DNA of 64,000 nucleotides from Agriterribacter sp. (lineage in GTDB: Bacteria > Bacteroidota > Bacteroidia > Chitinophagales > Chitinophagaceae): contig JBQCGX010000158.1 in assembly GCA_051955255.1 (NCBI GenBank), forward strand, positions 31,723 through 95,722, in the 5' to 3' direction. Of this stretch, positions 1-64,000 are shown one piece after another (position 1 is the stretch's first letter; every line of letters begins with the position of its first letter). Under the pieces are notes generated by a model. The model saw only the letters and a list, made by a program, of their open reading frames with translations, made no database searches and was not told the origin of the DNA. The position numbers and the translations under genes were made by a program.

Positions 1-791
1 GCCTCGGTACAATAGTTAATAAACAGTGCAGCTATCCCCACCTGTGCAGCAACATAAAAGAATTGTGCTATCACCCCATATACAAAGTGACTGTGCTGAA
101 AGAGCGGTTTGGTATCCTGAATTTTGTCCGATACCATTTCGCTTTCTTTGATTTCGGGTAGGTAAGTTCTCCAAAACAAAAATGCTATGAATAAAACAAC
201 GATGGCGATAATGATATAAACCATTTTTACAGAATCAAGATTGCTGGGATCATTAGCAGACGATTCTCCAAAAAATACTTCTGCGGCTATTATTGGCCCA
301 ACGAACGATCCAACCCCATTGAAGCATTGCGATAAATTAAGGCGAAATTCAGAAGTTTCCGGCTTGCCTAAAACGGTTACGTATGGGTTGGCGGCCGTTT
401 CAAGGCATGTTAGCCCCGACGCTAAAATGAAAAGAGCGATGAGGAAAAAATCAAAACTCCCTGCCTGGGCAGACGGAAAGAAAAGGAAAGCGCCGAATGC
501 GTACAACAAAAGCCCTAGTATAATGCCTTTTTTATACCCGAACTTATTCATAAATAAACCCGCCGGCAGCGCTATCAAAAAATAGGCCCCGAAATAGGCA
601 GCCTGGAGCAGGGTTGATCTTGCTTTTGTTACATTTAATGCCTCCTGGAAATGCTTGTTCAGCACATCAAGCAGACCGTAGGCTAAGCCCCATAAAAAAA
701 ACAGGCTTGTAACAAGAATAAGGGGGAACAGGTAGCTTTTTGATGCATCGGATGCTGCTGTAGCCTTGGCGGCGGTTGATTGTAGTGCCAT
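1..791 (-). CDS. fucP: L-fucose:H+ symporter permease (MFS), N-terminal ~263 codons; gene continues past the left edge
   Basis: Absent from the ORF track because it is open at position 1. My reverse-strand translation from the ATG (complement of 789-791) reads MALQSTAAKATAASDASKSYLFPLILVTSLFFLWGLAYGLLDVLNKHFQEALNVTKARSTLLQAAYFGAYFLIALPAGLFMNKFGYKKGIILGLLLYAFGAFLFFPSAQ...GLTCLETAANPYVTVLGKPETSEFRLNLSQCFNGVGSFVGPII. This is collinear with E. coli FucP signature stretches (FFLW, ETAANPFVTVLG, FRLNLAQ-FN). It heads a fucose-type catabolic gene string. Confidence 0.8.
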   Translation of the reverse strand, partial: MALQSTAAKATAASDASKSYLFPLILVTSLFFLWGLAYGLLDVLNKHFQEALNVTKARSTLLQAAYFGAYFLIALPAGLFMNKFGYKKGIILGLLLYAFGAFLFFPSAQAGSFDFFLIALFILASGLTCLETAANPYVTVLGKPETSEFRLNLSQCFNGVGSFVGPIIAAEVFFGESSANDPSNLDSVKMVYIIIAIVVLFIAFLFWRTYLPEIKESEMVSDKIQDTKPLFQHSHFVYGVIAQFFYVAAQVGIAALFINYCTE

Positions 792-823
792 GCAATCTGT
801 TTGTTAGTTTGGGAATGTATCGT

Positions 824-1621
824 TTACAATGATCTGTCTAAATGCGTATAGCCACCATCAACATAAATAATCTGCCCCGTGGTGTGGCTGGAACGGCTGC
901 TCAGCAGGAATACGGTCATGTCCGCAATCTCTTCCGAAGTGGTCATTCTTTTTTCCAGGGGAATTTTAGATACGATCTGGTCGAGCTTTTCCTGCGGATT
1001 GGGTAAACTGTTGATCCAGTTTTCGTACAGCGGCGTCCACACTTCGGCTGGCAACACCGTATTAACCCTGATGGAATAAGGCAGCAATTCAACTGCCCAC
1101 TCTCTTGTTAATGCGTTGATGGCGCCTTTCGAGGCAGCATAACCGGAGGTATTGCCCTGCCCGGTAGTAGCTACTTTTGATCCGATATTTACGATGGTAC
1201 CTTTTACTTTTTTAAGATACGGCAATGCATAATGAGCCAGGTTATAATAATGACTCAGGTTTTTATGCAGCGATTGAAAAAACTTTTCAGGCGAACCATG
1301 TTCCAGCCCCACACCGTCGTTAATGCCGGCGTTGTTTACCAACCCGTCTATCCTGCCGTATTTTTCCACCGCAAAGTTTATTACGTCCTGGCATACCTGT
1401 GCAACAGATAGTTCTGCCGTAAAATAGCTTGCCTTTCCACCAGCCTTTACAATTTCGTCGGTAATTTTAATATTATCGTCTTTGCCTCTGCCCACTACTA
1501 CCACACTACCTCCCTCGGCAGCAATGGTTTTGCTGATTGCAGCACCTATACCTTTTGCACCACCTGTTACTATAAATACCTTATTTGCTAAATTGAGATT
1601 CATATTCGTTTGTTTTGCCAC
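824..1621 (-). CDS. SDR family oxidoreductase (candidate L-fucose dehydrogenase or 2-keto-3-deoxy-L-fuconate dehydrogenase)
   Basis: 265-aa ORF with an N-terminal TGGAKGIG Rossmann motif, NNAG, and the S...YxxxK catalytic pattern (YAASKGAI). Function is inferred from the fucose cluster context. Confidence 0.85.
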   Translation of the reverse strand: MAKQTNMNLNLANKVFIVTGGAKGIGAAISKTIAAEGGSVVVVGRGKDDNIKITDEIVKAGGKASYFTAELSVAQVCQDVINFAVEKYGRIDGLVNNAGINDGVGLEHGSPEKFFQSLHKNLSHYYNLAHYALPYLKKVKGTIVNIGSKVATTGQGNTSGYAASKGAINALTREWAVELLPYSIRVNTVLPAEVWTPLYENWINSLPNPQEKLDQIVSKIPLEKRMTTSEEIADMTVFLLSSRSSHTTGQIIYVDGGYTHLDRSL

Positions 1622-1629
1622 AGAAGTAA

Positions 1630-1695
1630 GTTTAGCGTTTGTTATTTGATGTTAGTCGCGTCAACGATAAAACCATAAACGACAAACGATAAATC
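1630..1695. repeat. Imperfect hairpin with simple-sequence arms (GT-rich / AC-rich) between SDR and lactonase genes
   Basis: GTTTAGCGTTTGTTATTTGATGTT (1630-1653) faces AACGATAAAACCATAAACGACAAACGATAAATC (1663-1695). The arms are partially complementary, in the same style as the other intergenic hairpins in this window. Confidence 0.45.
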
Positions 1696-1777
1696 TTTTT
1701 ACCTATGCGGTTTGTTTTGTAAAAGATAAACAATTCAAAGAGCAATAGGGCATCGCCTTATACTCTTTACCTCAACA

Positions 1778-2602
1778 TCATAAATTGTAAAAATCAATGG
1801 CATTGCCACCAAATACCTTTTCTCTTTCTTCTTCAGGATAATTCTCCATGTACTTTTCCAACAGGCTTTTCCATTGCACGTACATGCCCGAAACCAGTAT
1901 TACCGGCCAGTCGCTGCCAAACATCAAACGGTCCGTTCCAAATGCTTCAAACACTACATCCAGGTAGGGATAAAAATCTCCCGCGCTCCATTCTTTCCAG
2001 GCTGCTTCGGTAAACAGCCCCGAAAGTTTGCAATAAATATTGGGTTGAGCCGCTATCTCTTTCATCAGCTTTGCCCATTCGGTTATTTCCTTGTCCTTTA
2101 TATCTGGTTTGGCGCAATGGTCAATTACCAGCTTTTGATCGGGGTACAGAGAAACAAATTTGAGCGCCGGCTTTAACTGATGGTGGTATATTAAAACATC
2201 GAAAGTATAATTGAACTGTTTTAAAGCAGCCACGCCCCGCTGAAAATCTTCCCGCAAAAAAAACTCCGGCGCTTCGGCCTGCAATATGTGCCGGTACCCT
2301 TTTATGATAGTGTGGGGCGCAAAATGCTGCAATCTTTCTTCCACGTCGGGCGCTTTAAGATCTACCCAGCCCACCACACCTTTGATAATAGGATGTGTAT
2401 TGGCCAGCTCCACCAAAAACCTGGTTTCCACTTCCGATTGATCTGCCTGCACGGCTACGCATCCGTCCACTCCATTACGCTTAAGCGTTGACGCTATTGT
2501 CTCGGGAACATAATCCTGCTGCAATACTTTCATGCCGTCCATCCAGGCATCGCGCTTGCGATCGTATTTCCAAAAGTGAACGTGAGTGTCTATAGTAGTC
2601 AT
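1778..2602 (-). CDS. Amidohydrolase-2 family protein, L-fuconolactonase-like
   Basis: ORF 1778-2638. The likely true start is the internal Met giving MTTIDTHVHFW, the canonical IDxHxHFW N-terminus of PF04909-type lactonases. It sits in the fucose cluster. Confidence 0.8.
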   Translation of the reverse strand: MTTIDTHVHFWKYDRKRDAWMDGMKVLQQDYVPETIASTLKRNGVDGCVAVQADQSEVETRFLVELANTHPIIKGVVGWVDLKAPDVEERLQHFAPHTIIKGYRHILQAEAPEFFLREDFQRGVAALKQFNYTFDVLIYHHQLKPALKFVSLYPDQKLVIDHCAKPDIKDKEITEWAKLMKEIAAQPNIYCKLSGLFTEAAWKEWSAGDFYPYLDVVFEAFGTDRLMFGSDWPVILVSGMYVQWKSLLEKYMENYPEEEREKVFGGNAIDFYNL

Positions 2603-2623
2603 AAGTGGTAAGTGATAAGTAGT
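2603..2623. repeat. Left arm of the inverted repeat flanking four-helix-bundle ORF 1
   Basis: AAGTGGTAAGTGATAAGTAGT. Its reverse complement ACTACTTATCACTTACCACTT matches the right arm at 3024-3049. Confidence 0.6.
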
Positions 2624-2630
2624 TGAATGT

Positions 2631-2999
2631 TTAAGCACTTAATTGTTTTTCAACTGAACGCGATAAACCTACAATAATTTTTGTTACCTGGCCGCAAAGA
2701 AGAACCAGTTCATTCATTTTTTCCTTGTTTATATACAGCAGGCGTTCCGCCAGATAACACATCGATTTCACTTCATTACAAGAATTTCTAGAAATGTTTA
2801 GAAATCGGATGAACTCCTTTTTACTTCTCGAATCGAAACCTTCAGCTATATTATTTGATACTGAAACAGCGGCGGAGCATATTTGGCCTTTAAAACTATA
2901 ATCGTTGATTTGTTTAAACGAACTATATATTTCTACCGCCAAATCCTGAGCTTTTTGCCAGGCTATCAAATCTTCAAATTTTATTACTGGGGCATTCAT
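2631..2999 (-). CDS. Four-helix-bundle protein (23S rRNA intervening-sequence protein family)
   Basis: ORF 2631-3041, with the probable start at MNAPVIKFEDLIAWQKAQDL. Family hallmarks are present: FEDLxxWQKA, AAVSVSNNIAEGF, RSKKEFIRFLNISRNS. By eye it is more AT-rich than its neighbours. Confidence 0.85.
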   Translation of the reverse strand: MNAPVIKFEDLIAWQKAQDLAVEIYSSFKQINDYSFKGQICSAAVSVSNNIAEGFDSRSKKEFIRFLNISRNSCNEVKSMCYLAERLLYINKEKMNELVLLCGQVTKIIVGLSRSVEKQLSA

Positions 3000-3023
3000 A
3001 TTAACAGTTAGCTTTCTTCCGTA

Positions 3024-3049
3024 CCACTTATCACATACCACTTACTACT
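3024..3049. repeat. Right arm of the inverted repeat flanking four-helix-bundle ORF 1
   Basis: CCACTTATCACATACCACTTACTACT. It overlaps the stop codon of the SGNH hydrolase gene. Confidence 0.6.
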
Positions 3050-3713
3050 TTATAAAACCCAAAAACTGCTCTGCCAAAAACTTATTCCCTTCTTCGTTCA
3101 TATGCACCCCGTCTGATGTTAATACGCCTGAATATTTGTTTTCCGGGTTGTGCTGGTTGATGTAGTCTACAATATTCTTATGCAGATCTAACAACTCAAC
3201 CTTTTTATTTTTAGCGATTCCCCTGATGATCTCTGCATACTTGTTCAGGTCTCCATCCAGTTCATTCACATTGTCTTTCTTCTCACCTATTACAGTAGGC
3301 GTACATATTACCACTTTTGCACCGGCAGCCTGTATTTTGTCGATCAGTTTGTTATAGAATTTTTCAAACTTATCGGCATCTGTGCCCGTACCATGCGTTC
3401 TTTTATGCCATACGTCGTTAATGCCTATATAAATAAACACCAGGTCGGGCTTTTTAGAAAGCACATCATCTTCTAACCTAAGGTAGAGATCGTATACTTT
3501 ATTGCCTCCTATGCCCGCGCCTATCAGATCAAACTGGCTGGCTTTGCCAGATTTAGCAAGCGTTTGCTGCAACACAGTAATATACCCCGTTGGGCCAACA
3601 CCCGCCTGGGTAATAGAATCACCAAAAAAAATCACTTTCTTTTTTTGCATAACAGAAAAGGCAGACAAAAGTACCAGGAGAGAACCGGTAAATATCAGAA
3701 GTAATCGTTTCAT
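3045..3713 (-). CDS. SGNH/GDSL-family hydrolase, secreted
   Basis: ORF 3045-3743, with the likely start at MKRLLLIFTGSLLVLL (signal peptide). It has the block I FFGDSIT motif, the GxND block (IGINDVW), and a C-terminal DGVHMN (DxxH). Confidence 0.8.
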   Translation of the reverse strand: MKRLLLIFTGSLLVLLSAFSVMQKKKVIFFGDSITQAGVGPTGYITVLQQTLAKSGKASQFDLIGAGIGGNKVYDLYLRLEDDVLSKKPDLVFIYIGINDVWHKRTHGTGTDADKFEKFYNKLIDKIQAAGAKVVICTPTVIGEKKDNVNELDGDLNKYAEIIRGIAKNKKVELLDLHKNIVDYINQHNPENKYSGVLTSDGVHMNEEGNKFLAEQFLGFIK

Positions 3714-3729
3714 TGTCAGATGTAGCGGT

Positions 3730-4062
3730 TTAATCAAGCTCAAAAATCTTGTCCATTATTACCCATTTCTCGCCGGCTTTTGCCCAGGGCAATTGCTGCT
3801 GAAAAGTCCACATAAAGTTTTCCCATTCCTGCACACGCGGGTCAGCAGCATCAGAAGCAGCTTTCTTTTCAAAGGAAAAATCGTCTCTCACTTCCATGAT
3901 CATGAACAGCCGGTTACCGGTATTGTAGATATCCATTACCGTTATACCATCCGCCTTAATTCTTTGCAGGATGTCGGGCCATACATTCTTATGGATCTTT
4001 TTATATTCTTCTATAACAGCGGGATCATCTTTCAGGTCGAGCGTAAGGCAGTATCGTTTCAT
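3730..4062 (-). CDS. L-rhamnose mutarotase family protein (probable L-fucose mutarotase)
   Basis: 110 aa, MKRYCLTLDLKDDPAVIEEYKKIH...VWPD, typical of the RhaM/DUF718 fold. Function is suggested by the cluster context. Confidence 0.75.
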   Translation of the reverse strand: MKRYCLTLDLKDDPAVIEEYKKIHKNVWPDILQRIKADGITVMDIYNTGNRLFMIMEVRDDFSFEKKAASDAADPRVQEWENFMWTFQQQLPWAKAGEKWVIMDKIFELD

Positions 4063-4083
4063 GTAACAAGTTATTTGTGCTTA

Positions 4084-4944
4084 TTATCCCTTCCAGGCCA
4101 CCAGGGTTTGTTTTGCCTGCCCTAAACCATCAATACCCAATTCTACCACATCGCCCGCTTTAAGATAAACAGGTTCGGGCTTTTGGCCCAGCCCTACACC
4201 TGCCGGAGTTCCGGTGGTAATAATGTCGCCCGGCAGCAGGCTCATAAACTGGCTTAAATAAGAAACCAGGAAAGGAATTTTAAAAATGAGGTTTTTGCTG
4301 TTGCCATCCTGCATGGTTTTACCATTTACGGTAAGCCATAGCCGAAGATTGTCAACATCTTTAATTTCGTCTTTGGTTGCCAGCCAGGGACCGAGCGGCG
4401 CAAAAGTATCGCAGCTTTTGCCTTTCACCCATTGCCCGCTTCTTTCCAGTTGAAATGCGCGTTCGCTATAGTCATTATGCAACATATAACCAGCAACATA
4501 GTTCATTGCATCTTTTTCCTCTACGTATGATGCCTTCTTGCCTATTACTACTGCCAATTCTACTTCCCAATCGGTTTTTACACTGTTTTTTGGAATCACA
4601 ATAGCATCTTCAGGGCCAACAATAGCGCTGGTTGCCTTAAAGAATATGATGGGCTCTGTGGGTAGCTGCATATTGCTTTCAGCAGCGTGGTCAGAATAAT
4701 TCAATCCAATGCATATCAGCTTGGAAGGACGAACAACCGGGGCTCCTAACCTTTCTGTATTACTTACTACCGGGGCTTTTGCGGCATTGTCTTTCAGCCA
4801 TTTGGCAAGACGCTCCAATCCGTCGGTTTCAAAAAACTGCTCGGTATAGTCTTCACCAAAAGCAGAAACATCAATGCGTTTGCCGTCTTGCAAAACAACG
4901 CCTGGCTTTTCTTTCCCAGCCTGTCCAAAGCGAATCAATTTCAT
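4084..4944 (-). CDS. Fumarylacetoacetate hydrolase (FAH) family protein, candidate 2,4-diketo-3-deoxy-L-fuconate hydrolase
   Basis: 286 aa with the C-terminal FAH domain (GLNYSDHAAE, WEVELAVVIGK, GDIITTGTPAGVG). Confidence 0.85.
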   Translation of the reverse strand: MKLIRFGQAGKEKPGVVLQDGKRIDVSAFGEDYTEQFFETDGLERLAKWLKDNAAKAPVVSNTERLGAPVVRPSKLICIGLNYSDHAAESNMQLPTEPIIFFKATSAIVGPEDAIVIPKNSVKTDWEVELAVVIGKKASYVEEKDAMNYVAGYMLHNDYSERAFQLERSGQWVKGKSCDTFAPLGPWLATKDEIKDVDNLRLWLTVNGKTMQDGNSKNLIFKIPFLVSYLSQFMSLLPGDIITTGTPAGVGLGQKPEPVYLKAGDVVELGIDGLGQAKQTLVAWKG

Positions 4945-5068
4945 ATTAAATCTTTCTTTTTGAGTGGACTAAACTACTTCCATTTTTTTGGTACGCCAAA
5001 CCAATTTTTCGCAATCGTTTGTGAGGCTAACGCGCATTAGTGCTAATTTTAAGGTACAAGAACCTTTC

Positions 5069-6493
5069 ATGAATAAACGAGACGCTTCGCCGATAAGAAT
5101 TGTAACCGCCGCCAGCCTTTTCGACGGGCATGATGCAGCCATTAACATTATGCGCCGCCTGTTGCAGCAAAAAGGAGCTGAAGTAATACACCTGGGGCAC
5201 GACCGTTCCGTACAGGATATTGTTGAATGTGCCATTGAAGAAGATGTTCACTCCATAGCCATTACCAGCTACCAGGGCGGCCACATGGAGTTTTTTAAAT
5301 ACATGAAAGATCTGCTTCGCGAAAGTGGTTGCGAACATATCAAAATATTTGGCGGCGGCGGCGGTACTATCCTCCCCCACGAAGCAGAAGCGCTTCACGC
5401 CTATGGCATCAACCGCATTTACAGTCCCGACGATGGAAGGAAAATGGGCCTGGAAGGAATGATACAGGACTTATTGGACCAATGCAGCAATTCTGATAAA
5501 TATTACAATGCGCACAAACAATGGAATAATAAACCACCGCTTGCGGAGTTGAAAGACATACGCAAAGTGGCGAGAGCTATTTCTTTGGCAGAAAATAATG
5601 AAGCATACAGCGCTGTTTTGGAAAGCCTGTCAGCTCCGGATGTGGAAGCAGGTATACCGGTTATTGGTATTACGGGAACAGGAGGAGCAGGCAAATCTTC
5701 TGTAACGGATGAACTGGTGAGAAGGTATCTCCACTTTTTTCCCGAAAAAACGATTGCTGTTATTTCTGTTGATCCCAGTAAAAGAAAAACGGGCGGCGCT
5801 TTACTGGGCGACAGGATAAGGATGAACGCTGTTAGTAGCCCGAGGGCATATATGCGGTCGCTGGCAACAAGAGAAGACAATGCTTCTGTCAGCCGGTCTG
5901 CCAAAGCAGCCATTGATATTTGTAAAAAAGCCGGCTACAACTGTATTATACTCGAAACAGCCGGCACAGGGCAAAGTGATGTTAGCATTACGGGCTACAG
6001 CGACATTAGTATATATGTAATGACGCCGGAATACGGAGCAGCTTCTCAACTGGAAAAAATAAATATGCTCGACTATGCAGATATCATTGCTATTAACAAA
6101 GCAGATAAACCAGGAGCCGAGGATGCATTGAATGACGTAAGAAAACAGTACAAACGCAATCACCAGTTATTTTCGGCAACAGCCAACCAATTGCCCGTAA
6201 TAAGCATGTGCGCCAATAAGTTTAATGATGCAGGTGTTAACCGCTTATTTCATTTGCTGCTGCAAACAGTAAAGAACAAATTGCAACTGCCGTGGATAGA
6301 CGAAGCGAAGGATATTTCGAAACTGCAAACTGAACAAACCAGTGATGTTATTATACCGGCAAGCCGCGTGAGGTATTTGAGCGAGATAAGCAAAAGTGTT
6401 CGCGGCTACAACGTTTGGGCAGAGGAGCAGAGCAACATCGCATCGCAAATGTACCAACTGAATGGTGCAATGGAAATCATGAAAAACGGATAA
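5069..6493 (+). CDS. icmF: IcmF-like mutase, N-terminal half: B12-binding domain fused to a MeaB-type G-protein
   Basis: ORF 4988-6493 starts at TTG, so the ATG at 5069 (MNKRDASPIRIV) is preferred. It has the cobalamin-binding DGHD motif (SLFDGHDAAINI). The GTPase motifs are GITGTGGAGKSS (P-loop), GDRIRM, ETAGTGQSD and INKADK. Confidence 0.8.
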   Translation: MNKRDASPIRIVTAASLFDGHDAAINIMRRLLQQKGAEVIHLGHDRSVQDIVECAIEEDVHSIAITSYQGGHMEFFKYMKDLLRESGCEHIKIFGGGGGTILPHEAEALHAYGINRIYSPDDGRKMGLEGMIQDLLDQCSNSDKYYNAHKQWNNKPPLAELKDIRKVARAISLAENNEAYSAVLESLSAPDVEAGIPVIGITGTGGAGKSSVTDELVRRYLHFFPEKTIAVISVDPSKRKTGGALLGDRIRMNAVSSPRAYMRSLATREDNASVSRSAKAAIDICKKAGYNCIILETAGTGQSDVSITGYSDISIYVMTPEYGAASQLEKINMLDYADIIAINKADKPGAEDALNDVRKQYKRNHQLFSATANQLPVISMCANKFNDAGVNRLFHLLLQTVKNKLQLPWIDEAKDISKLQTEQTSDVIIPASRVRYLSEISKSVRGYNVWAEEQSNIASQMYQLNGAMEIMKNG

Positions 6494-6530
6494 TGCAGAA
6501 AAAGCAACCGTGTATTAAAAAACGATAACA

Positions 6531-8489
6531 ATGTCTTACCTGGAACTGGAAGAAAAATATACAGCGCTTACAAAAAAGCTCGCACCTGAGCTACAAAAGC
6601 TTTTACAGGAATGGAAGCAATTGCAGGAAAAATACGACAGCGAAGTATTTGAATACAAGGTGCGTGGCAAAGTCATTCGCCAGGAAATGACTACCACATC
6701 GCTAAGCGGTACTACTATTAAAAAAGTGTTGTTACCTAAATACAAAGATTGGGGAGATATTTTACGATGGCAGTTGCAGGAAAATATACCAGGTTCTTTT
6801 CCATACACTGCTGGTGTTTTTGAATTGAAGCGCCAGGGCGAAGACCCCACTCGGATGTTTGCGGGCGAGGGCGGCCCGGAGCGAACCAACAAGCGCTTTC
6901 ATTATGTTTCTGCCGGGCAAACTGCTAAAAGATTATCTACAGCGTTTGACAGTGTTACATTGTACGGGCAGGACCCTGCGCATCGGCCGGATATTTATGG
7001 AAAGATTGGTAATGCGGGTGTAAGCATTGCAACAGTTGACGATGCTAAAAAACTATACAGTGGATTTGACCTTTGCGATCCTGCTACTTCTGTAAGCATG
7101 ACGATTAATGGTCCCGCCCCTATTATCCTGGCGTTTTATATGAATGCGGCTATTGACCAGTTGTGCGAAAAATGGATTGCGGAAAATAACCAGTTCGATA
7201 AAGCATCTCAATATATTACTGAAAAGTTTGCCCCGGGTGAAACGCCTGTTTACAATGATCCATCCTCGCCCGGAAAAATTCCCGCAGGAAACAACCAACT
7301 GGGGCTTATGCTGCTGGGTATTTGTGGCGACGAAATTGTTCCGCCGGATGTATATGAGCAATTGAAAGCAACGGCACTGCAACAAGTGCGTGGCACAGTG
7401 CAGGCAGATATTCTGAAAGAAGACCAGGCCCAGAACACCTGCATCTTTTCAACGGAGTTTGCTTTAAAATTAATGGGCGATGTGCAGGAATATTTTATTG
7501 AAAACAAAGTAAAAAATTTTTACAGTGTAAGCATCAGCGGCTACCATATAGCCGAGGCAGGTGCAAACCCTATTACGCAGTTGGCGTTTACCTTAGCCAA
7601 TGGTTTTACCTACGTTGAGTATTACCTGAGCCGGGGCATGCACGTAGATGATTTTGCGCCCAATCTTTCCTTTTTCTTCAGTAATGGAATGGGCCCTGAA
7701 TACAGTGTAATTGGCAGGGTTGCCCGGCGCATATGGGCAAAGGCAATGAAACGTGTATATAACGGTAACGAACGGTCGCAAAAACTAAAATATCACATTC
7801 AAACCAGCGGGCGCAGCCTGCACGCGCAGGAAATTGATTTCAACGATATACGAACAACGCTTCAGGCCCTCTATGCTATTTACGACAACTGCAATTCACT
7901 GCACACCAACGCCTACGACGAAGCCATTACTACTCCTACTGAAGAAAGTGTGCGAAGGGCAATGGCAATTCAACTGATCATTAACCGCGAACTGGGCTCT
8001 GCCAAAACAGAAAACTTTATGCAGGGATCGTTTGCGCTCGAAGAACTGACAGATCTTGTTGAAGAAGCAGTATTAAAAGAGTTCGATCGCATTTCGGACC
8101 GGGGCGGCGTTTTAGGAGCTATGGAAAGAATGTATCAACGCAATAAGATACAGGAAGAAAGCCTGCATTACGAACATTTAAAACATACAGGCGAGTTGCC
8201 GGTAATTGGCGTAAATACTTTTTTAAGCAGTGAAGGAAGCCCCGTTATTATTCCAAACCAGGTAATACGAAGCACCGAGGCTGAAAAGGAGCAGCAAATA
8301 AAAAACGTGCTGTTGTTTAAAAAAACAAATGAAACTAAAAGTATACAGGCGTTAAACTCTTTGAAAGCAGTTGCAGCACAAAACGGGAACATTTTTGCAG
8401 AATTAATGAATACCGTTAAATATTGCACACTGGGGCAAATAACGCATTCCTTATACGAAGCCGGAGGTCAATACCGGCGCAACATGTAG
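6531..8489 (+). CDS. icmF: IcmF-like mutase, C-terminal half: acyl-CoA mutase substrate-binding (TIM-barrel) domain
   Basis: 652 aa with [63 protein letters not shown], the characteristic methylmalonyl/isobutyryl-CoA mutase core. Confidence 0.85.
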
Positions 8490-8495
8490 CAAGGT

Positions 8496-8596
8496 AGCGG
8501 TCAGCCATCAGCATTCAGCTATCAGTGAGTGTTGTCTTGGCAACCAAAACCAAGAACTCCAAAACTTATCACCTATGACTTACCACCTGCCACTTA
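8496..8596. repeat. Low-complexity module pair (CAGCNATCAGC-type, then CCACTTATCAC-type) in a convergent intergenic region
   Basis: GGTCAGCCATCAGCATTCAGCTATCAG, then a small hairpin TCTTGGCAACCAAAACCAAGA, then TTATCACCTATGACTTACCACCTGCCACTT. The last part resembles the arm flanking four-helix-bundle ORF 1. Confidence 0.45.
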
Positions 8597-8614
8597 ATGA
8601 TAACTCAGAGCTCC

Positions 8615-10498
8615 TTAGTATTTAAGAAATGCATTGTATACCATTTGCATATACGCTTTGCCGGTAGTAAGCTTAGGTTGCACATCGTTTATCGGGCGGG
8701 TATGGAGGAGTTTCTGAGCGCGGTTGTCAAAAATGATAGTGTCACCGGGTGTAAGCCAGCCAAAACCATCGTCAAACGTATAAAAGGCAAACTGCTGCCG
8801 TTGCGGCGCCAGCAAATTATTGCTCCATGGAAACAGGGAAGTATCGAGCTGCAACTGCGCAGCAATGGTATTGACTACATCTGTTTGTGAACCGAGCGTA
8901 TTTATTCTTTTCCCTTTCACCTCTTGCTTTAAAACCTCTCCAAAAAACAACAGCGGAATATGATACCGTGCAGGCTCGTCAAACTTTCGGTAACGCGGCA
9001 ATAAATGCCCATGATCTGCTACCAGCACAAATAAAGTATGCTTGTACCAGTCTTTATTTTTAACTGAATCAATAAATGCCCCTAAGGATTTGTCGGTAAA
9101 GTAACAGGCGTTCCTGAATTTTTGTTCTGTACCACTGCCCGTAAATACGGGCGGCATAGGTACGTTAAAAGGTTCATGACTGCTGGAGGTTATTACATAA
9201 GAGAAAAACGGCTGCTTTGTAGCAGCAAGCTCTTTATCAACTTTTTTAAAAAGCGACAGGTCATCAGCGCCCCATTTGCTGAAGTAACCCGAATCTTCAA
9301 AATCATTTTCACCAATAATCCTGTCAAATCCCGCACGGTAAGCAATAGTGTTAAACCTTCCAAAGCTCAGTTCGCCACCATAAAAAAAATAATTCTGGTA
9401 GTTCTTCTTTTTTAACTCCAGAGAAATAAAGGGAAGATGTTCAATTTTATCGGGCTGATAAATGATGCTTGTTTGAGGTTGTGCAGGAAAACCGCTGAGC
9501 AAAGCAACTATGCCCTGGTCGGTTCTTACACCGCTCGAATAAATATCGGTAAACAATAACCCATCCTTTATCAATTCGCTCAATCGCGGCGTTACACTAC
9601 TGTCGCCGCCCAGCTCTTTTACAACATCGGCCGTAAAGCTCTCCAATTGTATAAACACAATATTGGGCCGTGGCTCGGTTAAAATAAGTTGAGTATCGCC
9701 AACGTGTGTCTTGTAAAGCTGTTGTACCAGTTCGGCAGCTTCCTTTTCGGGCAGGTAGTTGTAAATATTGGTTAGGCCATGGCTGCTGTTTTTTAAAAAA
9801 CTTTTTACAAGATGCCAGGTGGTATTTACCGCAGCGTGATTGGCGGCTGGCACAGAGCAGAAATAAGCAGTGCTTTCGTTAACTGGTATCTGTTGTACCC
9901 CCCCGCGAATGGTGATGGCAATAATGCCTCCCATCAGCAGCATGAACAATGAAAACTTCAGACGCTTTAGCAAAGAAATACCCCGCACATTTATCCTCGC
10001 AATTAAAAGTTTATACAATAACCAACAAACCATGCACTGCGTAAGCATTGCCAGTGCCAGCCAAAGCAGCGGTGCAGATTTAATGGTTTCAAATGCTTCT
10101 GCCGGGTGCGCTAACATGGTAATAGCCCGGTAATTCAGTTTAACCCCCCAGTTTTCGTATATACCCAGGTCGCCACCCGAAATAAGAATGGTGAAGATGA
10201 TCAGCACCCACGTATACCACTTCATAAAGGTTTCGAAGAAGGGGCGTTGCACCAGGTATTGCACAATGAGCAATACAAAGGGTATGATAGCAAAATATCC
10301 GCTGAGCGAAATATCCAGTTGCAGCCCATGCCAGAAACTTTCTATTCCCCTGTTAAATCCTGCTTCGGAAAATGCCCTGGAATAATATAATATGAAGGTG
10401 AGCCGTTGAATAAAAAAAACGAGCAGCCAAAAAAGGTAGTGACGTATAAAAACCTGCAATACAGGTAGTTTGGCCCGAGCCGAACCAAGGGTTATCAT
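8615..10498 (-). CDS. LTA synthase / sulfatase-family membrane protein (phosphoglycerol-transferase-like)
   Basis: 627 aa. It has about 5 N-terminal TM helices followed by an alkaline-phosphatase-superfamily domain (QLESFTAD, VADHGH). Confidence 0.8.
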   Translation of the reverse strand: MITLGSARAKLPVLQVFIRHYLFWLLVFFIQRLTFILYYSRAFSEAGFNRGIESFWHGLQLDISLSGYFAIIPFVLLIVQYLVQRPFFETFMKWYTWVLIIFTILISGGDLGIYENWGVKLNYRAITMLAHPAEAFETIKSAPLLWLALAMLTQCMVCWLLYKLLIARINVRGISLLKRLKFSLFMLLMGGIIAITIRGGVQQIPVNESTAYFCSVPAANHAAVNTTWHLVKSFLKNSSHGLTNIYNYLPEKEAAELVQQLYKTHVGDTQLILTEPRPNIVFIQLESFTADVVKELGGDSSVTPRLSELIKDGLLFTDIYSSGVRTDQGIVALLSGFPAQPQTSIIYQPDKIEHLPFISLELKKKNYQNYFFYGGELSFGRFNTIAYRAGFDRIIGENDFEDSGYFSKWGADDLSLFKKVDKELAATKQPFFSYVITSSSHEPFNVPMPPVFTGSGTEQKFRNACYFTDKSLGAFIDSVKNKDWYKHTLFVLVADHGHLLPRYRKFDEPARYHIPLLFFGEVLKQEVKGKRINTLGSQTDVVNTIAAQLQLDTSLFPWSNNLLAPQRQQFAFYTFDDGFGWLTPGDTIIFDNRAQKLLHTRPINDVQPKLTTGKAYMQMVYNAFLKY

Positions 10499-10645
10499 GA
10501 ATCGTTTATTGTTTATCGCAGCTTAATAACGGCGCAATGTACACGAAATATGCATTCGCGCAGTAGAATTAACTATTTAGTGGGATATGCGTAACTGTTA
10601 TGACAAAATTTTAAAGATGTGTAACTTTATAAAATATATTCTTTT

Positions 10646-11920
10646 ATGGAAACCTACGGAAAAATATTGCTGATTGCCATGCCTGTTTTCCTTGTTTTCG
10701 TGCTTTTTGAAAAATGGTACGGGTGGAGGAAACAAAAAGAGGCTGTGCGAAACATGGATATGATCAGCAGCCTTAGCAGCGGTATTACCAATGTTACCAA
10801 AGATGTTCTTGGGTTAAGCTTTTCCATCATCTCCTATAGCTGGCTGGTGCAGCATTTGGCAATTATACATATTACTGCCACCATCCCCGTATATATCATT
10901 GCCTTCCTGTCCCTTGATTTTGCGGGATACTGGACGCACAGGGCAACCCATGAAATAAACCTGTTATGGAATGCCCATATCGTTCACCACAGCAGCGAGG
11001 AGTTTAACCTGGCCTGTGCCTTACGACAAAGCGTATCCGTTTTTGTAAGAATTTTTGTAATACTCCTCATTCCCGCCGCTCTGCTGGGTGTTCCCGAAAA
11101 AGTAATTGCCGTGGTGGCACCACTTCACCTGTTTGCACAATTCTGGTATCATACAACCCACATCGGCAAAATGAGTTTTCTTGAAAAAATCATCGTAACA
11201 CCGTCTCATCACCGCGTACATCATGCCATTAACAAAGAGTACCTTGACAAAAATTACGGACAGATATTTATTTTCTGGGATAAATGGTTCGGCACTTACC
11301 AGGAGGAATTGGCCAGCGTAAAACCTGTATACGGCATTACCCGCCCCGTACGCACCTGGAACCCGCTTAAGATCAATTTTCAACATATAGCATTGTTAGT
11401 AAAAGACGCCTGGCGTACTAAACGTGTAAGAGACAAATTCCGCATCTGGCTGATGCCAACCGGCTGGCGTCCGGCAGACGTATCTGAAAATTATCCCGTG
11501 TATAAAATTGAGGATGTTTACAACTTCGCAAAGTACAACCCTAATTGTTCAAAAGCGCTGCTGGTATGGAGCTGGGTTCAGCTCGCACTTCTGCTACTTT
11601 TCATCTCCGGCCTGTTCGCGAACATTGCAGTAATTGGCAGCCCGGCCATGTTTGTATACGGCTTCTATATTTTTCTGCAAGTATATGCATTAACGGACCT
11701 TGCAGACAGGAACTTTTCGGCACTGTTTTGCGAAGTAGCGAAAAATATATTGGGAGTAGCCGTCATTTGCAAGTATGGAAACTGGTTTGGGCTTTATCCC
11801 GGCCTGCCGTGGATAAATAGCTTACTCATTGCCTACTTTATACTTTCTACGGTTATAGTGGCATTGCTTGTATATAGAAACAGACAGGAAGATCGCCAGC
11901 TTTTGCTACAGCCTCACTAA
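10646..11920 (+). CDS. Fatty-acid hydroxylase / sterol desaturase family membrane protein
   Basis: 424 aa with histidine boxes HRATHE, HIVHHSSEEFN and HHRVHH, plus an extra C-terminal multi-TM region. Confidence 0.8.
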   Translation: METYGKILLIAMPVFLVFVLFEKWYGWRKQKEAVRNMDMISSLSSGITNVTKDVLGLSFSIISYSWLVQHLAIIHITATIPVYIIAFLSLDFAGYWTHRATHEINLLWNAHIVHHSSEEFNLACALRQSVSVFVRIFVILLIPAALLGVPEKVIAVVAPLHLFAQFWYHTTHIGKMSFLEKIIVTPSHHRVHHAINKEYLDKNYGQIFIFWDKWFGTYQEELASVKPVYGITRPVRTWNPLKINFQHIALLVKDAWRTKRVRDKFRIWLMPTGWRPADVSENYPVYKIEDVYNFAKYNPNCSKALLVWSWVQLALLLLFISGLFANIAVIGSPAMFVYGFYIFLQVYALTDLADRNFSALFCEVAKNILGVAVICKYGNWFGLYPGLPWINSLLIAYFILSTVIVALLVYRNRQEDRQLLLQPH

Positions 11921-11976
11921 ATGGGCTATGGCTCAAATTTCACAACCGCGCGGCCTTTGCCTATCTTTGCAACTTC

Positions 11977-13029
11977 ATGCAGGCAACAAACAGGCAAAAT
12001 ATCAGGCATCTGAGCCTTGAGGCTTTACAGGACTATTTTGAGCAGTCGGGCGATAAAAAGTTCAGAGCCAAACAGGTATATGAATGGATATGGCAAAAGC
12101 ATGCCCATAGCTTTGATGCTATGACCAACCTGAGCAAAGAGCTTCGCAGCAAGCTTGCCAACGATTTTGATTTGCCTGCCCTTACTATTGATACATCGCA
12201 ATATTCAGCAGACGGGACGATTAAAAGCAGGTTCAGAACCGTAGATGGCCACCTGGTGGAAGGTGTGTTGATTCCGACAGAGTCGAGACAAACTGCCTGT
12301 GTTTCTTCACAGATCGGGTGCAGCCTTAGCTGCAAATTTTGTGCTACCGGCTATATGGACAGGAAGCGCAACCTGAACTATGATGAAATTTACGATGAAG
12401 TAGTACATATCAATCAGCAGGCAGAACAAACTTACCAGAAGAAGCTGAGCAATATTGTGTTTATGGGCATGGGGGAACCTTTGCTGAACTATAAAAATGT
12501 ACTCAAAGCTATTGAACGCATTTCATCCCCCGACGGGCTGGGCATGAGTCCCCGCCGGATTACTGTTTCTACCGCGGGCGTAGCAAAAATGATCAGGCAG
12601 TTGGGCGATGATGGTGTAAAGTTTAAACTGGCTTTATCGCTACATGCAGCTAACGATGAAAAACGCCACGAGATCATGCCCATCAATGATACCAACAATA
12701 TCAAGTCGCTTATAGAAGCACTCAATTATTTTTATCAGAAAACGGGTAATGAAATAACGCTTGAATACATTCTTTTTAAAGATTTTAACGACTCTATACA
12801 GGACGCTGATGAGTTGATAAAGATCTACAGGCAAATTCCTGCAGACCTGGTAAACATTATTGAATACAACCCTATTGATCTGGCTTCGTTTTCGAAGCCT
12901 GATGAAAGCACAACAGAACAGTTTATGCAGCATCTGGAAAAAAACAGGGTAAACGCCAGGCTAAGAAGAAGCAGGGGCAAGGACATTGATGCAGCCTGCG
13001 GGCAATTGGCAAATAAGGATACACAGTAA
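11977..13029 (+). CDS. rlmN: 23S rRNA (adenine2503-C2)-methyltransferase, radical SAM
   Basis: 350 aa with the CxxxCxxC cluster (GCSLSCKFCATG) and the conserved N-terminal FRAKQVYEWIW. Confidence 0.9.
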   Translation: MQATNRQNIRHLSLEALQDYFEQSGDKKFRAKQVYEWIWQKHAHSFDAMTNLSKELRSKLANDFDLPALTIDTSQYSADGTIKSRFRTVDGHLVEGVLIPTESRQTACVSSQIGCSLSCKFCATGYMDRKRNLNYDEIYDEVVHINQQAEQTYQKKLSNIVFMGMGEPLLNYKNVLKAIERISSPDGLGMSPRRITVSTAGVAKMIRQLGDDGVKFKLALSLHAANDEKRHEIMPINDTNNIKSLIEALNYFYQKTGNEITLEYILFKDFNDSIQDADELIKIYRQIPADLVNIIEYNPIDLASFSKPDESTTEQFMQHLEKNRVNARLRRSRGKDIDAACGQLANKDTQ

Positions 13030-13074
13030 TGTTTTTTATACGTAAATTCCATCTGGATAAAATCAATAAAACAC

Positions 13075-13278
13075 ATGAAAGGTGATCTGATCAAAAAGAT
13101 TGAATCGCTTCCGGAGGATTTTCAGAAAGAGGTAGAGCATTTTGTAGATTTTTTGAAAATAAAAGCAAGCGAAGAAACTGTACCGCTCAAAACACGAAAA
13201 GCCGGTTTTGCAAAAGGAATGTTTGTTATGAAGGATGGCTTTGATGATCCGCTTGAAGATTTTAAAGATTATCAATAA
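13075..13278 (+). CDS. DUF2281-type antitoxin
   Basis: 67 aa with LPEDFQKEVEHFVDFLK and C-terminal DGFDDPLEDFKDY. Its stop overlaps the start of the PIN gene (TAATG). Confidence 0.65.
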   Translation: MKGDLIKKIESLPEDFQKEVEHFVDFLKIKASEETVPLKTRKAGFAKGMFVMKDGFDDPLEDFKDYQ

Positions 13279-13661
13279 TGAACCTTCTCTTAAACACCCA
13301 TTCATTTTTATGGTTTGCTGAAAACTCTTCAGAACTGAGCAAACTTGCCAAAAGTGAAATAGAAAACATGAACAACAGATGCTTTCTGAGCATCGCTTCC
13401 TTATGGGAGCTAACTATTAAATTGTCTTTAAATAAACTTGAACTCAATCAACCTTTTGATGGTATTCCAGCTCTTTTAAATATTAACAACATTGAAATAC
13501 TTCCTCTTGAGTTCAAACATTTGAAACAACTTTTTCTTCTGCCTTTTCATCACCGTGATCCTTTTGACAGGCTTATTCTTTCGCAAGCAATCAGCCAGGA
13601 CCTGGTGATCGTTACAAAAAATGGGGTATTTGAAAAATATACATCAAATATTATTTGGTAA
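13278..13661 (+). CDS. PIN-domain (VapC-like) toxin, first acidic residue replaced (LLNTH)
   Basis: 127 aa with SLWELTIK, HHRDPFDRLILSQA and a PIN fold pattern. The N-terminal LLDTH motif reads LLNTH here (codon AAC at 13293-13295). Confidence 0.75.
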   Translation: MNLLLNTHSFLWFAENSSELSKLAKSEIENMNNRCFLSIASLWELTIKLSLNKLELNQPFDGIPALLNINNIEILPLEFKHLKQLFLLPFHHRDPFDRLILSQAISQDLVIVTKNGVFEKYTSNIIW

Positions 13662-13689
13662 TCGCAGAAAGTGATTTCTAATTTTTTTT

Positions 13690-14814
13690 ATGAGTAAAAA
13701 AGGCTTCGATAAATTCATCAATAAAGAAAGCGGCGCTAAAAAGAAAGAGCGTATCCGCCAGGAAAAGAAACAAATAAGAGCAGAAAAAAATGCCTACTTC
13801 GAGGAGCAAAAGCGTTTGAAGCGGGAGAGTAAAAAAGCGGCAGCCGGTGGTCAGCGAGCAGCAGTTAGCGGTCAGCAGTCAGCAGAAACCAGTAAACGAT
13901 CAGCAGTTGGTGGAGAACGGGTAATGGTCAACAAACAAAGAAAGGCGGTTAATAGTCAACGGCCAAATATCAGCAGCAATCAAAAATCAGCAATCAAAAA
14001 TCAGCAATCAGAAATCTCTACCAAATCTCAAATCTCAAATCCCAAATCAGAGATCTCCGAAATGCCGCTCAACAAATTTATTGCCTGGAGTGGCGTATGT
14101 GGCAGAAGAGAAGCGGCCGACCTGATAAAAGCCGGTAAAGTGTTAGTAAACGGACAGGTTATTACTGAACCGCCACACCGCGTTAGTCAGCAGGATAACA
14201 TTCGGGTGAATGGCAAAAAGATCGCGCTTCAGAAAAACCTGGTATATATTCTTTTAAACAAACCCAAAGACTACATTACAACCACCGACGATCCGGAGGG
14301 AAGAAAGACGGTAATGGACCTGATCAAACATGCTACCACTGAGCGTGTGTTTCCGGTGGGAAGGCTTGACAGGAATACTACTGGAGTAATGCTGCTCACC
14401 AACGACGGAGAACTGGCACAACGTCTTACCCATCCCAAATACGAAGTGAAGAAGATATATGAAGTGCGGGTAGACCAACCTGTTACTAAGCAGCAATTAG
14501 ATACGATTGCCACGGGTATAACATTAGAAGATGGATTCATTCAACCCGACGCAGTAGCTTATGCTGATACTAAAGACAAAAGTGTAATAGGCATAGAGAT
14601 ACATAGTGGCCGCAATCGCATTGTGCGACGCATTTTTGAGCATCTTGGTTTCAAAGTAAAAAATCTGGATCGTGTGATGTATGGCATTTTTACCAAAAAA
14701 AATGTAGACCGCGGTAAATGGCGTTTTCTTTCCGAAAAAGAAATACGCCTGCTTAAACATTTGAATACCTCATTTGCTAACAAAAAATCTCCGCAACAAG
14801 GTGCAAAAAAATAA
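13690..14814 (+). CDS. Pseudouridine synthase, RsuA/RluB family, with S4 domain and a long basic/low-complexity N-terminal extension
   Basis: It has an S4 domain (LNKFIAWSGVCGRREAADLIKAGKVLVNG) and the catalytic GRLDRNTTG. An alternative start at ATG 14062 (MPLNKF) would remove the 124-aa extension. Confidence 0.85.
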   Translation: MSKKGFDKFINKESGAKKKERIRQEKKQIRAEKNAYFEEQKRLKRESKKAAAGGQRAAVSGQQSAETSKRSAVGGERVMVNKQRKAVNSQRPNISSNQKSAIKNQQSEISTKSQISNPKSEISEMPLNKFIAWSGVCGRREAADLIKAGKVLVNGQVITEPPHRVSQQDNIRVNGKKIALQKNLVYILLNKPKDYITTTDDPEGRKTVMDLIKHATTERVFPVGRLDRNTTGVMLLTNDGELAQRLTHPKYEVKKIYEVRVDQPVTKQQLDTIATGITLEDGFIQPDAVAYADTKDKSVIGIEIHSGRNRIVRRIFEHLGFKVKNLDRVMYGIFTKKNVDRGKWRFLSEKEIRLLKHLNTSFANKKSPQQGAKK

Positions 14815-15523
14815 AATCGAGATCCTGGAAGAGGACGAACATTTTGTTGCCATCAATAAACCATCAGGATTGTTGTCTGTTCCTGCAAGAGAAGGTAATG
14901 AAATTTCTCTTAAAAACATCCTCGCAGAAAAATACGGACAGATATGGACAGTACACCGGTTGGATAAGGATACCAGTGGTGTGATTGTATTTGCCAAAAA
15001 TGAGCAAACACATAAATACCTGTCGGGATTATTTGAAGGCAGAGATGTTGAAAAATACTATACGGGAATTGTACATGGAGTTCCGCCCACTGAAAAAGGC
15101 AGTATTGACGCCCCTATTGCGGAACACCCTGTAAAAAAAGGTATAATGGTTACCAATAAAAAAGGCAAACCTGCCTTAACAGATTATGAAGTGGCAGAAA
15201 CATTCGGAACCTTCTCTCTCATGCGATTCCGCATTCATACCGGCAGAACGCACCAGATACGGGTGCATATGAAACACATTGGACATCCGATTGTGTGTGA
15301 TACTGTTTATGGTAACGGCGAACCTGTGTTGCTTTCGTCTATCAAAAAAAAGTTCAACCTTTCCAAAAACGAAGAGGAGGAACGCCCTTTGTTCAACCGC
15401 CTGGCTTTGCATGCCGAAAAATTGATCTTCAGAGATCAGCAAAAAAAACTGCATGCATTAGAAGCGCCGTCTCCTAAAGATATAAGAGCATTTTTGCAAC
15501 AATTGAGGAAATGGAAAGGGTGA
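14774..15523 (+). CDS. RluA-family pseudouridine synthase
   Basis: 249 aa with HRLDKDTSGVIVFAKN and HTGRTHQIRVH. The track start is TTG and overlaps the upstream gene, so GTG at 14801 is an alternative. Confidence 0.85.
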   Translation: MLTKNLRNKVQKNKIEILEEDEHFVAINKPSGLLSVPAREGNEISLKNILAEKYGQIWTVHRLDKDTSGVIVFAKNEQTHKYLSGLFEGRDVEKYYTGIVHGVPPTEKGSIDAPIAEHPVKKGIMVTNKKGKPALTDYEVAETFGTFSLMRFRIHTGRTHQIRVHMKHIGHPIVCDTVYGNGEPVLLSSIKKKFNLSKNEEEERPLFNRLALHAEKLIFRDQQKKLHALEAPSPKDIRAFLQQLRKWKG

Positions 15524-15547
15524 ATAGAGTTCCCAACTTTGAAAATA

Positions 15548-15843
15548 TTAGTACCGATTTTTCTTCGGATCTTTTCTCATATCAAAAATGGATAAAAGTT
15601 GAATCTGATCATTTTTGATTCTGTAAAAAATTCTATTGTGAGGCGTAATAATATGCTCCGCACATTTGTTCTTTTCAACGATATCTGCCCACCTTCTGGG
15701 TGCCTGGCGATAAAGTCTAGTTTCTCTTCCACTTTTTGAAGAAACTTAAAGCCGGTTGCAGTGGAAAATTCTTTCTGGAGATATTCATAAATAGCATGCA
15801 CATCCTTACGAAAACGTTTTGTAACAACTATTTTTTTCTCCAT
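15548..15843 (-). pseudogene. ParE/RelE-family toxin with a single-base frameshift near 15645-15655
   Basis: The track ORF (15577-15843) ends in the non-family tail SILLRLTIEFFTESKMIRFNFYPFLI. Shifting frame at about 15650 gives IITPHNRIFYRIKNDQIQLLSIFDMRKDPKKNRY followed by TAA at 15548-15550, which is the canonical ParE-like C-terminus. Confidence 0.65.
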
Positions 15844-16091
15844 TCATCCATTTCCTTTTTAAAATCATCAAGAGAAATGGTATCGCCATTTTCTGCTTCG
15901 CTAATGGCTTTATCAAGTTCCTCTAATTGTTGCTTGTCCAAATTATCAACTATGTCTTTCTTAGAAGCATAAAATGCAGCCTCTTCCATCAGATAGTTCA
16001 ATGCAACCTCATCGTCTATTTCCTTTAGCAATTTATAAATCTTTGCTTTTACTTCGTTTGGTATGTCACGACATTTACCTGTAGTATACAA
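15828..16091 (-). CDS. Putative antitoxin partner of the ParE-like gene
   Basis: It has an acidic helical C-terminus (LDKAISEAENGDTISLDDFKKEMDEWRKK) and overlaps the toxin start by 16 nt. The track start is TTG, so the real start is uncertain. Confidence 0.5.
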   Translation of the reverse strand: MYTTGKCRDIPNEVKAKIYKLLKEIDDEVALNYLMEEAAFYASKKDIVDNLDKQQLEELDKAISEAENGDTISLDDFKKEMDEWRKK

Positions 16092-16206
16092 TTTTTCGAT
16101 AGCCTTTTAAAGACTAGAAAATATTGCCACTTGCATTACCATGACCGGCCCGCTATTTGGAATTAAAGGGTTGTGAATCTTTTTGAAGCTACGTGTTTCA
16201 TTTATA

Positions 16207-16824
16207 TTATTTACCCACCGGTAACGCATACCTCAAATTTATCGAGATCACACGATTTTTAAATCCGCCGCCATTGAGGTTTCCGGCTTGTACCATGTTG
16301 GTTAAGCCATAATAAAACCGCAAATTGGCCGTAATGCCTTTTACAAACTGCGACAAATCGTACCCGGCTCCTACATTCAATCCAGCATCCACCCTTTTGT
16401 AGCCGTCTTCGATTTTTTCTGAATGACCGTTCCATTTTTCCCGGCCTCCTATGAAAAGACCAACATTGGGTCCGGCCTCAACATGGAAATTTTCGATAAC
16501 GTAATATTGAATCAATAGAGGTAACCGCAAAAAATTAAACTTTATGTGGCCCGATCCTCCGAACGCTGTATTTTTCTCACGTGTGCCCTCTACAGAATAT
16601 AAGAGCTCTGCATGTGCCCCTATTTTTTCATTGGCTTTATAGTTTGCAAATATCCCTGCCTGGAAACCGATCAATGGTGTCAGCCGATAGTTGTCCGCAT
16701 AATTACCGTTCCAATGTTGGGTGGCGATATTTAAAGATGCGGATGGACCAAAAGTGGTTTGTGCCCGGGCTTTAAAGCCAGACAATACAATTGTAATACA
16801 TGCGATAAGAAATAACTGTTTCAT
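16207..16824 (-). CDS. Outer-membrane beta-barrel protein (porin-family/PF13568-like)
   Basis: 205 aa with a signal peptide, alternating beta-strand pattern and a C-terminal aromatic region. Confidence 0.7.
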   Translation of the reverse strand: MKQLFLIACITIVLSGFKARAQTTFGPSASLNIATQHWNGNYADNYRLTPLIGFQAGIFANYKANEKIGAHAELLYSVEGTREKNTAFGGSGHIKFNFLRLPLLIQYYVIENFHVEAGPNVGLFIGGREKWNGHSEKIEDGYKRVDAGLNVGAGYDLSQFVKGITANLRFYYGLTNMVQAGNLNGGGFKNRVISINLRYALPVGK

Positions 16825-16941
16825 ACATTTCGTTTATCCTTTTATGTTGGTTGTTTGCAGGTATATATACGGCAAATGAATAAAAGGTCATCAGGAAAAA
16901 ACAATTTTTGTTCTATAAATATTTAACATTCCCATCTTCGC

Positions 16942-16984
16942 TCTCAAACAAAATGCTTTGCCAGCTGAGCCGGCAAAGCATTTA
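16942..16984 (-). terminator. Intrinsic terminator downstream of metE
   Basis: Minus-strand reading is AAATGCTTTGCCGGCTCAGCTGGCAAAGCATTTTGTTTG: a stem followed by a U-rich tract, about 20 nt after the metE stop. Confidence 0.5.
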
Positions 16985-17002
16985 AAATTAATCAATAATA
17001 GC

Positions 17003-19333
17003 CTAGTCTTGCTCTACCGGAGTTTTCAGCATTTTTCTTGCCAGTTTAGCTGCCTGCACCATATTTATCATAGCAGCCTTTGTTTCCTCCCATTTCCGGG
17101 TCTTCAAACCACAATCGGGATTTACCCATAAATTTTTAACCGGAATATGAACCGCTGCTTTTTCCAGCAAAGCATACATTTCTTCAACTGAAGGTATCCG
17201 GGGCGAATGTATATCGTATACTCCCGGTCCTATTTCATTAGGGTACCTGAAATCAACAAAGGCGTTCAGCAACTCCATTTGAGACCTGCTGGTCTCGATG
17301 GTAATTACATCTGCATCCATTGCTGCAATGTGCGCCATAATATCATTGAACTCACTATAGCACATGTGCGTATGTATTTGCGTTTCATCTTTTACGCCAC
17401 TAGCCGAAATGCGAAATGCTTTCACTGCCCAGTCAAGATAATTTTCGCGGTCTGCCTTCCGAAGCGGCAATCCTTCGCGAATAGCCGGCTCATCAATCTG
17501 TATCATTTGTATACCGGCCTGTTCAAGCGCCACTACCTCATCACGTATGGCCAAGGCTATCTGGTTAGCAGTTTCAGAACGTGGCTGATCATCGCGCACA
17601 AACGACCACTGTAAAATAGTAACGGGGCCAGTGAGCATGCCTTTCATTATTTTTTTGGTGTTGGCTTGAGCAAAGGCACTCCACTGTACTGTCATATCCG
17701 CCGGGCGATATACATCTCCATAGATCACCGGCGGCTTCACACATCGGCTTCCATAACTCTGCACCCAGCCATTTTGAGTAAACAAAAATCCACTGAGTTG
17801 TTCCCCAAAGTATTCTACCATATCATTTCGTTCAAATTCGCCATGCACCAGCACATCCAGTCCTATTTCCTCCTGCCACCGTATCGCTTCCAGGGTAGCC
17901 TTTTCAATCGCTTTGTCATACTGCTGCGGGGTTAGCTCACCTTTTTTTAGCTTCGTTCTCAAACGCCTGATGTCGTCTGTTTGAGGAAAAGATCCGATGG
18001 AAGTGGTTGGAAAAACAGGAAGCTTAAATTTCAACCGCTGTATTTGCTGCCGTGTGCTAAATATGGATTGCCTGCGATCATCCTTTTCCGTTAGCGACTC
18101 TACTCGCTGTTTTACAGCGGAATGGTGAATGCGGGTTGACCGCTGCCTGCTTTCAATTGCCAGTTTATTGTTTTCCAGCAGCGATGTATCGCCGTCTGCA
18201 ATTTTATAGAGCTCTTCTACCTCATCCAATTTTTGTTTGGCAAAAGCCATCCAGTTTTTTATTTCAGCATCTATTCCTGTTTCAAACTCAAGGTCGAAAG
18301 GAGTATGTAACAAAGAACAGGAGGGCGCAATCATTACGCGATTGCTGCCGATGTGCGTAAGGGCTTTCTGTATATGTTGTAACGATTTTTGATAATCGTT
18401 CTTCCAGATGTTTCTACCGTCTATAACGCCCAACGACAGGCTCATTTTGGCAGAAAGCTTAGGTAATATTTCTTCCAATTGTTGTGGCGACCTTACAAGA
18501 TCTATATGCAGTGCGCATACAGGTAAACTGGTTGCTAGCGTTGCATTATCACGCAGCCCATCAAAGTAGGTAGCCAGCATAAGCTTTAACGTTGGGCATT
18601 TATCGCGAATAGTATTATAAGCGTATTCAAACGCCTTCTTTTCTTTTTCTGAAAGATCCATTGCTAAAAAAGGTTCATCCAGTTGCACCCATGCTGCCCC
18701 TTGTTCTTCCAGTTTTTTAAGTATTTGAACATATACGGGAACAAGCTTTTTAATGAGATCAATCCTGTGGAAATTACCTGCACTTGCCTCTTTCAGTTTT
18801 TCTTTGCCTAACAACAAGTAAGTAACCGGGCCAATCAATACCACTTTTGGCGGCTTGCTCAACACATGTTTTCCTGCACCAAATTCTTTAAAAACTTTAT
18901 CAGAAAAAATTTTGAACTCCTGGTCTTCTAAAAATTCGGGTACGATATAATGATAGTTTGTATCAAACCATTTGGTCATCTCCATAGCAGGAATATCCAA
19001 TCCGTTTTTTTGGTAACCCCTTGCCATAGCAAAATACAGATCAATTTCACTGTTATCTTTCACATCGGTTACTACCGGTGCATAGCGTTGGGGAATGGCG
19101 CCTAATAAAAGCGACATATCCAGCACCTGGTCGTACAGGCTGAAATCGTTACAGGGAATAAGATCTATTCCGGCATGAGCTTGTAACAGCCAGTTTTGTT
19201 CCTGAATTTTTTTGGCAGCCAGCCAAAGTTCCTGTTTTGAAATGTTGCCTGTCCAATATTGTTCGCAGGCTTTTTTAAGTTCACGTTTGGCACCCATTCG
19301 CGGGTAGCCGAGATTGTTTTTGAGCATACGCAT
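17003..19333 (-). CDS. metE: Cobalamin-independent methionine synthase (5-methyltetrahydropteroyltriglutamate-homocysteine methyltransferase)
   Basis: 776 aa with the two-domain MetE architecture. The N-terminus is LGYPRMGAKRELKKA, and the C-terminal zinc site region is HTHMCYSEFNDI...VNPDCGLKTR. Confidence 0.95.
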   Translation of the reverse strand: MRMLKNNLGYPRMGAKRELKKACEQYWTGNISKQELWLAAKKIQEQNWLLQAHAGIDLIPCNDFSLYDQVLDMSLLLGAIPQRYAPVVTDVKDNSEIDLYFAMARGYQKNGLDIPAMEMTKWFDTNYHYIVPEFLEDQEFKIFSDKVFKEFGAGKHVLSKPPKVVLIGPVTYLLLGKEKLKEASAGNFHRIDLIKKLVPVYVQILKKLEEQGAAWVQLDEPFLAMDLSEKEKKAFEYAYNTIRDKCPTLKLMLATYFDGLRDNATLATSLPVCALHIDLVRSPQQLEEILPKLSAKMSLSLGVIDGRNIWKNDYQKSLQHIQKALTHIGSNRVMIAPSCSLLHTPFDLEFETGIDAEIKNWMAFAKQKLDEVEELYKIADGDTSLLENNKLAIESRQRSTRIHHSAVKQRVESLTEKDDRRQSIFSTRQQIQRLKFKLPVFPTTSIGSFPQTDDIRRLRTKLKKGELTPQQYDKAIEKATLEAIRWQEEIGLDVLVHGEFERNDMVEYFGEQLSGFLFTQNGWVQSYGSRCVKPPVIYGDVYRPADMTVQWSAFAQANTKKIMKGMLTGPVTILQWSFVRDDQPRSETANQIALAIRDEVVALEQAGIQMIQIDEPAIREGLPLRKADRENYLDWAVKAFRISASGVKDETQIHTHMCYSEFNDIMAHIAAMDADVITIETSRSQMELLNAFVDFRYPNEIGPGVYDIHSPRIPSVEEMYALLEKAAVHIPVKNLWVNPDCGLKTRKWEETKAAMINMVQAAKLARKMLKTPVEQD

Positions 19334-19494
19334 AAACTTTTTGATGAAACAATAAATAATTATTGCCCTTTACATGTTTAATGAGTATGCTTTCGGAAAG
19401 GAGGAGTGTAAGATAGCAGGCACAATACCTTCGATAGCAAATGAAAAATTTGCTTTTTGCATATCAATGCCCATACCAGACTACTGCTTCAGTT

Positions 19495-19650
19495 TGCGAA
19501 AGCATTTGCCTTCATTTCCGGGTAAGTATCTGGCTCTCCTGCCGAAGCAGGATTACAGTTGCGCAACAGCTCATGATTTACACATGATTCCTTTTTACTA
19601 TCAGGTATTACCCTGCCAACCAGGAAACGATATAAGTAAAGAACGAAACG
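19495..19650 (-). promoter_or_regulatory. Cobalamin riboswitch in the metE leader
   Basis: Minus-strand reading is GGTTGGCAGGGTAATACCTGATAGTAAAAAGGAATCATGTGTAAATCATGAGCTGTTGCGCAACTGTAATCCTGCTTCGGCAGGAGAGCCAGATACTTACCCGG. It contains the GTGTAAATC hairpin, GCAACTGTAA, and a B12-box-like GAGCCAGATACTTACC. It is more divergent than the other two copies. Confidence 0.7.
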
Positions 19651-19747
19651 CAAATATACACGAAATACATATTACTGATTTGCCCTTACTCACGGTGTTG
19701 GCACGATGTTTTTAATACATACTTCTTTATTCATTAAACGAAATGTT

Positions 19748-19942
19748 ATGAAAAATACAGTGAATACCAGGGTTGATGCCAAAAAGGGATTTACCAATTC
19801 GAAGCCGCCGGCAAGAGATAAGCTGGACGACAGGGGCGATCTTGAGATCAACGAACAACCGAGCGGCAATAATAAAAAGCCATTGAAGATAGGCGAAAAG
19901 AACGAACACAATGATCCGCAGGGTACCCGAAGAAACAAGTAG
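19748..19942 (+). CDS. Small hydrophilic hypothetical protein
   Basis: ORF 19706-19942, probable start MKNTVNTRVD. It is lysine/asparagine-rich with no recognisable domain, and it is followed by a strong terminator. Confidence 0.35.
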   Translation: MKNTVNTRVDAKKGFTNSKPPARDKLDDRGDLEINEQPSGNNKKPLKIGEKNEHNDPQGTRRNK

Positions 19943-19964
19943 AAAAATGTTTCATCATCTTTAC

Positions 19965-20000
19965 AAAAAAGCCGGACCAATATGTGTGGTCCGGCTTTTT
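19965..20000. terminator. Bidirectional intrinsic terminator (small ORF / nrdA)
   Basis: AAAAAAGCCGGACCAATATGTGTGGTCCGGCTTTTT: a 9-bp GC-rich stem flanked by an A-run and a T-run, between convergent genes. Confidence 0.7.
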
Positions 20001-20019
20001 AACTTAATAATGTTCATAA

Positions 20020-22398
20020 CTACGCGCTACAGGTAACGCAACCATCCTGCATACTGCAACTTGGGCCAGATATTTCATCTTCGTTTACAGCAACAGTGCT
20101 GTCCTTGCTCACCAGCGGCTCTACCATTTTACCGCCTTGTTTTTCAACGGTAAATTGCACAGCCTGCGTGGCAGCTTTGGTGCGCAGGTAATACATGCCT
20201 GTTTTCAACCCTTTTTTCCACGCATAAAAATGCATAGATGTCAACTTGCCGCTATTAGGACTGTCTACAAATAAATTGAGCGATTGAGACTGGCAAATAA
20301 ATGCACCGCGATCAGCCGCCATATCGATGATGGTTCTTTGTTTGATCTCCCAAACGGTTTTGTATATCTCTTTGATCTTGTCGGGTATGGCATCAATTTT
20401 CTGGATAGAACCATTTTGTGCAATTATTTTATTCTTCATGTCATCGCTCCACAGGTTCAGTTCAACCAGGTCTTTTAAAAGATGTTTGTTTACTACTACA
20501 AACTCTCCGCTTAATACCCGGCGTACATATATGTTAGATGTATACGGCTCAAAGCATTCGTTGTTGCCTAATATCTGCGAAGTAGAGGCAGTGGGCATAG
20601 GCGCCAGCAACAAAGAATTGCGCACACCGTGTTTTATCACTTCATCTTTTAAACGATACCAGTCCCAACGCAAAGAAGGTTCCACGCCCCACATATCAAA
20701 CTGGAAAATGCCTTTCGATACGGGAGAATCTTTAAACGTTTCGTAAGCACCATGCTGTTTAGCCAGGTCTTTGCTCGCCGTCATTGCAGCAAAGTAGATG
20801 GTTTCGAATATTTCGCTGTTCAGCTTTTTAGCCTCGTCACTTTCAAAAGGCAATCTCAACAAAATGAATACGTCTGCCAAACCTTGTACACCCAAACCAA
20901 TGGGGCGGTGGCGCAGGTTTGAATTTTTCGCTTCTTCTACCGGGTAATAATTGTAGTCGATGATCTTGTTAAGATTCTTTGTTACCTCGTAGGTAATTTC
21001 ATACAACTTTTCGTGATCGAATTGCCCGTTTGTTACAAAACGGGGCAACGCTAATGAAGCAAGATTACAAACTGCCACTTCATCGGGCGAAGTGTATTCC
21101 AGTATTTCGGTACAGAGATTCGAACTCTTGATGGTGCCCAGGTTTTGCTGGTTAGATTTGCGGTTGGCCGAATCCTTGTACAATAAGTAAGGCGTTCCTG
21201 TTTCAATCTGTGCATCCAGAATGGCAAACCAAAGATCCTGTGCTTTCACTGTTTTCCTTGCGCGGCCTTCCGCTTCGTATTGCGCATACAGTTTTTCAAA
21301 CTCTTCTCCCCAGCATTCGTGCAGGCCTGGTGCTTCGTGTGGACAAAACAAACTCCACTCTCCGTTGGCTTCCACGCGTTTCATGAACAGGTCGGGCACC
21401 CATAATGCATAAAACAAATCCCTGGCTCTCATTTCTTCCTTACCATGATTTTTACGCAGGTCTAAAAACTCAAACACATCGGCGTGCCAGGGTTCCAGGT
21501 AAATGGCAAAAGCTCCTTTTCGCTTACCCCCGCCCTGGTCTACATACCGGGCAGTATCGTTAAACACGCGCAACATAGGTATAATACCATTGCTTGTTCC
21601 GTTGGTACCGCCTATATAACTACCGGTAGCGCGTATACCATGAATAGAAAGCCCTATTCCGCCGGCGCTCTGCGAAATTTTTGCTGTTTGTTTTAATGTA
21701 TCGTAAATACCATCAATGCTGTCTTCTTTCATTGTCAGCAAAAAGCAGGAAGACATTTGTGGCTTAGGCGTGCCTGCATTAAACAACGTTGGCGTAGCAT
21801 GCGTAAACCAACGCTCACTCATCATATGATATGTTTTGATGGCGCTGTCGATATCATCTTTATGAATACCGATGGCAACGCGCATGTACATGTGCTGCGG
21901 GCGTTCTGCTATTTTGCCGTCTATTTTCAGCAGGTAAGATTTTTCCAGTGTTTTGAATCCGAAATAATCGAAGCTGTAATCGCGGTCGTAAATAATGGTT
22001 GAATCCAGCAGTTCTGCATTGTCGTGTATTACACGCCATACATCGTCTGCCAGCAACGGGGCGGACTTTCCTGTTTTGGAATCTTTGCATTTATGCAACA
22101 GTTGCATAGTGTGCGAAAAACTCTTGGTAGTATTTTTATGCAAATTGCTCACCGCAATACGGCTTGCCAGCAATGCATAATCCGGATGTTTTACAGTAAG
22201 AGAAGCAGCCGTTTCTGCTGCAAGATTGTCCAATTCTGTTGTAGTAACGCCATCATACAATCCTTCAATTACTTTTTTAGCTACGTCGATGGAATTTACA
22301 AACCGCCTGTCTAACCCGTAACTCAGTTTTTCAATACGGGCAGTTATCTTATCAAATTTTACGGATTCCTTTTTTCCGTTTCGTTTAATTACCTGCAT
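20020..22398 (-). CDS. nrdA: Ribonucleoside-diphosphate reductase, alpha subunit (class Ia)
   Basis: 792 aa with an ATP-cone N-terminus ([16 protein letters not shown]), the catalytic region SNLCTEI, and a C-terminal CxxC tail (GCVTCSA). Confidence 0.95.
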
Positions 22399-22411
22399 GA
22401 TGTGATGTTTT

Positions 22412-22439
22412 GTGAAAGGTGAAAAGTGAAAGATGAAGG
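22412..22439. repeat. Left arm of the inverted repeat flanking four-helix-bundle ORF 2
   Basis: GTGAAAGGTGAAAAGTGAAAGATGAAGG. Its reverse complement CCTTCATCTTTCACTTTTCACCTTTCAC matches 22860-22890. Confidence 0.7.
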
Positions 22440-22453
22440 CGGTAACCGTTCAC

Positions 22454-22810
22454 TTACTTGGCACCAGTCATTTTAGTTAATAATGCAAAGGCTGAGTTGA
22501 TTAGAGTTCCCATCTCTGCTAATTCTGATTCGTTTAAATATTTCAAGTCAACAATTGTTTCTGCTGCAGCATCTAATTCTATAACAGAGCCTCGGCTAAT
22601 CTCCCAAAAACGCTTTCTCTCTATTTCAGACTTCCGGGAAGAGCCTTCAGCTATGTTCAGTTTGACCGATAGTGCAGCTCTGCGAATCTGTTGAACAAGA
22701 TTGAATTTTTCATCAGGCGGCAGCTTTAGTGTAACCAGGTGACAAACTTTTGTTAACTGTCTCGCCACTTCGTACACCTGCAACTTTTTATGATTCAGGT
22801 TCAAAAACAT
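22454..22810 (-). CDS. Four-helix-bundle protein (23S rRNA intervening-sequence protein family)
   Basis: 118 aa with QIRRAALSVKLNIAEGSSRKS, ERKRFWEISRGSVIELD. It lies in the nrdB-nrdA spacer. Confidence 0.85.
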   Translation of the reverse strand: MFLNLNHKKLQVYEVARQLTKVCHLVTLKLPPDEKFNLVQQIRRAALSVKLNIAEGSSRKSEIERKRFWEISRGSVIELDAAAETIVDLKYLNESELAEMGTLINSAFALLTKMTGAK

Positions 22811-22859
22811 AGGTTAATAGGTTAGTATTTTAAATATTATAGATAGAACTGTAGTTGAA

Positions 22860-22890
22860 CATCTTTCACCTCTCACCTTTTCCCTTTCAC
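22860..22890. repeat. Right arm of the inverted repeat flanking four-helix-bundle ORF 2
   Basis: CATCTTTCACCTCTCACCTTTTCCCTTTCAC, ending 2 nt before the nrdB stop codon. Confidence 0.7.
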
Positions 22891-22892
22891 CG

Positions 22893-23861
22893 TTAGAAGT
22901 CTTCTTCCAAACTAAACGCCTGTGCTTCTTTGTTACCAGAAATCACGCCCGACTTCTGATAGTCGCCCACACGCTTTTCAAAAAAGTTGGTTTTGCCTTC
23001 GAGTGAGATCATTTCCATAAAATCAAATGGATTGGTGGCATTGAACATTTTAGGATACCCTAGTTCACTCAACCACCTGTCTGCTACAAACTCAATATAC
23101 TGCTGCATGAGTTTGGCATTCATACCAATAAGAGCAACAGGTAATGCTTCGGTAATGAATTCTTTTTCGATCTCTACTGCATTGCCAATAATGCTATACA
23201 CCTGCTCTTGCGATAGTTTATTGCTCAACATGCTGTATAACAGGCATGCAAACTCGCAATGCAACCCTTCATCGCGACTGATCAGTTCGTTGCTGAAGGT
23301 AAGCCCCGGCATCAAGCCACGTTTCTTCAGCCAGAAGATGGAACAAAAACTTCCGCTGAAGAAAATTCCTTCTACGGCTGCGAAGGCTACCAGGCGTTCT
23401 GCAAAATTTCCGTTCTCTATCCAACGCAATGCCCATTCCGCTTTTCGCTTTACAGCGGGTACTGTTTCTATTGCATGAAACAATCTATCTTTCTCTACAG
23501 GATCTTTGATGTAGGTATCTATGAGCAGCGCGTATGTTTCTGAGTGAATGTTTTCCATCATAATCTGGAAACCATAAAAGCATCTTGCTTCGGGCAATTG
23601 CACCTCGCTCATGAAGTTCACTGCCAGGTTCTCATTTACAATTCCATCGCTGGCTGCAAAAAATGCCAATACATGCGAAATGAAATGGCGTTCACCGTCG
23701 TTCATATTTGCCCAATGCTGCAAATCGCCGCTAAGGTCAATTTCTTCTGCCGTCCAGAAACTGGCTTCATGTTTTTTATACATTTCCCACACTTTGGGAT
23801 AATTGATGGGCAGAATAACAAACCGGTCTTTGTTTTCTTTTAACAATACTTCTGTTTCCAT
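22893..23861 (-). CDS. nrdB: Ribonucleoside-diphosphate reductase, beta subunit (class Ia)
   Basis: The track ORF starts at TTG (23915), so the ATG at 23861 ([12 protein letters not shown]) is preferred. The di-iron/tyrosyl motifs are [19 protein letters not shown] and EGIFFSGSF, with a C-terminal acidic tail EEDF. Confidence 0.95.
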
Positions 23862-23994
23862 GTACAAATGCTTTTTAGATGAACAAAAAAAATAAAACAT
23901 GGCTAACGAAGACAAGGCGAGACGACACGTTTACATATAGAGATAACAATGCCTGACCCACCTTTGCTTTTCCTCCGAAAGCAAATAGTGATCA

Positions 23995-24185
23995 ATCCAC
24001 ACTGGCAGGTCTTCTGGCTTAATTTTTACTGAATACCTTCCCGCCCCTTCTCAATTACACATCCGGGACAGTGGTAGAAGATCCAGCAAGCGGGCGACGG
24101 GGTTTAACACCAGTCACTCACAAGTTTCTTACAGCTACGGGGATAGCACCGGATTTACACCGGTTTCCCTTTTAATCCCTACAAA
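23995..24185 (-). promoter_or_regulatory. Cobalamin riboswitch in the nrdB-nrdA leader
   Basis: Minus-strand reading is ATTAAAAGGGAAACCGGTGTAAATCCGGTGCTATCCCCGTAGCTGTAAG ... GGGAAGGTATTCAGT ... TAAGCCAGAAGACCTGCCAGTG, ending in the B12 box. Confidence 0.85.
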
Positions 24186-24263
24186 TATTTTTGTAATAGA
24201 ACCAGAGTGGACATCAAATATAGAAATCATCTCCGCCGCAAAAAGAAAGACTTATCAACAGGT

Positions 24264-24312
24264 GTGCAAAAACAAAGTGGCTACAAGCCAAACGCGCTGC
24301 TGTAGCCACTTT
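24264..24312 (-). terminator. Intrinsic terminator downstream of the ABC-F gene
   Basis: Minus-strand reading is AAGTGGCTACAGCAGCGCGTTTGGCTTGTAGCCACTTTGTTTTTG: an 11-bp stem followed by a U-rich tract. Confidence 0.5.
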
Positions 24313-24368
24313 TCAAAGTTTTGTATTAATATTTTATGTCAAAACAACAAACCTTCAAACAACAAACC

Positions 24369-26192
<1,824 letters not shown>

Positions 26193-26407
26193 TTAATTCA
26201 TTCGTGTATTTTATTGTTCAACAGAGGTGAACGTTTTTATTGTCTAATAGAACTCCGCATATTCATTTTCAACAGGAAAGAATTATGGTGCTCCGTTTCA
26301 TTGTTCTTCTACCACACAAAAGAACAACGGGTGCATTACCTGAATGTTAAGGGGATGTGATGAAAATATGATGTTGACAATTTATTAGGCAGGCAATTGC
26401 AAACCAA

Positions 26408-27169
26408 ATGTTTACATTTATAGCTATGATGAAAAGCTTATTTCGCTTTGCAATCCTTGTATGTTTCGCACTGTTGGGGGCCTGCGGTAATAACCAGGCT
26501 CAAAAAAATGCAAAAAAAGCGCAGGAAAGCGTGTACGAATACAAAACCGGTAGCCGCGACGGAATAGGGAAATTTTATCATGGAAGGGAGATTGCGCACA
26601 TGATGGGAGCTGCGGGCATTGACTGGCTGAACCGACCGGAAAGAAATAAAGAAGAGAATACCGAACTGGCTATACAAAAGATAGAGATTGCCCCAAACGG
26701 GATGATAGCCGATATTGGTGCGGGCAGCGGGTATTACAGCTTCAGGCTGGCTAAGAAAGTTCCTAACGGAAAGGTATATGCGGTGGAAGTGCAGGATGAA
26801 ATGATTGCGGCGCTCATCAACGAAAAAGAAGCACAGAACGATTCGGTAGTAAAAGTGGTAAAGGGAACGGCAACATCGCCCAATCTGCCCGCAGGAGCTA
26901 TTGATCTTGCTATCATGGTGGATGTGTACCACGAACTGGAATACCCGCGGGAAATGATACAGGCTATAAAAAAAGCTTTAAAACCCGGCGGTAAAATACT
27001 GTTTATCGAATACCGGGGCGAAGACCTTTCCATTCCTATAAAGGCGCTACATAAAATGACTGTTGCGCAACTGAACAAGGAAATGGAAGCGAACGGTTTC
27101 AGGTTATTTTATAAAGGCGACTTTTTACCGATACAGCATTTTTTGTTGTATGAAAAAAGTGAAAAATGA
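26408..27169 (+). CDS. Class I SAM-dependent methyltransferase with lipoprotein signal peptide
   Basis: 253 aa. It has an N-terminal lipobox (FALLGAC), SAM motif I DIGAGSGYYS, and motif post-I VYAVEV. Confidence 0.8.
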   Translation: MFTFIAMMKSLFRFAILVCFALLGACGNNQAQKNAKKAQESVYEYKTGSRDGIGKFYHGREIAHMMGAAGIDWLNRPERNKEENTELAIQKIEIAPNGMIADIGAGSGYYSFRLAKKVPNGKVYAVEVQDEMIAALINEKEAQNDSVVKVVKGTATSPNLPAGAIDLAIMVDVYHELEYPREMIQAIKKALKPGGKILFIEYRGEDLSIPIKALHKMTVAQLNKEMEANGFRLFYKGDFLPIQHFLLYEKSEK

Positions 27170-27219
27170 AAAGCCCGCTCGGCCTGACGCCAGTCGGATA
27201 GGTGAAAGAAGAAGAGCTG

Positions 27220-27942
27220 TTAAGGCAGCTTTGCTACCAATTTTTCCGGGAGTAAACGAAGTATGTGGTAGATGAGCTTCCATTTAAAACCGGGCACAAT
27301 TACAAACCCGCTGCCCGCATTCACCACCGCCCTGGCAATAAACGAAGGCTCAAGCATCAACGATTCTGTAAGGTTTAATCCAGCCGTCATTTTACTCCTG
27401 ATATAGCCAGCTACAATAACGTTTACGCGTATGTTCCTGGTAAAAAGATATTGCCTCAACCCTGCCAGGTACTGGGTAAAGGCCGCTTTGGTACTGCCAT
27501 AAATAAAATTACTCTTTCTGCCACGCACACCCGAAAGCGACGACAAGCCAATGATCTGTCGGAGGTGAGGATTGTCATCATCCATTGCAATGATATTAAG
27601 TATAGAAACCGCCCCGCAGTAGTGCACTTTCATCATCTGGAAACTACCAGTCCAATCTCTAAGTGCTTCCTCATTGTTTTTTAGAAAGCCGGCTGCGTAA
27701 ACAACGATGGCAGGTTTACGCGAAAGATTGTTATAAAAATCTGCATGGGTTTCAAATGCAGTGGCATCAAAATGCAGAATTTCCAGCGAAGTGGATGCAA
27801 TTCCATGCTGTGCTGCAAAAGCTGTTAGCGCTCCAATGTTTCTTGAGGCTGCAATAACGTAACAGCCTTTTTGGACATATAGCGGAATGGCGGCCTTCGC
27901 AACGTCTGAATTAGCGCCGAGTATTAAAACTGTTGAAGACAT
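27220..27942 (-). CDS. SDR family oxidoreductase
   Basis: 240 aa with the ILGANSDVAKA glycine-rich N-terminus and YGSTKAA (YxxxK). Confidence 0.8.
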   Translation of the reverse strand: MSSTVLILGANSDVAKAAIPLYVQKGCYVIAASRNIGALTAFAAQHGIASTSLEILHFDATAFETHADFYNNLSRKPAIVVYAAGFLKNNEEALRDWTGSFQMMKVHYCGAVSILNIIAMDDDNPHLRQIIGLSSLSGVRGRKSNFIYGSTKAAFTQYLAGLRQYLFTRNIRVNVIVAGYIRSKMTAGLNLTESLMLEPSFIARAVVNAGSGFVIVPGFKWKLIYHILRLLPEKLVAKLP

Positions 27943-28060
27943 AGTAGCGATAATATTCTAAAAAGGATTTAAACCGGCTAGTTTTGGACAAATATAAAAA
28001 CCTATATTTAGCCAAAAGTATTATCTGCCCAATAGAAAACTTGTTTTAAAAGAGAGCTGT

Positions 28061-29977
28061 TTAATTAATCACATCAAAATCGCGGGTCACGGGCGATTGC
28101 GTAATTTCTCCAAATTCAAACTGCATTTCATTGAGCTTTTTATACAAGCCGTTTTTCGTCATCAGCTCTGTGTGTGTGCCGGCTTCCACTACAATTCCTT
28201 TATCAATTACAACTATTTTATCGGCATTGCGAATGGTGGATAAACGATGGGCTATTACAAAAGAGGTTCTTCCCTGCATCAGATTTTCGAGGGCCTCCTG
28301 TACCAGTTGTTCACTTTCGCTGTCGAGTGAGGAAGTAGCTTCATCGAGAATAAGAATGGCAGGGTCTTTTAAGATAGCTCTTGCAATCGCCACCCGTTGC
28401 CGTTGTCCGCCACTGAGTTTAATGCCGCGTTCGCCTACAATCGTATTGTATTGTTCAGGAAAGCCGGATATAAAATCGTGCGCATTTGCCTTGGTAGCAG
28501 CCGCTACAATTTCTTCGTCGCTGGCGCCTGGTTTGCCATACGCTATATTTTCTTTAATGCTGCCGCCAAACAGCATTACTTCTTGCGGAACCAATGCCAT
28601 CTGTAACCGAAGCTGCGACAAGGGAAACGAGGAGGCAGTTCGTTCATCAAAATAAATAGTTCCACTTTCAGGCGTATAAAATTGCAGCAGCAATGCAGCG
28701 ATGGTGCTCTTGCCTGCACCGCTGGGTCCCACTATTGCTATTTGCTGCCCGTTGGTAGCCGTCATCGACACATCTTTCAACACCTGCACATCTTTACGCG
28801 ATGGATAGCTGAAGGCAACATGATCAAATCTCACATTACCGCTCAGTTTAAAATTATGATCTGCCACCGGTTGCGTTAATTGCACCGCTTCGCTATCGCC
28901 TTTCAGAATTTCCCTGATGCTTTGCGTTGCGCCTAATGTTTTTTGCAACTGGCTAAACATATCGGCAAAGCCGGCAAACGTTCCACCTACAAAACCAGAA
29001 AACACTACAAACATTACCAGCGAGCCAAAAGTAAGCTCGCCGGTTTTGATCATATTGGCACCATACCATATTACAAAGGCAACGGCGCCGAATACACTAA
29101 AAATCATAAAGGCAATAAATGCGCCCCTATACCTTGCATTTGTAATAGATGTATTTACAGAAGCATAAATGCTTTTAACGTACCGCCCAATTTCAAAAAA
29201 TTCGCTGGTAAACGCTTTCACTACTGTTATGCCCTGGAAGGTTTCATTTACAATAGTGCCGCTTTCGGCCAACTGATCCTGCGCCTTTGCCGACATTTTG
29301 CGAATGCGTTTTCCAAATACCACAGCGAGTATGGCAATGACGGGCACAATACTCAGCATTACCAACGCCAGCTTTGCCTTGATCCAGAAAATAAACACCA
29401 ATCCTATCAGCATCGTAAATATGCCACGCAGAAATTCTGCCAGTGTAAAAGAAACCGCATCCTGTATTTGCGACAGATCGGATGAGATGCGATTGCTTAG
29501 TTCACCTACTCTCTTTTCGGCAAAAAAAGTCATAGGCATTGAAATGAGCTTGCTGTATACATCTTTGCGCATATCTGCCAGCGAATGTTCGCCTACATAG
29601 GTGAGTAAGTATACACGCATGTAAGAGAAAAATGTTTGGGCCGCCAGCTGCAGAAAAATAAGCAGCAAAGTAGTATTAAGACTCCAGTGAATATCGTTCA
29701 GGTTAATACCCAAACCAGCCGTAGCGGTTGGGTTAGTCGTTGCACTCGCTCCTGCCGGCGCAGCCGCATCTATCATTTTGCCGAGAAAAAGGGGAAAAAG
29801 GCTGGTAGTAAATGCAGAAAGTGCGATGAATATCAAACTTCCAAAAAACTGAACTCTATAGGGTTTGATGTAGGAAAACAGCACTAAAGCCTGTTTCAGA
29901 TTCTCCCTGGATATTTTTGCCTTAGGCGATTCTTCGCCTCTTTCTTTGCCGGTGTACCGCCCTTTACGTTCTGCCAT
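28061..29977 (-). CDS. ABC transporter permease/ATP-binding fusion (MsbA-like exporter)
   Basis: The track ORF extends to 30067, and the probable start is MAERKGRY. It has a six-TM domain followed by the NBD motifs GPSGAGKST, LSGGQRQR and ILILDEATSSLD. Confidence 0.9.
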   Translation of the reverse strand: MAERKGRYTGKERGEESPKAKISRENLKQALVLFSYIKPYRVQFFGSLIFIALSAFTTSLFPLFLGKMIDAAAPAGASATTNPTATAGLGINLNDIHWSLNTTLLLIFLQLAAQTFFSYMRVYLLTYVGEHSLADMRKDVYSKLISMPMTFFAEKRVGELSNRISSDLSQIQDAVSFTLAEFLRGIFTMLIGLVFIFWIKAKLALVMLSIVPVIAILAVVFGKRIRKMSAKAQDQLAESGTIVNETFQGITVVKAFTSEFFEIGRYVKSIYASVNTSITNARYRGAFIAFMIFSVFGAVAFVIWYGANMIKTGELTFGSLVMFVVFSGFVGGTFAGFADMFSQLQKTLGATQSIREILKGDSEAVQLTQPVADHNFKLSGNVRFDHVAFSYPSRKDVQVLKDVSMTATNGQQIAIVGPSGAGKSTIAALLLQFYTPESGTIYFDERTASSFPLSQLRLQMALVPQEVMLFGGSIKENIAYGKPGASDEEIVAAATKANAHDFISGFPEQYNTIVGERGIKLSGGQRQRVAIARAILKDPAILILDEATSSLDSESEQLVQEALENLMQGRTSFVIAHRLSTIRNADKIVVIDKGIVVEAGTHTELMTKNGLYKKLNEMQFEFGEITQSPVTRDFDVIN

Positions 29978-30086
29978 AAAAGCCAAATATCCTGCGAAGA
30001 TACGTGGAACAAGAAGCAAATGAAAAGAAGCAAGAAACAAATAACAAGATCCAAATAGCAAGAACAAGATCTAACAGCAACAATCG

Positions 30087-31214
30087 TTAATGTTCTTTTT
30101 TCATCCAGTTTACATTTCTTGCGGCGAGGTATTGCAGCATGTGATCGAAACAGGCTTTATCGTTTCCCACTTTTTCCGGCGGAAAAACACCTTTACGTGT
30201 GAATAATTTACTGGCAATTAAATGAACGGCCGCCGAACAGGTGTAACCTGTAGACCGTGCCATGGAAGTGGTTTGCGTATGCACATCATAACGGTCGAGC
30301 AGATTGTACTCAACAGTTTTTTGCACGCCATTCTTCTCCCCCTGCACAATAATTCTCATTACAGTAAACTCTTCTTCGCCGGGCTGCAACTTCCATTCTT
30401 TAAAAAGAATTTGAGTCGAAAATGCAAGTGGAGATATTTCGGCGTTGTCTACAGTTACAGGATCGGCGCTGAAAAAGCCGCTCCGCCGCAACGCGATAAT
30501 CAACTCGCAGTGCCCGGGATAGCGAAGGGTTTTCTCCTTCATGTTCGGAATATGATCCATTGTGTACAATATGGAGCGCAACCCATCTGTGTTAAACGAT
30601 TCGAGCGTGCCTATTTCGTCGAACTCCATTAATTCTATTTCGGTCAATGCAGGCTTTGTAACTATTTGTCCGTTCTCTTTTAATCGTGCAGGACGTGTGT
30701 ATTCTTCTATCACATCTATAGGAGAAAAAGGAGCCTTGTATTCAAAGGGCTTCTTCCGTTGTTTAGGCAATCCCCCTACGTAACATTCAAAGTTATGAAT
30801 GGTCATTTCCTCATTATACCTGCCTAGTACCAGGTTGCTCATACCGGGCGCTACGCCGCAGTCAACTATAGCCGTAACGTTGTGTTGTTTTGCCCAATCG
30901 TCCATTTGCAGCATATCTTCCGGCGAAAACGAAATATCTACCACATCTTTTCCTGCTGCAATTACATGCCTGAGCGTTTCATATCCCATAAAGCCGGGCA
31001 CGGCAGTTACTATCAGATCAAAGCCCGCTAACAGTGTTTTATACCCGCTGGTATCTGCAAGGTCATATTGCTGGACGGCAATCTTCTTATTAGCAGCAGC
31101 AAGCCTGTTCAAAGACTCCTGGCTTCTGTCAATAGATGTAACCTCAAACGCTCCTGCAAGATCTGCAGCAATCGCTCCACCTACCATTCCCGCACCTAAA
31201 ACAGCAATTTTCAT
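30087..31214 (-). CDS. Saccharopine dehydrogenase family protein
   Basis: The track ORF extends to 31325, and the probable start is MKIAVLGAGMVGGAIA (Rossmann motif). The C-terminal Sacchrp_dh domain pattern is present. Confidence 0.85.
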   Translation of the reverse strand: MKIAVLGAGMVGGAIAADLAGAFEVTSIDRSQESLNRLAAANKKIAVQQYDLADTSGYKTLLAGFDLIVTAVPGFMGYETLRHVIAAGKDVVDISFSPEDMLQMDDWAKQHNVTAIVDCGVAPGMSNLVLGRYNEEMTIHNFECYVGGLPKQRKKPFEYKAPFSPIDVIEEYTRPARLKENGQIVTKPALTEIELMEFDEIGTLESFNTDGLRSILYTMDHIPNMKEKTLRYPGHCELIIALRRSGFFSADPVTVDNAEISPLAFSTQILFKEWKLQPGEEEFTVMRIIVQGEKNGVQKTVEYNLLDRYDVHTQTTSMARSTGYTCSAAVHLIASKLFTRKGVFPPEKVGNDKACFDHMLQYLAARNVNWMKKEH

Positions 31215-31369
31215 TTTAACAATTTTAAAGGTGGCAAAGATATTAATAAGGTGTAAGGTAAAAGGTGTAAGGCGAAAGTTTATCGCTTTTGTAAGTAAAC
31301 AGGCAGCCCGCCGGGCAATAATCATCGGCGAAAGCCAATAAATCTCTACCTTGGCAATTTGCTAGAAAT

Positions 31370-31924
31370 ATGACGTCATTGAAAAAAATAGTCATTATCG
31401 GTCCTGAGTCAACCGGAAAAAGTACCCTATGCGAACAGTTGGCCCAACATTATCAAACCATCTGGTGCCGCGAGTATGCACGGGAGTATTTATTACAACA
31501 CGGTACCAATTATAGTTTTGATGACCTGCTGACCATTGCAAAGGGGCAGCTTGCGCTGGAAGAAAGCACCAGCAGAACAGCCATTAAAAATGGCCATCCT
31601 TTGCTGTTTATAGACACAGATATGTATGTGATGAAAGTTTGGTGCGAATTTGTTTTTGAGAAGTGCCACAACTGGATACTGGAGCAGGTGGTAAAGCAAC
31701 AATACGATCTTTACCTGTTGTGCAATACGGACCTTCCCTGGGTAAAAGATGAGTTGAGAGAATACCCCGATCTTGTTTCGCGCCAAAAGCTTTACAATAT
31801 CTATAAAGACATTATGATCAACCAGTCTACTCCGTGGGTTGATATCAGCGGCGATTATCAGCAAAGATTTGAAATTGCAAAGCAGGCGGCCGATCAGCTT
31901 TCAGCGATCAGCCATCAGCTATGA
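31370..31924 (+). CDS. NadR-type ribosylnicotinamide-kinase-like P-loop ATPase
   Basis: 184 aa with IIGPESTGKSTL, REYAREYL, FIDTD and the DLPWVKDELR pattern, as in the NadR C-terminal domain. The last ~11 codons run into a low-complexity repeat. Confidence 0.7.
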   Translation: MTSLKKIVIIGPESTGKSTLCEQLAQHYQTIWCREYAREYLLQHGTNYSFDDLLTIAKGQLALEESTSRTAIKNGHPLLFIDTDMYVMKVWCEFVFEKCHNWILEQVVKQQYDLYLLCNTDLPWVKDELREYPDLVSRQKLYNIYKDIMINQSTPWVDISGDYQQRFEIAKQAADQLSAISHQL

Positions 31925-32012
31925 GCCATCAGCTATTCAGTTCCTTCCCTTCCACCTTATACCCTACTCCTTCTACCTTACACCCTATACCTTCCACCCT
32001 ACACCTCATTCC
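31892..32012. repeat. Low-complexity module pair: CAGC-periodic block followed by a CCTTATACCCTAC-type pyrimidine-rich block
   Basis: GATCAGCTTTCAGCGATCAGCCATCAGCTATGAGCCATCAGCTATTCAG followed by TTCCTTCCCTTCCACCTTATACCCTACTCCTTCTACCTTACACCCTATACCTTCCACCCTACACCTC. Reverse-complement-related blocks occur at 62181-62337. Confidence 0.6.
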
Positions 32013-32054
32013 TTTTTTGTTTTTTCCATTTGCTACCACCATCTTTGCAGCGTA

Positions 32055-32265
32055 TTTGGTTGACGCCACGGCGTCATTAAAAGGGAAGTCCGGTGCAAAT
32101 CCGGCGCTATCCCCGTAGCTGTAAGGTGGTGAATGTGTGAGCAGTAACATTGCAATGCTCATCTTCACTTTACTGAATCTTCGTACCACTGTCGCGCTTT
32201 GGCGCGACGGGAAGGTGTTCAGTCATCACTAAGCCAGAAGACCTGCCATAATACGGTTATTTATC
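32055..32265 (+). promoter_or_regulatory. Cobalamin riboswitch in the btuB-like receptor leader
   Basis: ATTAAAAGGGAAGTCCGGTGCAAATCCGGCGCTATCCCCGTAGCTGTAAGG ... GGGAAGGTGTTCAGT ... TAAGCCAGAAGACCTGCCATAA. The core is almost identical to that of the nrd copy. Confidence 0.85.
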
Positions 32266-32377
32266 AAGAGGCTTTCGGGTGAAAGGCCGGAGATGAAAAT
32301 GCCTCGTGCACAGGTATCTTAATTTCCCGCTCACTCTATTGCTTATTTTCTACTTTAAACATCCTTCGGGACAAAAA

Positions 32378-34264
32378 ATGAACATCAGAAATTTCGCATG
32401 TGCAACCGTGCTATCATTGTTTAGTAGCGCAGCAATAGCGCAGGAAGACACTGCCAGAACTACCTCTTTAAATGAAATTGTAATTACTGCTACAAGATTT
32501 CCCAAAAAAGTAAGTGAAACGGGGAAAGTAGTGAATGTGATAGGGAAAAAAGACATAGAACATAGCGCAGGAAAAGACCTGGCACAAGTGCTGAACGAGC
32601 AGGCTGGTCTTCTTATCAACAGCGCTTACAGCAATCCCGGGAAAGACAAAAGTATTTTTTTAAGAGGTGCAAAAGCCGACTACACCGTTATACTCATCAA
32701 TGGCGTACCCGTTAGCGATCCATCCGGTGCAGGCGGCGCTTTCGATATCAGGCTGTTCCCTGTTGACCAGATAGAAAGAATAGAAATACTGAAAGGCGCG
32801 CAGTCTACATTGTATGGTTCAGATGCCATTGCGGGAATCATAAACATTATTACCAAAAAGAGTGCAGATAAACCAGCCAACGTATATGGAGGATTGTCGC
32901 TGGGCAGCTTCAGCACATTAAAAGCAAATGCCGGCATTAGTGGCTCGGCCGAGGGTGCATCGTATAACATTGGATTTACGCATTTCAAAACAAATGGCTT
33001 TTCAGAAGCAGAAGATACCACAAGCGCCAAAAGTTTTGATAAAGACGGGTTTACACAAAATGCATTCAACAGCGATTTTGATGTACGTGTTGCAAAGGGG
33101 CTGCACATCAAACCGTATTTCCGCTACTCTTATTTTAAGGGAGATTACGATGGTGGCTCTTTTACAGATGGCGATGGCAAGTATACAGCACAACTGCTTA
33201 CGACCGGTTCGCAGGCGCAGTACAGTTTTTCAAAGGGATCGGTTACTGCTTTTTATGATTACGATGAAATAAACCGGCGTTTTTCAGATGCTTACGGGGT
33301 ATATCCGTATGCGGGCACAAAGCATACACTGGAAGCATACGGCAATTATTCTATCGGGAATCATATCCAGTTGCTGGGAGGCATCCATTATAACAAACAA
33401 AAAATGAACGACACCACCGCTTCTCCTAAAAATCCAACAGCGGAGCTCACCAGCCCCTATCTGGCTTTCTTCCTGCGCAACCTGGGCGGATTTAATCTTG
33501 AATTGGGAGGACGTTACAACAAGCATTCCAAATACGGCGAGAATTTTACGTACAGCATCAACCCTTCCTACACGATCAGCAAAACCGTAAAAATATTTGC
33601 GAATTATGCAACGGCTTTCAAAGCACCGTCGCTTACCTCTCTGTATGGCATGTATGGTTCCAATCCGGATCTTAAGCCAGAAGAATCATCCACACTTGAA
33701 GGTGGCATACAGGCAAGCCTTGGCAAACTGCTGGACATAAGGGCAGTTTATTTTACAAGAGAAATTGAAAATGTAATTATATATGGCCCCAATTATCAGC
33801 AGGTCAATCTTGACAGACAAAAAGATCATGGCTTTGAAATTGAGCCAACGCTGTATATTAATAAAGCCCTCACCGTTAAATTGTTTTATGCTTATGTAGA
33901 TGGAGAAGTGACCACACAGAATAACGGCAAAGATTCCACTTACGCTAACCTCATACGTCGCCCTAAGCATAGTTTTGGCGCCAACATTGGCTACCAGGTT
34001 ACGCCGCAATTTTTTGTAAGCACGCAAATAAGCAATTACTCAAAACGAGGTGATCTTTTTTACGACATGAACACTTTTTCGCAACGGCCGGTTACCCTCG
34101 CCGCTTATACCTTGTGGAATGCGTATGCTGAATATGCATTTATTGGTAACCGCATTAAGCTATTCGCCGATGTGAAAAACATTACCAATAGCAGGTTTAC
34201 TGAAATATACGGCTATAGCAGCATGCGCTTTAATATAACAGGAGGGCTTCGTCTGTCGCTTTAA
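32378..34264 (+). CDS. btuB: TonB-dependent outer-membrane receptor, vitamin B12 transporter-like
   Basis: The track ORF starts at GTG 32306, so the ATG at 32378 (MNIRNFACATVLSLFSSAAIAQ, signal peptide) is preferred. It has a TonB box/plug (EIVITATR, IERIEILKGAQSTLYGSDAIAGIINI) and a C-terminal barrel ending in an aromatic region. It lies directly downstream of a cobalamin riboswitch. Confidence 0.85.
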   Translation: MNIRNFACATVLSLFSSAAIAQEDTARTTSLNEIVITATRFPKKVSETGKVVNVIGKKDIEHSAGKDLAQVLNEQAGLLINSAYSNPGKDKSIFLRGAKADYTVILINGVPVSDPSGAGGAFDIRLFPVDQIERIEILKGAQSTLYGSDAIAGIINIITKKSADKPANVYGGLSLGSFSTLKANAGISGSAEGASYNIGFTHFKTNGFSEAEDTTSAKSFDKDGFTQNAFNSDFDVRVAKGLHIKPYFRYSYFKGDYDGGSFTDGDGKYTAQLLTTGSQAQYSFSKGSVTAFYDYDEINRRFSDAYGVYPYAGTKHTLEAYGNYSIGNHIQLLGGIHYNKQKMNDTTASPKNPTAELTSPYLAFFLRNLGGFNLELGGRYNKHSKYGENFTYSINPSYTISKTVKIFANYATAFKAPSLTSLYGMYGSNPDLKPEESSTLEGGIQASLGKLLDIRAVYFTREIENVIIYGPNYQQVNLDRQKDHGFEIEPTLYINKALTVKLFYAYVDGEVTTQNNGKDSTYANLIRRPKHSFGANIGYQVTPQFFVSTQISNYSKRGDLFYDMNTFSQRPVTLAAYTLWNAYAEYAFIGNRIKLFADVKNITNSRFTEIYGYSSMRFNITGGLRLSL

Positions 34265-34309
34265 AAACCCCTCCTGAGTTTTCTCTGAAACCAGTAGTTC
34301 CGATCTTCA

Positions 34310-34360
34310 GCCGTCTGGCGGTTTGCTACATTAGCCAAACTGCCAGGCGGCCGATCTTTT
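34310..34360 (+). terminator. Possible terminator after the btuB-like gene
   Basis: GCCGTCTGGCGGTTTG ... CAAACTGCCAGGCGGC is a 16-bp stem with 2 mismatches, followed by CGATCTTTT. Confidence 0.4.
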
Positions 34361-34595
34361 GCAAACATTTTTGTTGTGGGATGATCATTACTGTTATATC
34401 AGCAGCAGCACAAATGTTGGTGGATAACGTTTTTCAGAATATTATTGCAGATCGTAAAAGCCCGAATGGAACGCATCGCAAAATAATCGGCTTAAAAAGC
34501 TGTACAATGCAGGCGCTTCCTGCCACCATGAATGAATTCCTGGTCAGGCATTAGTCAAAAAAATCGCAGCGAAGCTGCAAACAAAAAATTTTCGA

Positions 34596-35840
34596 ATGAA
34601 AAGAGTAGCTATAACCGGAATGGGAGTAATTAGTCCTTTAGGTAATACCGTAAATGAATTTTGGGAAAATATAGCAAATGGAAAAAGCGGGGCCGGCCCG
34701 ATCACCAAATTTGATGCTTCCAAGTTTAAGACAAGATTTGCCTGCGAAGTAAAGAATTTCAATCCTGAAGCATATATCGACAAAAAAGAACTTAAAAAAT
34801 TCGACCTGTTCACTCAATACGCTATTGCTGCAAGCGACCAGGCTATTAAAGATGCAGGATTAGATTTTACAGCAATGAATGATGAGCAGCTTGCGGAAGT
34901 AGGAGTAATATGGGCATCGGGCAACGGCGGCATCGGCACTTTTGAAGAACAGTTGAGGGAATACCACACCGGCGACGGCACACCACGCTTTAACCCATAC
35001 TTCATTCCTAAAATGATTGTTGACATTGCAGCAGGCGTTATTTCAATAAGGCATAAACTGCAGGGTCCTAACTACTGCACGGTGTCGGCATGCGCTTCCT
35101 CCAACACAGCAGTCATCAGCGCTTTCGACACCATCAGGCTTGGCAAAGCAACGATCATGGTAGCAGGTGGGTCTGAAGCCGCCATCACGCCTTCGTCGGT
35201 GGGCGGATTCGGAGCAGCGCAGGCACTATCCAAACACAACGATGAGCCACAAAAAGCTTCCCGTCCGTTCGATAAAAACCGGGATGGTTTTGTAGTAGGC
35301 GAAGGCGGAGGTGCATTGATACTGGAAGAATGGGAGCATGCAATAAAAAGGGGCGCCACCATTCATGCGGAACTGGTAGGTGGCGGTATGGCTGCCGATG
35401 CCTATCATTTAACCGGCACACCTCCCGATGGCTCGGGCGCAGCATTGGGCGTTGCCAAAGCATTAAAAGAAGCGCAGGTAGCCCTGGAAAAAATTGGTTA
35501 TGTGAATGCCCACGCTACATCAACTGGTTTGGGTGACATGAGCGAACTGCAAGGCATCAAAAAAGTTTTTGGACAGGTGCCCGTTACCGTGAGTGCCACC
35601 AAATCGATGACGGGGCATTTGTTGGGTGCAGCCGGCGCAGTAGAAAGCATCATCAGCATTCTTTCGCTTAAGCATGGCATTATACCCGCCACCATTAATA
35701 CCGAAACGCTTGACGAAAAAGTACCCGAAGGCGTTGAGATCGTCACCGGAAAGGCAGTAAAACGCCCGATTGAATATGTGATAAACAATACGTTTGGATT
35801 CGGTGGACATACAGCAACGTCTATATTTAAGAAAGCATAA
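34596..35840 (+). CDS. fabF: Beta-ketoacyl-ACP synthase II
   Basis: 414 aa with the active-site ACASS (Cys), the HATST and GHLLGAAG (His-His) motifs, and the N-terminal KRVAITGMGVISPLG. Confidence 0.9.
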   Translation: MKRVAITGMGVISPLGNTVNEFWENIANGKSGAGPITKFDASKFKTRFACEVKNFNPEAYIDKKELKKFDLFTQYAIAASDQAIKDAGLDFTAMNDEQLAEVGVIWASGNGGIGTFEEQLREYHTGDGTPRFNPYFIPKMIVDIAAGVISIRHKLQGPNYCTVSACASSNTAVISAFDTIRLGKATIMVAGGSEAAITPSSVGGFGAAQALSKHNDEPQKASRPFDKNRDGFVVGEGGGALILEEWEHAIKRGATIHAELVGGGMAADAYHLTGTPPDGSGAALGVAKALKEAQVALEKIGYVNAHATSTGLGDMSELQGIKKVFGQVPVTVSATKSMTGHLLGAAGAVESIISILSLKHGIIPATINTETLDEKVPEGVEIVTGKAVKRPIEYVINNTFGFGGHTATSIFKKA

Positions 35841-35852
35841 AATAGTTTTATA

Positions 35853-35897
35853 GCTACAGATTCGCAGATGATACAGTTTAATCTGCGAATCTGCGGC
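35853..35897. repeat. REP-like palindrome, family GCAGATTCGCAGAT (copy 1)
   Basis: CAGATTCGCAGAT-gatacagttta-ATCTGCGAATCTG, a perfect 13-bp stem. Confidence 0.7.
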
Positions 35898-36102
35898 AAA
35901 AAATCCTACCAACCTCGTACAATTCAATCATTATTCACTGGCGCAGTTCTGATGGCATGGCTTTGCTGCGTTGCCAGACCTGTGTGTTGATTATTGCTTG
36001 ACTCAGACTTTTATTCGTGTTGGAGTACAAGTAAAGCTAATCACCGGTCAGCTAACGCCCAGGCCTTCGCGACAGACCGGCGCTAGTAGACAAACAGTTC
36101 TA

Positions 36103-36144
36103 GCCACAGATTCGCAGATGAGTTTAATTTGCGAAACCGCGGCA
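36103..36144. repeat. REP-like palindrome, family GCAGATTCGCAGAT (copy 2, degenerate)
   Basis: CACAGATTCGCAGATGAGTTTAATTTGCGAAACCGCGG. It lies in an ~85-bp direct repeat of the copy 1 region. Confidence 0.6.
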
Positions 36145-36151
36145 AAAAATC

Positions 36152-36544
36152 CTACCCCGCCTCATACAATTCAATAGGCAAACCATCAGGATCAGCGAAA
36201 AAGGTGAACTTCTTTTGAGTGAACTCATCTATTCGTATGGATTCTACCAGTACTCCTTTTTGTTCAAAGAATTTTTTGGCTGCCTCCACATTATCCGTTT
36301 TAAATGCAAGATGCCGCAGTCCGCAGGCTTCGGGGGTGGAGGGACGGGGTGGTGGTTCAGGAAATGAAAAAAGTTCTATGATATAATTGCCATTCAATGC
36401 AAGATCCAGCTTAAAAGATTTCCTGCTTTCTCTATACACTTCCCTCACAATGCTAAACCCTAGTATTTCAGTATAAAATCGTTTCGATTGTTCATAGTCA
36501 GAACAGATGATGGCGATGTGGTGTATGCCTTTCAAAATAGTCAT
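36152..36544 (-). CDS. VOC (glyoxalase/bleomycin-resistance/dioxygenase) family protein
   Basis: The track ORF extends to 36694, and the probable start is MTILKGIHHIAIICSDYEQSKRFY (typical VOC N-terminus). The C-terminus is DPDGLPIELYE. Confidence 0.8.
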   Translation of the reverse strand: MTILKGIHHIAIICSDYEQSKRFYTEILGFSIVREVYRESRKSFKLDLALNGNYIIELFSFPEPPPRPSTPEACGLRHLAFKTDNVEAAKKFFEQKGVLVESIRIDEFTQKKFTFFADPDGLPIELYEAG

Positions 36545-36647
36545 GCCTAAATGTACCACATTGTCGCAAACAACCCCCATATTGTCTCGATCGCCCATTA
36601 AGAAATGCTTTGCAACACAATAAGTTTGTACCATAAAATACAGCCAT

Positions 36648-37055
36648 ATGGAACAAATACGGATTGAAAACGATATCCCCGTGTACCGCATCAAAGCCAG
36701 TTCTTTTCCGGCGGGAATAAAGGCGGCTCACGAAAAAGTACACACGTTGTTTCCACACGATAAAGCAAGAAAGTATTATGGCATATCGCAAGGCGCAGGA
36801 GGCGGGCAGATCGTTTACTGGGCCGCAGTTTCGAAGCTGCCGGGAGAACCCGATCAAAAAGAGGTCGCCGAAAGTTTTGTTATCCGCAAAGGCAAATACA
36901 TCAGCATCTACATCAAAAACTGGATGCTGAAAGAAACCAGTGTGGCAGAAGCCTTTCACCGGTTGCTGCAATACGAGGGAATAGATATGAATGGTTATTG
37001 CCTGGAAGAGTATCCCAACGCAACGGATATCCGTTGCAGCGTTCCGTTATTATAA
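36648..37055 (+). CDS. Hypothetical protein, possibly GyrI-like/effector-binding fold
   Basis: 135-aa ORF divergent from the VOC gene. The coding potential looks normal and the function call is weak. Confidence 0.45.
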   Translation: MEQIRIENDIPVYRIKASSFPAGIKAAHEKVHTLFPHDKARKYYGISQGAGGGQIVYWAAVSKLPGEPDQKEVAESFVIRKGKYISIYIKNWMLKETSVAEAFHRLLQYEGIDMNGYCLEEYPNATDIRCSVPLL

Positions 37056-37081
37056 TTAATTTTCAATTAAAATCTACATAC

Positions 37082-37897
37082 ATGTTGCTTCAAAATAAAA
37101 ACGCGATCATATATGGTGGCGGCGGTTCACTCGGCGGAGCTGTAGCAAAAGCTTTCGCTGCTGCCGGTGCCGCTGTTTTTTTAACCGGCATCCATATACA
37201 ATCTGTACAAAAAACAGTAGATGCCATTACTGCATCTGGCGGTAAGGCGCAGGCAAATGTGGTAGACGCGCTGAACGAACTGGCAGTAAAAAATCATATA
37301 GAAGCGGTAGTAGCCGAAGCCGGATCGGTAGACATTGTATTTAATGCCATTGGACTGCAGGATACGCAAAATATTCCTTTGGTAGATATGGCGCTCGACG
37401 ATTTTGTACGACCAATAGACATAGCCATGCGCACCCAATTCATCACCAGTACTGCTGCCGGCAGGATCATGCAGCGGCAAAAGTCCGGTGTTATATTGTC
37501 GCTTACGGCTACACCCGGCGGCATAGGCTATCCCAACGTGGGGGGTTTTGGTCCTGCATGCTGTGCAATGGAAAGTTTTTCGAGAGATCTTGCCAGCGAA
37601 TTAGGTATTTATGGGATAAGGGTTGTAAACATCCGGTCGGGTGGATCGCCTGATTCCAGGCCGTTTGTGGAAGCAGTAGAACAAGACAAGGAGCTGGCCG
37701 ATTATTTCCTGAAAAAGCTCGCCAACGATACCATGCTGAAAAGAATGCCGGTAATGAAATACATTGCCGATACTGCTGTCTTTCTCGCATCTGAAATGGC
37801 CGGCGCTATTACCGGTGTAACCATCGATGTTACCTCCGGAACCACAACGGGACTAAATTACGACACCGTAGTTATTCCGTTTAAGCAAGACCGTTAG
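37082..37897 (+). CDS. SDR family oxidoreductase
   Basis: The track ORF starts at 36998, and the probable start is MLLQNKNAIIYGGGGSLGGAVAKAF (glycine-rich NAD(P) motif). Confidence 0.8.
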   Translation: MLLQNKNAIIYGGGGSLGGAVAKAFAAAGAAVFLTGIHIQSVQKTVDAITASGGKAQANVVDALNELAVKNHIEAVVAEAGSVDIVFNAIGLQDTQNIPLVDMALDDFVRPIDIAMRTQFITSTAAGRIMQRQKSGVILSLTATPGGIGYPNVGGFGPACCAMESFSRDLASELGIYGIRVVNIRSGGSPDSRPFVEAVEQDKELADYFLKKLANDTMLKRMPVMKYIADTAVFLASEMAGAITGVTIDVTSGTTTGLNYDTVVIPFKQDR

Positions 37898-37955
37898 GTT
37901 GCGGATGTGTTTACTGCGTTCGTGTTTTACATCTCAGCATTTATCATTTGTAACT

Positions 37956-38017
37956 GGTTTCGTGAGACACGAAACCGGGCACAGGACTTAAGCCGTGGGT
38001 CGTGTCTCACGACCCGC
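37956..38017. repeat. Short REPIN-like doublet of the CGTGAGACACG palindrome family
   Basis: GGTTTCGTGAGACACGAAACC ... GTGGGTCGTGTCTCACGACCC. These are the same core palindromes that flank the RAYT gene at 53.7-54.7 kb. Confidence 0.7.
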
Positions 38018-38098
38018 CATTCGCTATTTAAGCAAGGAAACATTCATCTCATGTTTCTCAACATTCGCTAACTTGCAGTCAAATCGAGACGCACGCTC

Positions 38099-38692
38099 GT
38101 GACTACTGCTTTGCCATATGATGAATCCGTTTTGTTGCAGGAAATTGCTGATGGAAGTCAGGCCGCCTTCAAAACCCTGTTCGATGCCTATCGTTCGCGC
38201 CTCTATACTTATATTTCCGGGTTGGTAAAATCTCAGCAGGTTGCTGAAGAGCTGGTAATGGATGTATTCACCAAACTCTGGGTTGGAAGAGAGCTGCTCA
38301 CAGAAATTAAAAACTTCGACGCCTTTTTATTCAGGGTGGCACACAATAAAACAATCGATTTTTTCCGGAGTGCCGCCCGCGATCAGAAATTCACTGAACT
38401 ATTATGGGAGGGAATACAGGCTGCATCGGATATGCGGGCCGATGCCACTCTTTATATGCATGAATACGAGGAAAAACTGAGGGAAGCCATTAACCTCTTG
38501 TCTCCCCAACGTAAAAAAGTTTACCAGATGAGCCGGGAGCTCGACCTTACGCACGACCAGATTGCTGCCCGGCTTCAGCTTTCAAAAGCAACCGTTAACA
38601 ATCATTTGGTAGAAGCCAAACAATTCATCCGTAGTTATCTTGTAAGCAGGCTCGATATTGCTACCGTTTTTGTTTTCTTCCTGCGCAACTAA
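38099..38692 (+). CDS. ECF-type RNA polymerase sigma-70 factor
   Basis: 197 aa, GTG start. It has region 2 (VMDVFTKLW, FLFRVAHNKTIDFFR) and region 4 (LSPQRKKVYQMSRELDLTHDQIAARLQLSKATVNNHL). Confidence 0.85.
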   Translation: MTTALPYDESVLLQEIADGSQAAFKTLFDAYRSRLYTYISGLVKSQQVAEELVMDVFTKLWVGRELLTEIKNFDAFLFRVAHNKTIDFFRSAARDQKFTELLWEGIQAASDMRADATLYMHEYEEKLREAINLLSPQRKKVYQMSRELDLTHDQIAARLQLSKATVNNHLVEAKQFIRSYLVSRLDIATVFVFFLRN

Positions 38693-38745
38693 AAAAAATT
38701 TCAGACCCGATAGTTACAGCCCTTTTTTATTACGTCTACCTGTAT

Positions 38746-39972
38746 ATGGGACAGACCTTGTCACACCTTTTAGATAAATACCTGGCCAATACCATTTCCA
38801 AAAACGAATTGGTGGAGCTGTTACGCATGGCCGAGGATGAAAAAGAATATCCTGCATTAAAGACAGCCCTCAATGAACACTGGAAAAAAAGTGCCACCGC
38901 TCCGCAAAAAGGGTCGCCACATTGGGATGCCCGGTTTTATGCAATGATGGAAAAAGAGGCGGCAGAAATTTCCGACAATCCTGAGCCCGCGCAATCGCCC
39001 AAAAGATGGATATACCGGTTAAGCGCAGCCGCTGCTGTATTGCTTGTCCTGTTACCTGCTTACTATCTCTTCTTCTTACCAAAACAAAAAGATACAACCC
39101 CTGCCAATACTCCTGTAGCCATTGCAAAAGATGTAGCAGCACCGGCTTCCAGCAATGCCATACTGGTATTGTCTAACGGACAACAAATTGTACTAGACAC
39201 TGCTACGATGGGCTCCGTGGCCATGCAGGGAAATATCAACATTCAAAAAGGGCAAAACGGGGAAATAATATATACAGGCGACGAAAATGGCTCGCTGCAA
39301 TACAACACGCTTACAGTGCCAAGAGGAAGCAAAATTGCCGACATAATCCTTTCGGATGGGACGAGGGTATGGCTGAACGCAGGATCATCGTTACGTTACC
39401 CTGTCTCATTTGAAAAGGACAAACGCCGGGTGGAAATGATTGGCGAGGCTTATTTTGAAGTTCAGTCTTTACCCTTAAAAAACGGTGCCGGCAAAACGCC
39501 GTTTGTCGTTGCAACCACTTTGCCCTCGGGCAACAACGGCGAAGTGGAAGTATTAGGCACACATTTTAATGTGAATGCTTATGAAGATGAAAAAGATATA
39601 AAAGTTACGCTGCTGGAAGGCGCTGTAAAAGTAAACAAAGGAGCAGCTTCTGTTGTGCTGAAACCAGGCGAGCAGGCTGCAATGAAAACGGGCATACAGG
39701 TAGCCGGCGAAATTGATGTAGACGAAGTAATGGCCTGGAAAAACGGCAAATTTCAATTTGGCGAAGCGGCGGATATCAATATGATCATGCGGCAGGTAGC
39801 ACGGTGGTACGATGTAGAGATAGAATACCGGGATCAGGTAAGCGGGCATATCGGCGGCACTATATCGCGCAACCAGAATGTTTCAAAAGTGCTGCAAATG
39901 CTGGAGATGACGGGTGCGGTAAAGTTTAGCATTGAAGGGCGCAAAGTAACTGTGATGTTGGAAAAGCATTAA
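38746..39972 (+). CDS. FecR-family anti-sigma factor / transmembrane sensor
   Basis: 408 aa with a single TM (LSAAAAVLLVLLPAYYLFFL) and a FecR domain (LSDGTRVWLNAGSSLRYP, GEAYFEV, GTHFNVNAY). Confidence 0.85.
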   Translation: MGQTLSHLLDKYLANTISKNELVELLRMAEDEKEYPALKTALNEHWKKSATAPQKGSPHWDARFYAMMEKEAAEISDNPEPAQSPKRWIYRLSAAAAVLLVLLPAYYLFFLPKQKDTTPANTPVAIAKDVAAPASSNAILVLSNGQQIVLDTATMGSVAMQGNINIQKGQNGEIIYTGDENGSLQYNTLTVPRGSKIADIILSDGTRVWLNAGSSLRYPVSFEKDKRRVEMIGEAYFEVQSLPLKNGAGKTPFVVATTLPSGNNGEVEVLGTHFNVNAYEDEKDIKVTLLEGAVKVNKGAASVVLKPGEQAAMKTGIQVAGEIDVDEVMAWKNGKFQFGEAADINMIMRQVARWYDVEIEYRDQVSGHIGGTISRNQNVSKVLQMLEMTGAVKFSIEGRKVTVMLEKH

Positions 39973-40113
39973 CTCATTGGCAAAATAAAAGCCAGAAGTG
40001 TTTGAGCCACTCCTGGCCAGCGTTGAGCCAATATCATGATACAATCTGTCACAACTGTATTCCTCACTAAAGTGAAGGAACGAATCATTGTTTAACTCAA
40101 ACAAACCAAAGGT

Positions 40114-43100
40114 ATGTATTTAACGAATTGCTTGTTCCGCCTGCGGCGGATCTGCACCAAAACCTGCCCCGCAAGGTTACGCGGGGCGCTGTTAATCATG
40201 AATTTTACAGCAATCTTACTTCTATCCGTTAGTCTTACTGTAAGTGCAGGCAGTTATTCGCAAATAACCCTGCACGAAAAAAACGCATCTCTTTCAAAAG
40301 TATTCAGACAAATACAAAAGCAAACGGGCTACGAGTTTCTGTATAGCTATGAGTTGCTGCAGCAAGCCGGAAAAGTAAGCATAACAGTAACCAATGCCAG
40401 CCTGCAACAGGCGTTGGATCTGTGTTTAAAGAACAGGCCACTTTCTTATTCCATCATCGACCGCACGATTGTGCTTAAGCCAAAGATCGCAGAACCGGCA
40501 ACAGGGCAAACAGCACAGGAGATACCGCCGGTTACTGTAAAAGGGCGGGTAACCGACGAAAGCGGTAATCCCCTCGAAGGTGTTTCTGTCCAGGTAAAAG
40601 GAGGAGCCTCGGGCACTAATACCAATGCCAACGGAGAATACTCGATAGACATTCCGGAAAACGCAGCAAAGGTGCTGGTATTTTCTTTTGTAGGAATGGA
40701 ATCGCAGGAAGTGAATGTAAACGGAAGAACGCAAATCAATGTATCGCTTCGTTCTAAAGATGTACAACAGGAAGAAATTACAATCGTTGCTTACGGCACA
40801 CAACGCAAATCGCAGGTTACTGCCGCCATGTCGTCGGTAAAAGGCGCCGACCTTGTAAAAACACAGGCTGTTGACCTGGGAAGTGCTATGCAGGGCATGG
40901 CCGCGGGTGTAACCGTAACAACGCCTACCGGTGCGCCGGGGGCAGATGCGGTGGTTCGCATCAGGGGTATTGGCACGCTTAACAACAATAACCCGTTGTA
41001 CATTATCGATGGCATACCGGTTAACAGCGGACTTACCACTATTTCGCCTACCGACATTGCATCGATGGAAATATTAAAAGATGCTTCTGCCGCGGCTATA
41101 TACGGAGCCAGGGCAGCCAACGGCGTTATACTCGTCACCACCAAATCGGGCAAGGCCGGCAAAACGATTATTTCGCTGGATGCATCGCTTGGACTTGCCA
41201 ACCCTACCAATTTGCCGGAAATGATCAACACTGCGCAATACATAGAATTGCAGAATGAAGCATTCGCCAACGATGGGGTGAGTAACCGCAACAACGACAA
41301 TGCCAGCTCGCTTCCCAATACCGATTGGCAAGATGCCATTTTTCAACAAGGCGTTACACAACGGTACAGCCTGAGCTTTTCGGGCGGCAACGATAAAACA
41401 AGGTTTTACATTTCCGGCAACACTGTCGACCAGAAGGGAACCATTGTTTACTCTTCGTTTAAACGCTATGGCGTACGTACCAATGTTGTATCGGACGTAA
41501 AAAGCTGGCTGCGCATTGGCGAAAACATGAATATCACCTACGATCAAACGCAAAATGTAGGCGCCTCCGGCGATGGCGGAAGACCTGGAAGCTTGCCGGG
41601 AGTTGTGCGTTATGCGCTGATCCGTCCCAATGCCATTCCGGTATACGACCCTGTTACTGGTTTGTATACCGACCTGCCGCCCACATCGTTGTATGAAAAT
41701 GCCAACCTGTACGGCGATGGAAAAAATCCATTGGCAATTGCGCAATACCGTAACAATACAACGCATCGCTACCGCCTGGTAGGCAATGTATTTGCAGAAG
41801 CCACCTTGATGAAGGGGTTGAAGCTGAGAACCGACTTGGGACTCGACTATTATACCAATGAGCAGCAAATGTATGCAGGCCAAATACCGGGCGACAGAAC
41901 AACGCTGGACAATCTTAGCAAATCGGTAAACAAATTCCGCAACCGTTATACAACACTTAACTGGACGAATACCATCAACTATTCTCACAACTGGAATGAT
42001 GCGCACGACCTGAACGTTACCGCCGGTTCGGAGTATGTAGGTTTCACGGTAGATTATTTGTCAGGTTCGCGTAACGGTTATGATATGAGATCGGACATGA
42101 GTCCCGATCTGCAATACCTTGGCTATGGAACAGGCCAGCAGTTTACTGATGGTATTAAACAGGAATGGGCATTGATGTCGTATTTCGGCAGAGTATCTTA
42201 TGCATTCAGGGATAAATATCTTGCTACAGCAAGTCTTCGTGCAGATGCCTCTTCGCGCTTCAGCGAAAAGAACCGGAACGGCTATTTCCCTTCTTTTTCG
42301 TTGGGATGGAATATTACCAGGGAAAATTTCCTGGAAAATTCAAGCTGGCTGGATGATCTGAAACTGAGAGGAAGCTGGGGGCAGTTGGGCAACCAGGAAA
42401 TCGGCTACTATCCATTTGCTACTATCTATTCTACCAGCAACAATATACTGCAGGTAATAAGCCAGGGAAATCCCGATGTAAAATGGGAAACCACCACACA
42501 AACCAACATTGGATTTGACGCGGCGGTGCTCAATAAAAAATTCAGGATCTCTCTCGACTATTATATACGCAACACGAAAGATATATTGATTCAATTACCG
42601 GTGTCGTTTACTAACGGTGATGCAGCACCGCCTTATGTAAACGGTGCCACCATGCGCAATAAGGGAATAGACGTGACCGTGAATTATGCACAGGGAACCA
42701 GGGACTGGTCGTGGGACATTACCGCCAATGTAACTTCTGTCAATAACAAAGTACTATCGCTCTACAAAGCCAAAGAACAGATCATCAGCGCTGGCAATGC
42801 TAATATTCTTTTGAAAGAGGGAGAAAGCGTAAGCTCGTTTTATGGTTACAAAACAGCGGGCATCTTCCAGAATCAGGCAGACGTTAATAACCACGTAAAC
42901 AAAGATGGTGAGTTGCTGCAGCCTTCTGCTAAACCGGGCGATATCCGCTTTGTAGATATTAATAACGACGGTGTGCTGGATGATAAAGACAGGGGCATCA
43001 TTGGGCACGGCTTACCAAAATTTTTGTATAGCCTGAACGGCACATTGCGTTACAAACAGTTTGACCTGAACCTTTTCTTTTACGGAGTATCGGGCAACCA

Positions 43101-43533
43101 GATCTATAACGAAGTGGATAACATCATCAACAGCTTTGATTCAAGAGGCTTTAACAGCAAGCTGGATTTTTATGAAAATCGCTGGCATGGCGAGGGAACC
43201 AGCAACAGTATGCCGCGCGCCACTTACCAGGATGGCAACAACAATCGCCGAACCTCGGACAGATATGTTCAAAACGGCGCTTACCTGCGATTGAAAAATA
43301 CGGTACTGGGATATAATTTTTCTCAACGGTTGTTGCAATCGGCTGGCTTAACGTCTGCCCGTATTTACGTAAGTGCGCAAAACCTGTTCACCATTACAAA
43401 GTACAAGGGCATGGACCCGGAAATGTATACAAACGAAAACCTGGCCAATTACGGCGATCTGGCAATAGGTATTGACATGGGCACATACCCTCCCGCCAAA
43501 ACATTTACGTTCGGCGTGCAACTCAATTTCTAA
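40114..43533 (+). CDS. SusC/RagA-family TonB-linked outer-membrane protein with N-terminal STN signalling domain
   Basis: 1139 aa, with an alternative start at 40198 (MNFTAILLL). It has an STN domain, a carboxypeptidase-regulatory-like domain (VKGRVTDESGNPLEGVSVQVKG), a plug (LYIIDGIPV, ILKDASAAAIYGARAANGVILVTTK), and a C-terminal barrel ending FGVQLNF. Confidence 0.9.
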   Translation: MYLTNCLFRLRRICTKTCPARLRGALLIMNFTAILLLSVSLTVSAGSYSQITLHEKNASLSKVFRQIQKQTGYEFLYSYELLQQAGKVSITVTNASLQQALDLCLKNRPLSYSIIDRTIVLKPKIAEPATGQTAQEIPPVTVKGRVTDESGNPLEGVSVQVKGGASGTNTNANGEYSIDIPENAAKVLVFSFVGMESQEVNVNGRTQINVSLRSKDVQQEEITIVAYGTQRKSQVTAAMSSVKGADLVKTQAVDLGSAMQGMAAGVTVTTPTGAPGADAVVRIRGIGTLNNNNPLYIIDGIPVNSGLTTISPTDIASMEILKDASAAAIYGARAANGVILVTTKSGKAGKTIISLDASLGLANPTNLPEMINTAQYIELQNEAFANDGVSNRNNDNASSLPNTDWQDAIFQQGVTQRYSLSFSGGNDKTRFYISGNTVDQKGTIVYSSFKRYGVRTNVVSDVKSWLRIGENMNITYDQTQNVGASGDGGRPGSLPGVVRYALIRPNAIPVYDPVTGLYTDLPPTSLYENANLYGDGKNPLAIAQYRNNTTHRYRLVGNVFAEATLMKGLKLRTDLGLDYYTNEQQMYAGQIPGDRTTLDNLSKSVNKFRNRYTTLNWTNTINYSHNWNDAHDLNVTAGSEYVGFTVDYLSGSRNGYDMRSDMSPDLQYLGYGTGQQFTDGIKQEWALMSYFGRVSYAFRDKYLATASLRADASSRFSEKNRNGYFPSFSLGWNITRENFLENSSWLDDLKLRGSWGQLGNQEIGYYPFATIYSTSNNILQVISQGNPDVKWETTTQTNIGFDAAVLNKKFRISLDYYIRNTKDILIQLPVSFTNGDAAPPYVNGATMRNKGIDVTVNYAQGTRDWSWDITANVTSVNNKVLSLYKAKEQIISAGNANILLKEGESVSSFYGYKTAGIFQNQADVNNHVNKDGELLQPSAKPGDIRFVDINNDGVLDDKDRGIIGHGLPKFLYSLNGTLRYKQFDLNLFFYGVSGNQIYNEVDNIINSFDSRGFNSKLDFYENRWHGEGTSNSMPRATYQDGNNNRRTSDRYVQNGAYLRLKNTVLGYNFSQRLLQSAGLTSARIYVSAQNLFTITKYKGMDPEMYTNENLANYGDLAIGIDMGTYPPAKTFTFGVQLNF

Positions 43534-43557
43534 ACCAGGCAGATAAAAACATTACAG

Positions 43558-45039
43558 ATGAAAAAGATACTCTTCATAATATTAATCACTGCATTTTTTG
43601 CATGCAGCAAAAAGCTGGAAAAATTTCCGCAAGGCCAGCTAACGGAAAACAACGTATTCACCATGGCGAGTGATTTTATGCTTGCCATAGATGCCGCTTA
43701 TGAGCCACTCACCCATCGCTGGCGTGGTAGTTGGGATTGGGATTTGGGCGCTTCTATATCGCGCGATTGGGTAATTGGCGACGATATGAGTGACGATGCG
43801 GTAAAGGGTGGCGGTGGCCTGGGCGACCAGGAGGATATGCGGCGCATGGAAACATTTGCTGTTTTTGCTACCAATAACAACGTGCTGGGTATATGGCGTT
43901 ATAACTACAAGGGTATTAATGCTGCCAATATTATTTTGCAGCAGGATGGCAGTAAAGCACCCGATCTTGACCCTGCAACTTTTAACCGGATAAAAGGAGA
44001 AGCATATTTCCTGAGGGCCTTTTATTATTTCAGGCTGGTAGTAAATTTTGGCGATGTGCCGTTGTTGATTCCGGAAAAGGGTTTGACAGACAATACTAAA
44101 AAAGCAACTGCCGCCGAAGTATATGCGCAGATAGAAGAAGACCTGCAACAGGCTAAGAGCCTGCCTGCATCGTATCCGGCCAGCGACTATCACCGGGCCA
44201 CCAGCGGTGCGGTGCATGCCTTACTGGCAAAAACATTTTTATACCGTGGGCAATGGCAAAAATGCCTCGATGAAATTACCGAAACAGAAAAAAGCGGTTA
44301 CGCATTATTGCCCAATTATGCCGACAACTTTAATGGCGTTGGCGAACAGGGCAAAGAGATCATTTTTGCTGCACGTCACGATGCAGGTAAAGTTCCCTCG
44401 CAGGGCTCTATCCTCAATGCCGTATTTGCACCACGGGGTATAGGCTGGGGTTTTAATTTGCCTACGCAAGACCTGGTAGACGAATATGAAACCGGTGATC
44501 CGAGACTGGGTGCTACTATTTTTAAAGGAGGAGATACTTATTTCAACGGGGCGCCTTTCGATGCTTCCACTTCTATAACCGGCTATGCTGTAAAAAAATT
44601 CCTGGGCAATTTTAACCCGGTTGACGACGGTGGTATTGACTATGTATACATCCGGTATGCGGATGTGCTGTTGTGGAAGGCAGAATGTTATGCGCAGCTC
44701 AATAATGCTGACGATGCCAAAACAGCGCTGGAACTGGTAAGGGCAAGAGCAAGGGGAGGAAACAATGCGATTTTACCGGCGGTAACCACCTCAGACAAAG
44801 ACGATCTGTTAGCAGCCATCCGCCACGAAAGAAGAGTGGAGCTGGCGTTTGAGGGTCAGCGTTATTATGACCTCGTGCGCTGGAACATCGCAGCAACAGT
44901 GCTTGCTAAATCTCCCGATGCAGATCCCTTAACGGGCTATAAGGATTACGGAGATGGCTGGCAAACCCGCAATGCGTTGCTGCCTGTACCGCAACGCGAG
45001 GTTGACCTGCTGGGGCTTGGGCAAAACAATGGCTATTAA
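43558..45039 (+). CDS. SusD/RagB-family nutrient-binding lipoprotein
   Basis: 493 aa with a lipobox (FFAC), TPR-like helices, and RAFYYFRLVVNFGDVPL. The C-terminal ERRVELAFEGQRYYDLVRW is a SusD hallmark. Confidence 0.9.
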   Translation: MKKILFIILITAFFACSKKLEKFPQGQLTENNVFTMASDFMLAIDAAYEPLTHRWRGSWDWDLGASISRDWVIGDDMSDDAVKGGGGLGDQEDMRRMETFAVFATNNNVLGIWRYNYKGINAANIILQQDGSKAPDLDPATFNRIKGEAYFLRAFYYFRLVVNFGDVPLLIPEKGLTDNTKKATAAEVYAQIEEDLQQAKSLPASYPASDYHRATSGAVHALLAKTFLYRGQWQKCLDEITETEKSGYALLPNYADNFNGVGEQGKEIIFAARHDAGKVPSQGSILNAVFAPRGIGWGFNLPTQDLVDEYETGDPRLGATIFKGGDTYFNGAPFDASTSITGYAVKKFLGNFNPVDDGGIDYVYIRYADVLLWKAECYAQLNNADDAKTALELVRARARGGNNAILPAVTTSDKDDLLAAIRHERRVELAFEGQRYYDLVRWNIAATVLAKSPDADPLTGYKDYGDGWQTRNALLPVPQREVDLLGLGQNNGY

Positions 45040-45046
45040 ATTTGGT

Positions 45047-45099
45047 GAGCCGCAGACGCGCAGATTGAATACTGTTTTTAACCTGCGAACCTGCGGCTA
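45047..45099. repeat. REP-like palindrome, family GCAGATTCGCAGAT (copy 3)
   Basis: AGCCGCAGACGCGCAGATT-gaatactgttttta-AACCTGCGAACCTGCGGCT, immediately after the SusD stop. Confidence 0.6.
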
Positions 45100-45115
45100 T
45101 TTAAAACACTTACAC

Positions 45116-46243
45116 ATGCGATATTCAAAATCTATCATTTCCCTTGCGTTCATCCTTGCTAACTACATCGGGTATACGCAACAAAAACCCTGGATGCTGG
45201 GTCCGTTTGTAAAACAAGACAAAGTGAATCCCGTATTGAAGCCTAAACAAACACGCTTCTTCGATCCGGTGCTTCAAAAGCAGGTTGGCTGGGAAGCGCA
45301 GGATGTATACAATCCTGCAGCACTTGTTAAAGATGGGAAAATTTACCTGCTCTACCGTGCTGAGGATACCGTGAAAAAATACGCCGGCACTTCGCGTATT
45401 GGACTGGCACATAGCAAAGACGGACTAACATTCACTACTGAAAAGCACCCGGTGCTATATCCAGATAACGACCATATGCTATCGTGGGAAGCTGAAGGCG
45501 GCGTGGAAGATCCGCGGGTGGTGCGCGATGAAAATGGCACTTACTATATGACCTATACCGCATACGATGGCACTACTGCGAGGTTGTGCATCGCTTCTTC
45601 AAAAGACCTGAGGAAATGGCAAAAACACGGATCGGTATTTAAGAAAGCCGAAAACGGCAAGTATAACAACTACTGGACAAAAGCAGGCTCTATTGTATGC
45701 GCTGTAAAGAATGGCGAATTGATAGCCACCAAAATAAATGGCAAATACTGGATGTATTGGGGCGAATCGAATATATATGCAGCCGTTTCAGAAAACCTCG
45801 TTGACTGGACACCGTTACCGGAAACGGATCCGGCTAAAAAACAATATGATTCACTTCGCAAATACGAAGCTTTCAAAATTATATTTGGCCCTCGCAGGGG
45901 GAAATTCGATAGCGAGCTGGTTGAGCCGGGTCCACCGGCTGTGCTTACAGATGACGGAATTGTTTTTATATACAACAGCAAAAACAGTCCTTCGTTCGGC
46001 GATAAAACTCTGGCAGATGGCACCTATGCCGCCGGGCAAATATTGCTGGACAAAAATGACCCACTGGTGGTGAAAGATCGGTGCGATAATTATTTTATTA
46101 AGCCAGACAAGCCTTATGAAATTACAGGGCAGGTAAATAATGTTTGCTTCCTGGAAGGATTGGTGCCATTCAACGGGCGCTGGTATTTGTACTATGGAAC
46201 AGCAGATTCTAAGATAGCGGTAGCCGTTAGTGAAGCCAAGTGA
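45116..46243 (+). CDS. Glycoside hydrolase family 130-like protein (beta-mannoside hydrolase/phosphorylase fold), secreted
   Basis: The track ORF starts at 44954 and overlaps SusD, so the probable start is MRYSKSIISLAFIL (signal peptide). GH130-type motifs are DVYNPAALVKDGKIYLLYRAED, GVEDPRVV and YYMTYTAYDG. Confidence 0.8.
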   Translation: MRYSKSIISLAFILANYIGYTQQKPWMLGPFVKQDKVNPVLKPKQTRFFDPVLQKQVGWEAQDVYNPAALVKDGKIYLLYRAEDTVKKYAGTSRIGLAHSKDGLTFTTEKHPVLYPDNDHMLSWEAEGGVEDPRVVRDENGTYYMTYTAYDGTTARLCIASSKDLRKWQKHGSVFKKAENGKYNNYWTKAGSIVCAVKNGELIATKINGKYWMYWGESNIYAAVSENLVDWTPLPETDPAKKQYDSLRKYEAFKIIFGPRRGKFDSELVEPGPPAVLTDDGIVFIYNSKNSPSFGDKTLADGTYAAGQILLDKNDPLVVKDRCDNYFIKPDKPYEITGQVNNVCFLEGLVPFNGRWYLYYGTADSKIAVAVSEAK

Positions 46244-46325
46244 AAGGTGAAAGGTCAAAGGTCAAAGGTCAAAGGTGAGAGGTGAGAGGTGAAAGATCTT
46301 TGATCTTTCACTTTTCACCTTTGGC
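46240..46325. repeat. Payload-free hairpin built from 8-nt periodic GGTGAAAG-type units
   Basis: GTGAAAGGTGAAAGGTCAAAGGTCAAAGGTCAAAGGTGAGAGGTGAGAGGTGAAAGATC-ttt-GATCTTTCACTTTTCACCTTTGG. The arm motif is the same as that of the nrd four-helix-bundle cassette. It begins on the GH130 stop codon. Confidence 0.75.
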
Positions 46326-46373
46326 CACCTAATGGCCTGAATATTGATGCATTTTCGTATAAACCTTCCTGTT

Positions 46374-46580
46374 ATGACACTAAAAATAGAAGCCCCCTGG
46401 CAAGAAGTAAAAGAAAAGCTGAAAGAAAATGATCATACACTTACCGATGAGGATCTGGTGTATGAAAAAGGTAAAGAAGATGAATTGCTGGAACGCCTCG
46501 GCCGTAAGCTAAAGCGTTCTAAAGAAGAAGTACGTATGCTTATAGAAAGTATTTCAGGTAATTCTGCCAAAGCAGGTTAA
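46374..46580 (+). CDS. Small hypothetical protein, CsbD/YjbJ-like pattern
   Basis: MTLKIEAPWQEVKEKLKENDHTLTDEDLVYEKGKEDELLERLGRKLKRSKEEVRMLIESI resembles the CsbD general-stress helix-loop-helix layout. Alternative starts are at 46347 and 46344. Its stop overlaps the convergent receptor gene stop (TTAA). Confidence 0.4.
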   Translation: MTLKIEAPWQEVKEKLKENDHTLTDEDLVYEKGKEDELLERLGRKLKRSKEEVRMLIESISGNSAKAG

Positions 46581-49120
46581 GAATCCTCACCGCTCTGGTG
46601 CCCGCCTCTTAACTGTTTAAGCAGGGAGAAGTCTGCCTTGCCGAACTTGTAGCTGAATGTAATGCGGAAGTTTCTCACATTCCACCGGCGATAAGAATCC
46701 TGGTAAAAAGTTTCTGTGTCATATATTACACCCCAGCGTTTGGAATTGAACACATCGTTTATGCCAAACGTTACAGTGGCTTTGTTGTTTTTGAGAAAAT
46801 CTTTCCGCAGTGCAAAGTCGAAACCGTATTGCGGCAACATCTTTCCTTGCGGAATAACACGGGCCGACTCATATTCACCAATCACCTGGAAGCTAAGGTT
46901 GTTGGCCAGTGAAGGTGTTTTTGTTTTGATCTTATAGTTCATGATCAGCTTGCCCTCCCAGTTCAGCCCCTGGTTGCTCAGGTTCAGGTTATCGAAATTG
47001 GCTTTCACGGTTCTGTATTGCAAATTCACTGTAGGAGTAATGTCGAAGTTGCTGCCCATTTTGTGCTGCAAGGTAAATTCAGCACCATAACGGTTAGTAG
47101 TATTCGCATTTACAAAGGTGTTCAATATTGCATTAGGATCTACTGCTGCATTTTGCAGTTGATCGTATTGCTCTGCTGTAATGGTATCGCTGTATTGCGT
47201 AATGTCCTTAGGATTATTTCTCCAATAAAGCACACCAAGGAAATTTCCGTTTTTATAGCTTTTGCTGTAATTAAGCTCGAAAGAATTGATGAACTCCGGT
47301 TGCAACTGCGGGTTACCCTGGCGTAGGTTCAAAGGATCATTGATCTCAATAAACGGATTCAATTGCCAGAAATCGGGTCTGCGTATTCTTCTCGAAAAAT
47401 TTACCTGCACCTGGTCTGTTTCACTCAACTCCTGCGTTAAAAACAAACTCGGGAAAAGCGCATCCATAATGTTCTTCAGTTTTGCCGGGTATTGATACCC
47501 GAACTTAAATGCACTATCCACCAGCAATCCGTCGAACTTTGAATACTCTCCACGCAAACCAACCTGGTACGAAAACTTGCCTATTTTTTCTGAGTAGGTT
47601 CCATATAACGCATTGATCATTTCGTTGTACTCATAATTATTGCTTAATGGCAACTTGGTTTCCATTCCATTGTCTATACCAAATACATTGTAGTGACTTT
47701 TAAAAATATTGTGATAGCTTCTTACGCCGATCTCCAATTTAGAATTTTCGCTCAACGGGTTTGAGTAATCTGCCTGGAAAGTGATCTGATGACTGTTATT
47801 ATCTCCTTCATTCCTCACCGTATTTACAGGTTTGTATTCCGACCCGTCGGGGTTAACGTATGTATTTATGATCCGGGAATTGGAATTGCCGCCGCCGCTG
47901 TTATAAGTAACATCGGCAGTTAGCTCTCTTCCTTTTTGTGGAAAAGTTCTTTTATAGCTCAGCCGGGTACTGTTTCGTTTGAAGTTAGATAAGGTATTGC
48001 CGGAACGGTAGCCGTAATAGTCGAGTTCTTTGCTGCTCGTATAATATTGTTGTTCCTGTTTTTCCTCGTTGGTAAAACGTCCCCTGCCAAAGTTTTGCGT
48101 AATGGAAAGCGTATTCCTGTTGTCGAGGTAATAATCTACCCCAAAGTTTATGAAACCAAACCGACGCAAACGATCATTGGAAGAGATCTGGTTGAAATAA
48201 TCCTGCACAATACCATTCTGCTTGTTTTCGCGGAAAGCTTCACCCTTTGCTATTCCCCCCGATTGGTTGTATCCGCCGCTCATGAAAAAATTCAATTTCC
48301 CTTCTCGCAAATTCAGGTTCAAACTTCCATTTAAAATTTTGGGGAACCCTGCAGATGCAGTGGCAATGCCATTCAATCCAAAGCGCTTGTCTTTTTTAAG
48401 CACCACATTGATAATGCCAGCACCTGAGGCAGCATCGAATTTTGCAGAGGGATTGGTGATCAATTCAACTTTTTCAATATTGTCAGCCGGTATCTGATCG
48501 AGCGTGAGTATCGTGGGTCGTCCGTCAACAAATATTTGCGGAGGACTGTTGCGGAGTTGAACGTTTCCATCCACATCTACCGAAACAGAGGGAATATTTT
48601 TCATAATGTCTACAGCCGTACCACCGGTTGCGGTCAGGCTTTTTGAAACATTGAAAACTTTCCGGTCTATATCCATTTCCAAAGCGGGCTTGGTAGCAAC
48701 AATTTTAATATCTGCCAGTTGCTTCACTTCCAGTTGAAGGGTGATGTTGCCCAGGTCTCTTTGAAAATTTCCTGTACCGCTTTTTTCAACGGGATCTGTT
48801 TGAATGAGTTGCTCGTAAGGTTCAAAGCCGAGGGCAGTAATGATCAACTGGTAGGTGGTGCCGGCGCGCAAATTCCGGAAACTAAAATCGCCATTGCCTT
48901 TTGTAAGCATCCCGTCAACCAGGCTGTCTTTTCCGTGGAGGTATAACTGAACAGAAGCCGCTTCTATGCCTTTGCCTGAACCGGGATCAACCAGTTTGCC
49001 GTATAGCTTGCTGGTTTTAAACTGCAATATTCCCGCGTCCTGAACAGGTTCCTGCTCTACCTGGGCATTACTATATAAAAAAGAAAAAAGACAGACTGAA
49101 AGCAATACACACAATCTCAT
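46577..49120 (-). CDS. TonB-dependent receptor-like outer-membrane beta-barrel protein with carboxypeptidase-regulatory-like N-domain
   Basis: 847 aa with a signal peptide, a CarbopepD_reg-like region (KLYGKLVDPGSGKGIEAASVQL), a plug-like region (IEKVELITNPSAKFDAASGAGIINVVLKK), and a long barrel. Confidence 0.8.
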   Translation of the reverse strand: MRLCVLLSVCLFSFLYSNAQVEQEPVQDAGILQFKTSKLYGKLVDPGSGKGIEAASVQLYLHGKDSLVDGMLTKGNGDFSFRNLRAGTTYQLIITALGFEPYEQLIQTDPVEKSGTGNFQRDLGNITLQLEVKQLADIKIVATKPALEMDIDRKVFNVSKSLTATGGTAVDIMKNIPSVSVDVDGNVQLRNSPPQIFVDGRPTILTLDQIPADNIEKVELITNPSAKFDAASGAGIINVVLKKDKRFGLNGIATASAGFPKILNGSLNLNLREGKLNFFMSGGYNQSGGIAKGEAFRENKQNGIVQDYFNQISSNDRLRRFGFINFGVDYYLDNRNTLSITQNFGRGRFTNEEKQEQQYYTSSKELDYYGYRSGNTLSNFKRNSTRLSYKRTFPQKGRELTADVTYNSGGGNSNSRIINTYVNPDGSEYKPVNTVRNEGDNNSHQITFQADYSNPLSENSKLEIGVRSYHNIFKSHYNVFGIDNGMETKLPLSNNYEYNEMINALYGTYSEKIGKFSYQVGLRGEYSKFDGLLVDSAFKFGYQYPAKLKNIMDALFPSLFLTQELSETDQVQVNFSRRIRRPDFWQLNPFIEINDPLNLRQGNPQLQPEFINSFELNYSKSYKNGNFLGVLYWRNNPKDITQYSDTITAEQYDQLQNAAVDPNAILNTFVNANTTNRYGAEFTLQHKMGSNFDITPTVNLQYRTVKANFDNLNLSNQGLNWEGKLIMNYKIKTKTPSLANNLSFQVIGEYESARVIPQGKMLPQYGFDFALRKDFLKNNKATVTFGINDVFNSKRWGVIYDTETFYQDSYRRWNVRNFRITFSYKFGKADFSLLKQLRGGHQSGEDS

Positions 49121-49383
49121 ACTTTAATGGTTGAAATTATTAATACAGGGCAGATATGGGTTTAGCTATCGGTTACGGGTACTGTAAGTACCGACTCGAT
49201 TTAGGAAGGGCAAAACTAGCCTGTTTTATGCAGCGATGAAAATATAGAGTGTGTTTTAATGTTAATGAACCTGAATATTTTTTCGGATTTTGTTAAATCT
49301 GTTAACAAACTTCAATTCTCGGGTATGCTTGTTTGATAGAACAACCAAAGGAAGGTTGGATTTAGTTAGCAAAAACCCATTTT

Positions 49384-49424
49384 TGCCGCAGATTCGCAGA
49401 TGAAGGATCATCTGCGGATGCGGC
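49384..49424. repeat. REP-like palindrome, family GCAGATTCGCAGAT (copy 4)
   Basis: GCCGCAGATTCGCAGATGA-aggatc-(TC)ATCTGCGGATGCGGC. Confidence 0.6.
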
Positions 49425-49436
49425 TCATTAAAACGG

Positions 49437-49552
49437 CATTGGATTGAAATCCAATGTTACAATATTCAATCGAGCCTACGGCTCTGCCCATCACAATCAG
49501 CCAGTGTCGTAGACACGGTAGCATATTGTAAGGATGGAATTTCAATCCATCC
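49437..49552. repeat. Structured ~115-nt repeat element, copy A
   Basis: It contains the hairpin CATTGGATTGAAATCCAATG, a long-range pairing TTACAATAT...ATATTGTAA enclosing the hairpin GAGCCTACGGCTC, and a terminal hairpin GGATGGA...TCCATCC. It is homologous to 59914-60019. Confidence 0.6.
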
Positions 49553-49615
49553 GAGTAACCGGCTTACCTATAAGGTATAAAAAGTGAATTTTCTAAATCC
49601 AACGCAATACCATTA

Positions 49616-49623
49616 TACATTTA
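49616..49623 (+). promoter_or_regulatory. Candidate Bacteroidota -7 promoter box (TAnnTTTG-like)
   Basis: TACATTTA lies 43 nt upstream of the ATG at 49666. The surrounding ATTATACATTT is conserved with the paralogue promoter at 50131. Confidence 0.35.
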
Positions 49624-49665
49624 ACGTTTCATTAAACCTTTAATAACTCTAAAAACTCTTATCCA

Positions 49666-49929
49666 ATGAAAAGAATCATTACTCTTTTTGCAGTGGCTAC
49701 TATTGCCACAACCGCTTGTAAAAAAGACAAGGTGGAAGATTGCGTTTCTGCTACTGATAAGTATGTAAAGGCTGGTCAGGCCTATGGTGCTAATCCCAGC
49801 AAAGAAAACTGCGAGGCCTATAAAGCAGCAATTGAGGGATATAAAAATAGTTCCTGTTATTCTAATCTTTCACAGGAACAAAAAAATGCTTTTGATCAAA
49901 TTTCTGGTATGGTGGGTAACTGCGAGTAG
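49666..49929 (+). CDS. Small cysteine-rich lipoprotein, paralogue 1
   Basis: 87 aa with a lipobox (ATTAC) and 4 further conserved Cys. It matches ORF 50183-50446 at 53 of 87 positions in my hand alignment. Confidence 0.6.
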   Translation: MKRIITLFAVATIATTACKKDKVEDCVSATDKYVKAGQAYGANPSKENCEAYKAAIEGYKNSSCYSNLSQEQKNAFDQISGMVGNCE

Positions 49930-49946
49930 TTATTCTATAAATCAAT

Positions 49947-49982
49947 AAAAAGAGGATGCATGATTAATGCATCCTCTTTTAT
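49947..49982 (+). terminator. Intrinsic terminator after lipoprotein paralogue 1
   Basis: AAAAGAGGATGCATGATTAATGCATCCTCTTTTAT: an 11-bp stem plus a T-run. Confidence 0.7.
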
Positions 49983-50130
49983 TTCAATTACCTGCTTGGC
50001 AACCGCATCTTAAACCACCATCCGCATTCTAAATTATACCTACAGGAATGGGCTTTGACAGTGCCCTACTGCAATACGTGTATGTTATACACAGCCTAAA
50101 AATTATTTGGAATGTAACGCCACACTATTA

Positions 50131-50138
50131 TACATTTG
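50131..50138 (+). promoter_or_regulatory. Candidate Bacteroidota -7 promoter box (TAnnTTTG)
   Basis: TACATTTG lies 45 nt upstream of the ATG at 50183. Confidence 0.4.
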
Positions 50139-50182
50139 TCTGCATTTTTTAAAATTTATAAACCCTAAAAAAAGTTAACCAA

Positions 50183-50446
50183 ATGAAAGCATTCATTGCT
50201 CTTTTAATGATGGCTGCTATTACCACAACCAGTTGCAAAAAAGATAAGGCAGTAGATTGTAAAGCTGCCGCCGAAAATTATGTAAAGGCAGGCAAGGCTT
50301 ATGGTGAGAATCCCAGCAAAGAAAACTGCAAAGCTTATAAAGCAGCCATAGATGAATATAAAAACAGCTCCTGCCTTGATGGATTAAGTCAAATGGAAAA
50401 AGACCTTTTTAATCAACTTTACGATATTGTAGGTTCTTGTGAATAA
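50183..50446 (+). CDS. Small cysteine-rich lipoprotein, paralogue 2
   Basis: 87 aa with a lipobox (TTTSC) and the same Cys spacing as paralogue 1. Confidence 0.6.
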   Translation: MKAFIALLMMAAITTTSCKKDKAVDCKAAAENYVKAGKAYGENPSKENCKAYKAAIDEYKNSSCLDGLSQMEKDLFNQLYDIVGSCE

Positions 50447-50468
50447 CTATTCTACAAATTAATATTTC

Positions 50469-50499
50469 AGGGATGTGCTTAAACAGCACATCTCTTTTT
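50469..50499 (+). terminator. Intrinsic terminator after lipoprotein paralogue 2
   Basis: GATGTGCT-taaac-AGCACATC followed by TCTTTTT. Confidence 0.55.
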
Positions 50500-50500
50500 A

Positions 50501-53101
50501 TTATATCATATTTGCAATCAACCCTGTCCACCCCGTTTGATGGGAGGCTCCTAACCCCTTGCCTGTTTCGCCGTCGAAGTATTCGAAGAATAGAATATAG
50601 TTATTGAACAGCGGATCGGTTTGAAATCTTTCGATACCATTGTAAATGGCGCGTTGCCCGTTTTCATCGCGTATAAACAATCGCTTCAGCCTTGCTGCAA
50701 GTTCATCACTTATTTCCTTTAACGACAAATAAGTTCCTGAGCGACTGGGATATTCAATCTTGAAATCATCTCCATAATACAAATAGAAATTGCGAAGCGA
50801 TTCTATAATCAGGTAATTAACGGGCATCCACACAGGGCCGCGCCAGTTGGAATTTCCGCCAAATACACCCACCGGCGATTCGCCAGGTGAGTATTCTATT
50901 GTAAAACTTTCACCATCGCACTGAAAAGTAAAAGGCTCCTGTTGATAGGCTTTTGAGAGTGAACGGACACCATAAGGGCTCAAAAACTCAGTTTCGTCCA
51001 GCATGCGATACAATATTCTTTTCATGCGGTGCCCTCTTAATAACGATAGTAAGTGCATTTCATTTTTCCCCTTTTCGCCCCAACGCGATACCAGCTTTGC
51101 AAGGTCGGGGCGATGCTTTAAAAACCACCTCAGCCTCCGGGCAAATGCAGGCTGGCGTTGCAGCAGGGCATCATCAATTATTTCAACAACAAACAGTGGT
51201 ATCAATCCAACCATCGACCGGAGCTTCAGCTTTTCACGCCTGCCGTTGCCAGCGGTCAATACATCATAATAAAACTCATCTTCATCATCCCATAAGCCGT
51301 CACTGCCGTCGCCCATAATGGCCATTGCGCCGGCTATATACATAAAATGCTCAAAGAATTTTGTTGCCATGTCCTGGTATACGGGATTTATATCCGCCAG
51401 CTCCAATGCAATGCGCATCAGGTTTAACGAATACATGGCCATCCAGCTTGTACCATCCGATTGGTTCAGTGTTTGTCCATCGGCCAGCACCTCGTTACGA
51501 TTAAAAACGCCAATATTGTCCATGCCCAGAAAACCACCTTCAAATATATTGTTGCCCGTTTCATCTTTCCGGTTAACCCACCACGTAAAGTTGAGAATGA
51601 GTTTGTGAAAGATCGTCTCCAGGAAAGCTGCATCACCTTTTCCTCCGTTGCTGTTTTTTTCATTGTTGTATATTTTATAGGCTGCCCACGCATGCACTGG
51701 TGGATTTGTATCTCCAAATGCCCATTCATATGCCGGCAATTGTCCGTTAGGATGCATATACCATTCGTGTGTAAGCAGCAACAACTGTTTTTTGGCAAAC
51801 GTAGGATCTACTGTGGCAAGCGTAATGCAATGAAAAGCCAGGTCCCAGGCTGCATACCAGGGATACTCCCATTTATCGGGCATTGAAATGATATCGGCAT
51901 TGTTGAGGTGTTTCCATTCCTTGTTCCTGCCGCCTAAACGTTCTGGAGGCGGTGGTGGCTGAGCGGGATCGCCTTTCAGCCACTCTGTTACGTCGTAATA
52001 GTAAAATTGCTTACTCCAAAGCATACCTGCAAAAGCCTGCCTTTGAATATTCCGTTCATCTTCGTTTAACGCCTGCTTTTGAATATCAGCATAAAACGCA
52101 TCCGACTCATCTTTTCGCTGATCGAATAAGGAATCGAAATTCAAAAAAGGATTTTCGGCTGAGGTTTTTCCAAGCCGTAACCTGATGGTATGCGATTGCT
52201 CCGGCGGAATGGATATATCATAATTCAATGCAGCTTTTGTGCCTGTAAGATCTTTATTGACTGAAGGGGCGCCGGCAATAATATAATCGTTGATGCCATC
52301 TTTATAAAACCGATTGCTGCTTTTGAATTGATTTAGCTTTTCGGTATTGGTTTCATTGTCGCAAAAAAGCAGCTCAGGTGTTTCTTCAAAATATAGTTTG
52401 TAGGAAGTAAGGAGGGGGTGAAAAATTTCAATAACGTTTTTACTATTAGCATACAACCTGGGCTTACTATCGTTGTAACCCCAGCTCCATGTATTTCTGA
52501 ACCAAAGCATGGGCAATACATTTATTGCCACTTCTTCGGCATACCGGTTGTGCAACGTTATTCTTATTAAAATATCTTCTTCCGCTGCTTTTGCATATTC
52601 AATAAAAACATCGAAGTATGCATTGTTGTCGAAAGCGTGCGTATCTGTTATTTCAAACTCAGGCTCTGATCTGTTCCGACTTTTATTTTCGCTTATCAGC
52701 AAATCGTATGGAAAAGCAGATTGTGGATATTTGTACAACATTTTCATGTAGGAGTGTGTAGGAGTAGCGTCCAGATAATAATACAACTCCTTTACGTCTT
52801 CTCCATGATTGCCCTCGTATCCCGATAAGCCAAAAAACCGTTCTTTAAGGATGCTGTCCTTTTTGTTCCAGAACGCAAATGCAAAGCAAAGCAGTTGCTG
52901 ATCGTCTGATATCCCGGCTATTCCTTCTTCTCCCCAACGCCAGGCCTTGCTTCGGGCTATATCGTGTGTTGTATACAACCAGGGCTCTCCTTCTTTACTA
53001 TAATCTTCCCGCACAGTGCCCCACTGCCGCTCTGATACGTAAGGTCCCCACTTTTTCCACTTGTGTTCTTTTAGTCTTTCCTGCTCTTTGTTCATAAGCA
53101 T
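50501..53101 (-). CDS. GH63-like / MGH1-like glycoside hydrolase (alpha-glucosidase-type (alpha/alpha)6 barrel)
   Basis: 866 aa with YPWYAAWDLAFHCITLATVDP and HPNGQLPAYEWAFGDTNPPVHAWAA, typical of the GH63/glucosidase family. Confidence 0.75.
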   Translation of the reverse strand: MLMNKEQERLKEHKWKKWGPYVSERQWGTVREDYSKEGEPWLYTTHDIARSKAWRWGEEGIAGISDDQQLLCFAFAFWNKKDSILKERFFGLSGYEGNHGEDVKELYYYLDATPTHSYMKMLYKYPQSAFPYDLLISENKSRNRSEPEFEITDTHAFDNNAYFDVFIEYAKAAEEDILIRITLHNRYAEEVAINVLPMLWFRNTWSWGYNDSKPRLYANSKNVIEIFHPLLTSYKLYFEETPELLFCDNETNTEKLNQFKSSNRFYKDGINDYIIAGAPSVNKDLTGTKAALNYDISIPPEQSHTIRLRLGKTSAENPFLNFDSLFDQRKDESDAFYADIQKQALNEDERNIQRQAFAGMLWSKQFYYYDVTEWLKGDPAQPPPPPERLGGRNKEWKHLNNADIISMPDKWEYPWYAAWDLAFHCITLATVDPTFAKKQLLLLTHEWYMHPNGQLPAYEWAFGDTNPPVHAWAAYKIYNNEKNSNGGKGDAAFLETIFHKLILNFTWWVNRKDETGNNIFEGGFLGMDNIGVFNRNEVLADGQTLNQSDGTSWMAMYSLNLMRIALELADINPVYQDMATKFFEHFMYIAGAMAIMGDGSDGLWDDEDEFYYDVLTAGNGRREKLKLRSMVGLIPLFVVEIIDDALLQRQPAFARRLRWFLKHRPDLAKLVSRWGEKGKNEMHLLSLLRGHRMKRILYRMLDETEFLSPYGVRSLSKAYQQEPFTFQCDGESFTIEYSPGESPVGVFGGNSNWRGPVWMPVNYLIIESLRNFYLYYGDDFKIEYPSRSGTYLSLKEISDELAARLKRLFIRDENGQRAIYNGIERFQTDPLFNNYILFFEYFDGETGKGLGASHQTGWTGLIANMI

Positions 53102-53115
53102 TCCTTTAATAACCG

Positions 53116-53673
53116 CTACAGTTGCCCACGGGATTCGTTTAGCCGAAACCGTTTGTATATCACTTCGAGTTGCTGCTTGCTTAACGACGAAGTTTTACGC
53201 AACACTTTTATAAAATGTGCTACCTCTGCCTCCGATGCAGGGCAGCCCACATTTTTTCCGGCAGTATCTAACCCGGCGCTGTCGGGCCTTATCTGACAAT
53301 CCGCTATCAACTCACCTTTGCTGTTATACACCAGCCAAAAGGGAATGCCTGATTCGTTTCCATGATGTTTAGCAAGCAAAGCTTCTGCGCCTGGATTTTC
53401 AAGATGCTTGTTTTCTTTTCTTTCTTTAACCACCAGATGAGTAATGATATAATGATCGTCGAAGAATTTTTTGCAACTGGTATCATTCAGCGCTTTATCC
53501 ATTTTATGGCACCATCTACACCACGATGCATGAAATATAACCATTACGTTTTTATGTTCTGCCGCTGCTTTACCAAAAGCCTCCTTTAAAATTGCATCGG
53601 CTGTTCGGGGCTGAGCTTTTACATTACTGGTTGTTGCGAGTACACAGACAGCTGCAATGAATAGGGATTTCAT
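53116..53673 (-). CDS. Secreted thioredoxin-fold protein
   Basis: 185 aa with a signal peptide and the CxxC motif WCRWCHKMD. Confidence 0.75.
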   Translation of the reverse strand: MKSLFIAAVCVLATTSNVKAQPRTADAILKEAFGKAAAEHKNVMVIFHASWCRWCHKMDKALNDTSCKKFFDDHYIITHLVVKERKENKHLENPGAEALLAKHHGNESGIPFWLVYNSKGELIADCQIRPDSAGLDTAGKNVGCPASEAEVAHFIKVLRKTSSLSKQQLEVIYKRFRLNESRGQL

Positions 53674-53751
53674 CGTTTGAATTTTGCTTTTTCAAATTAC
53701 ATGAAATTATTCACCTAAATTATAGATAATCTTAAAGGCATGAACCCAAAA

Positions 53752-53914
53752 ATGGTGAAGCGTGAGACACGCTCCATGGCGACAAACGTATTTGCTTTCA
53801 AAGGCTTCCAATCTTCAAGGTGGAAACCCTTTTCCAGTATACATATCGCCACCCCCTTTGAAAAAATCTAACGTTTGTTTGCAATCCGGCCGTGGGCGTG
53901 TCTCACGCCCCACC
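53752..53914. mobile_element. REPIN/MITE-like element, left flank of the RAYT gene
   Basis: The termini GGTGAAGCGTGAGACACGC and GCGTGTCTCACGCCCCACC are inverted repeats. The interior contains the hairpin AAGGCTTCCAATCTTCAAGGTGGAAACCCTTT. The same architecture is found at 54545-54730. Confidence 0.7.
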
Positions 53915-53952
53915 GGTTTCTTTTTATGAATGGCGCTCACATATAAATCGTC

Positions 53953-54423
53953 CTAAAACTCTTCCCGTAAATCTTTTAAAAAAGCAAAGTCTTTTATACC
54001 TAGCTCATAAAATCGTACCGATGAATATGGATAATACAGGTAATCATCTGCCAATTGCCATTGTTTAGCAGTGGGATTGCGATGCAGATATTCCAGTTTC
54101 TGATATGCTACCTCGCGCGCATAAAGATGAATTGCCAGGGGATCGCGCTGCCAAAATTCGTGTTGTTTATTATGAGCAGCGACAGCATATAAATTTAGTT
54201 CGAACGAACTTTCCTTTAGCAAAAGTTTTCTAAATTCATGGGTTGTATATTTGAGAAATGAGCCTTGGGCCGTTTCTCTTCCGTTCATTTGGTTTATCCG
54301 CCATATCAGATGAATATGGTTTGGCATAATCACAAATGCAAATACATCAATCTTGGCGGCGTCGCTAAGATATTGAAGTGATTGAATGATTATACCCTTG
54401 TAGCTATCGCTCAACAAGGGCAT
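53953..54423 (-). CDS. REP-associated tyrosine transposase (RAYT; IS200/IS605-like Y1 HUH transposase), N-terminus possibly frameshifted
   Basis: 156-aa ORF with the HUH motif (VIMPNHIHLIW) and the catalytic Tyr motif (YLHRNP). A 20-codon ORF from ATG 54493 (MKNTATHLSNQV...) joins the main frame (DILWTATINNWMPLL) if one base near 54455-54460 is removed. Confidence 0.75.
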   Translation of the reverse strand: MPLLSDSYKGIIIQSLQYLSDAAKIDVFAFVIMPNHIHLIWRINQMNGRETAQGSFLKYTTHEFRKLLLKESSFELNLYAVAAHNKQHEFWQRDPLAIHLYAREVAYQKLEYLHRNPTAKQWQLADDYLYYPYSSVRFYELGIKDFAFLKDLREEF

Positions 54424-54544
54424 CCAATTGTTAATAGTAGCAGTCCAAAGTATATCTCACCTGGTTGGATAAATGAGTTGCGGTGTTTTTCATTGTAATT
54501 CATAGCATTCTAAGTTAACTATTTCATCTAAAATCGTAAGACAA

Positions 54545-54730
54545 AATGGTGTGGCGTGAGACACGCCCCACGGCAGAAAATAATTACATGGAAATATTCG
54601 TCCAAAATTATGAAACGATAAAAAGTGTATTGCGTCAGAGCGAAAGTTCAAATTGCAAGGTTTCCAACCTTCAGAAGGGTGAAAACTTTTTACACCATCC
54701 GCAGCCGTGGGGCGTGTCTCACGCACCACC
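54545..54730. mobile_element. REPIN/MITE-like element, right flank of the RAYT gene
   Basis: The termini GGTGTGGCGTGAGACACGCCCCACGGC and GCCGTGGGGCGTGTCTCACGCACCACC are inverted repeats. The interior hairpin is AAGGTTTCCAACCTTCAGAAGGGTGAAAACTTT. It is in direct orientation relative to the left copy. Confidence 0.7.
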
Positions 54731-54798
54731 ACTTCCTGTATATACGCAAAGAGCGATCACTAATGGATCGCTCTTTGAACAAGAATATGTGAATACGC

Positions 54799-55656
54799 TT
54801 ATTTCATCAGGCGGTACAATTCATCGAGGTTAGGAGAAAGAATGATCTCTGTTCTGCGGTTCAATGCTCTTCCTTCGGGAGTAGCGTTTGTGTCTTTAGG
54901 GTCGAAGTAGCTATGCCCCGATGCAATTACCCTGGCAGGATCAACCTGGTAATTTTTGGTAAGAATACGTACTATCGACAATGCTCTGGCGGTACTCAAT
55001 GCCCAGTTGTCTTCAAAAGTTCTGCGGATGGGAATGCTGTCTGTGTGTCCTTCCACCACAATGCTGATTTTAGGGTCGTTGTTCAACACCTGCGCTATTT
55101 TACCCAGCGCTTCTGTACCTTCTTGTCCAACAACTGCACTGCCGGACTTAAACAACAATTTTTCCTGCAGCGATACATATACCTTTCCATCTTTTACAAA
55201 CACATCCAGGTCTTCTGCTTTGTATTGACCGAGCGCATTGTCAATTGACTTGCGCAGGTTCTCTACCACGCTTCTTTGCTGGTCAATCAGCTTTTGCAAG
55301 GCTTCCAACCGTTTTTGCTGTTCTTCTACCGTGAGCGTAGAACTTTTAAGATTTTCCTGTGCACTGTTTAACTGTTGTTTGGTGTTGCTCAACTGCTGTT
55401 GGGCATTACTCAATTCCTGCTCCCGGAGCGATTTTGCTGAAGACAGATCGTCATACTTTTTCTGAAGATCTTCTACCGCCTGCTTGGTATCGCGAAGGTT
55501 GTTTCGTACCGATGCTAAATCGTTTTCAAGGCGCAGACTGTCTTTTTGCAACGCGCTGATCATGTTGGTAGCTTCCACAAATTTTTTCTTTGCAACACAG
55601 GAAGCAAGTAAGAATGACGATACAGCGAATACAAGGACAAATTGGATAAATTTCAT
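54799..55656 (-). CDS. OmpA-family lipoprotein with a long coiled-coil N-terminal region
   Basis: 285 aa with a lipobox (LLASC), Q/L/E-rich heptad region, and a C-terminal OmpA domain (VEGHTDSIPI, NWALSTARALSIV, NRRTEI). Confidence 0.85.
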   Translation of the reverse strand: MKFIQFVLVFAVSSFLLASCVAKKKFVEATNMISALQKDSLRLENDLASVRNNLRDTKQAVEDLQKKYDDLSSAKSLREQELSNAQQQLSNTKQQLNSAQENLKSSTLTVEEQQKRLEALQKLIDQQRSVVENLRKSIDNALGQYKAEDLDVFVKDGKVYVSLQEKLLFKSGSAVVGQEGTEALGKIAQVLNNDPKISIVVEGHTDSIPIRRTFEDNWALSTARALSIVRILTKNYQVDPARVIASGHSYFDPKDTNATPEGRALNRRTEIILSPNLDELYRLMK

Positions 55657-55751
55657 ATTCTGGTAAAGTTTGCCTGACCAAAACTTGTATTGGCTTTGGT
55701 TCAGAGGTTATGACTATAGCACCAAAAATAAAGAAAATATCATTTGTTGCT

Positions 55752-55853
55752 ATGAGCCTTCAGCGATGAAGTTGGGAGTTTGTGGTTTGGTGTTTGCAGT
55801 TTGACGTTGAAATAAACCACAAACCCCAAACCAACCAATCGCTGAAGGCTCAT
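55752..55853. repeat. Long hairpin with a perfect 16-bp outer stem and GT-rich/AC-rich simple-sequence inner arms
   Basis: The outer stem is ATGAGCCTTCAGCGAT ... ATCGCTGAAGGCTCAT. The inner arms are GTTGGGAGTTTGTGGTTTGGTGTTTG versus AAACCACAAACCCCAAACCAACC. It is followed by a GCTGA-periodic tract (55854-55885). Confidence 0.7.
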
Positions 55854-55890
55854 CGCTGACCGCTGATTGCTGATCGCTAAAGCTGCCAGC

Positions 55891-55917
55891 AAAAAGCCCC
55901 CTGCGTAAACGGGGGGC
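55891..55917 (-). terminator. Intrinsic terminator after the sigma/anti-sigma/OMP operon
   Basis: Minus-strand reading is GCCCCCCGTTTACGCAGGGGGCTTTTT. Confidence 0.65.
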
Positions 55918-55954
55918 GATCAAAACAACAAGGAGAACTGTAACTGAAAAAAAT

Positions 55955-56815
55955 TTACCAGCTGCTCAATCTTACGCCTACTGCATATGGATGCTGATCA
56001 ATGCCGTATTGATGAAGCGGAGTGATGGCGTACGAGCCATACAAACGAACAGGTCCTAATCCTACCTCTCCTACATATGCGAACTTCCACCTTTCAAAAT
56101 TGAAATCGCTCCTGAAACGTTGCTTACCAAATTCGTCGCTTTTCTGTTTGTTGCGCGCACCATATAAATAACCGGCACTCACACCCGCACTTATGCTTAA
56201 GCCTCCATGGCGGCGACCGGGTGTAGGATTGATGTTCAGCATCAATGGAACGGTCAGGTAATCGAAAGCCAATTTGTTTCTTGAAAAATCAATATCCTGT
56301 CTTTCAACATAGGGCTCAGGTCCGTCTATATACCGTATGTCTGATTTATAATAGTACTTGTACAATTCCACCCCTAAACCGTATTTAAGATTTACCACCT
56401 GCTTATACAAGCTGGTACGCTGCATAAACAACCAGATGTTGAGGTTAAACGATAAGGGTTTCACAGTAAAATCTGATTTGCCGGCGGGATGACCAGCCGC
56501 CTGCCCCTGAACAAAGTTTTGAGCTTCTGCAGTGGTATAATCGGTGCGATCGTTGTGATTGGCAAAACCAAGATCAATCACAAACCAGTTGGTTGACACT
56601 CTTTTTCGCCTGCCGTTATAATTGTGATGGTTTTCTTTTTGAGGTTCCGATAAGGCTTCGTTATTATTCTCTTTACCCTTTTTAATGATAACGATGCTGC
56701 CTACCCGAATGGTATCCCTCGATTCATCGGCAGGTGCTGAAGTTGTATCTGTTTGCGCTTTTCCGGCCAGGCATAGCAATAATGCGCCCCCCATCAGCAG
56801 ATGTACTTTTTTCAT
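55955..56815 (-). CDS. Outer-membrane beta-barrel protein (hypothetical), third gene of the ECF module
   Basis: 286 aa with a signal peptide, alternating beta pattern and a C-terminal VGVRLSSW. Confidence 0.6.
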   Translation of the reverse strand: MKKVHLLMGGALLLCLAGKAQTDTTSAPADESRDTIRVGSIVIIKKGKENNNEALSEPQKENHHNYNGRRKRVSTNWFVIDLGFANHNDRTDYTTAEAQNFVQGQAAGHPAGKSDFTVKPLSFNLNIWLFMQRTSLYKQVVNLKYGLGVELYKYYYKSDIRYIDGPEPYVERQDIDFSRNKLAFDYLTVPLMLNINPTPGRRHGGLSISAGVSAGYLYGARNKQKSDEFGKQRFRSDFNFERWKFAYVGEVGLGPVRLYGSYAITPLHQYGIDQHPYAVGVRLSSW

Positions 56816-56838
56816 ATATTCCTCTATTTAATAGTGAT

Positions 56839-57984
56839 TTATTTTTTTGCAATCTCAAAACTGGCAATCCTTACAACGGCTACATCGCCATCGGCATTGG
56901 TTGCCCTGTTTACAAACCGCGATGCTTTCCTGTAAAGTCCGCGCAAGGTTCCTTTTGATTTTTTTTCAGTATTGTCTGTTTCTAAAAGAGCGAGTTCTAT
57001 GTTGTTTGGTTTCACATCGTCGTCCTCGTCGTTAAATGCCGCCTCGTCAAGAATCACAGGCTTTACTTCCGACCGCAATGTATTAGGCATTTTATTGTCG
57101 ATCTCTACCACTTTATTAACCGCTACCGGCATATCGTTTACAGGGTCATTTACAGCAAGCTTTACCGGTTCAGGTTCTATATCTTCACTGCCATCCTTAG
57201 TTGTCGCAGCTATCGCCTGCTTTTCAACCTGAGGCTTCTTTATTGGCTGCCCCCGTTGCGTTCTCACCTGCAATTCTTCTTTCGCCGCTACCAAAGGACT
57301 TGCTTCCGGAGCAGTATTCTCCTCTGTTGCTGCGCTTGCCTCCTTGCCTGCAATAGTGCTTTGATTATCGGCAGCAGGCGCAGTTTCCTTCTTTTCAATA
57401 GTTGGGGTTGAAGCAATTTGTGTGCGCGGCGAATTGCCTTCCAACTGCTCTTTTACCTTATCAAAATTCATCCAAACCAATGCGCCTATTAAAAGGATAG
57501 ATGCTGCCGCTACCATTCTTCTCCATTGAACCGTCATACTCACCACAGGCGCTTCGCGACGATACAATAAAGATTTATTTTTAAAGATTACTGCTTCATC
57601 GGGCTGCATTTTAGTTCGAAGTAACAGGTCAAGCGATGCTTTTTTATCAGGATTTTTTGCTACAAAGTCTTCAACAAGCACTTTCTGTTCAGCAGTCAAC
57701 TCATCGTCTGCATACAACAAAAAATACAACTCGTGGTTAGCGGTATTAATTGTTTCGCCTGTCGTTTCAGATCTGTAAAGATTGGATTTATCGAAAGAAA
57801 AAACACTTTCCTCCAGCGGTAAACGGGTTTGTAGTATGGCGTTCAATTCCACCTTCAGGTCCGGATACATTTCTACAAAATCTTCAACTGCCTTCCTTTC
57901 TTCCCCAGTCAGCTCATTGTCTGTATATAGCAGGAAAAACGCTTCGTAGTTATGTTTGTTAATTTCCATGTCGTTGTTCTTCAT
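56839..57984 (-). CDS. Putative anti-sigma factor with a duplicated N-terminal domain, single TM
   Basis: The track ORF starts at TTG 58008, so the ATG at 57984 (MKNNDMEINK) is preferred. Two ~65-aa repeats (HNYEAFFLLYTDNELTGEERKAVEDFV... and NHELYFLLYADDELTAEQKVLVEDFV...) precede the TM MVAAASILLIGALVWMNF. It lies directly downstream of an ECF sigma gene. Confidence 0.6.
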   Translation of the reverse strand: MKNNDMEINKHNYEAFFLLYTDNELTGEERKAVEDFVEMYPDLKVELNAILQTRLPLEESVFSFDKSNLYRSETTGETINTANHELYFLLYADDELTAEQKVLVEDFVAKNPDKKASLDLLLRTKMQPDEAVIFKNKSLLYRREAPVVSMTVQWRRMVAAASILLIGALVWMNFDKVKEQLEGNSPRTQIASTPTIEKKETAPAADNQSTIAGKEASAATEENTAPEASPLVAAKEELQVRTQRGQPIKKPQVEKQAIAATTKDGSEDIEPEPVKLAVNDPVNDMPVAVNKVVEIDNKMPNTLRSEVKPVILDEAAFNDEDDDVKPNNIELALLETDNTEKKSKGTLRGLYRKASRFVNRATNADGDVAVVRIASFEIAKK

Positions 57985-58004
57985 TGCCTGTACGGCACAT
58001 TTAC

Positions 58005-58487
58005 TCAAATAACATTTTCAATTTTTACCAGGTATTCCTTTAACTGCAGCCTTGCCCTGTGCAGGTATACTTTCACCTGGCTTTCACTCAACCCGGTAAT
58101 AATACCAATCTCGTCGTACGAATATCCTTCATAGTCTTTCAACATCACCAACGACCGCTGAGTTTCGTTCAACCGGTCCAGGGCCCGCTCCAATATTTTT
58201 TTTAAACTTTGCCTGGGTGCATCCACCAATGCTTCTTCCCTGAATTCTTCTTTTAATGTTACTCTTTTTCTTTTCCTGATGTGGTCTATCATTTGATTAT
58301 AAGCCACGGTAAAAAGATAAGATTTACTTTTTTCGTGTATCACATCTTCCCTGTTGCGCCATAACTTCTCAAATGCAGACTGTACTACATCGCGGGCATC
58401 TTCTTCGTTCCTGAGATTTTTCAGGATAAACCTATACACATTATCTGCATAGCAGTTAACACATTCATTATATTCTTTTTCAGTCAT
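58005..58487 (-). CDS. ECF-type RNA polymerase sigma-70 factor
   Basis: 160 aa with region 2 (DVVQSAFEKLW, YLFTVAYNQMIDHIRK) and region 4 (LNETQRSLVMLKDYEGYSYDEIGIITGLSESQVKVYLHRAR). Confidence 0.85.
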   Translation of the reverse strand: MTEKEYNECVNCYADNVYRFILKNLRNEEDARDVVQSAFEKLWRNREDVIHEKSKSYLFTVAYNQMIDHIRKRKRVTLKEEFREEALVDAPRQSLKKILERALDRLNETQRSLVMLKDYEGYSYDEIGIITGLSESQVKVYLHRARLQLKEYLVKIENVI

Positions 58488-58675
58488 TACAGTCAGTTAA
58501 ACAGCCTAAAATTACTTCCCTGATGTGTGATTTTGAATATTATACGGCTGAACGGATGGAAAGTTACACAAACGAAAAAAATATGTTTGCGGAGAATGGG
58601 CTCCGCCTGCAGCGGACTAACGCTCCATGCCGGCAGAATTGCCTAGGTTTGCACTTTAAATGCCACGGAAGGGAC

Positions 58676-59437
58676 ATGAAAGAACAAACGCATGATATAA
58701 TACTGGTAAATACTAACGACGAGCAGATTGGCACCATGGAAAAAATGGAAACACACCGTAAGGCACTGTTGCACAGGGCGTTCAGCGTTTTTATTTTTAA
58801 CAGCAAAGGAGAAATGCTGTTGCAGCAAAGGGCAATGGAAAAGTATCATAGTCCGGGATTGTGGACGAACAGTTGTTGCAGCCATCCCAAACCGGGCGAA
58901 GAAACAATTGCAGGAGCGCAAAGAAGATTGAAGGAAGAATTGGGGTTTTCTGTTCCGCTGGAAAAAGCGTTTGATTTTATTTACAAGGCAGAATTTGATA
59001 ACGGGCTTACAGAAAATGAATACGATCATGTTTTTGTGGGTGGATATGAGGGCGCGATTGTTCCCAATCCGGCAGAAGTGGCGGACTACGAGTACAAACC
59101 TATGGCCGAAATAAAAGCCGACCTGGTCAATCATCCTGAAAAATATACGGCATGGTTTAAAATTGCCTTCCCCAAACTGGAAGCGTATTACGAGCAAAAA
59201 ACCCGGCAAAAAGGCCAGAGTGGGATAGAGCCGGAGATTAAAATCTTTTTCCGGAAAATTATCAATACAGTTTCGGCTTTGGTATTATGGGCAGTCATCT
59301 GCATCTTCCTGGGGCTTTACCTTAACTGGGCAGTTGTGTATGAAAAACTGAACGCCTTTAATATTATTTTTTATGGCTGGTTTGTTATCAGCTTTGCAGG
59401 ATTGATTTATTATTTTTTCAGGATTTGGCGGAAATAA
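58676..59437 (+). CDS. idi: Isopentenyl-diphosphate delta-isomerase (type 1, Nudix) with a C-terminal two-TM extension
   Basis: The track ORF starts at 58523, and the probable start is MKEQTHDIILV. It has LHRAFSVFIFN, WTNSCCSHP and the Nudix box GEETIAGAQRRLKEELG. About 80 extra C-terminal residues contain two hydrophobic helices. Confidence 0.85.
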   Translation: MKEQTHDIILVNTNDEQIGTMEKMETHRKALLHRAFSVFIFNSKGEMLLQQRAMEKYHSPGLWTNSCCSHPKPGEETIAGAQRRLKEELGFSVPLEKAFDFIYKAEFDNGLTENEYDHVFVGGYEGAIVPNPAEVADYEYKPMAEIKADLVNHPEKYTAWFKIAFPKLEAYYEQKTRQKGQSGIEPEIKIFFRKIINTVSALVLWAVICIFLGLYLNWAVVYEKLNAFNIIFYGWFVISFAGLIYYFFRIWRK

Positions 59438-59448
59438 ATCAAATATAT

Positions 59449-59877
59449 TTAACTACTGTGGTCTGAAATGATCTTCCACTCTCCGTTTATTTTTTGGAAT
59501 AGAAGGGTAAAATGCCCCGATAAATCTCCTACAGTCCGCTTCAGATCAAAGCGACCGATCATAAAATAATATTCAGGCGACAGCTTTTTCAAATGCAGGA
59601 TGGTAAATTTCAATTGCCCCATTTCGGCAGCGCTCTTGTAACTTTTCTTATAGCGTTCTAACGTATTATTATAGCCGTAAACAATTCCTTTGCTGCCAAT
59701 AAACATTACAGAATCGCTGTTCCAATACCCTTTCACAAAATTATCCAGGTCGCCTTTGTTCCAGTAATATACCTGGTCGTCCATAATTTTTTGTATAGCT
59801 CTTTCATCCGGCTGTTGCGCATAACCGAAGCTAATGCATGTGCAAAGCAAGTATGAAGCGAGTGCGATTTTTTTCAT
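59449..59877 (-). CDS. Secreted SnoaL-like/DUF4440 (NTF2-fold) protein
   Basis: The track ORF extends to 59970, and the probable start is MKKIALASYLL (signal peptide). The NTF2-like pattern is WNKGDLDNFVKGYW ... INGEWKIISDHSS. Confidence 0.6.
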   Translation of the reverse strand: MKKIALASYLLCTCISFGYAQQPDERAIQKIMDDQVYYWNKGDLDNFVKGYWNSDSVMFIGSKGIVYGYNNTLERYKKSYKSAAEMGQLKFTILHLKKLSPEYYFMIGRFDLKRTVGDLSGHFTLLFQKINGEWKIISDHSS

Positions 59878-59913
59878 TATCGAAAGAATTTTTGTGGAAG
59901 TTAAAGATTTCAA

Positions 59914-60019
59914 CCTGGGATTAAATCCCAGGTAACAATATCTTAGCGAGCCTATGGCTCTACCAAACATGGAGAGCTGTAAGCCCGGTCACATATTGTA
60001 AAGATGGATTAATCCATCC
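59914..60019. repeat. Structured ~106-nt repeat element, copy B
   Basis: CCTGGGATTAAATCCCAGG, ACAATAT...ATATTGT enclosing GAGCCTATGGCTC, and the terminal GATGGATTAATCCATC. It is homologous to 49437-49552, with compensatory changes in the first hairpin. Confidence 0.6.
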
Positions 60020-60036
60020 GTTTCCTCAGCACAATT

Positions 60037-61077
60037 TTATCTTGGCTTGTATTTCGAATCCTGCAATATCTGCCTTGCATTAAGGCTGAGCAATGTTTCA
60101 AGTGAAGTGTCGGGAAATTCTTCCATGTATTTTTTAACGATCTGCCAGCCAATAAACAAAGAAATATTGCCGGGGGATTGTTCGCCCAGTTCCTGCGTGT
60201 AAGGACCTTCTTCCACGTAGGATTGTATGCGCAAAGGATCGGTGTTGTAAATAAGATCGTTCTGCACCAGGAAGCTCCATATAAATCCTTCGTTTTCGTA
60301 ACAGCCTTTTAACTGGGCTTGCGAATAGCCGGTTTTAATAGAATCTGGTGCATGCGGCATAAATCTATCAAGCAGGTATAGCCGCTTACCCTTGTCTATG
60401 GCTATATCCAGCAACGATTTGTCGTTGGGATTTACAGGGTATATATCATCCACCACATTTTTAATACAGTTTACGGCTATATACGATGGCTCAAATTTGC
60501 GCGACACGTATTTTGGAAAGATGGATTGAGCGGTTTGACCCTGGTACAACGAAGCATTTTTGCCGAGGTGGAGTTGCAGGCCGGTGGCAAGGGCATCCTG
60601 CGTAATAACATCGCCTGTTTTGCCGGTAGGGGTTTGAAAAATGGCATCGAGCGGACCGATAAAGGTGATCAGTTTTTCGGGCGCTTTGTATTGCGGGAAA
60701 TAGTGTTTTGCAAAACGAATGCCTTGTTTAACATCTTCCTGTATGGAGGTAAAATCTTTAAAAACTTTATCGGCAGTATCTTTTACAACGCGGTAATCGC
60801 GAATAAACATTCTCATTGCCGAGTCGGCTGCCGCTCCGTCTTCGGTGATGGACAGTCCAAGAATGTTTTGTACAAAATCAGACAAAAACACCGGGTATTT
60901 TTGATGCAGGGCCGGCAGCGAAGCGGGAATATTGCTGGTATCTATCGAAAAAAAATCCTGCTCAAAGCGTTGCACTTCCAGGTTTACCTTAATGTCCGAT
61001 ACATCCGGCACGTTTTTTCCTGGTCCGCAACCCGAAAAAATAAATGCCAACAAAGCGAACAGTATCCATTTTTGCAT
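60037..61077 (-). CDS. gldB: Gliding motility lipoprotein GldB
   Basis: The track ORF extends to 61128, and the probable start is MQKWILFALLAFIFSGC (lipobox). It is collinear with Flavobacterium GldB features (VERFEQDFF, GWQIVKKYM, C-terminal SKYKPR). Confidence 0.8.
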   Translation of the reverse strand: MQKWILFALLAFIFSGCGPGKNVPDVSDIKVNLEVQRFEQDFFSIDTSNIPASLPALHQKYPVFLSDFVQNILGLSITEDGAAADSAMRMFIRDYRVVKDTADKVFKDFTSIQEDVKQGIRFAKHYFPQYKAPEKLITFIGPLDAIFQTPTGKTGDVITQDALATGLQLHLGKNASLYQGQTAQSIFPKYVSRKFEPSYIAVNCIKNVVDDIYPVNPNDKSLLDIAIDKGKRLYLLDRFMPHAPDSIKTGYSQAQLKGCYENEGFIWSFLVQNDLIYNTDPLRIQSYVEEGPYTQELGEQSPGNISLFIGWQIVKKYMEEFPDTSLETLLSLNARQILQDSKYKPR

Positions 61078-61242
61078 AGCCTGTGTAACGGTATAATGAT
61101 GAAATTGTTGTTGTTTCAAAACTACCAATGATACCGGCCCAAAAAAAATATTTGTTCGACCACAATGCTGGTTTTACAAGGCTTAACTTTTGATTGCGGA
61201 AAAACCGCCAAAAATATTCGTTATTTATTTACAAGGCTTGAT

Positions 61243-61280
61243 AAAAAAGGGGCAACAAAATATTCGTTGCCCCTTTAAAA
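61243..61280 (-). terminator. Intrinsic terminator after the sugar-phosphate isomerase gene
   Basis: Minus-strand reading is AAAGGGGCAACGAATATTTTGTTGCCCCTTTTTT. Confidence 0.65.
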
Positions 61281-61293
61281 AAATTGTGTTGTA

Positions 61294-62166
61294 TTAGTAC
61301 ACCAGCTTCTGCATGTGGCTGGCGCCCGCTTTGGCGCTCTTGAGCGGAGTGGAACCTGTATACTTTTCCTGCTCAACAATATAATAAAACACGCCCTGCT
61401 TTTTAGCAACAGGCAGTATTTTACCGTAGTCAATGCTTCCTTTGCCCAAATCGCAGGATGCATCCTGGTTGTCGGGCGCTGCGCCTTTTTCGCGATCTTT
61501 TACATGGCACAGCTTAAAGCGGTGAGGATATTTTTCGAGCCAGGTTGAAACGTCGCCGCCGGCTGTAACCACCCAGTACATATCTATTTCAAAATCTACC
61601 GTATCGGCGTTTGTATTTTCCATCAATATATCCTGCGGGTAAACCCCATCAACAGGTATAAACGTGTAGCCGTGATTGTGATAGGCAAAGCGCAATCCGT
61701 TTGCTTTGCATATATCTCCGCAGGCATTGAATTTATCTGCCAGCTTTTTATAGTCATCAAGCGTTTTTTGTGCACCGGCATAAGGACAGATCAGGTATTT
61801 CATACCGATCTCGCCGGCCTCTGCTGCTTTCTTTTCAAAATTCTTATTAATGTCGCAATGGCTCGAAACGATGCTCATTCCTAACTGATCCATGTACTTT
61901 TTAAAGCCGGTGTTGCCCATTCCCCAAAACATGCCCTGGGCTCCTTCAAAACTTTCTACCTGGTTATAACCAAAGGCTGCCACCTGTTTTAATATTCCCC
62001 TGGGGTCTTTAGGCAAATCATCGCGCAGCGAGTACAATTGCAAGCCAATGTTTTTCGTAATGATGGTGTTATCTAATGTCAATGCCCGCAGGCTTTTTGC
62101 AGAAAAAGCTAAGCCAGAGGCAAGCAAGCCACCTGTTTTCAAAAATGTTCTCCGGTTATATGTCAT
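61294..62166 (-). CDS. Sugar phosphate isomerase/epimerase (xylose-isomerase-like TIM barrel) with Tat signal
   Basis: 290 aa with the twin-arginine N-terminus MTYNRRTFLKTGG and an AP-endonuclease-2-type barrel pattern. Confidence 0.8.
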   Translation of the reverse strand: MTYNRRTFLKTGGLLASGLAFSAKSLRALTLDNTIITKNIGLQLYSLRDDLPKDPRGILKQVAAFGYNQVESFEGAQGMFWGMGNTGFKKYMDQLGMSIVSSHCDINKNFEKKAAEAGEIGMKYLICPYAGAQKTLDDYKKLADKFNACGDICKANGLRFAYHNHGYTFIPVDGVYPQDILMENTNADTVDFEIDMYWVVTAGGDVSTWLEKYPHRFKLCHVKDREKGAAPDNQDASCDLGKGSIDYGKILPVAKKQGVFYYIVEQEKYTGSTPLKSAKAGASHMQKLVY

Positions 62167-62180
62167 ACAGTAATAACGTT

Positions 62181-62337
62181 GGGTGAAGGAAAATCTTGTG
62201 AGAAGGGTATAAGGGGTGAGGTGTAGGGTATAAGGCCACGGCTAAACTCATCTCCCGTAGTAATACATCAAGGTTTCCAACTTTTAGAAAGTTGAAAACC
62301 TTTAATAGCTCATGGCTAACCGCCGATAGCTGACAGC
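62181..62337. repeat. Composite intergenic element: GGTATAAGG-type purine-rich block, REPIN-core-like hairpin, GCTGA-periodic block
   Basis: The first block is GTGAGAAGGGTATAAGGGGTGAGGTGTAGGGTATAAGG. The hairpin AAGGTTTCCAACTTTTAGAAAGTTGAAAACCTT (62270-62302) follows. The last block is ATAGCTCATGGCTAACCGCCGATAGCTGACAGC. The outer blocks are reverse-complement-like to 31892-32012. Confidence 0.55.
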
Positions 62338-62341
62338 TTTA

Positions 62342-62920
62342 CTAGGTTGCCCATGCCCTGTCGCCTTTTTTATAGGGAACGCAGCCTTCGTATTTGCCGG
62401 GTACGGGTGCATAGCGCAAGGCCTGGGTAGCGCCAATTTCGGAAGTGAAGTAGCCTAACAATGTCAGCTCCTTCATCATCCTGAAATAGTGCTTAGGATC
62501 ATTGTCCTTTTTATTTTTTGTGTAGTCTTTTGCTTCCTTGTCAATTTCCGTCAACAGCTCTTTCCGCTGGCTGGCATCTGCTTCCACGAACGATTTGCTG
62601 AATTTTTTCTGGCTTGCATCGTTCAACAGCTTCATACCCTCCTTAAAAACCTTCTGGTCTTTTTCATCGTAGCAATCATTTACCATTACCGTCATAAAGG
62701 CGCCCACTTTGGCGGCCTTTGCCCCGGGCGTATTGGTGGTGGGTATAATGGTTTCAGCTATTTCATCCAGGTAAGTAATATCGTCCGCACTAAACAATCC
62801 ATCATTTGCATCCGCTTTTTTGTCTGCTCCCGGTTTGCAACCTTCTAAAAAAACGCCGGCGCCAACCACGGTACCGCCTAATATAAGGGCAACTCTGGCA
62901 ACTGCTTCACGTCTGTTCAT
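62342..62920 (-). CDS. Gluconate 2-dehydrogenase subunit 3 family protein (Tat signal)
   Basis: 192 aa with the N-terminal MNRREAVARVALILGG. It is the typical small partner encoded next to GMC oxidoreductases. Confidence 0.75.
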   Translation of the reverse strand: MNRREAVARVALILGGTVVGAGVFLEGCKPGADKKADANDGLFSADDITYLDEIAETIIPTTNTPGAKAAKVGAFMTVMVNDCYDEKDQKVFKEGMKLLNDASQKKFSKSFVEADASQRKELLTEIDKEAKDYTKNKKDNDPKHYFRMMKELTLLGYFTSEIGATQALRYAPVPGKYEGCVPYKKGDRAWAT

Positions 62921-62963
62921 AAATATGTATTTAAAATGAAAGAGTGGGTTCTTGTTTTTTGTT

Positions 62964-64000
62964 TTAAATGTTTCCTTTCTTCAGCTCAGTCACAGCATAA
63001 TCTGCCGCCCTGGCGGTTAATGCCATATAGGTAAGCGAAGGGTTAACGCAGGAAGCCGATGTCATACAGGCACCATCTGTAACAAATACGTTGGTGGCAT
63101 CCCATACCTGGTTCCATTTGTTGAGCACCGATGTTTTAGGATCTTTACCCATGCGGGCCGTGCCCATTTCATGAATGCCCCTTCCAATGGTTCCGTCGCC
63201 ATCCCAGCTTTTTACATTTTTAACGCCTGCAGCTTCCAGCATTTCTGCGGCATCGTTCTGCATGTCTTTTCTCATCTTCCGCTCGTTCTCTTTCCACTCA
63301 GCATCAATAGACAATACATTCAATCCCCATTTATCTTTTTTGTTCTTGTCGAGCGTAACAACGTTTTCATGATAAGGCAGCATTTCGCCAAAACCACCCA
63401 TGCCCATTGTCCACACGCCCGGTTCAGTCAATGCATCTTTTAACTCCACTCCAATGGCCAGCTCTTCGGCCGAGCGACTCCAGCCCTGGCGCGAGCCTCC
63501 ACCCTGGTAACCAAAGCCACGCAGGTAATCGCGCTTATCGCCATTGTAATTGCGATACCGTGGTATATAAATGCCGTTTGCCCTTCTTCCGTAAGTGTAG
63601 TTATCTTCATAACCCTCTACAATACCCGAAGCGCCCACGCCCAGGTGATGGTCCATCAGGTTTCTTCCCAAAGCATTGCTACTGCTTCCCAAACCATCGG
63701 GCCAAATGTCTGTAGCAGAATTAAGCAGTATCCAGGTAGTATTGAGCGCCGATGCATTGAGGAAAACGATCTTTGCTTTATACACATAGGTCTTGTTGTT
63801 TTCGCCATCCAGCACTTCCACACCCGTTGCTTTTTTGCTGTTCTTATCGTATAATACTTTGGTTACAATAGACCAGGGACGCAATGTGAGGTTGCCTGTG
63901 TTTCTTGCAGCGGGCAGCGTAGAGGCCTGCGTACTGAAATATGCACCATAAGGGCAACCCAACCAGCATTTGTTCCTGAACTGGCAGTTGGCCCTGCCTT
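62964..64000 (-). CDS. GMC-family FAD oxidoreductase, C-terminal part; gene continues past the right edge
   Basis: The frame remains open upstream of the first Met (…RANCQFRNKCWLGCPYGAYFS). The C-terminal GMC_oxred_C pattern is GIHEMGTARMG and NVFVTDGA. Confidence 0.85.
   Translation of the reverse strand, partial: GRANCQFRNKCWLGCPYGAYFSTQASTLPAARNTGNLTLRPWSIVTKVLYDKNSKKATGVEVLDGENNKTYVYKAKIVFLNASALNTTWILLNSATDIWPDGLGSSSNALGRNLMDHHLGVGASGIVEGYEDNYTYGRRANGIYIPRYRNYNGDKRDYLRGFGYQGGGSRQGWSRSAEELAIGVELKDALTEPGVWTMGMGGFGEMLPYHENVVTLDKNKKDKWGLNVLSIDAEWKENERKMRKDMQNDAAEMLEAAGVKNVKSWDGDGTIGRGIHEMGTARMGKDPKTSVLNKWNQVWDATNVFVTDGACMTSASCVNPSLTYMALTARAADYAVTELKKGNI

Follow-up and report, generated by a model that had tools for sequence, protein, structure and literature searches.

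Background

The 23S rRNA gene of Coxiella burnetii carries an intervening sequence (IVS), an element of 428 nt whose loop holds an S23p (PF05635) ORF (PMC4990558). RNase III cuts its inverted-repeat stem midway along, and the cleavage site lies at the first of three tandem heptamers, GACAGAT, which vary in number and are found upstream of the ORF (PMC4990558). It has also been reported that the S23p ORF is seemingly untranslated and decaying, and that the IVS has a patchy distribution, having been acquired horizontally and then passed on vertically (PMC4990558). Avd, the accessory protein of diversity-generating retroelements (DGR), has a homologous four-helix-bundle fold and belongs to a homologous family (PMC10053308).

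Tandem heptamers are also known from other settings. In Haemophilus influenzae the (ATCTTTC)n array in the 5'-UTR of hmw1A forms a hairpin that is processed by RNase III (PMC12721329). Intergenic heptamer arrays have been described in Xanthomonas, where about 70 convergent inverted pairs of GGGAATC arrays were found (PMC4692102), and as GGGGAYT in Nostoc and TAACTGA in Beggiatoaceae, cyanobacteria and Bacteroidetes (PMC4692102, PMC4679880). The papers on these arrays proposed that they act as G-quadruplexes or translational regulators, and they draw no link to PF05635 (PMC4692102, PMC4679880). A full-text literature search found no description of PF05635 genes in mRNA operons with inverted heptamer arrays, in line with the earlier note, whose author knew of no described system with this operon-borne, array-clamped design.

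The cassette between nrdB and nrdA

The window is the whole stretch of DNA that was analysed, 64,000 nucleotides from an Agriterribacter sp. MAG (Chitinophagaceae), and all positions are those of the window. The features of the nrd locus, in the order of transcription, are as follows.

23987-24221, minus strand: cobalamin riboswitch upstream of nrdB (RF00174, 92.1 bits, E 1.5e-21)
22893-23861, minus strand: nrdB, upstream host cistron, encoding the RNR small subunit (PF00268, E 5.6e-119)
22399-22892, minus strand: nrdB-nrdA spacer, 494 bp, as set by the gene ends
22865-22890, minus strand: 5' arm in transcript sense, purine-rich heptamer array GGTGAAAGGGAAAAGGTGAGAGGTGA (inverted repeat; paired in MFE and centroid structures)
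22811-22864, minus strand: A/T-rich leader from the 5' arm to the ORF start (alignment of the window, L001, L002 and L003)
22454-22810, minus strand: four-helix-bundle ORF, 118 aa (PF05635/TIGR02436)
22412-22437, minus strand: 3' arm in transcript sense, pyrimidine-rich array UUCAUCUUUCACUUUUCACCUUUCAC (inverted repeat; paired in MFE and centroid structures)
20020-22398, minus strand: nrdA, downstream host cistron, encoding the RNR large subunit (PF02867, PF00317 and PF03477)

The earlier note had described a 118-aa four-helix-bundle ORF in the 494-bp nrdB-nrdA spacer of an operon under a cobalamin riboswitch, and the coordinates, the PF05635 and TIGR02436 matches of the ORF and the RF00174 match agree with this. 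The ORF is on the same strand as nrdB, which is a 322-aa gene as called in L001, and nrdA. The 5' arm begins 2 nt past the nrdB stop codon and the 3' arm stops 13 nt short of the nrdA ATG. The ORF is also, as had been judged by eye, more AT-rich than its hosts, its GC content being 39.8% compared to 43.9% in nrdA and 42.5% in nrdB, and its GC3 is 37.8% compared to 46-47% in these two genes. Scans for sigma-70 promoters and terminators found no promoter-like or terminator-like site in 22399-22892. An intrinsic terminator, a short G+C-rich hairpin with a U-tract after it, was considered and rejected on this ground; downstream of the 3' arm comes AAAACAUCACAUC. In the whole window the only Rfam matches are three cobalamin riboswitches, and neither rRNA nor a family matching the arms was found. 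From this layout, the transcript that hosts the cassette would be controlled by the riboswitch at 23987-24221.

The arms and the predicted stem

The mirror-image flanks that the earlier note had seen were recovered by an inverted-repeat search, in which the two arms are 81% complementary over 26 nt; an alternative register pairs 21 nt at 90%. Several registers pair because both arms are heptamer arrays, and these are made of GTGAAAG-like units in inverted orientation at the two ends of the spacer. In the window this motif has 20 near-matches where 0.6 are expected. When the minus-strand RNA of the whole spacer was folded, both arms were paired in the MFE and the centroid structures, and the proposal that the ORF sits in the loop of a stem of about 28 bp therefore stood as regards the loop but not the length, since the predicted stem has 8 + 16 = 24 bp with a 2x2 internal loop between the two helices. 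Folding against shuffled controls gave a divided answer: the arms alone with a short linker have an energy of -32.7 kcal/mol compared to -15.4 +/- 2.9 kcal/mol for the shuffles (z -5.96, 0/200 as good), whereas for the whole spacer of 494 nt the difference is marginal (z -1.84). The purine-rich arm is indeed 5' on the ORF strand, but this is not evidence of orientation, since any inverted repeat of a purine-rich and a pyrimidine-rich arm shows the same on both strands. Among the aligned strain variants (the window, L001, L002 and L003) the arms are invariant, and the most variable part of the cassette is the leader, which has an 8-nt indel. A change in heptamer copy number as the cause of the 7-nt length difference between strains was rejected, the difference being made up of this 8-nt leader indel plus 1 nt.

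The PF05635 protein

The nrd ORF matches PF05635 with an E-value of 5.7e-27 (94.5 bits, cut-off 33.8) over profile positions 1-105 of 106, and TIGR02436 with an E-value of 1e-22 (80.4 bits, cut-off 24). Its product is identical (100%) to a protein listed at NCBI under Agriterribacter sp. The nearest solved structure is that of X. campestris XCC0516, PDB 2GSC (E 2.3e-14), which is a homopentamer of four-helix bundles according to Lin et al. (2006), as cited in PMC4990558. By homology with 2GSC, the nrd-cassette protein is probably a homopentameric bundle that associates with nucleic acid. Between the strain variants the ORF shows 6 synonymous changes and no non-synonymous one, and across 41 pairs of cassettes at the same junction the median dN/dS is 0.125; at the level of sequence, the cassette protein is thus kept by purifying selection. 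Elsewhere in the family, transcription of an F. psychrophilum member is detectable, and in F. columnare the gene order is gmk, four-helix bundle, nadD, in what is annotated as a phage region.

Further cassettes in protein-coding operons

The window holds a second cassette of the same design.

2595-3049, minus strand: second cassette of the window, an ORF with AGTGGTA/AGTGATA heptamer arms
2631-2999, minus strand: its ORF, 122 aa, of a distant PF05635 subfamily (TIGR02436 E 1.8e-29)
3023-3049 and 2595-2624, minus strand: its two arms, AGTGGTA/AGTGATA heptamers (arms-only z -8.0)

This ORF is only 26% identical to that of the nrd cassette, and its arms overlap the stop codon of the upstream gene and the start codon of the downstream gene. 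Orthologues of the nrd cassette itself are found between nrdB and nrdA in A. humi (L005), in two other Agriterribacter-like contigs (L006 and L088) and in L094, and the identity to the nrd ORF is 70% in A. humi, 76% in another Agriterribacter MAG and 76-77% in two metagenome contigs. The arm sequences of these orthologous cassettes have diverged, yet they still fold (z -3.2 to -5.7).

Other operons of Bacteroidota carry the same arrangement. A homologue with 67% identity lies between hemB and hemL of a heme operon, clamped by arms, and the hemF-hemB junction of this operon has another clamped cassette, whose PF05635 ORF is a distant one. Cassettes were also seen in lutA|lutB, in M23|AhpC, at recQ and in other protein-coding operons. 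Two proteins found on many contigs (P0174 and P0197) were considered as rRNA-borne copies and turned out to be the operon cassettes in lutA|lutB and M23|AhpC. In a second phylum, an X. campestris homologue of XCC0516, the 2GSC protein, is encoded between accB and accC, and the arms of this cassette are GGGAATC-type arrays that pair as four 6-bp helices with a mismatch at every seventh base (z -7.5). A profile search for cassettes with PDDEXK_3 found only three orthologous Pedobacter copies.

Statistics over 75 cassettes

Alignment A2 retrieved 67 metagenome loci, and these were combined with the individually described cases into a set of 75 cassettes. Local complementarity was scored between the 120-nt flanks of each cassette ORF, with 620 other genes in the same loci as controls and a threshold of >=24. 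This threshold was reached by 85% of the cassettes (64/75) and by 2.3% of the 620 other genes, and the median scores were 33 and 15, respectively. The arms are specific to their partners, as an arm scored 32.3 against its own partner and 20.6 against arms from cassettes at other junctions. The period of the arrays is seen as a peak of autocorrelation at lag 7, which is 0.40 and 0.46 in the two flanks over a baseline of 0.29. RNAduplex energy on the 120-nt flanks was rejected as a measure (observed -49, shuffled -37, mismatched partners -40); it is uninformative because long flanks always pair somewhere and because arms within one subfamily cross-pair.

The geometry of the cassettes is tight and asymmetric. 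The median gap is 2 nt from the upstream stop codon to the 5' arm, 46 nt from the 5' arm to the ORF ATG, 10.5 nt from the ORF stop codon to the 3' arm and 9.5 nt from the 3' arm to the next ATG, and the total span is about 471 nt. The downstream gene shares the strand of the ORF in 72 of 75 cassettes and the upstream gene in 64 of 66. The final 20 nt upstream of the ATG are 75% A+T and 8% G over the 75 cassettes, and the Bacteroidetes motif TAnnTTTG (-7) was found in one of the 75 leaders and nowhere inside the nrd cassette.

When the mismatches within the arms were read on the sense strand, G.U/U.G pairs outnumbered A.C/C.A pairs by 77 to 47 (p 0.009), which favours selection on the sense transcript. 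The effect is of modest size, and strand-biased C-to-T mutation as well as non-independence among the loci could have exaggerated it. With arrays defined independently of the alignment, the order of heptamer variants was not significantly mirrored between the two arms (p 0.28, n 24); a stronger signal (p 1e-9) was discarded as selection bias, since the arms had there been defined by their own alignment. Covariation can thus be claimed for the heptamer type of each cassette and not for single base pairs.

Proposed model: a gene looped out of an operon transcript

The earlier note had read the nrd element as an IVS-like cassette, and this reading is supported by the protein family, the geometry, the pairing, the recurrence in 75 cassettes and in a second phylum, and the Coxiella precedent. 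We are highly confident of the architecture of the element and of its assignment to the class of IVS-type cassettes. Whether RNase III processes its stem is an evenly balanced matter, to be argued by analogy, and for the two together, an IVS-type cassette that resides in an mRNA operon and is processed by RNase III, the odds lean modestly in favour. The reason for this reading is that in the Coxiella 23S IVS a protein of the same family is combined with heptamers in tandem and with a stem that RNase III cleaves.

The sequence of events would be as follows. Judging from the layout of the locus, the ORF would be transcribed within a single nrdB-ORF-nrdA RNA that is controlled by the B12 riboswitch. 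In silico, the arrays in this RNA are predicted to pair as the 24-bp stem and to loop out the ORF. RNase III may then cut the stem, by analogy with the Coxiella 23S IVS and the H. influenzae hmw 5'-UTR hairpin, and this would release the mRNA of the ORF and uncouple the nrdB and nrdA messages. Arms made of repeat arrays would pair in several registers and would tolerate the gain or loss of units. The cassette may also affect the expression of nrdB and nrdA.

Gain, loss and descent

A genome scan with NrdB gave 80 loci from other species, 78 of which have the nrdB-nrdA junction. In 76 of these 78 the spacer, of 17-346 nt, has no PF05635 ORF, and the cassette is present in only two, both of them Mucilaginibacter genomes; the ORF is thus not vertically conserved at this position across the phylum. 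No PF05635 remnants were found in the ORF-less nrdB-nrdA spacers (best E 0.04 over 14 aa). The two Mucilaginibacter ORFs are 48-52% identical to that of the window, compared to a mean of 57% between cassettes at different junctions. On this sequence comparison two gains, one in the Agriterribacter and one in the Mucilaginibacter lineage, would be more parsimonious than one ancient gain followed by dozens of losses. In the preferred reading, insertion brought the cassette into the Agriterribacter lineage and, probably as a separate event, into a lineage of Mucilaginibacter, and its inheritance since then has been vertical.

Over the whole set, the same subfamily occurs at at least 25 different junctions, and across different junctions the similarity of the arms correlates with the identity of the proteins (rho 0.34, reached by 0/300 permutations). 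For example, the AGTGGTA/AGTGATA arms of the second cassette of the window are shared by a Parapedobacter cassette (L174) at another junction. Such sharing of an arm type at differing junctions indicates that the arms and the ORF behave as one unit. At the same time, in 43 of 59 cases the protein nearest to that of a cassette comes from the same junction, compared to 7.8% expected, and this clustering of the proteins by junction shows that the cassettes are long-lived residents.

These data bear on the question whether the element acts at the level of DNA, that is, whether the arms are the terminal inverted repeats of a non-autonomous, MITE-like unit with a passenger ORF, the stem in the RNA being incidental. 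We consider this unlikely. It would account for the patchy distribution with 76 of 78 related spacers empty, for the spread of one subfamily over at least 25 junctions, for an arm type that travels with its protein subfamily across junctions and genera, and for the metagenome locus L122, where two near-identical ORF-less copies of a hairpin lie around tsaE and look like dispersed copies of a unit. However, the cassette encodes no transposase or recombinase, the four-helix bundle being its only ORF, although an enzyme encoded elsewhere may act in trans; no target-site duplication can be seen at the arm tips, nor any direct repeat beyond them; and the arms are simple repeats of variable length and not defined termini. 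Neither the near-strict co-orientation with the host genes nor the sense-strand G.U bias is predicted by a purely DNA-level element, and the clustering of the proteins by junction means that movement is rare. Mobility of this kind is compatible with the main explanation.

Heptamer arrays without an ORF

Heptamer arms are not exclusive to cassettes with an ORF. Two ORF-less hairpins made of heptamers were found in the window.

46240-46329, plus strand: ORF-less hairpin of GTGAAAG/GTCAAAG/GTGAGAG heptamers (-42.3 kcal/mol, z -6.6)
55750-55880: second ORF-less heptamer hairpin

The first of these lies directly after the stop codon of the ORF at 44954-46243, and among the arrays outside the cassettes it is the one most similar to the arms of the nrd cassette (0.81). 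A NadR-like ORF in the window is also flanked by inverted arrays. In the nrdB-nrdA spacers of the other species, 29 period-7 arrays were found in 16 of the 76 that are ORF-less, at a density of 3.6 per kb compared to 0.18 per kb overall, and strong ORF-less hairpins are present at the loci L019, L074, L075 and L061. Three of the conditions that the earlier note had named as refuting came out in its favour, as the arms pair better than shuffled sequence, the orthologues carry the ORF together with arms and 76 of 78 related spacers lack the ORF; the arrays in these empty spacers are a qualification.

The ORF-less hairpins suggest that the stem may be a general feature of the host or the genome and not a part of the cassette. 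It can be argued from them that the stem is a host regulatory hairpin, a REP-like intercistronic element for stabilisation, processing or attenuation, in whose loop the ORF happened to land. The hairpins in the window and at the four loci above, the 29 arrays in empty spacers and the convergent GGGAATC pairs of Xanthomonas are what such an element would leave, and arrays outside the cassettes resemble the cassette arms of the same locus (0.37) somewhat more than foreign arms (0.31; p 3e-4). Against this, L009, L013, L010 and L008, which belong to the relatives whose nrdB identity is highest, have empty spacers of 20-51 nt with no repeat array or predicted hairpin, and this speaks for arms that came in with the cassette. 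The arm type, moreover, follows the ORF subfamily and not the junction, clamping is seen in 85% of PF05635 ORFs and in 2.3% of other genes, and there are no PF05635 relics in the ORF-less spacers, so that the hairpins found there are not obviously the same thing. We therefore regard an incidental ORF in a host hairpin as rather improbable.

A further reading joins the two kinds of hairpin. A RAYT is an IS200/IS605-type tyrosine transposase whose gene is flanked by inverted REP copies, and in the same style the PF05635 proteins and the heptamer arrays could be genome-wide partners, each protein subfamily binding, protecting or propagating its own type of hairpin. The clamped gene would then be the 'master' copy and the ORF-less heptamer hairpins its satellites. 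We offer both parts of this proposal as speculation with little chance of being right. It has partial support from the arm type that tracks the protein subfamily across junctions and from the Xanthomonas arms, which are of the genome's own GGGAATC type, and the arrays outside the cassettes are only modestly like the local arms. If it were true, it would explain the long-noted excess of intergenic heptamer repeats in bacteria, and in the IVSs of rRNA a general element would have found one special place to land.

Lastly, that two unrelated low-complexity tracts are complementary by chance is next to impossible, because, although the arms are simple sequence and the z of the whole spacer is only -1.84, none of the 200 shuffles of the arms was as good (z -5.96), and the recurrence of the design in 64 of 75 independent cassettes and in two phyla refutes chance.

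We thus return to the IVS-type cassette in an mRNA operon as the preferred reading. On this reading the nrd element belongs to a widespread and apparently previously undescribed class of cassettes, whose inverted heptamer arrays loop an IVS-type PF05635 gene out of the transcript of an operon. The S23p/PF05635 stem-loop, studied for 30 years as an oddity of 23S rRNA, now seems to be a cassette that is found generally between the cistrons of protein-coding operons, in two phyla or more. This gives a genomic context to a family of unknown function with a solved structure, 2GSC, which includes the DGR protein Avd, and it connects the family with the unexplained surplus of simple heptamer repeats between bacterial genes. 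The cassettes in accB|accC of Xanthomonas and in nrdB|nrdA of the cultured A. humi are tractable test beds.

Comparison with known systems

Two known systems that involve related proteins or similar repeats do not describe the nrd element. It is not a diversity-generating retroelement of the avd-TR-RT type, as its neighbours are nrdB and nrdA and there is no adjacent reverse transcriptase or template/variable repeat. Like the REP/REPIN-RAYT systems, it has a gene flanked by inverted short repeats that are also found as ORF-less intergenic hairpins, but the PF05635 protein is a small bundle without a known catalytic site and its repeats are tandem heptamer arrays and not a fixed palindrome; a REP/RAYT system was rejected as the nrd ORF matches PF05635 only.

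The likeness to the heptamer systems is in the repeats. As with the intergenic heptamer SSRs, period-7 arrays are found just downstream of genes and often between co-oriented genes, and the published Xanthomonas arrays are of the same GGGAATC type as the arms found in accB|accC of that genus. As in hmw1A, an array of transcribed heptamers pairs with a purine-rich partner to make a long hairpin in the mRNA; unlike the nrd cassette, the hairpin of hmw1A has no ORF within it, is located in a 5'-UTR and acts in phase variation.

The closest system is the 23S IVS. The nrd element is not itself an rRNA-borne IVS, as it lies between nrdB and nrdA, and its host is the spacer of a protein-coding operon and not helix 45 of 23S rRNA. 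Excision by RNase III has been demonstrated for the Coxiella IVS and would apply to the nrd cassette by inference. The nrd ORF is intact and under purifying selection whereas that of Coxiella is seemingly untranslated and decaying, and this contrast between a decaying and a kept ORF makes the analogy with the IVS incomplete. What the nrd cassette has in common with the ORF-bearing 23S IVSs of Coxiella and Leptospira is a stem whose loop holds a PF05635 ORF, oriented in the sense direction, and with that of Coxiella in particular it shares the inverted-repeat stem, the purine-rich tandem heptamers in the 5' part, a length of about 430-470 nt and the patchy distribution.

Host junctions of the cassettes

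When the genes that follow the 75 sampled cassettes were named, by eye from N-terminal sequences except for nrdA and the genes annotated in loci L007 and L125, heme-biosynthesis junctions were strikingly common (downstream genes of loci L088-L167), with the cassette standing before hemL in eight cases, hemJ in seven, hemB in four, and hemE and hemF in one each; further recurrent sites were those before GHMP-kinase-like (10), recQ-like (9), nrdA (6) and RND efflux-like (4) genes. The heme operon L007 carries two cassettes. The window also has a second PF05635 cassette:

2595-3049, minus strand: cassette with ORF 2631-2999, which belongs to a distant subfamily

Its arms are made of AGTGGTA/AGTGATA heptamers and they overlap both the stop codon of the upstream gene (3047-3045) and the start codon of the downstream amidohydrolase-like gene (2602-2600).

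In A. humi (L005 6001-6003) the orthologue of the nrd cassette ORF starts with ATA, whereas ATG is the first codon in every other cassette, and this is either an unusual start codon or an early sign of decay. A few cassettes, in L127, L126, and L134, depart from the rule that the purine arm is 5' and the pyrimidine arm 3', in that their arms are weak or are reversed, with a pyrimidine-type array upstream and a purine-type array downstream.

Other clamped genes and heptamer repeats without the ORF

Inverted arrays also surround a gene outside PF05635, and this gene lies immediately upstream of one of three cobalamin riboswitches found within the 64 kb window:

31370-31924: NadR-like AAA_28 ORF, 184 aa, between inverted heptamer arrays 31247-31278 and 31937-32010
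19504-19639: cobalamin riboswitch preceding a 776-aa ORF, 17003-19333
23987-24221: cobalamin riboswitch preceding nrdBA
32040-32265: cobalamin riboswitch preceding ORF 32306-34264

The arrays around the NadR-like ORF are of the GGTGTAA/GGTAAAA type and, when the two arms alone were folded across a short linker, the z-score against shuffles was -5.6; thus, this kind of clamp also encloses a gene that is not of PF05635. Of the genes behind the riboswitches, ORF 17003-19333 looks by eye like a cobalamin-independent methionine synthase and ORF 32306-34264 is the counterpart of a gene that is called as a TonB-dependent receptor in locus L001. Three Pedobacter genomes have a PDDEXK_3 (PF13366) ORF of 130 aa clamped between the arms of an inverted repeat of 26 nt (GCCRCGGAAACAC.GAA..CACGGAA):

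L034 1780-2300, L027 1135-1527, and L030 1893-2285: clamped PDDEXK_3 ORF

PDDEXK_3 may therefore be a second small-protein family that shares the stem-loop cassette design, its clamped ORFs being found only at this single orthologous site.

Heptamer repeats were also found without a PF05635 ORF:

46240-46329: hairpin directly 3' of the stop of ORF 44954-46243
55750-55880 and 8501-8600: intergenic arrays built from different heptamers (a GTTTGTG/AAACCAC hairpin; GCTGATC, TCAGCAA, CTTACCA)
13850-14050: GTCAGCA, AATCAGC/AATCAAA, and CAAATCT arrays in the N-terminal, low-complexity region of ORF 13690-14814

Eight heptamers of the forms GTGAAAG, GTCAAAG, and GTGAGAG, together with their complement, make up the first (-42.3 kcal/mol, z -6.6), and this is the heptamer type of the nrd cassette arms. 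Several unrelated heptamer families are present in this genome, and the arrays inside ORF 13690-14814 are apparently translated. In L122 two near-identical copies of an ORF-less hairpin (AAGTCCG/AAAGTCG units; 100-200 and 600-700) lie on either side of tsaE, which shows that such hairpins exist as dispersed repeats.

Comparison with Xanthomonas

In X. campestris (L180 2920-3380) a homologue of XCC0516, whose structure has been solved (PDB 2GSC), lies between accB and accC and not inside an rRNA gene. The arms of this cassette are of the GGGAATC type, which a 2015 paper on Xanthomonas had described, on a genome-wide scale, as G-quadruplex repeats.
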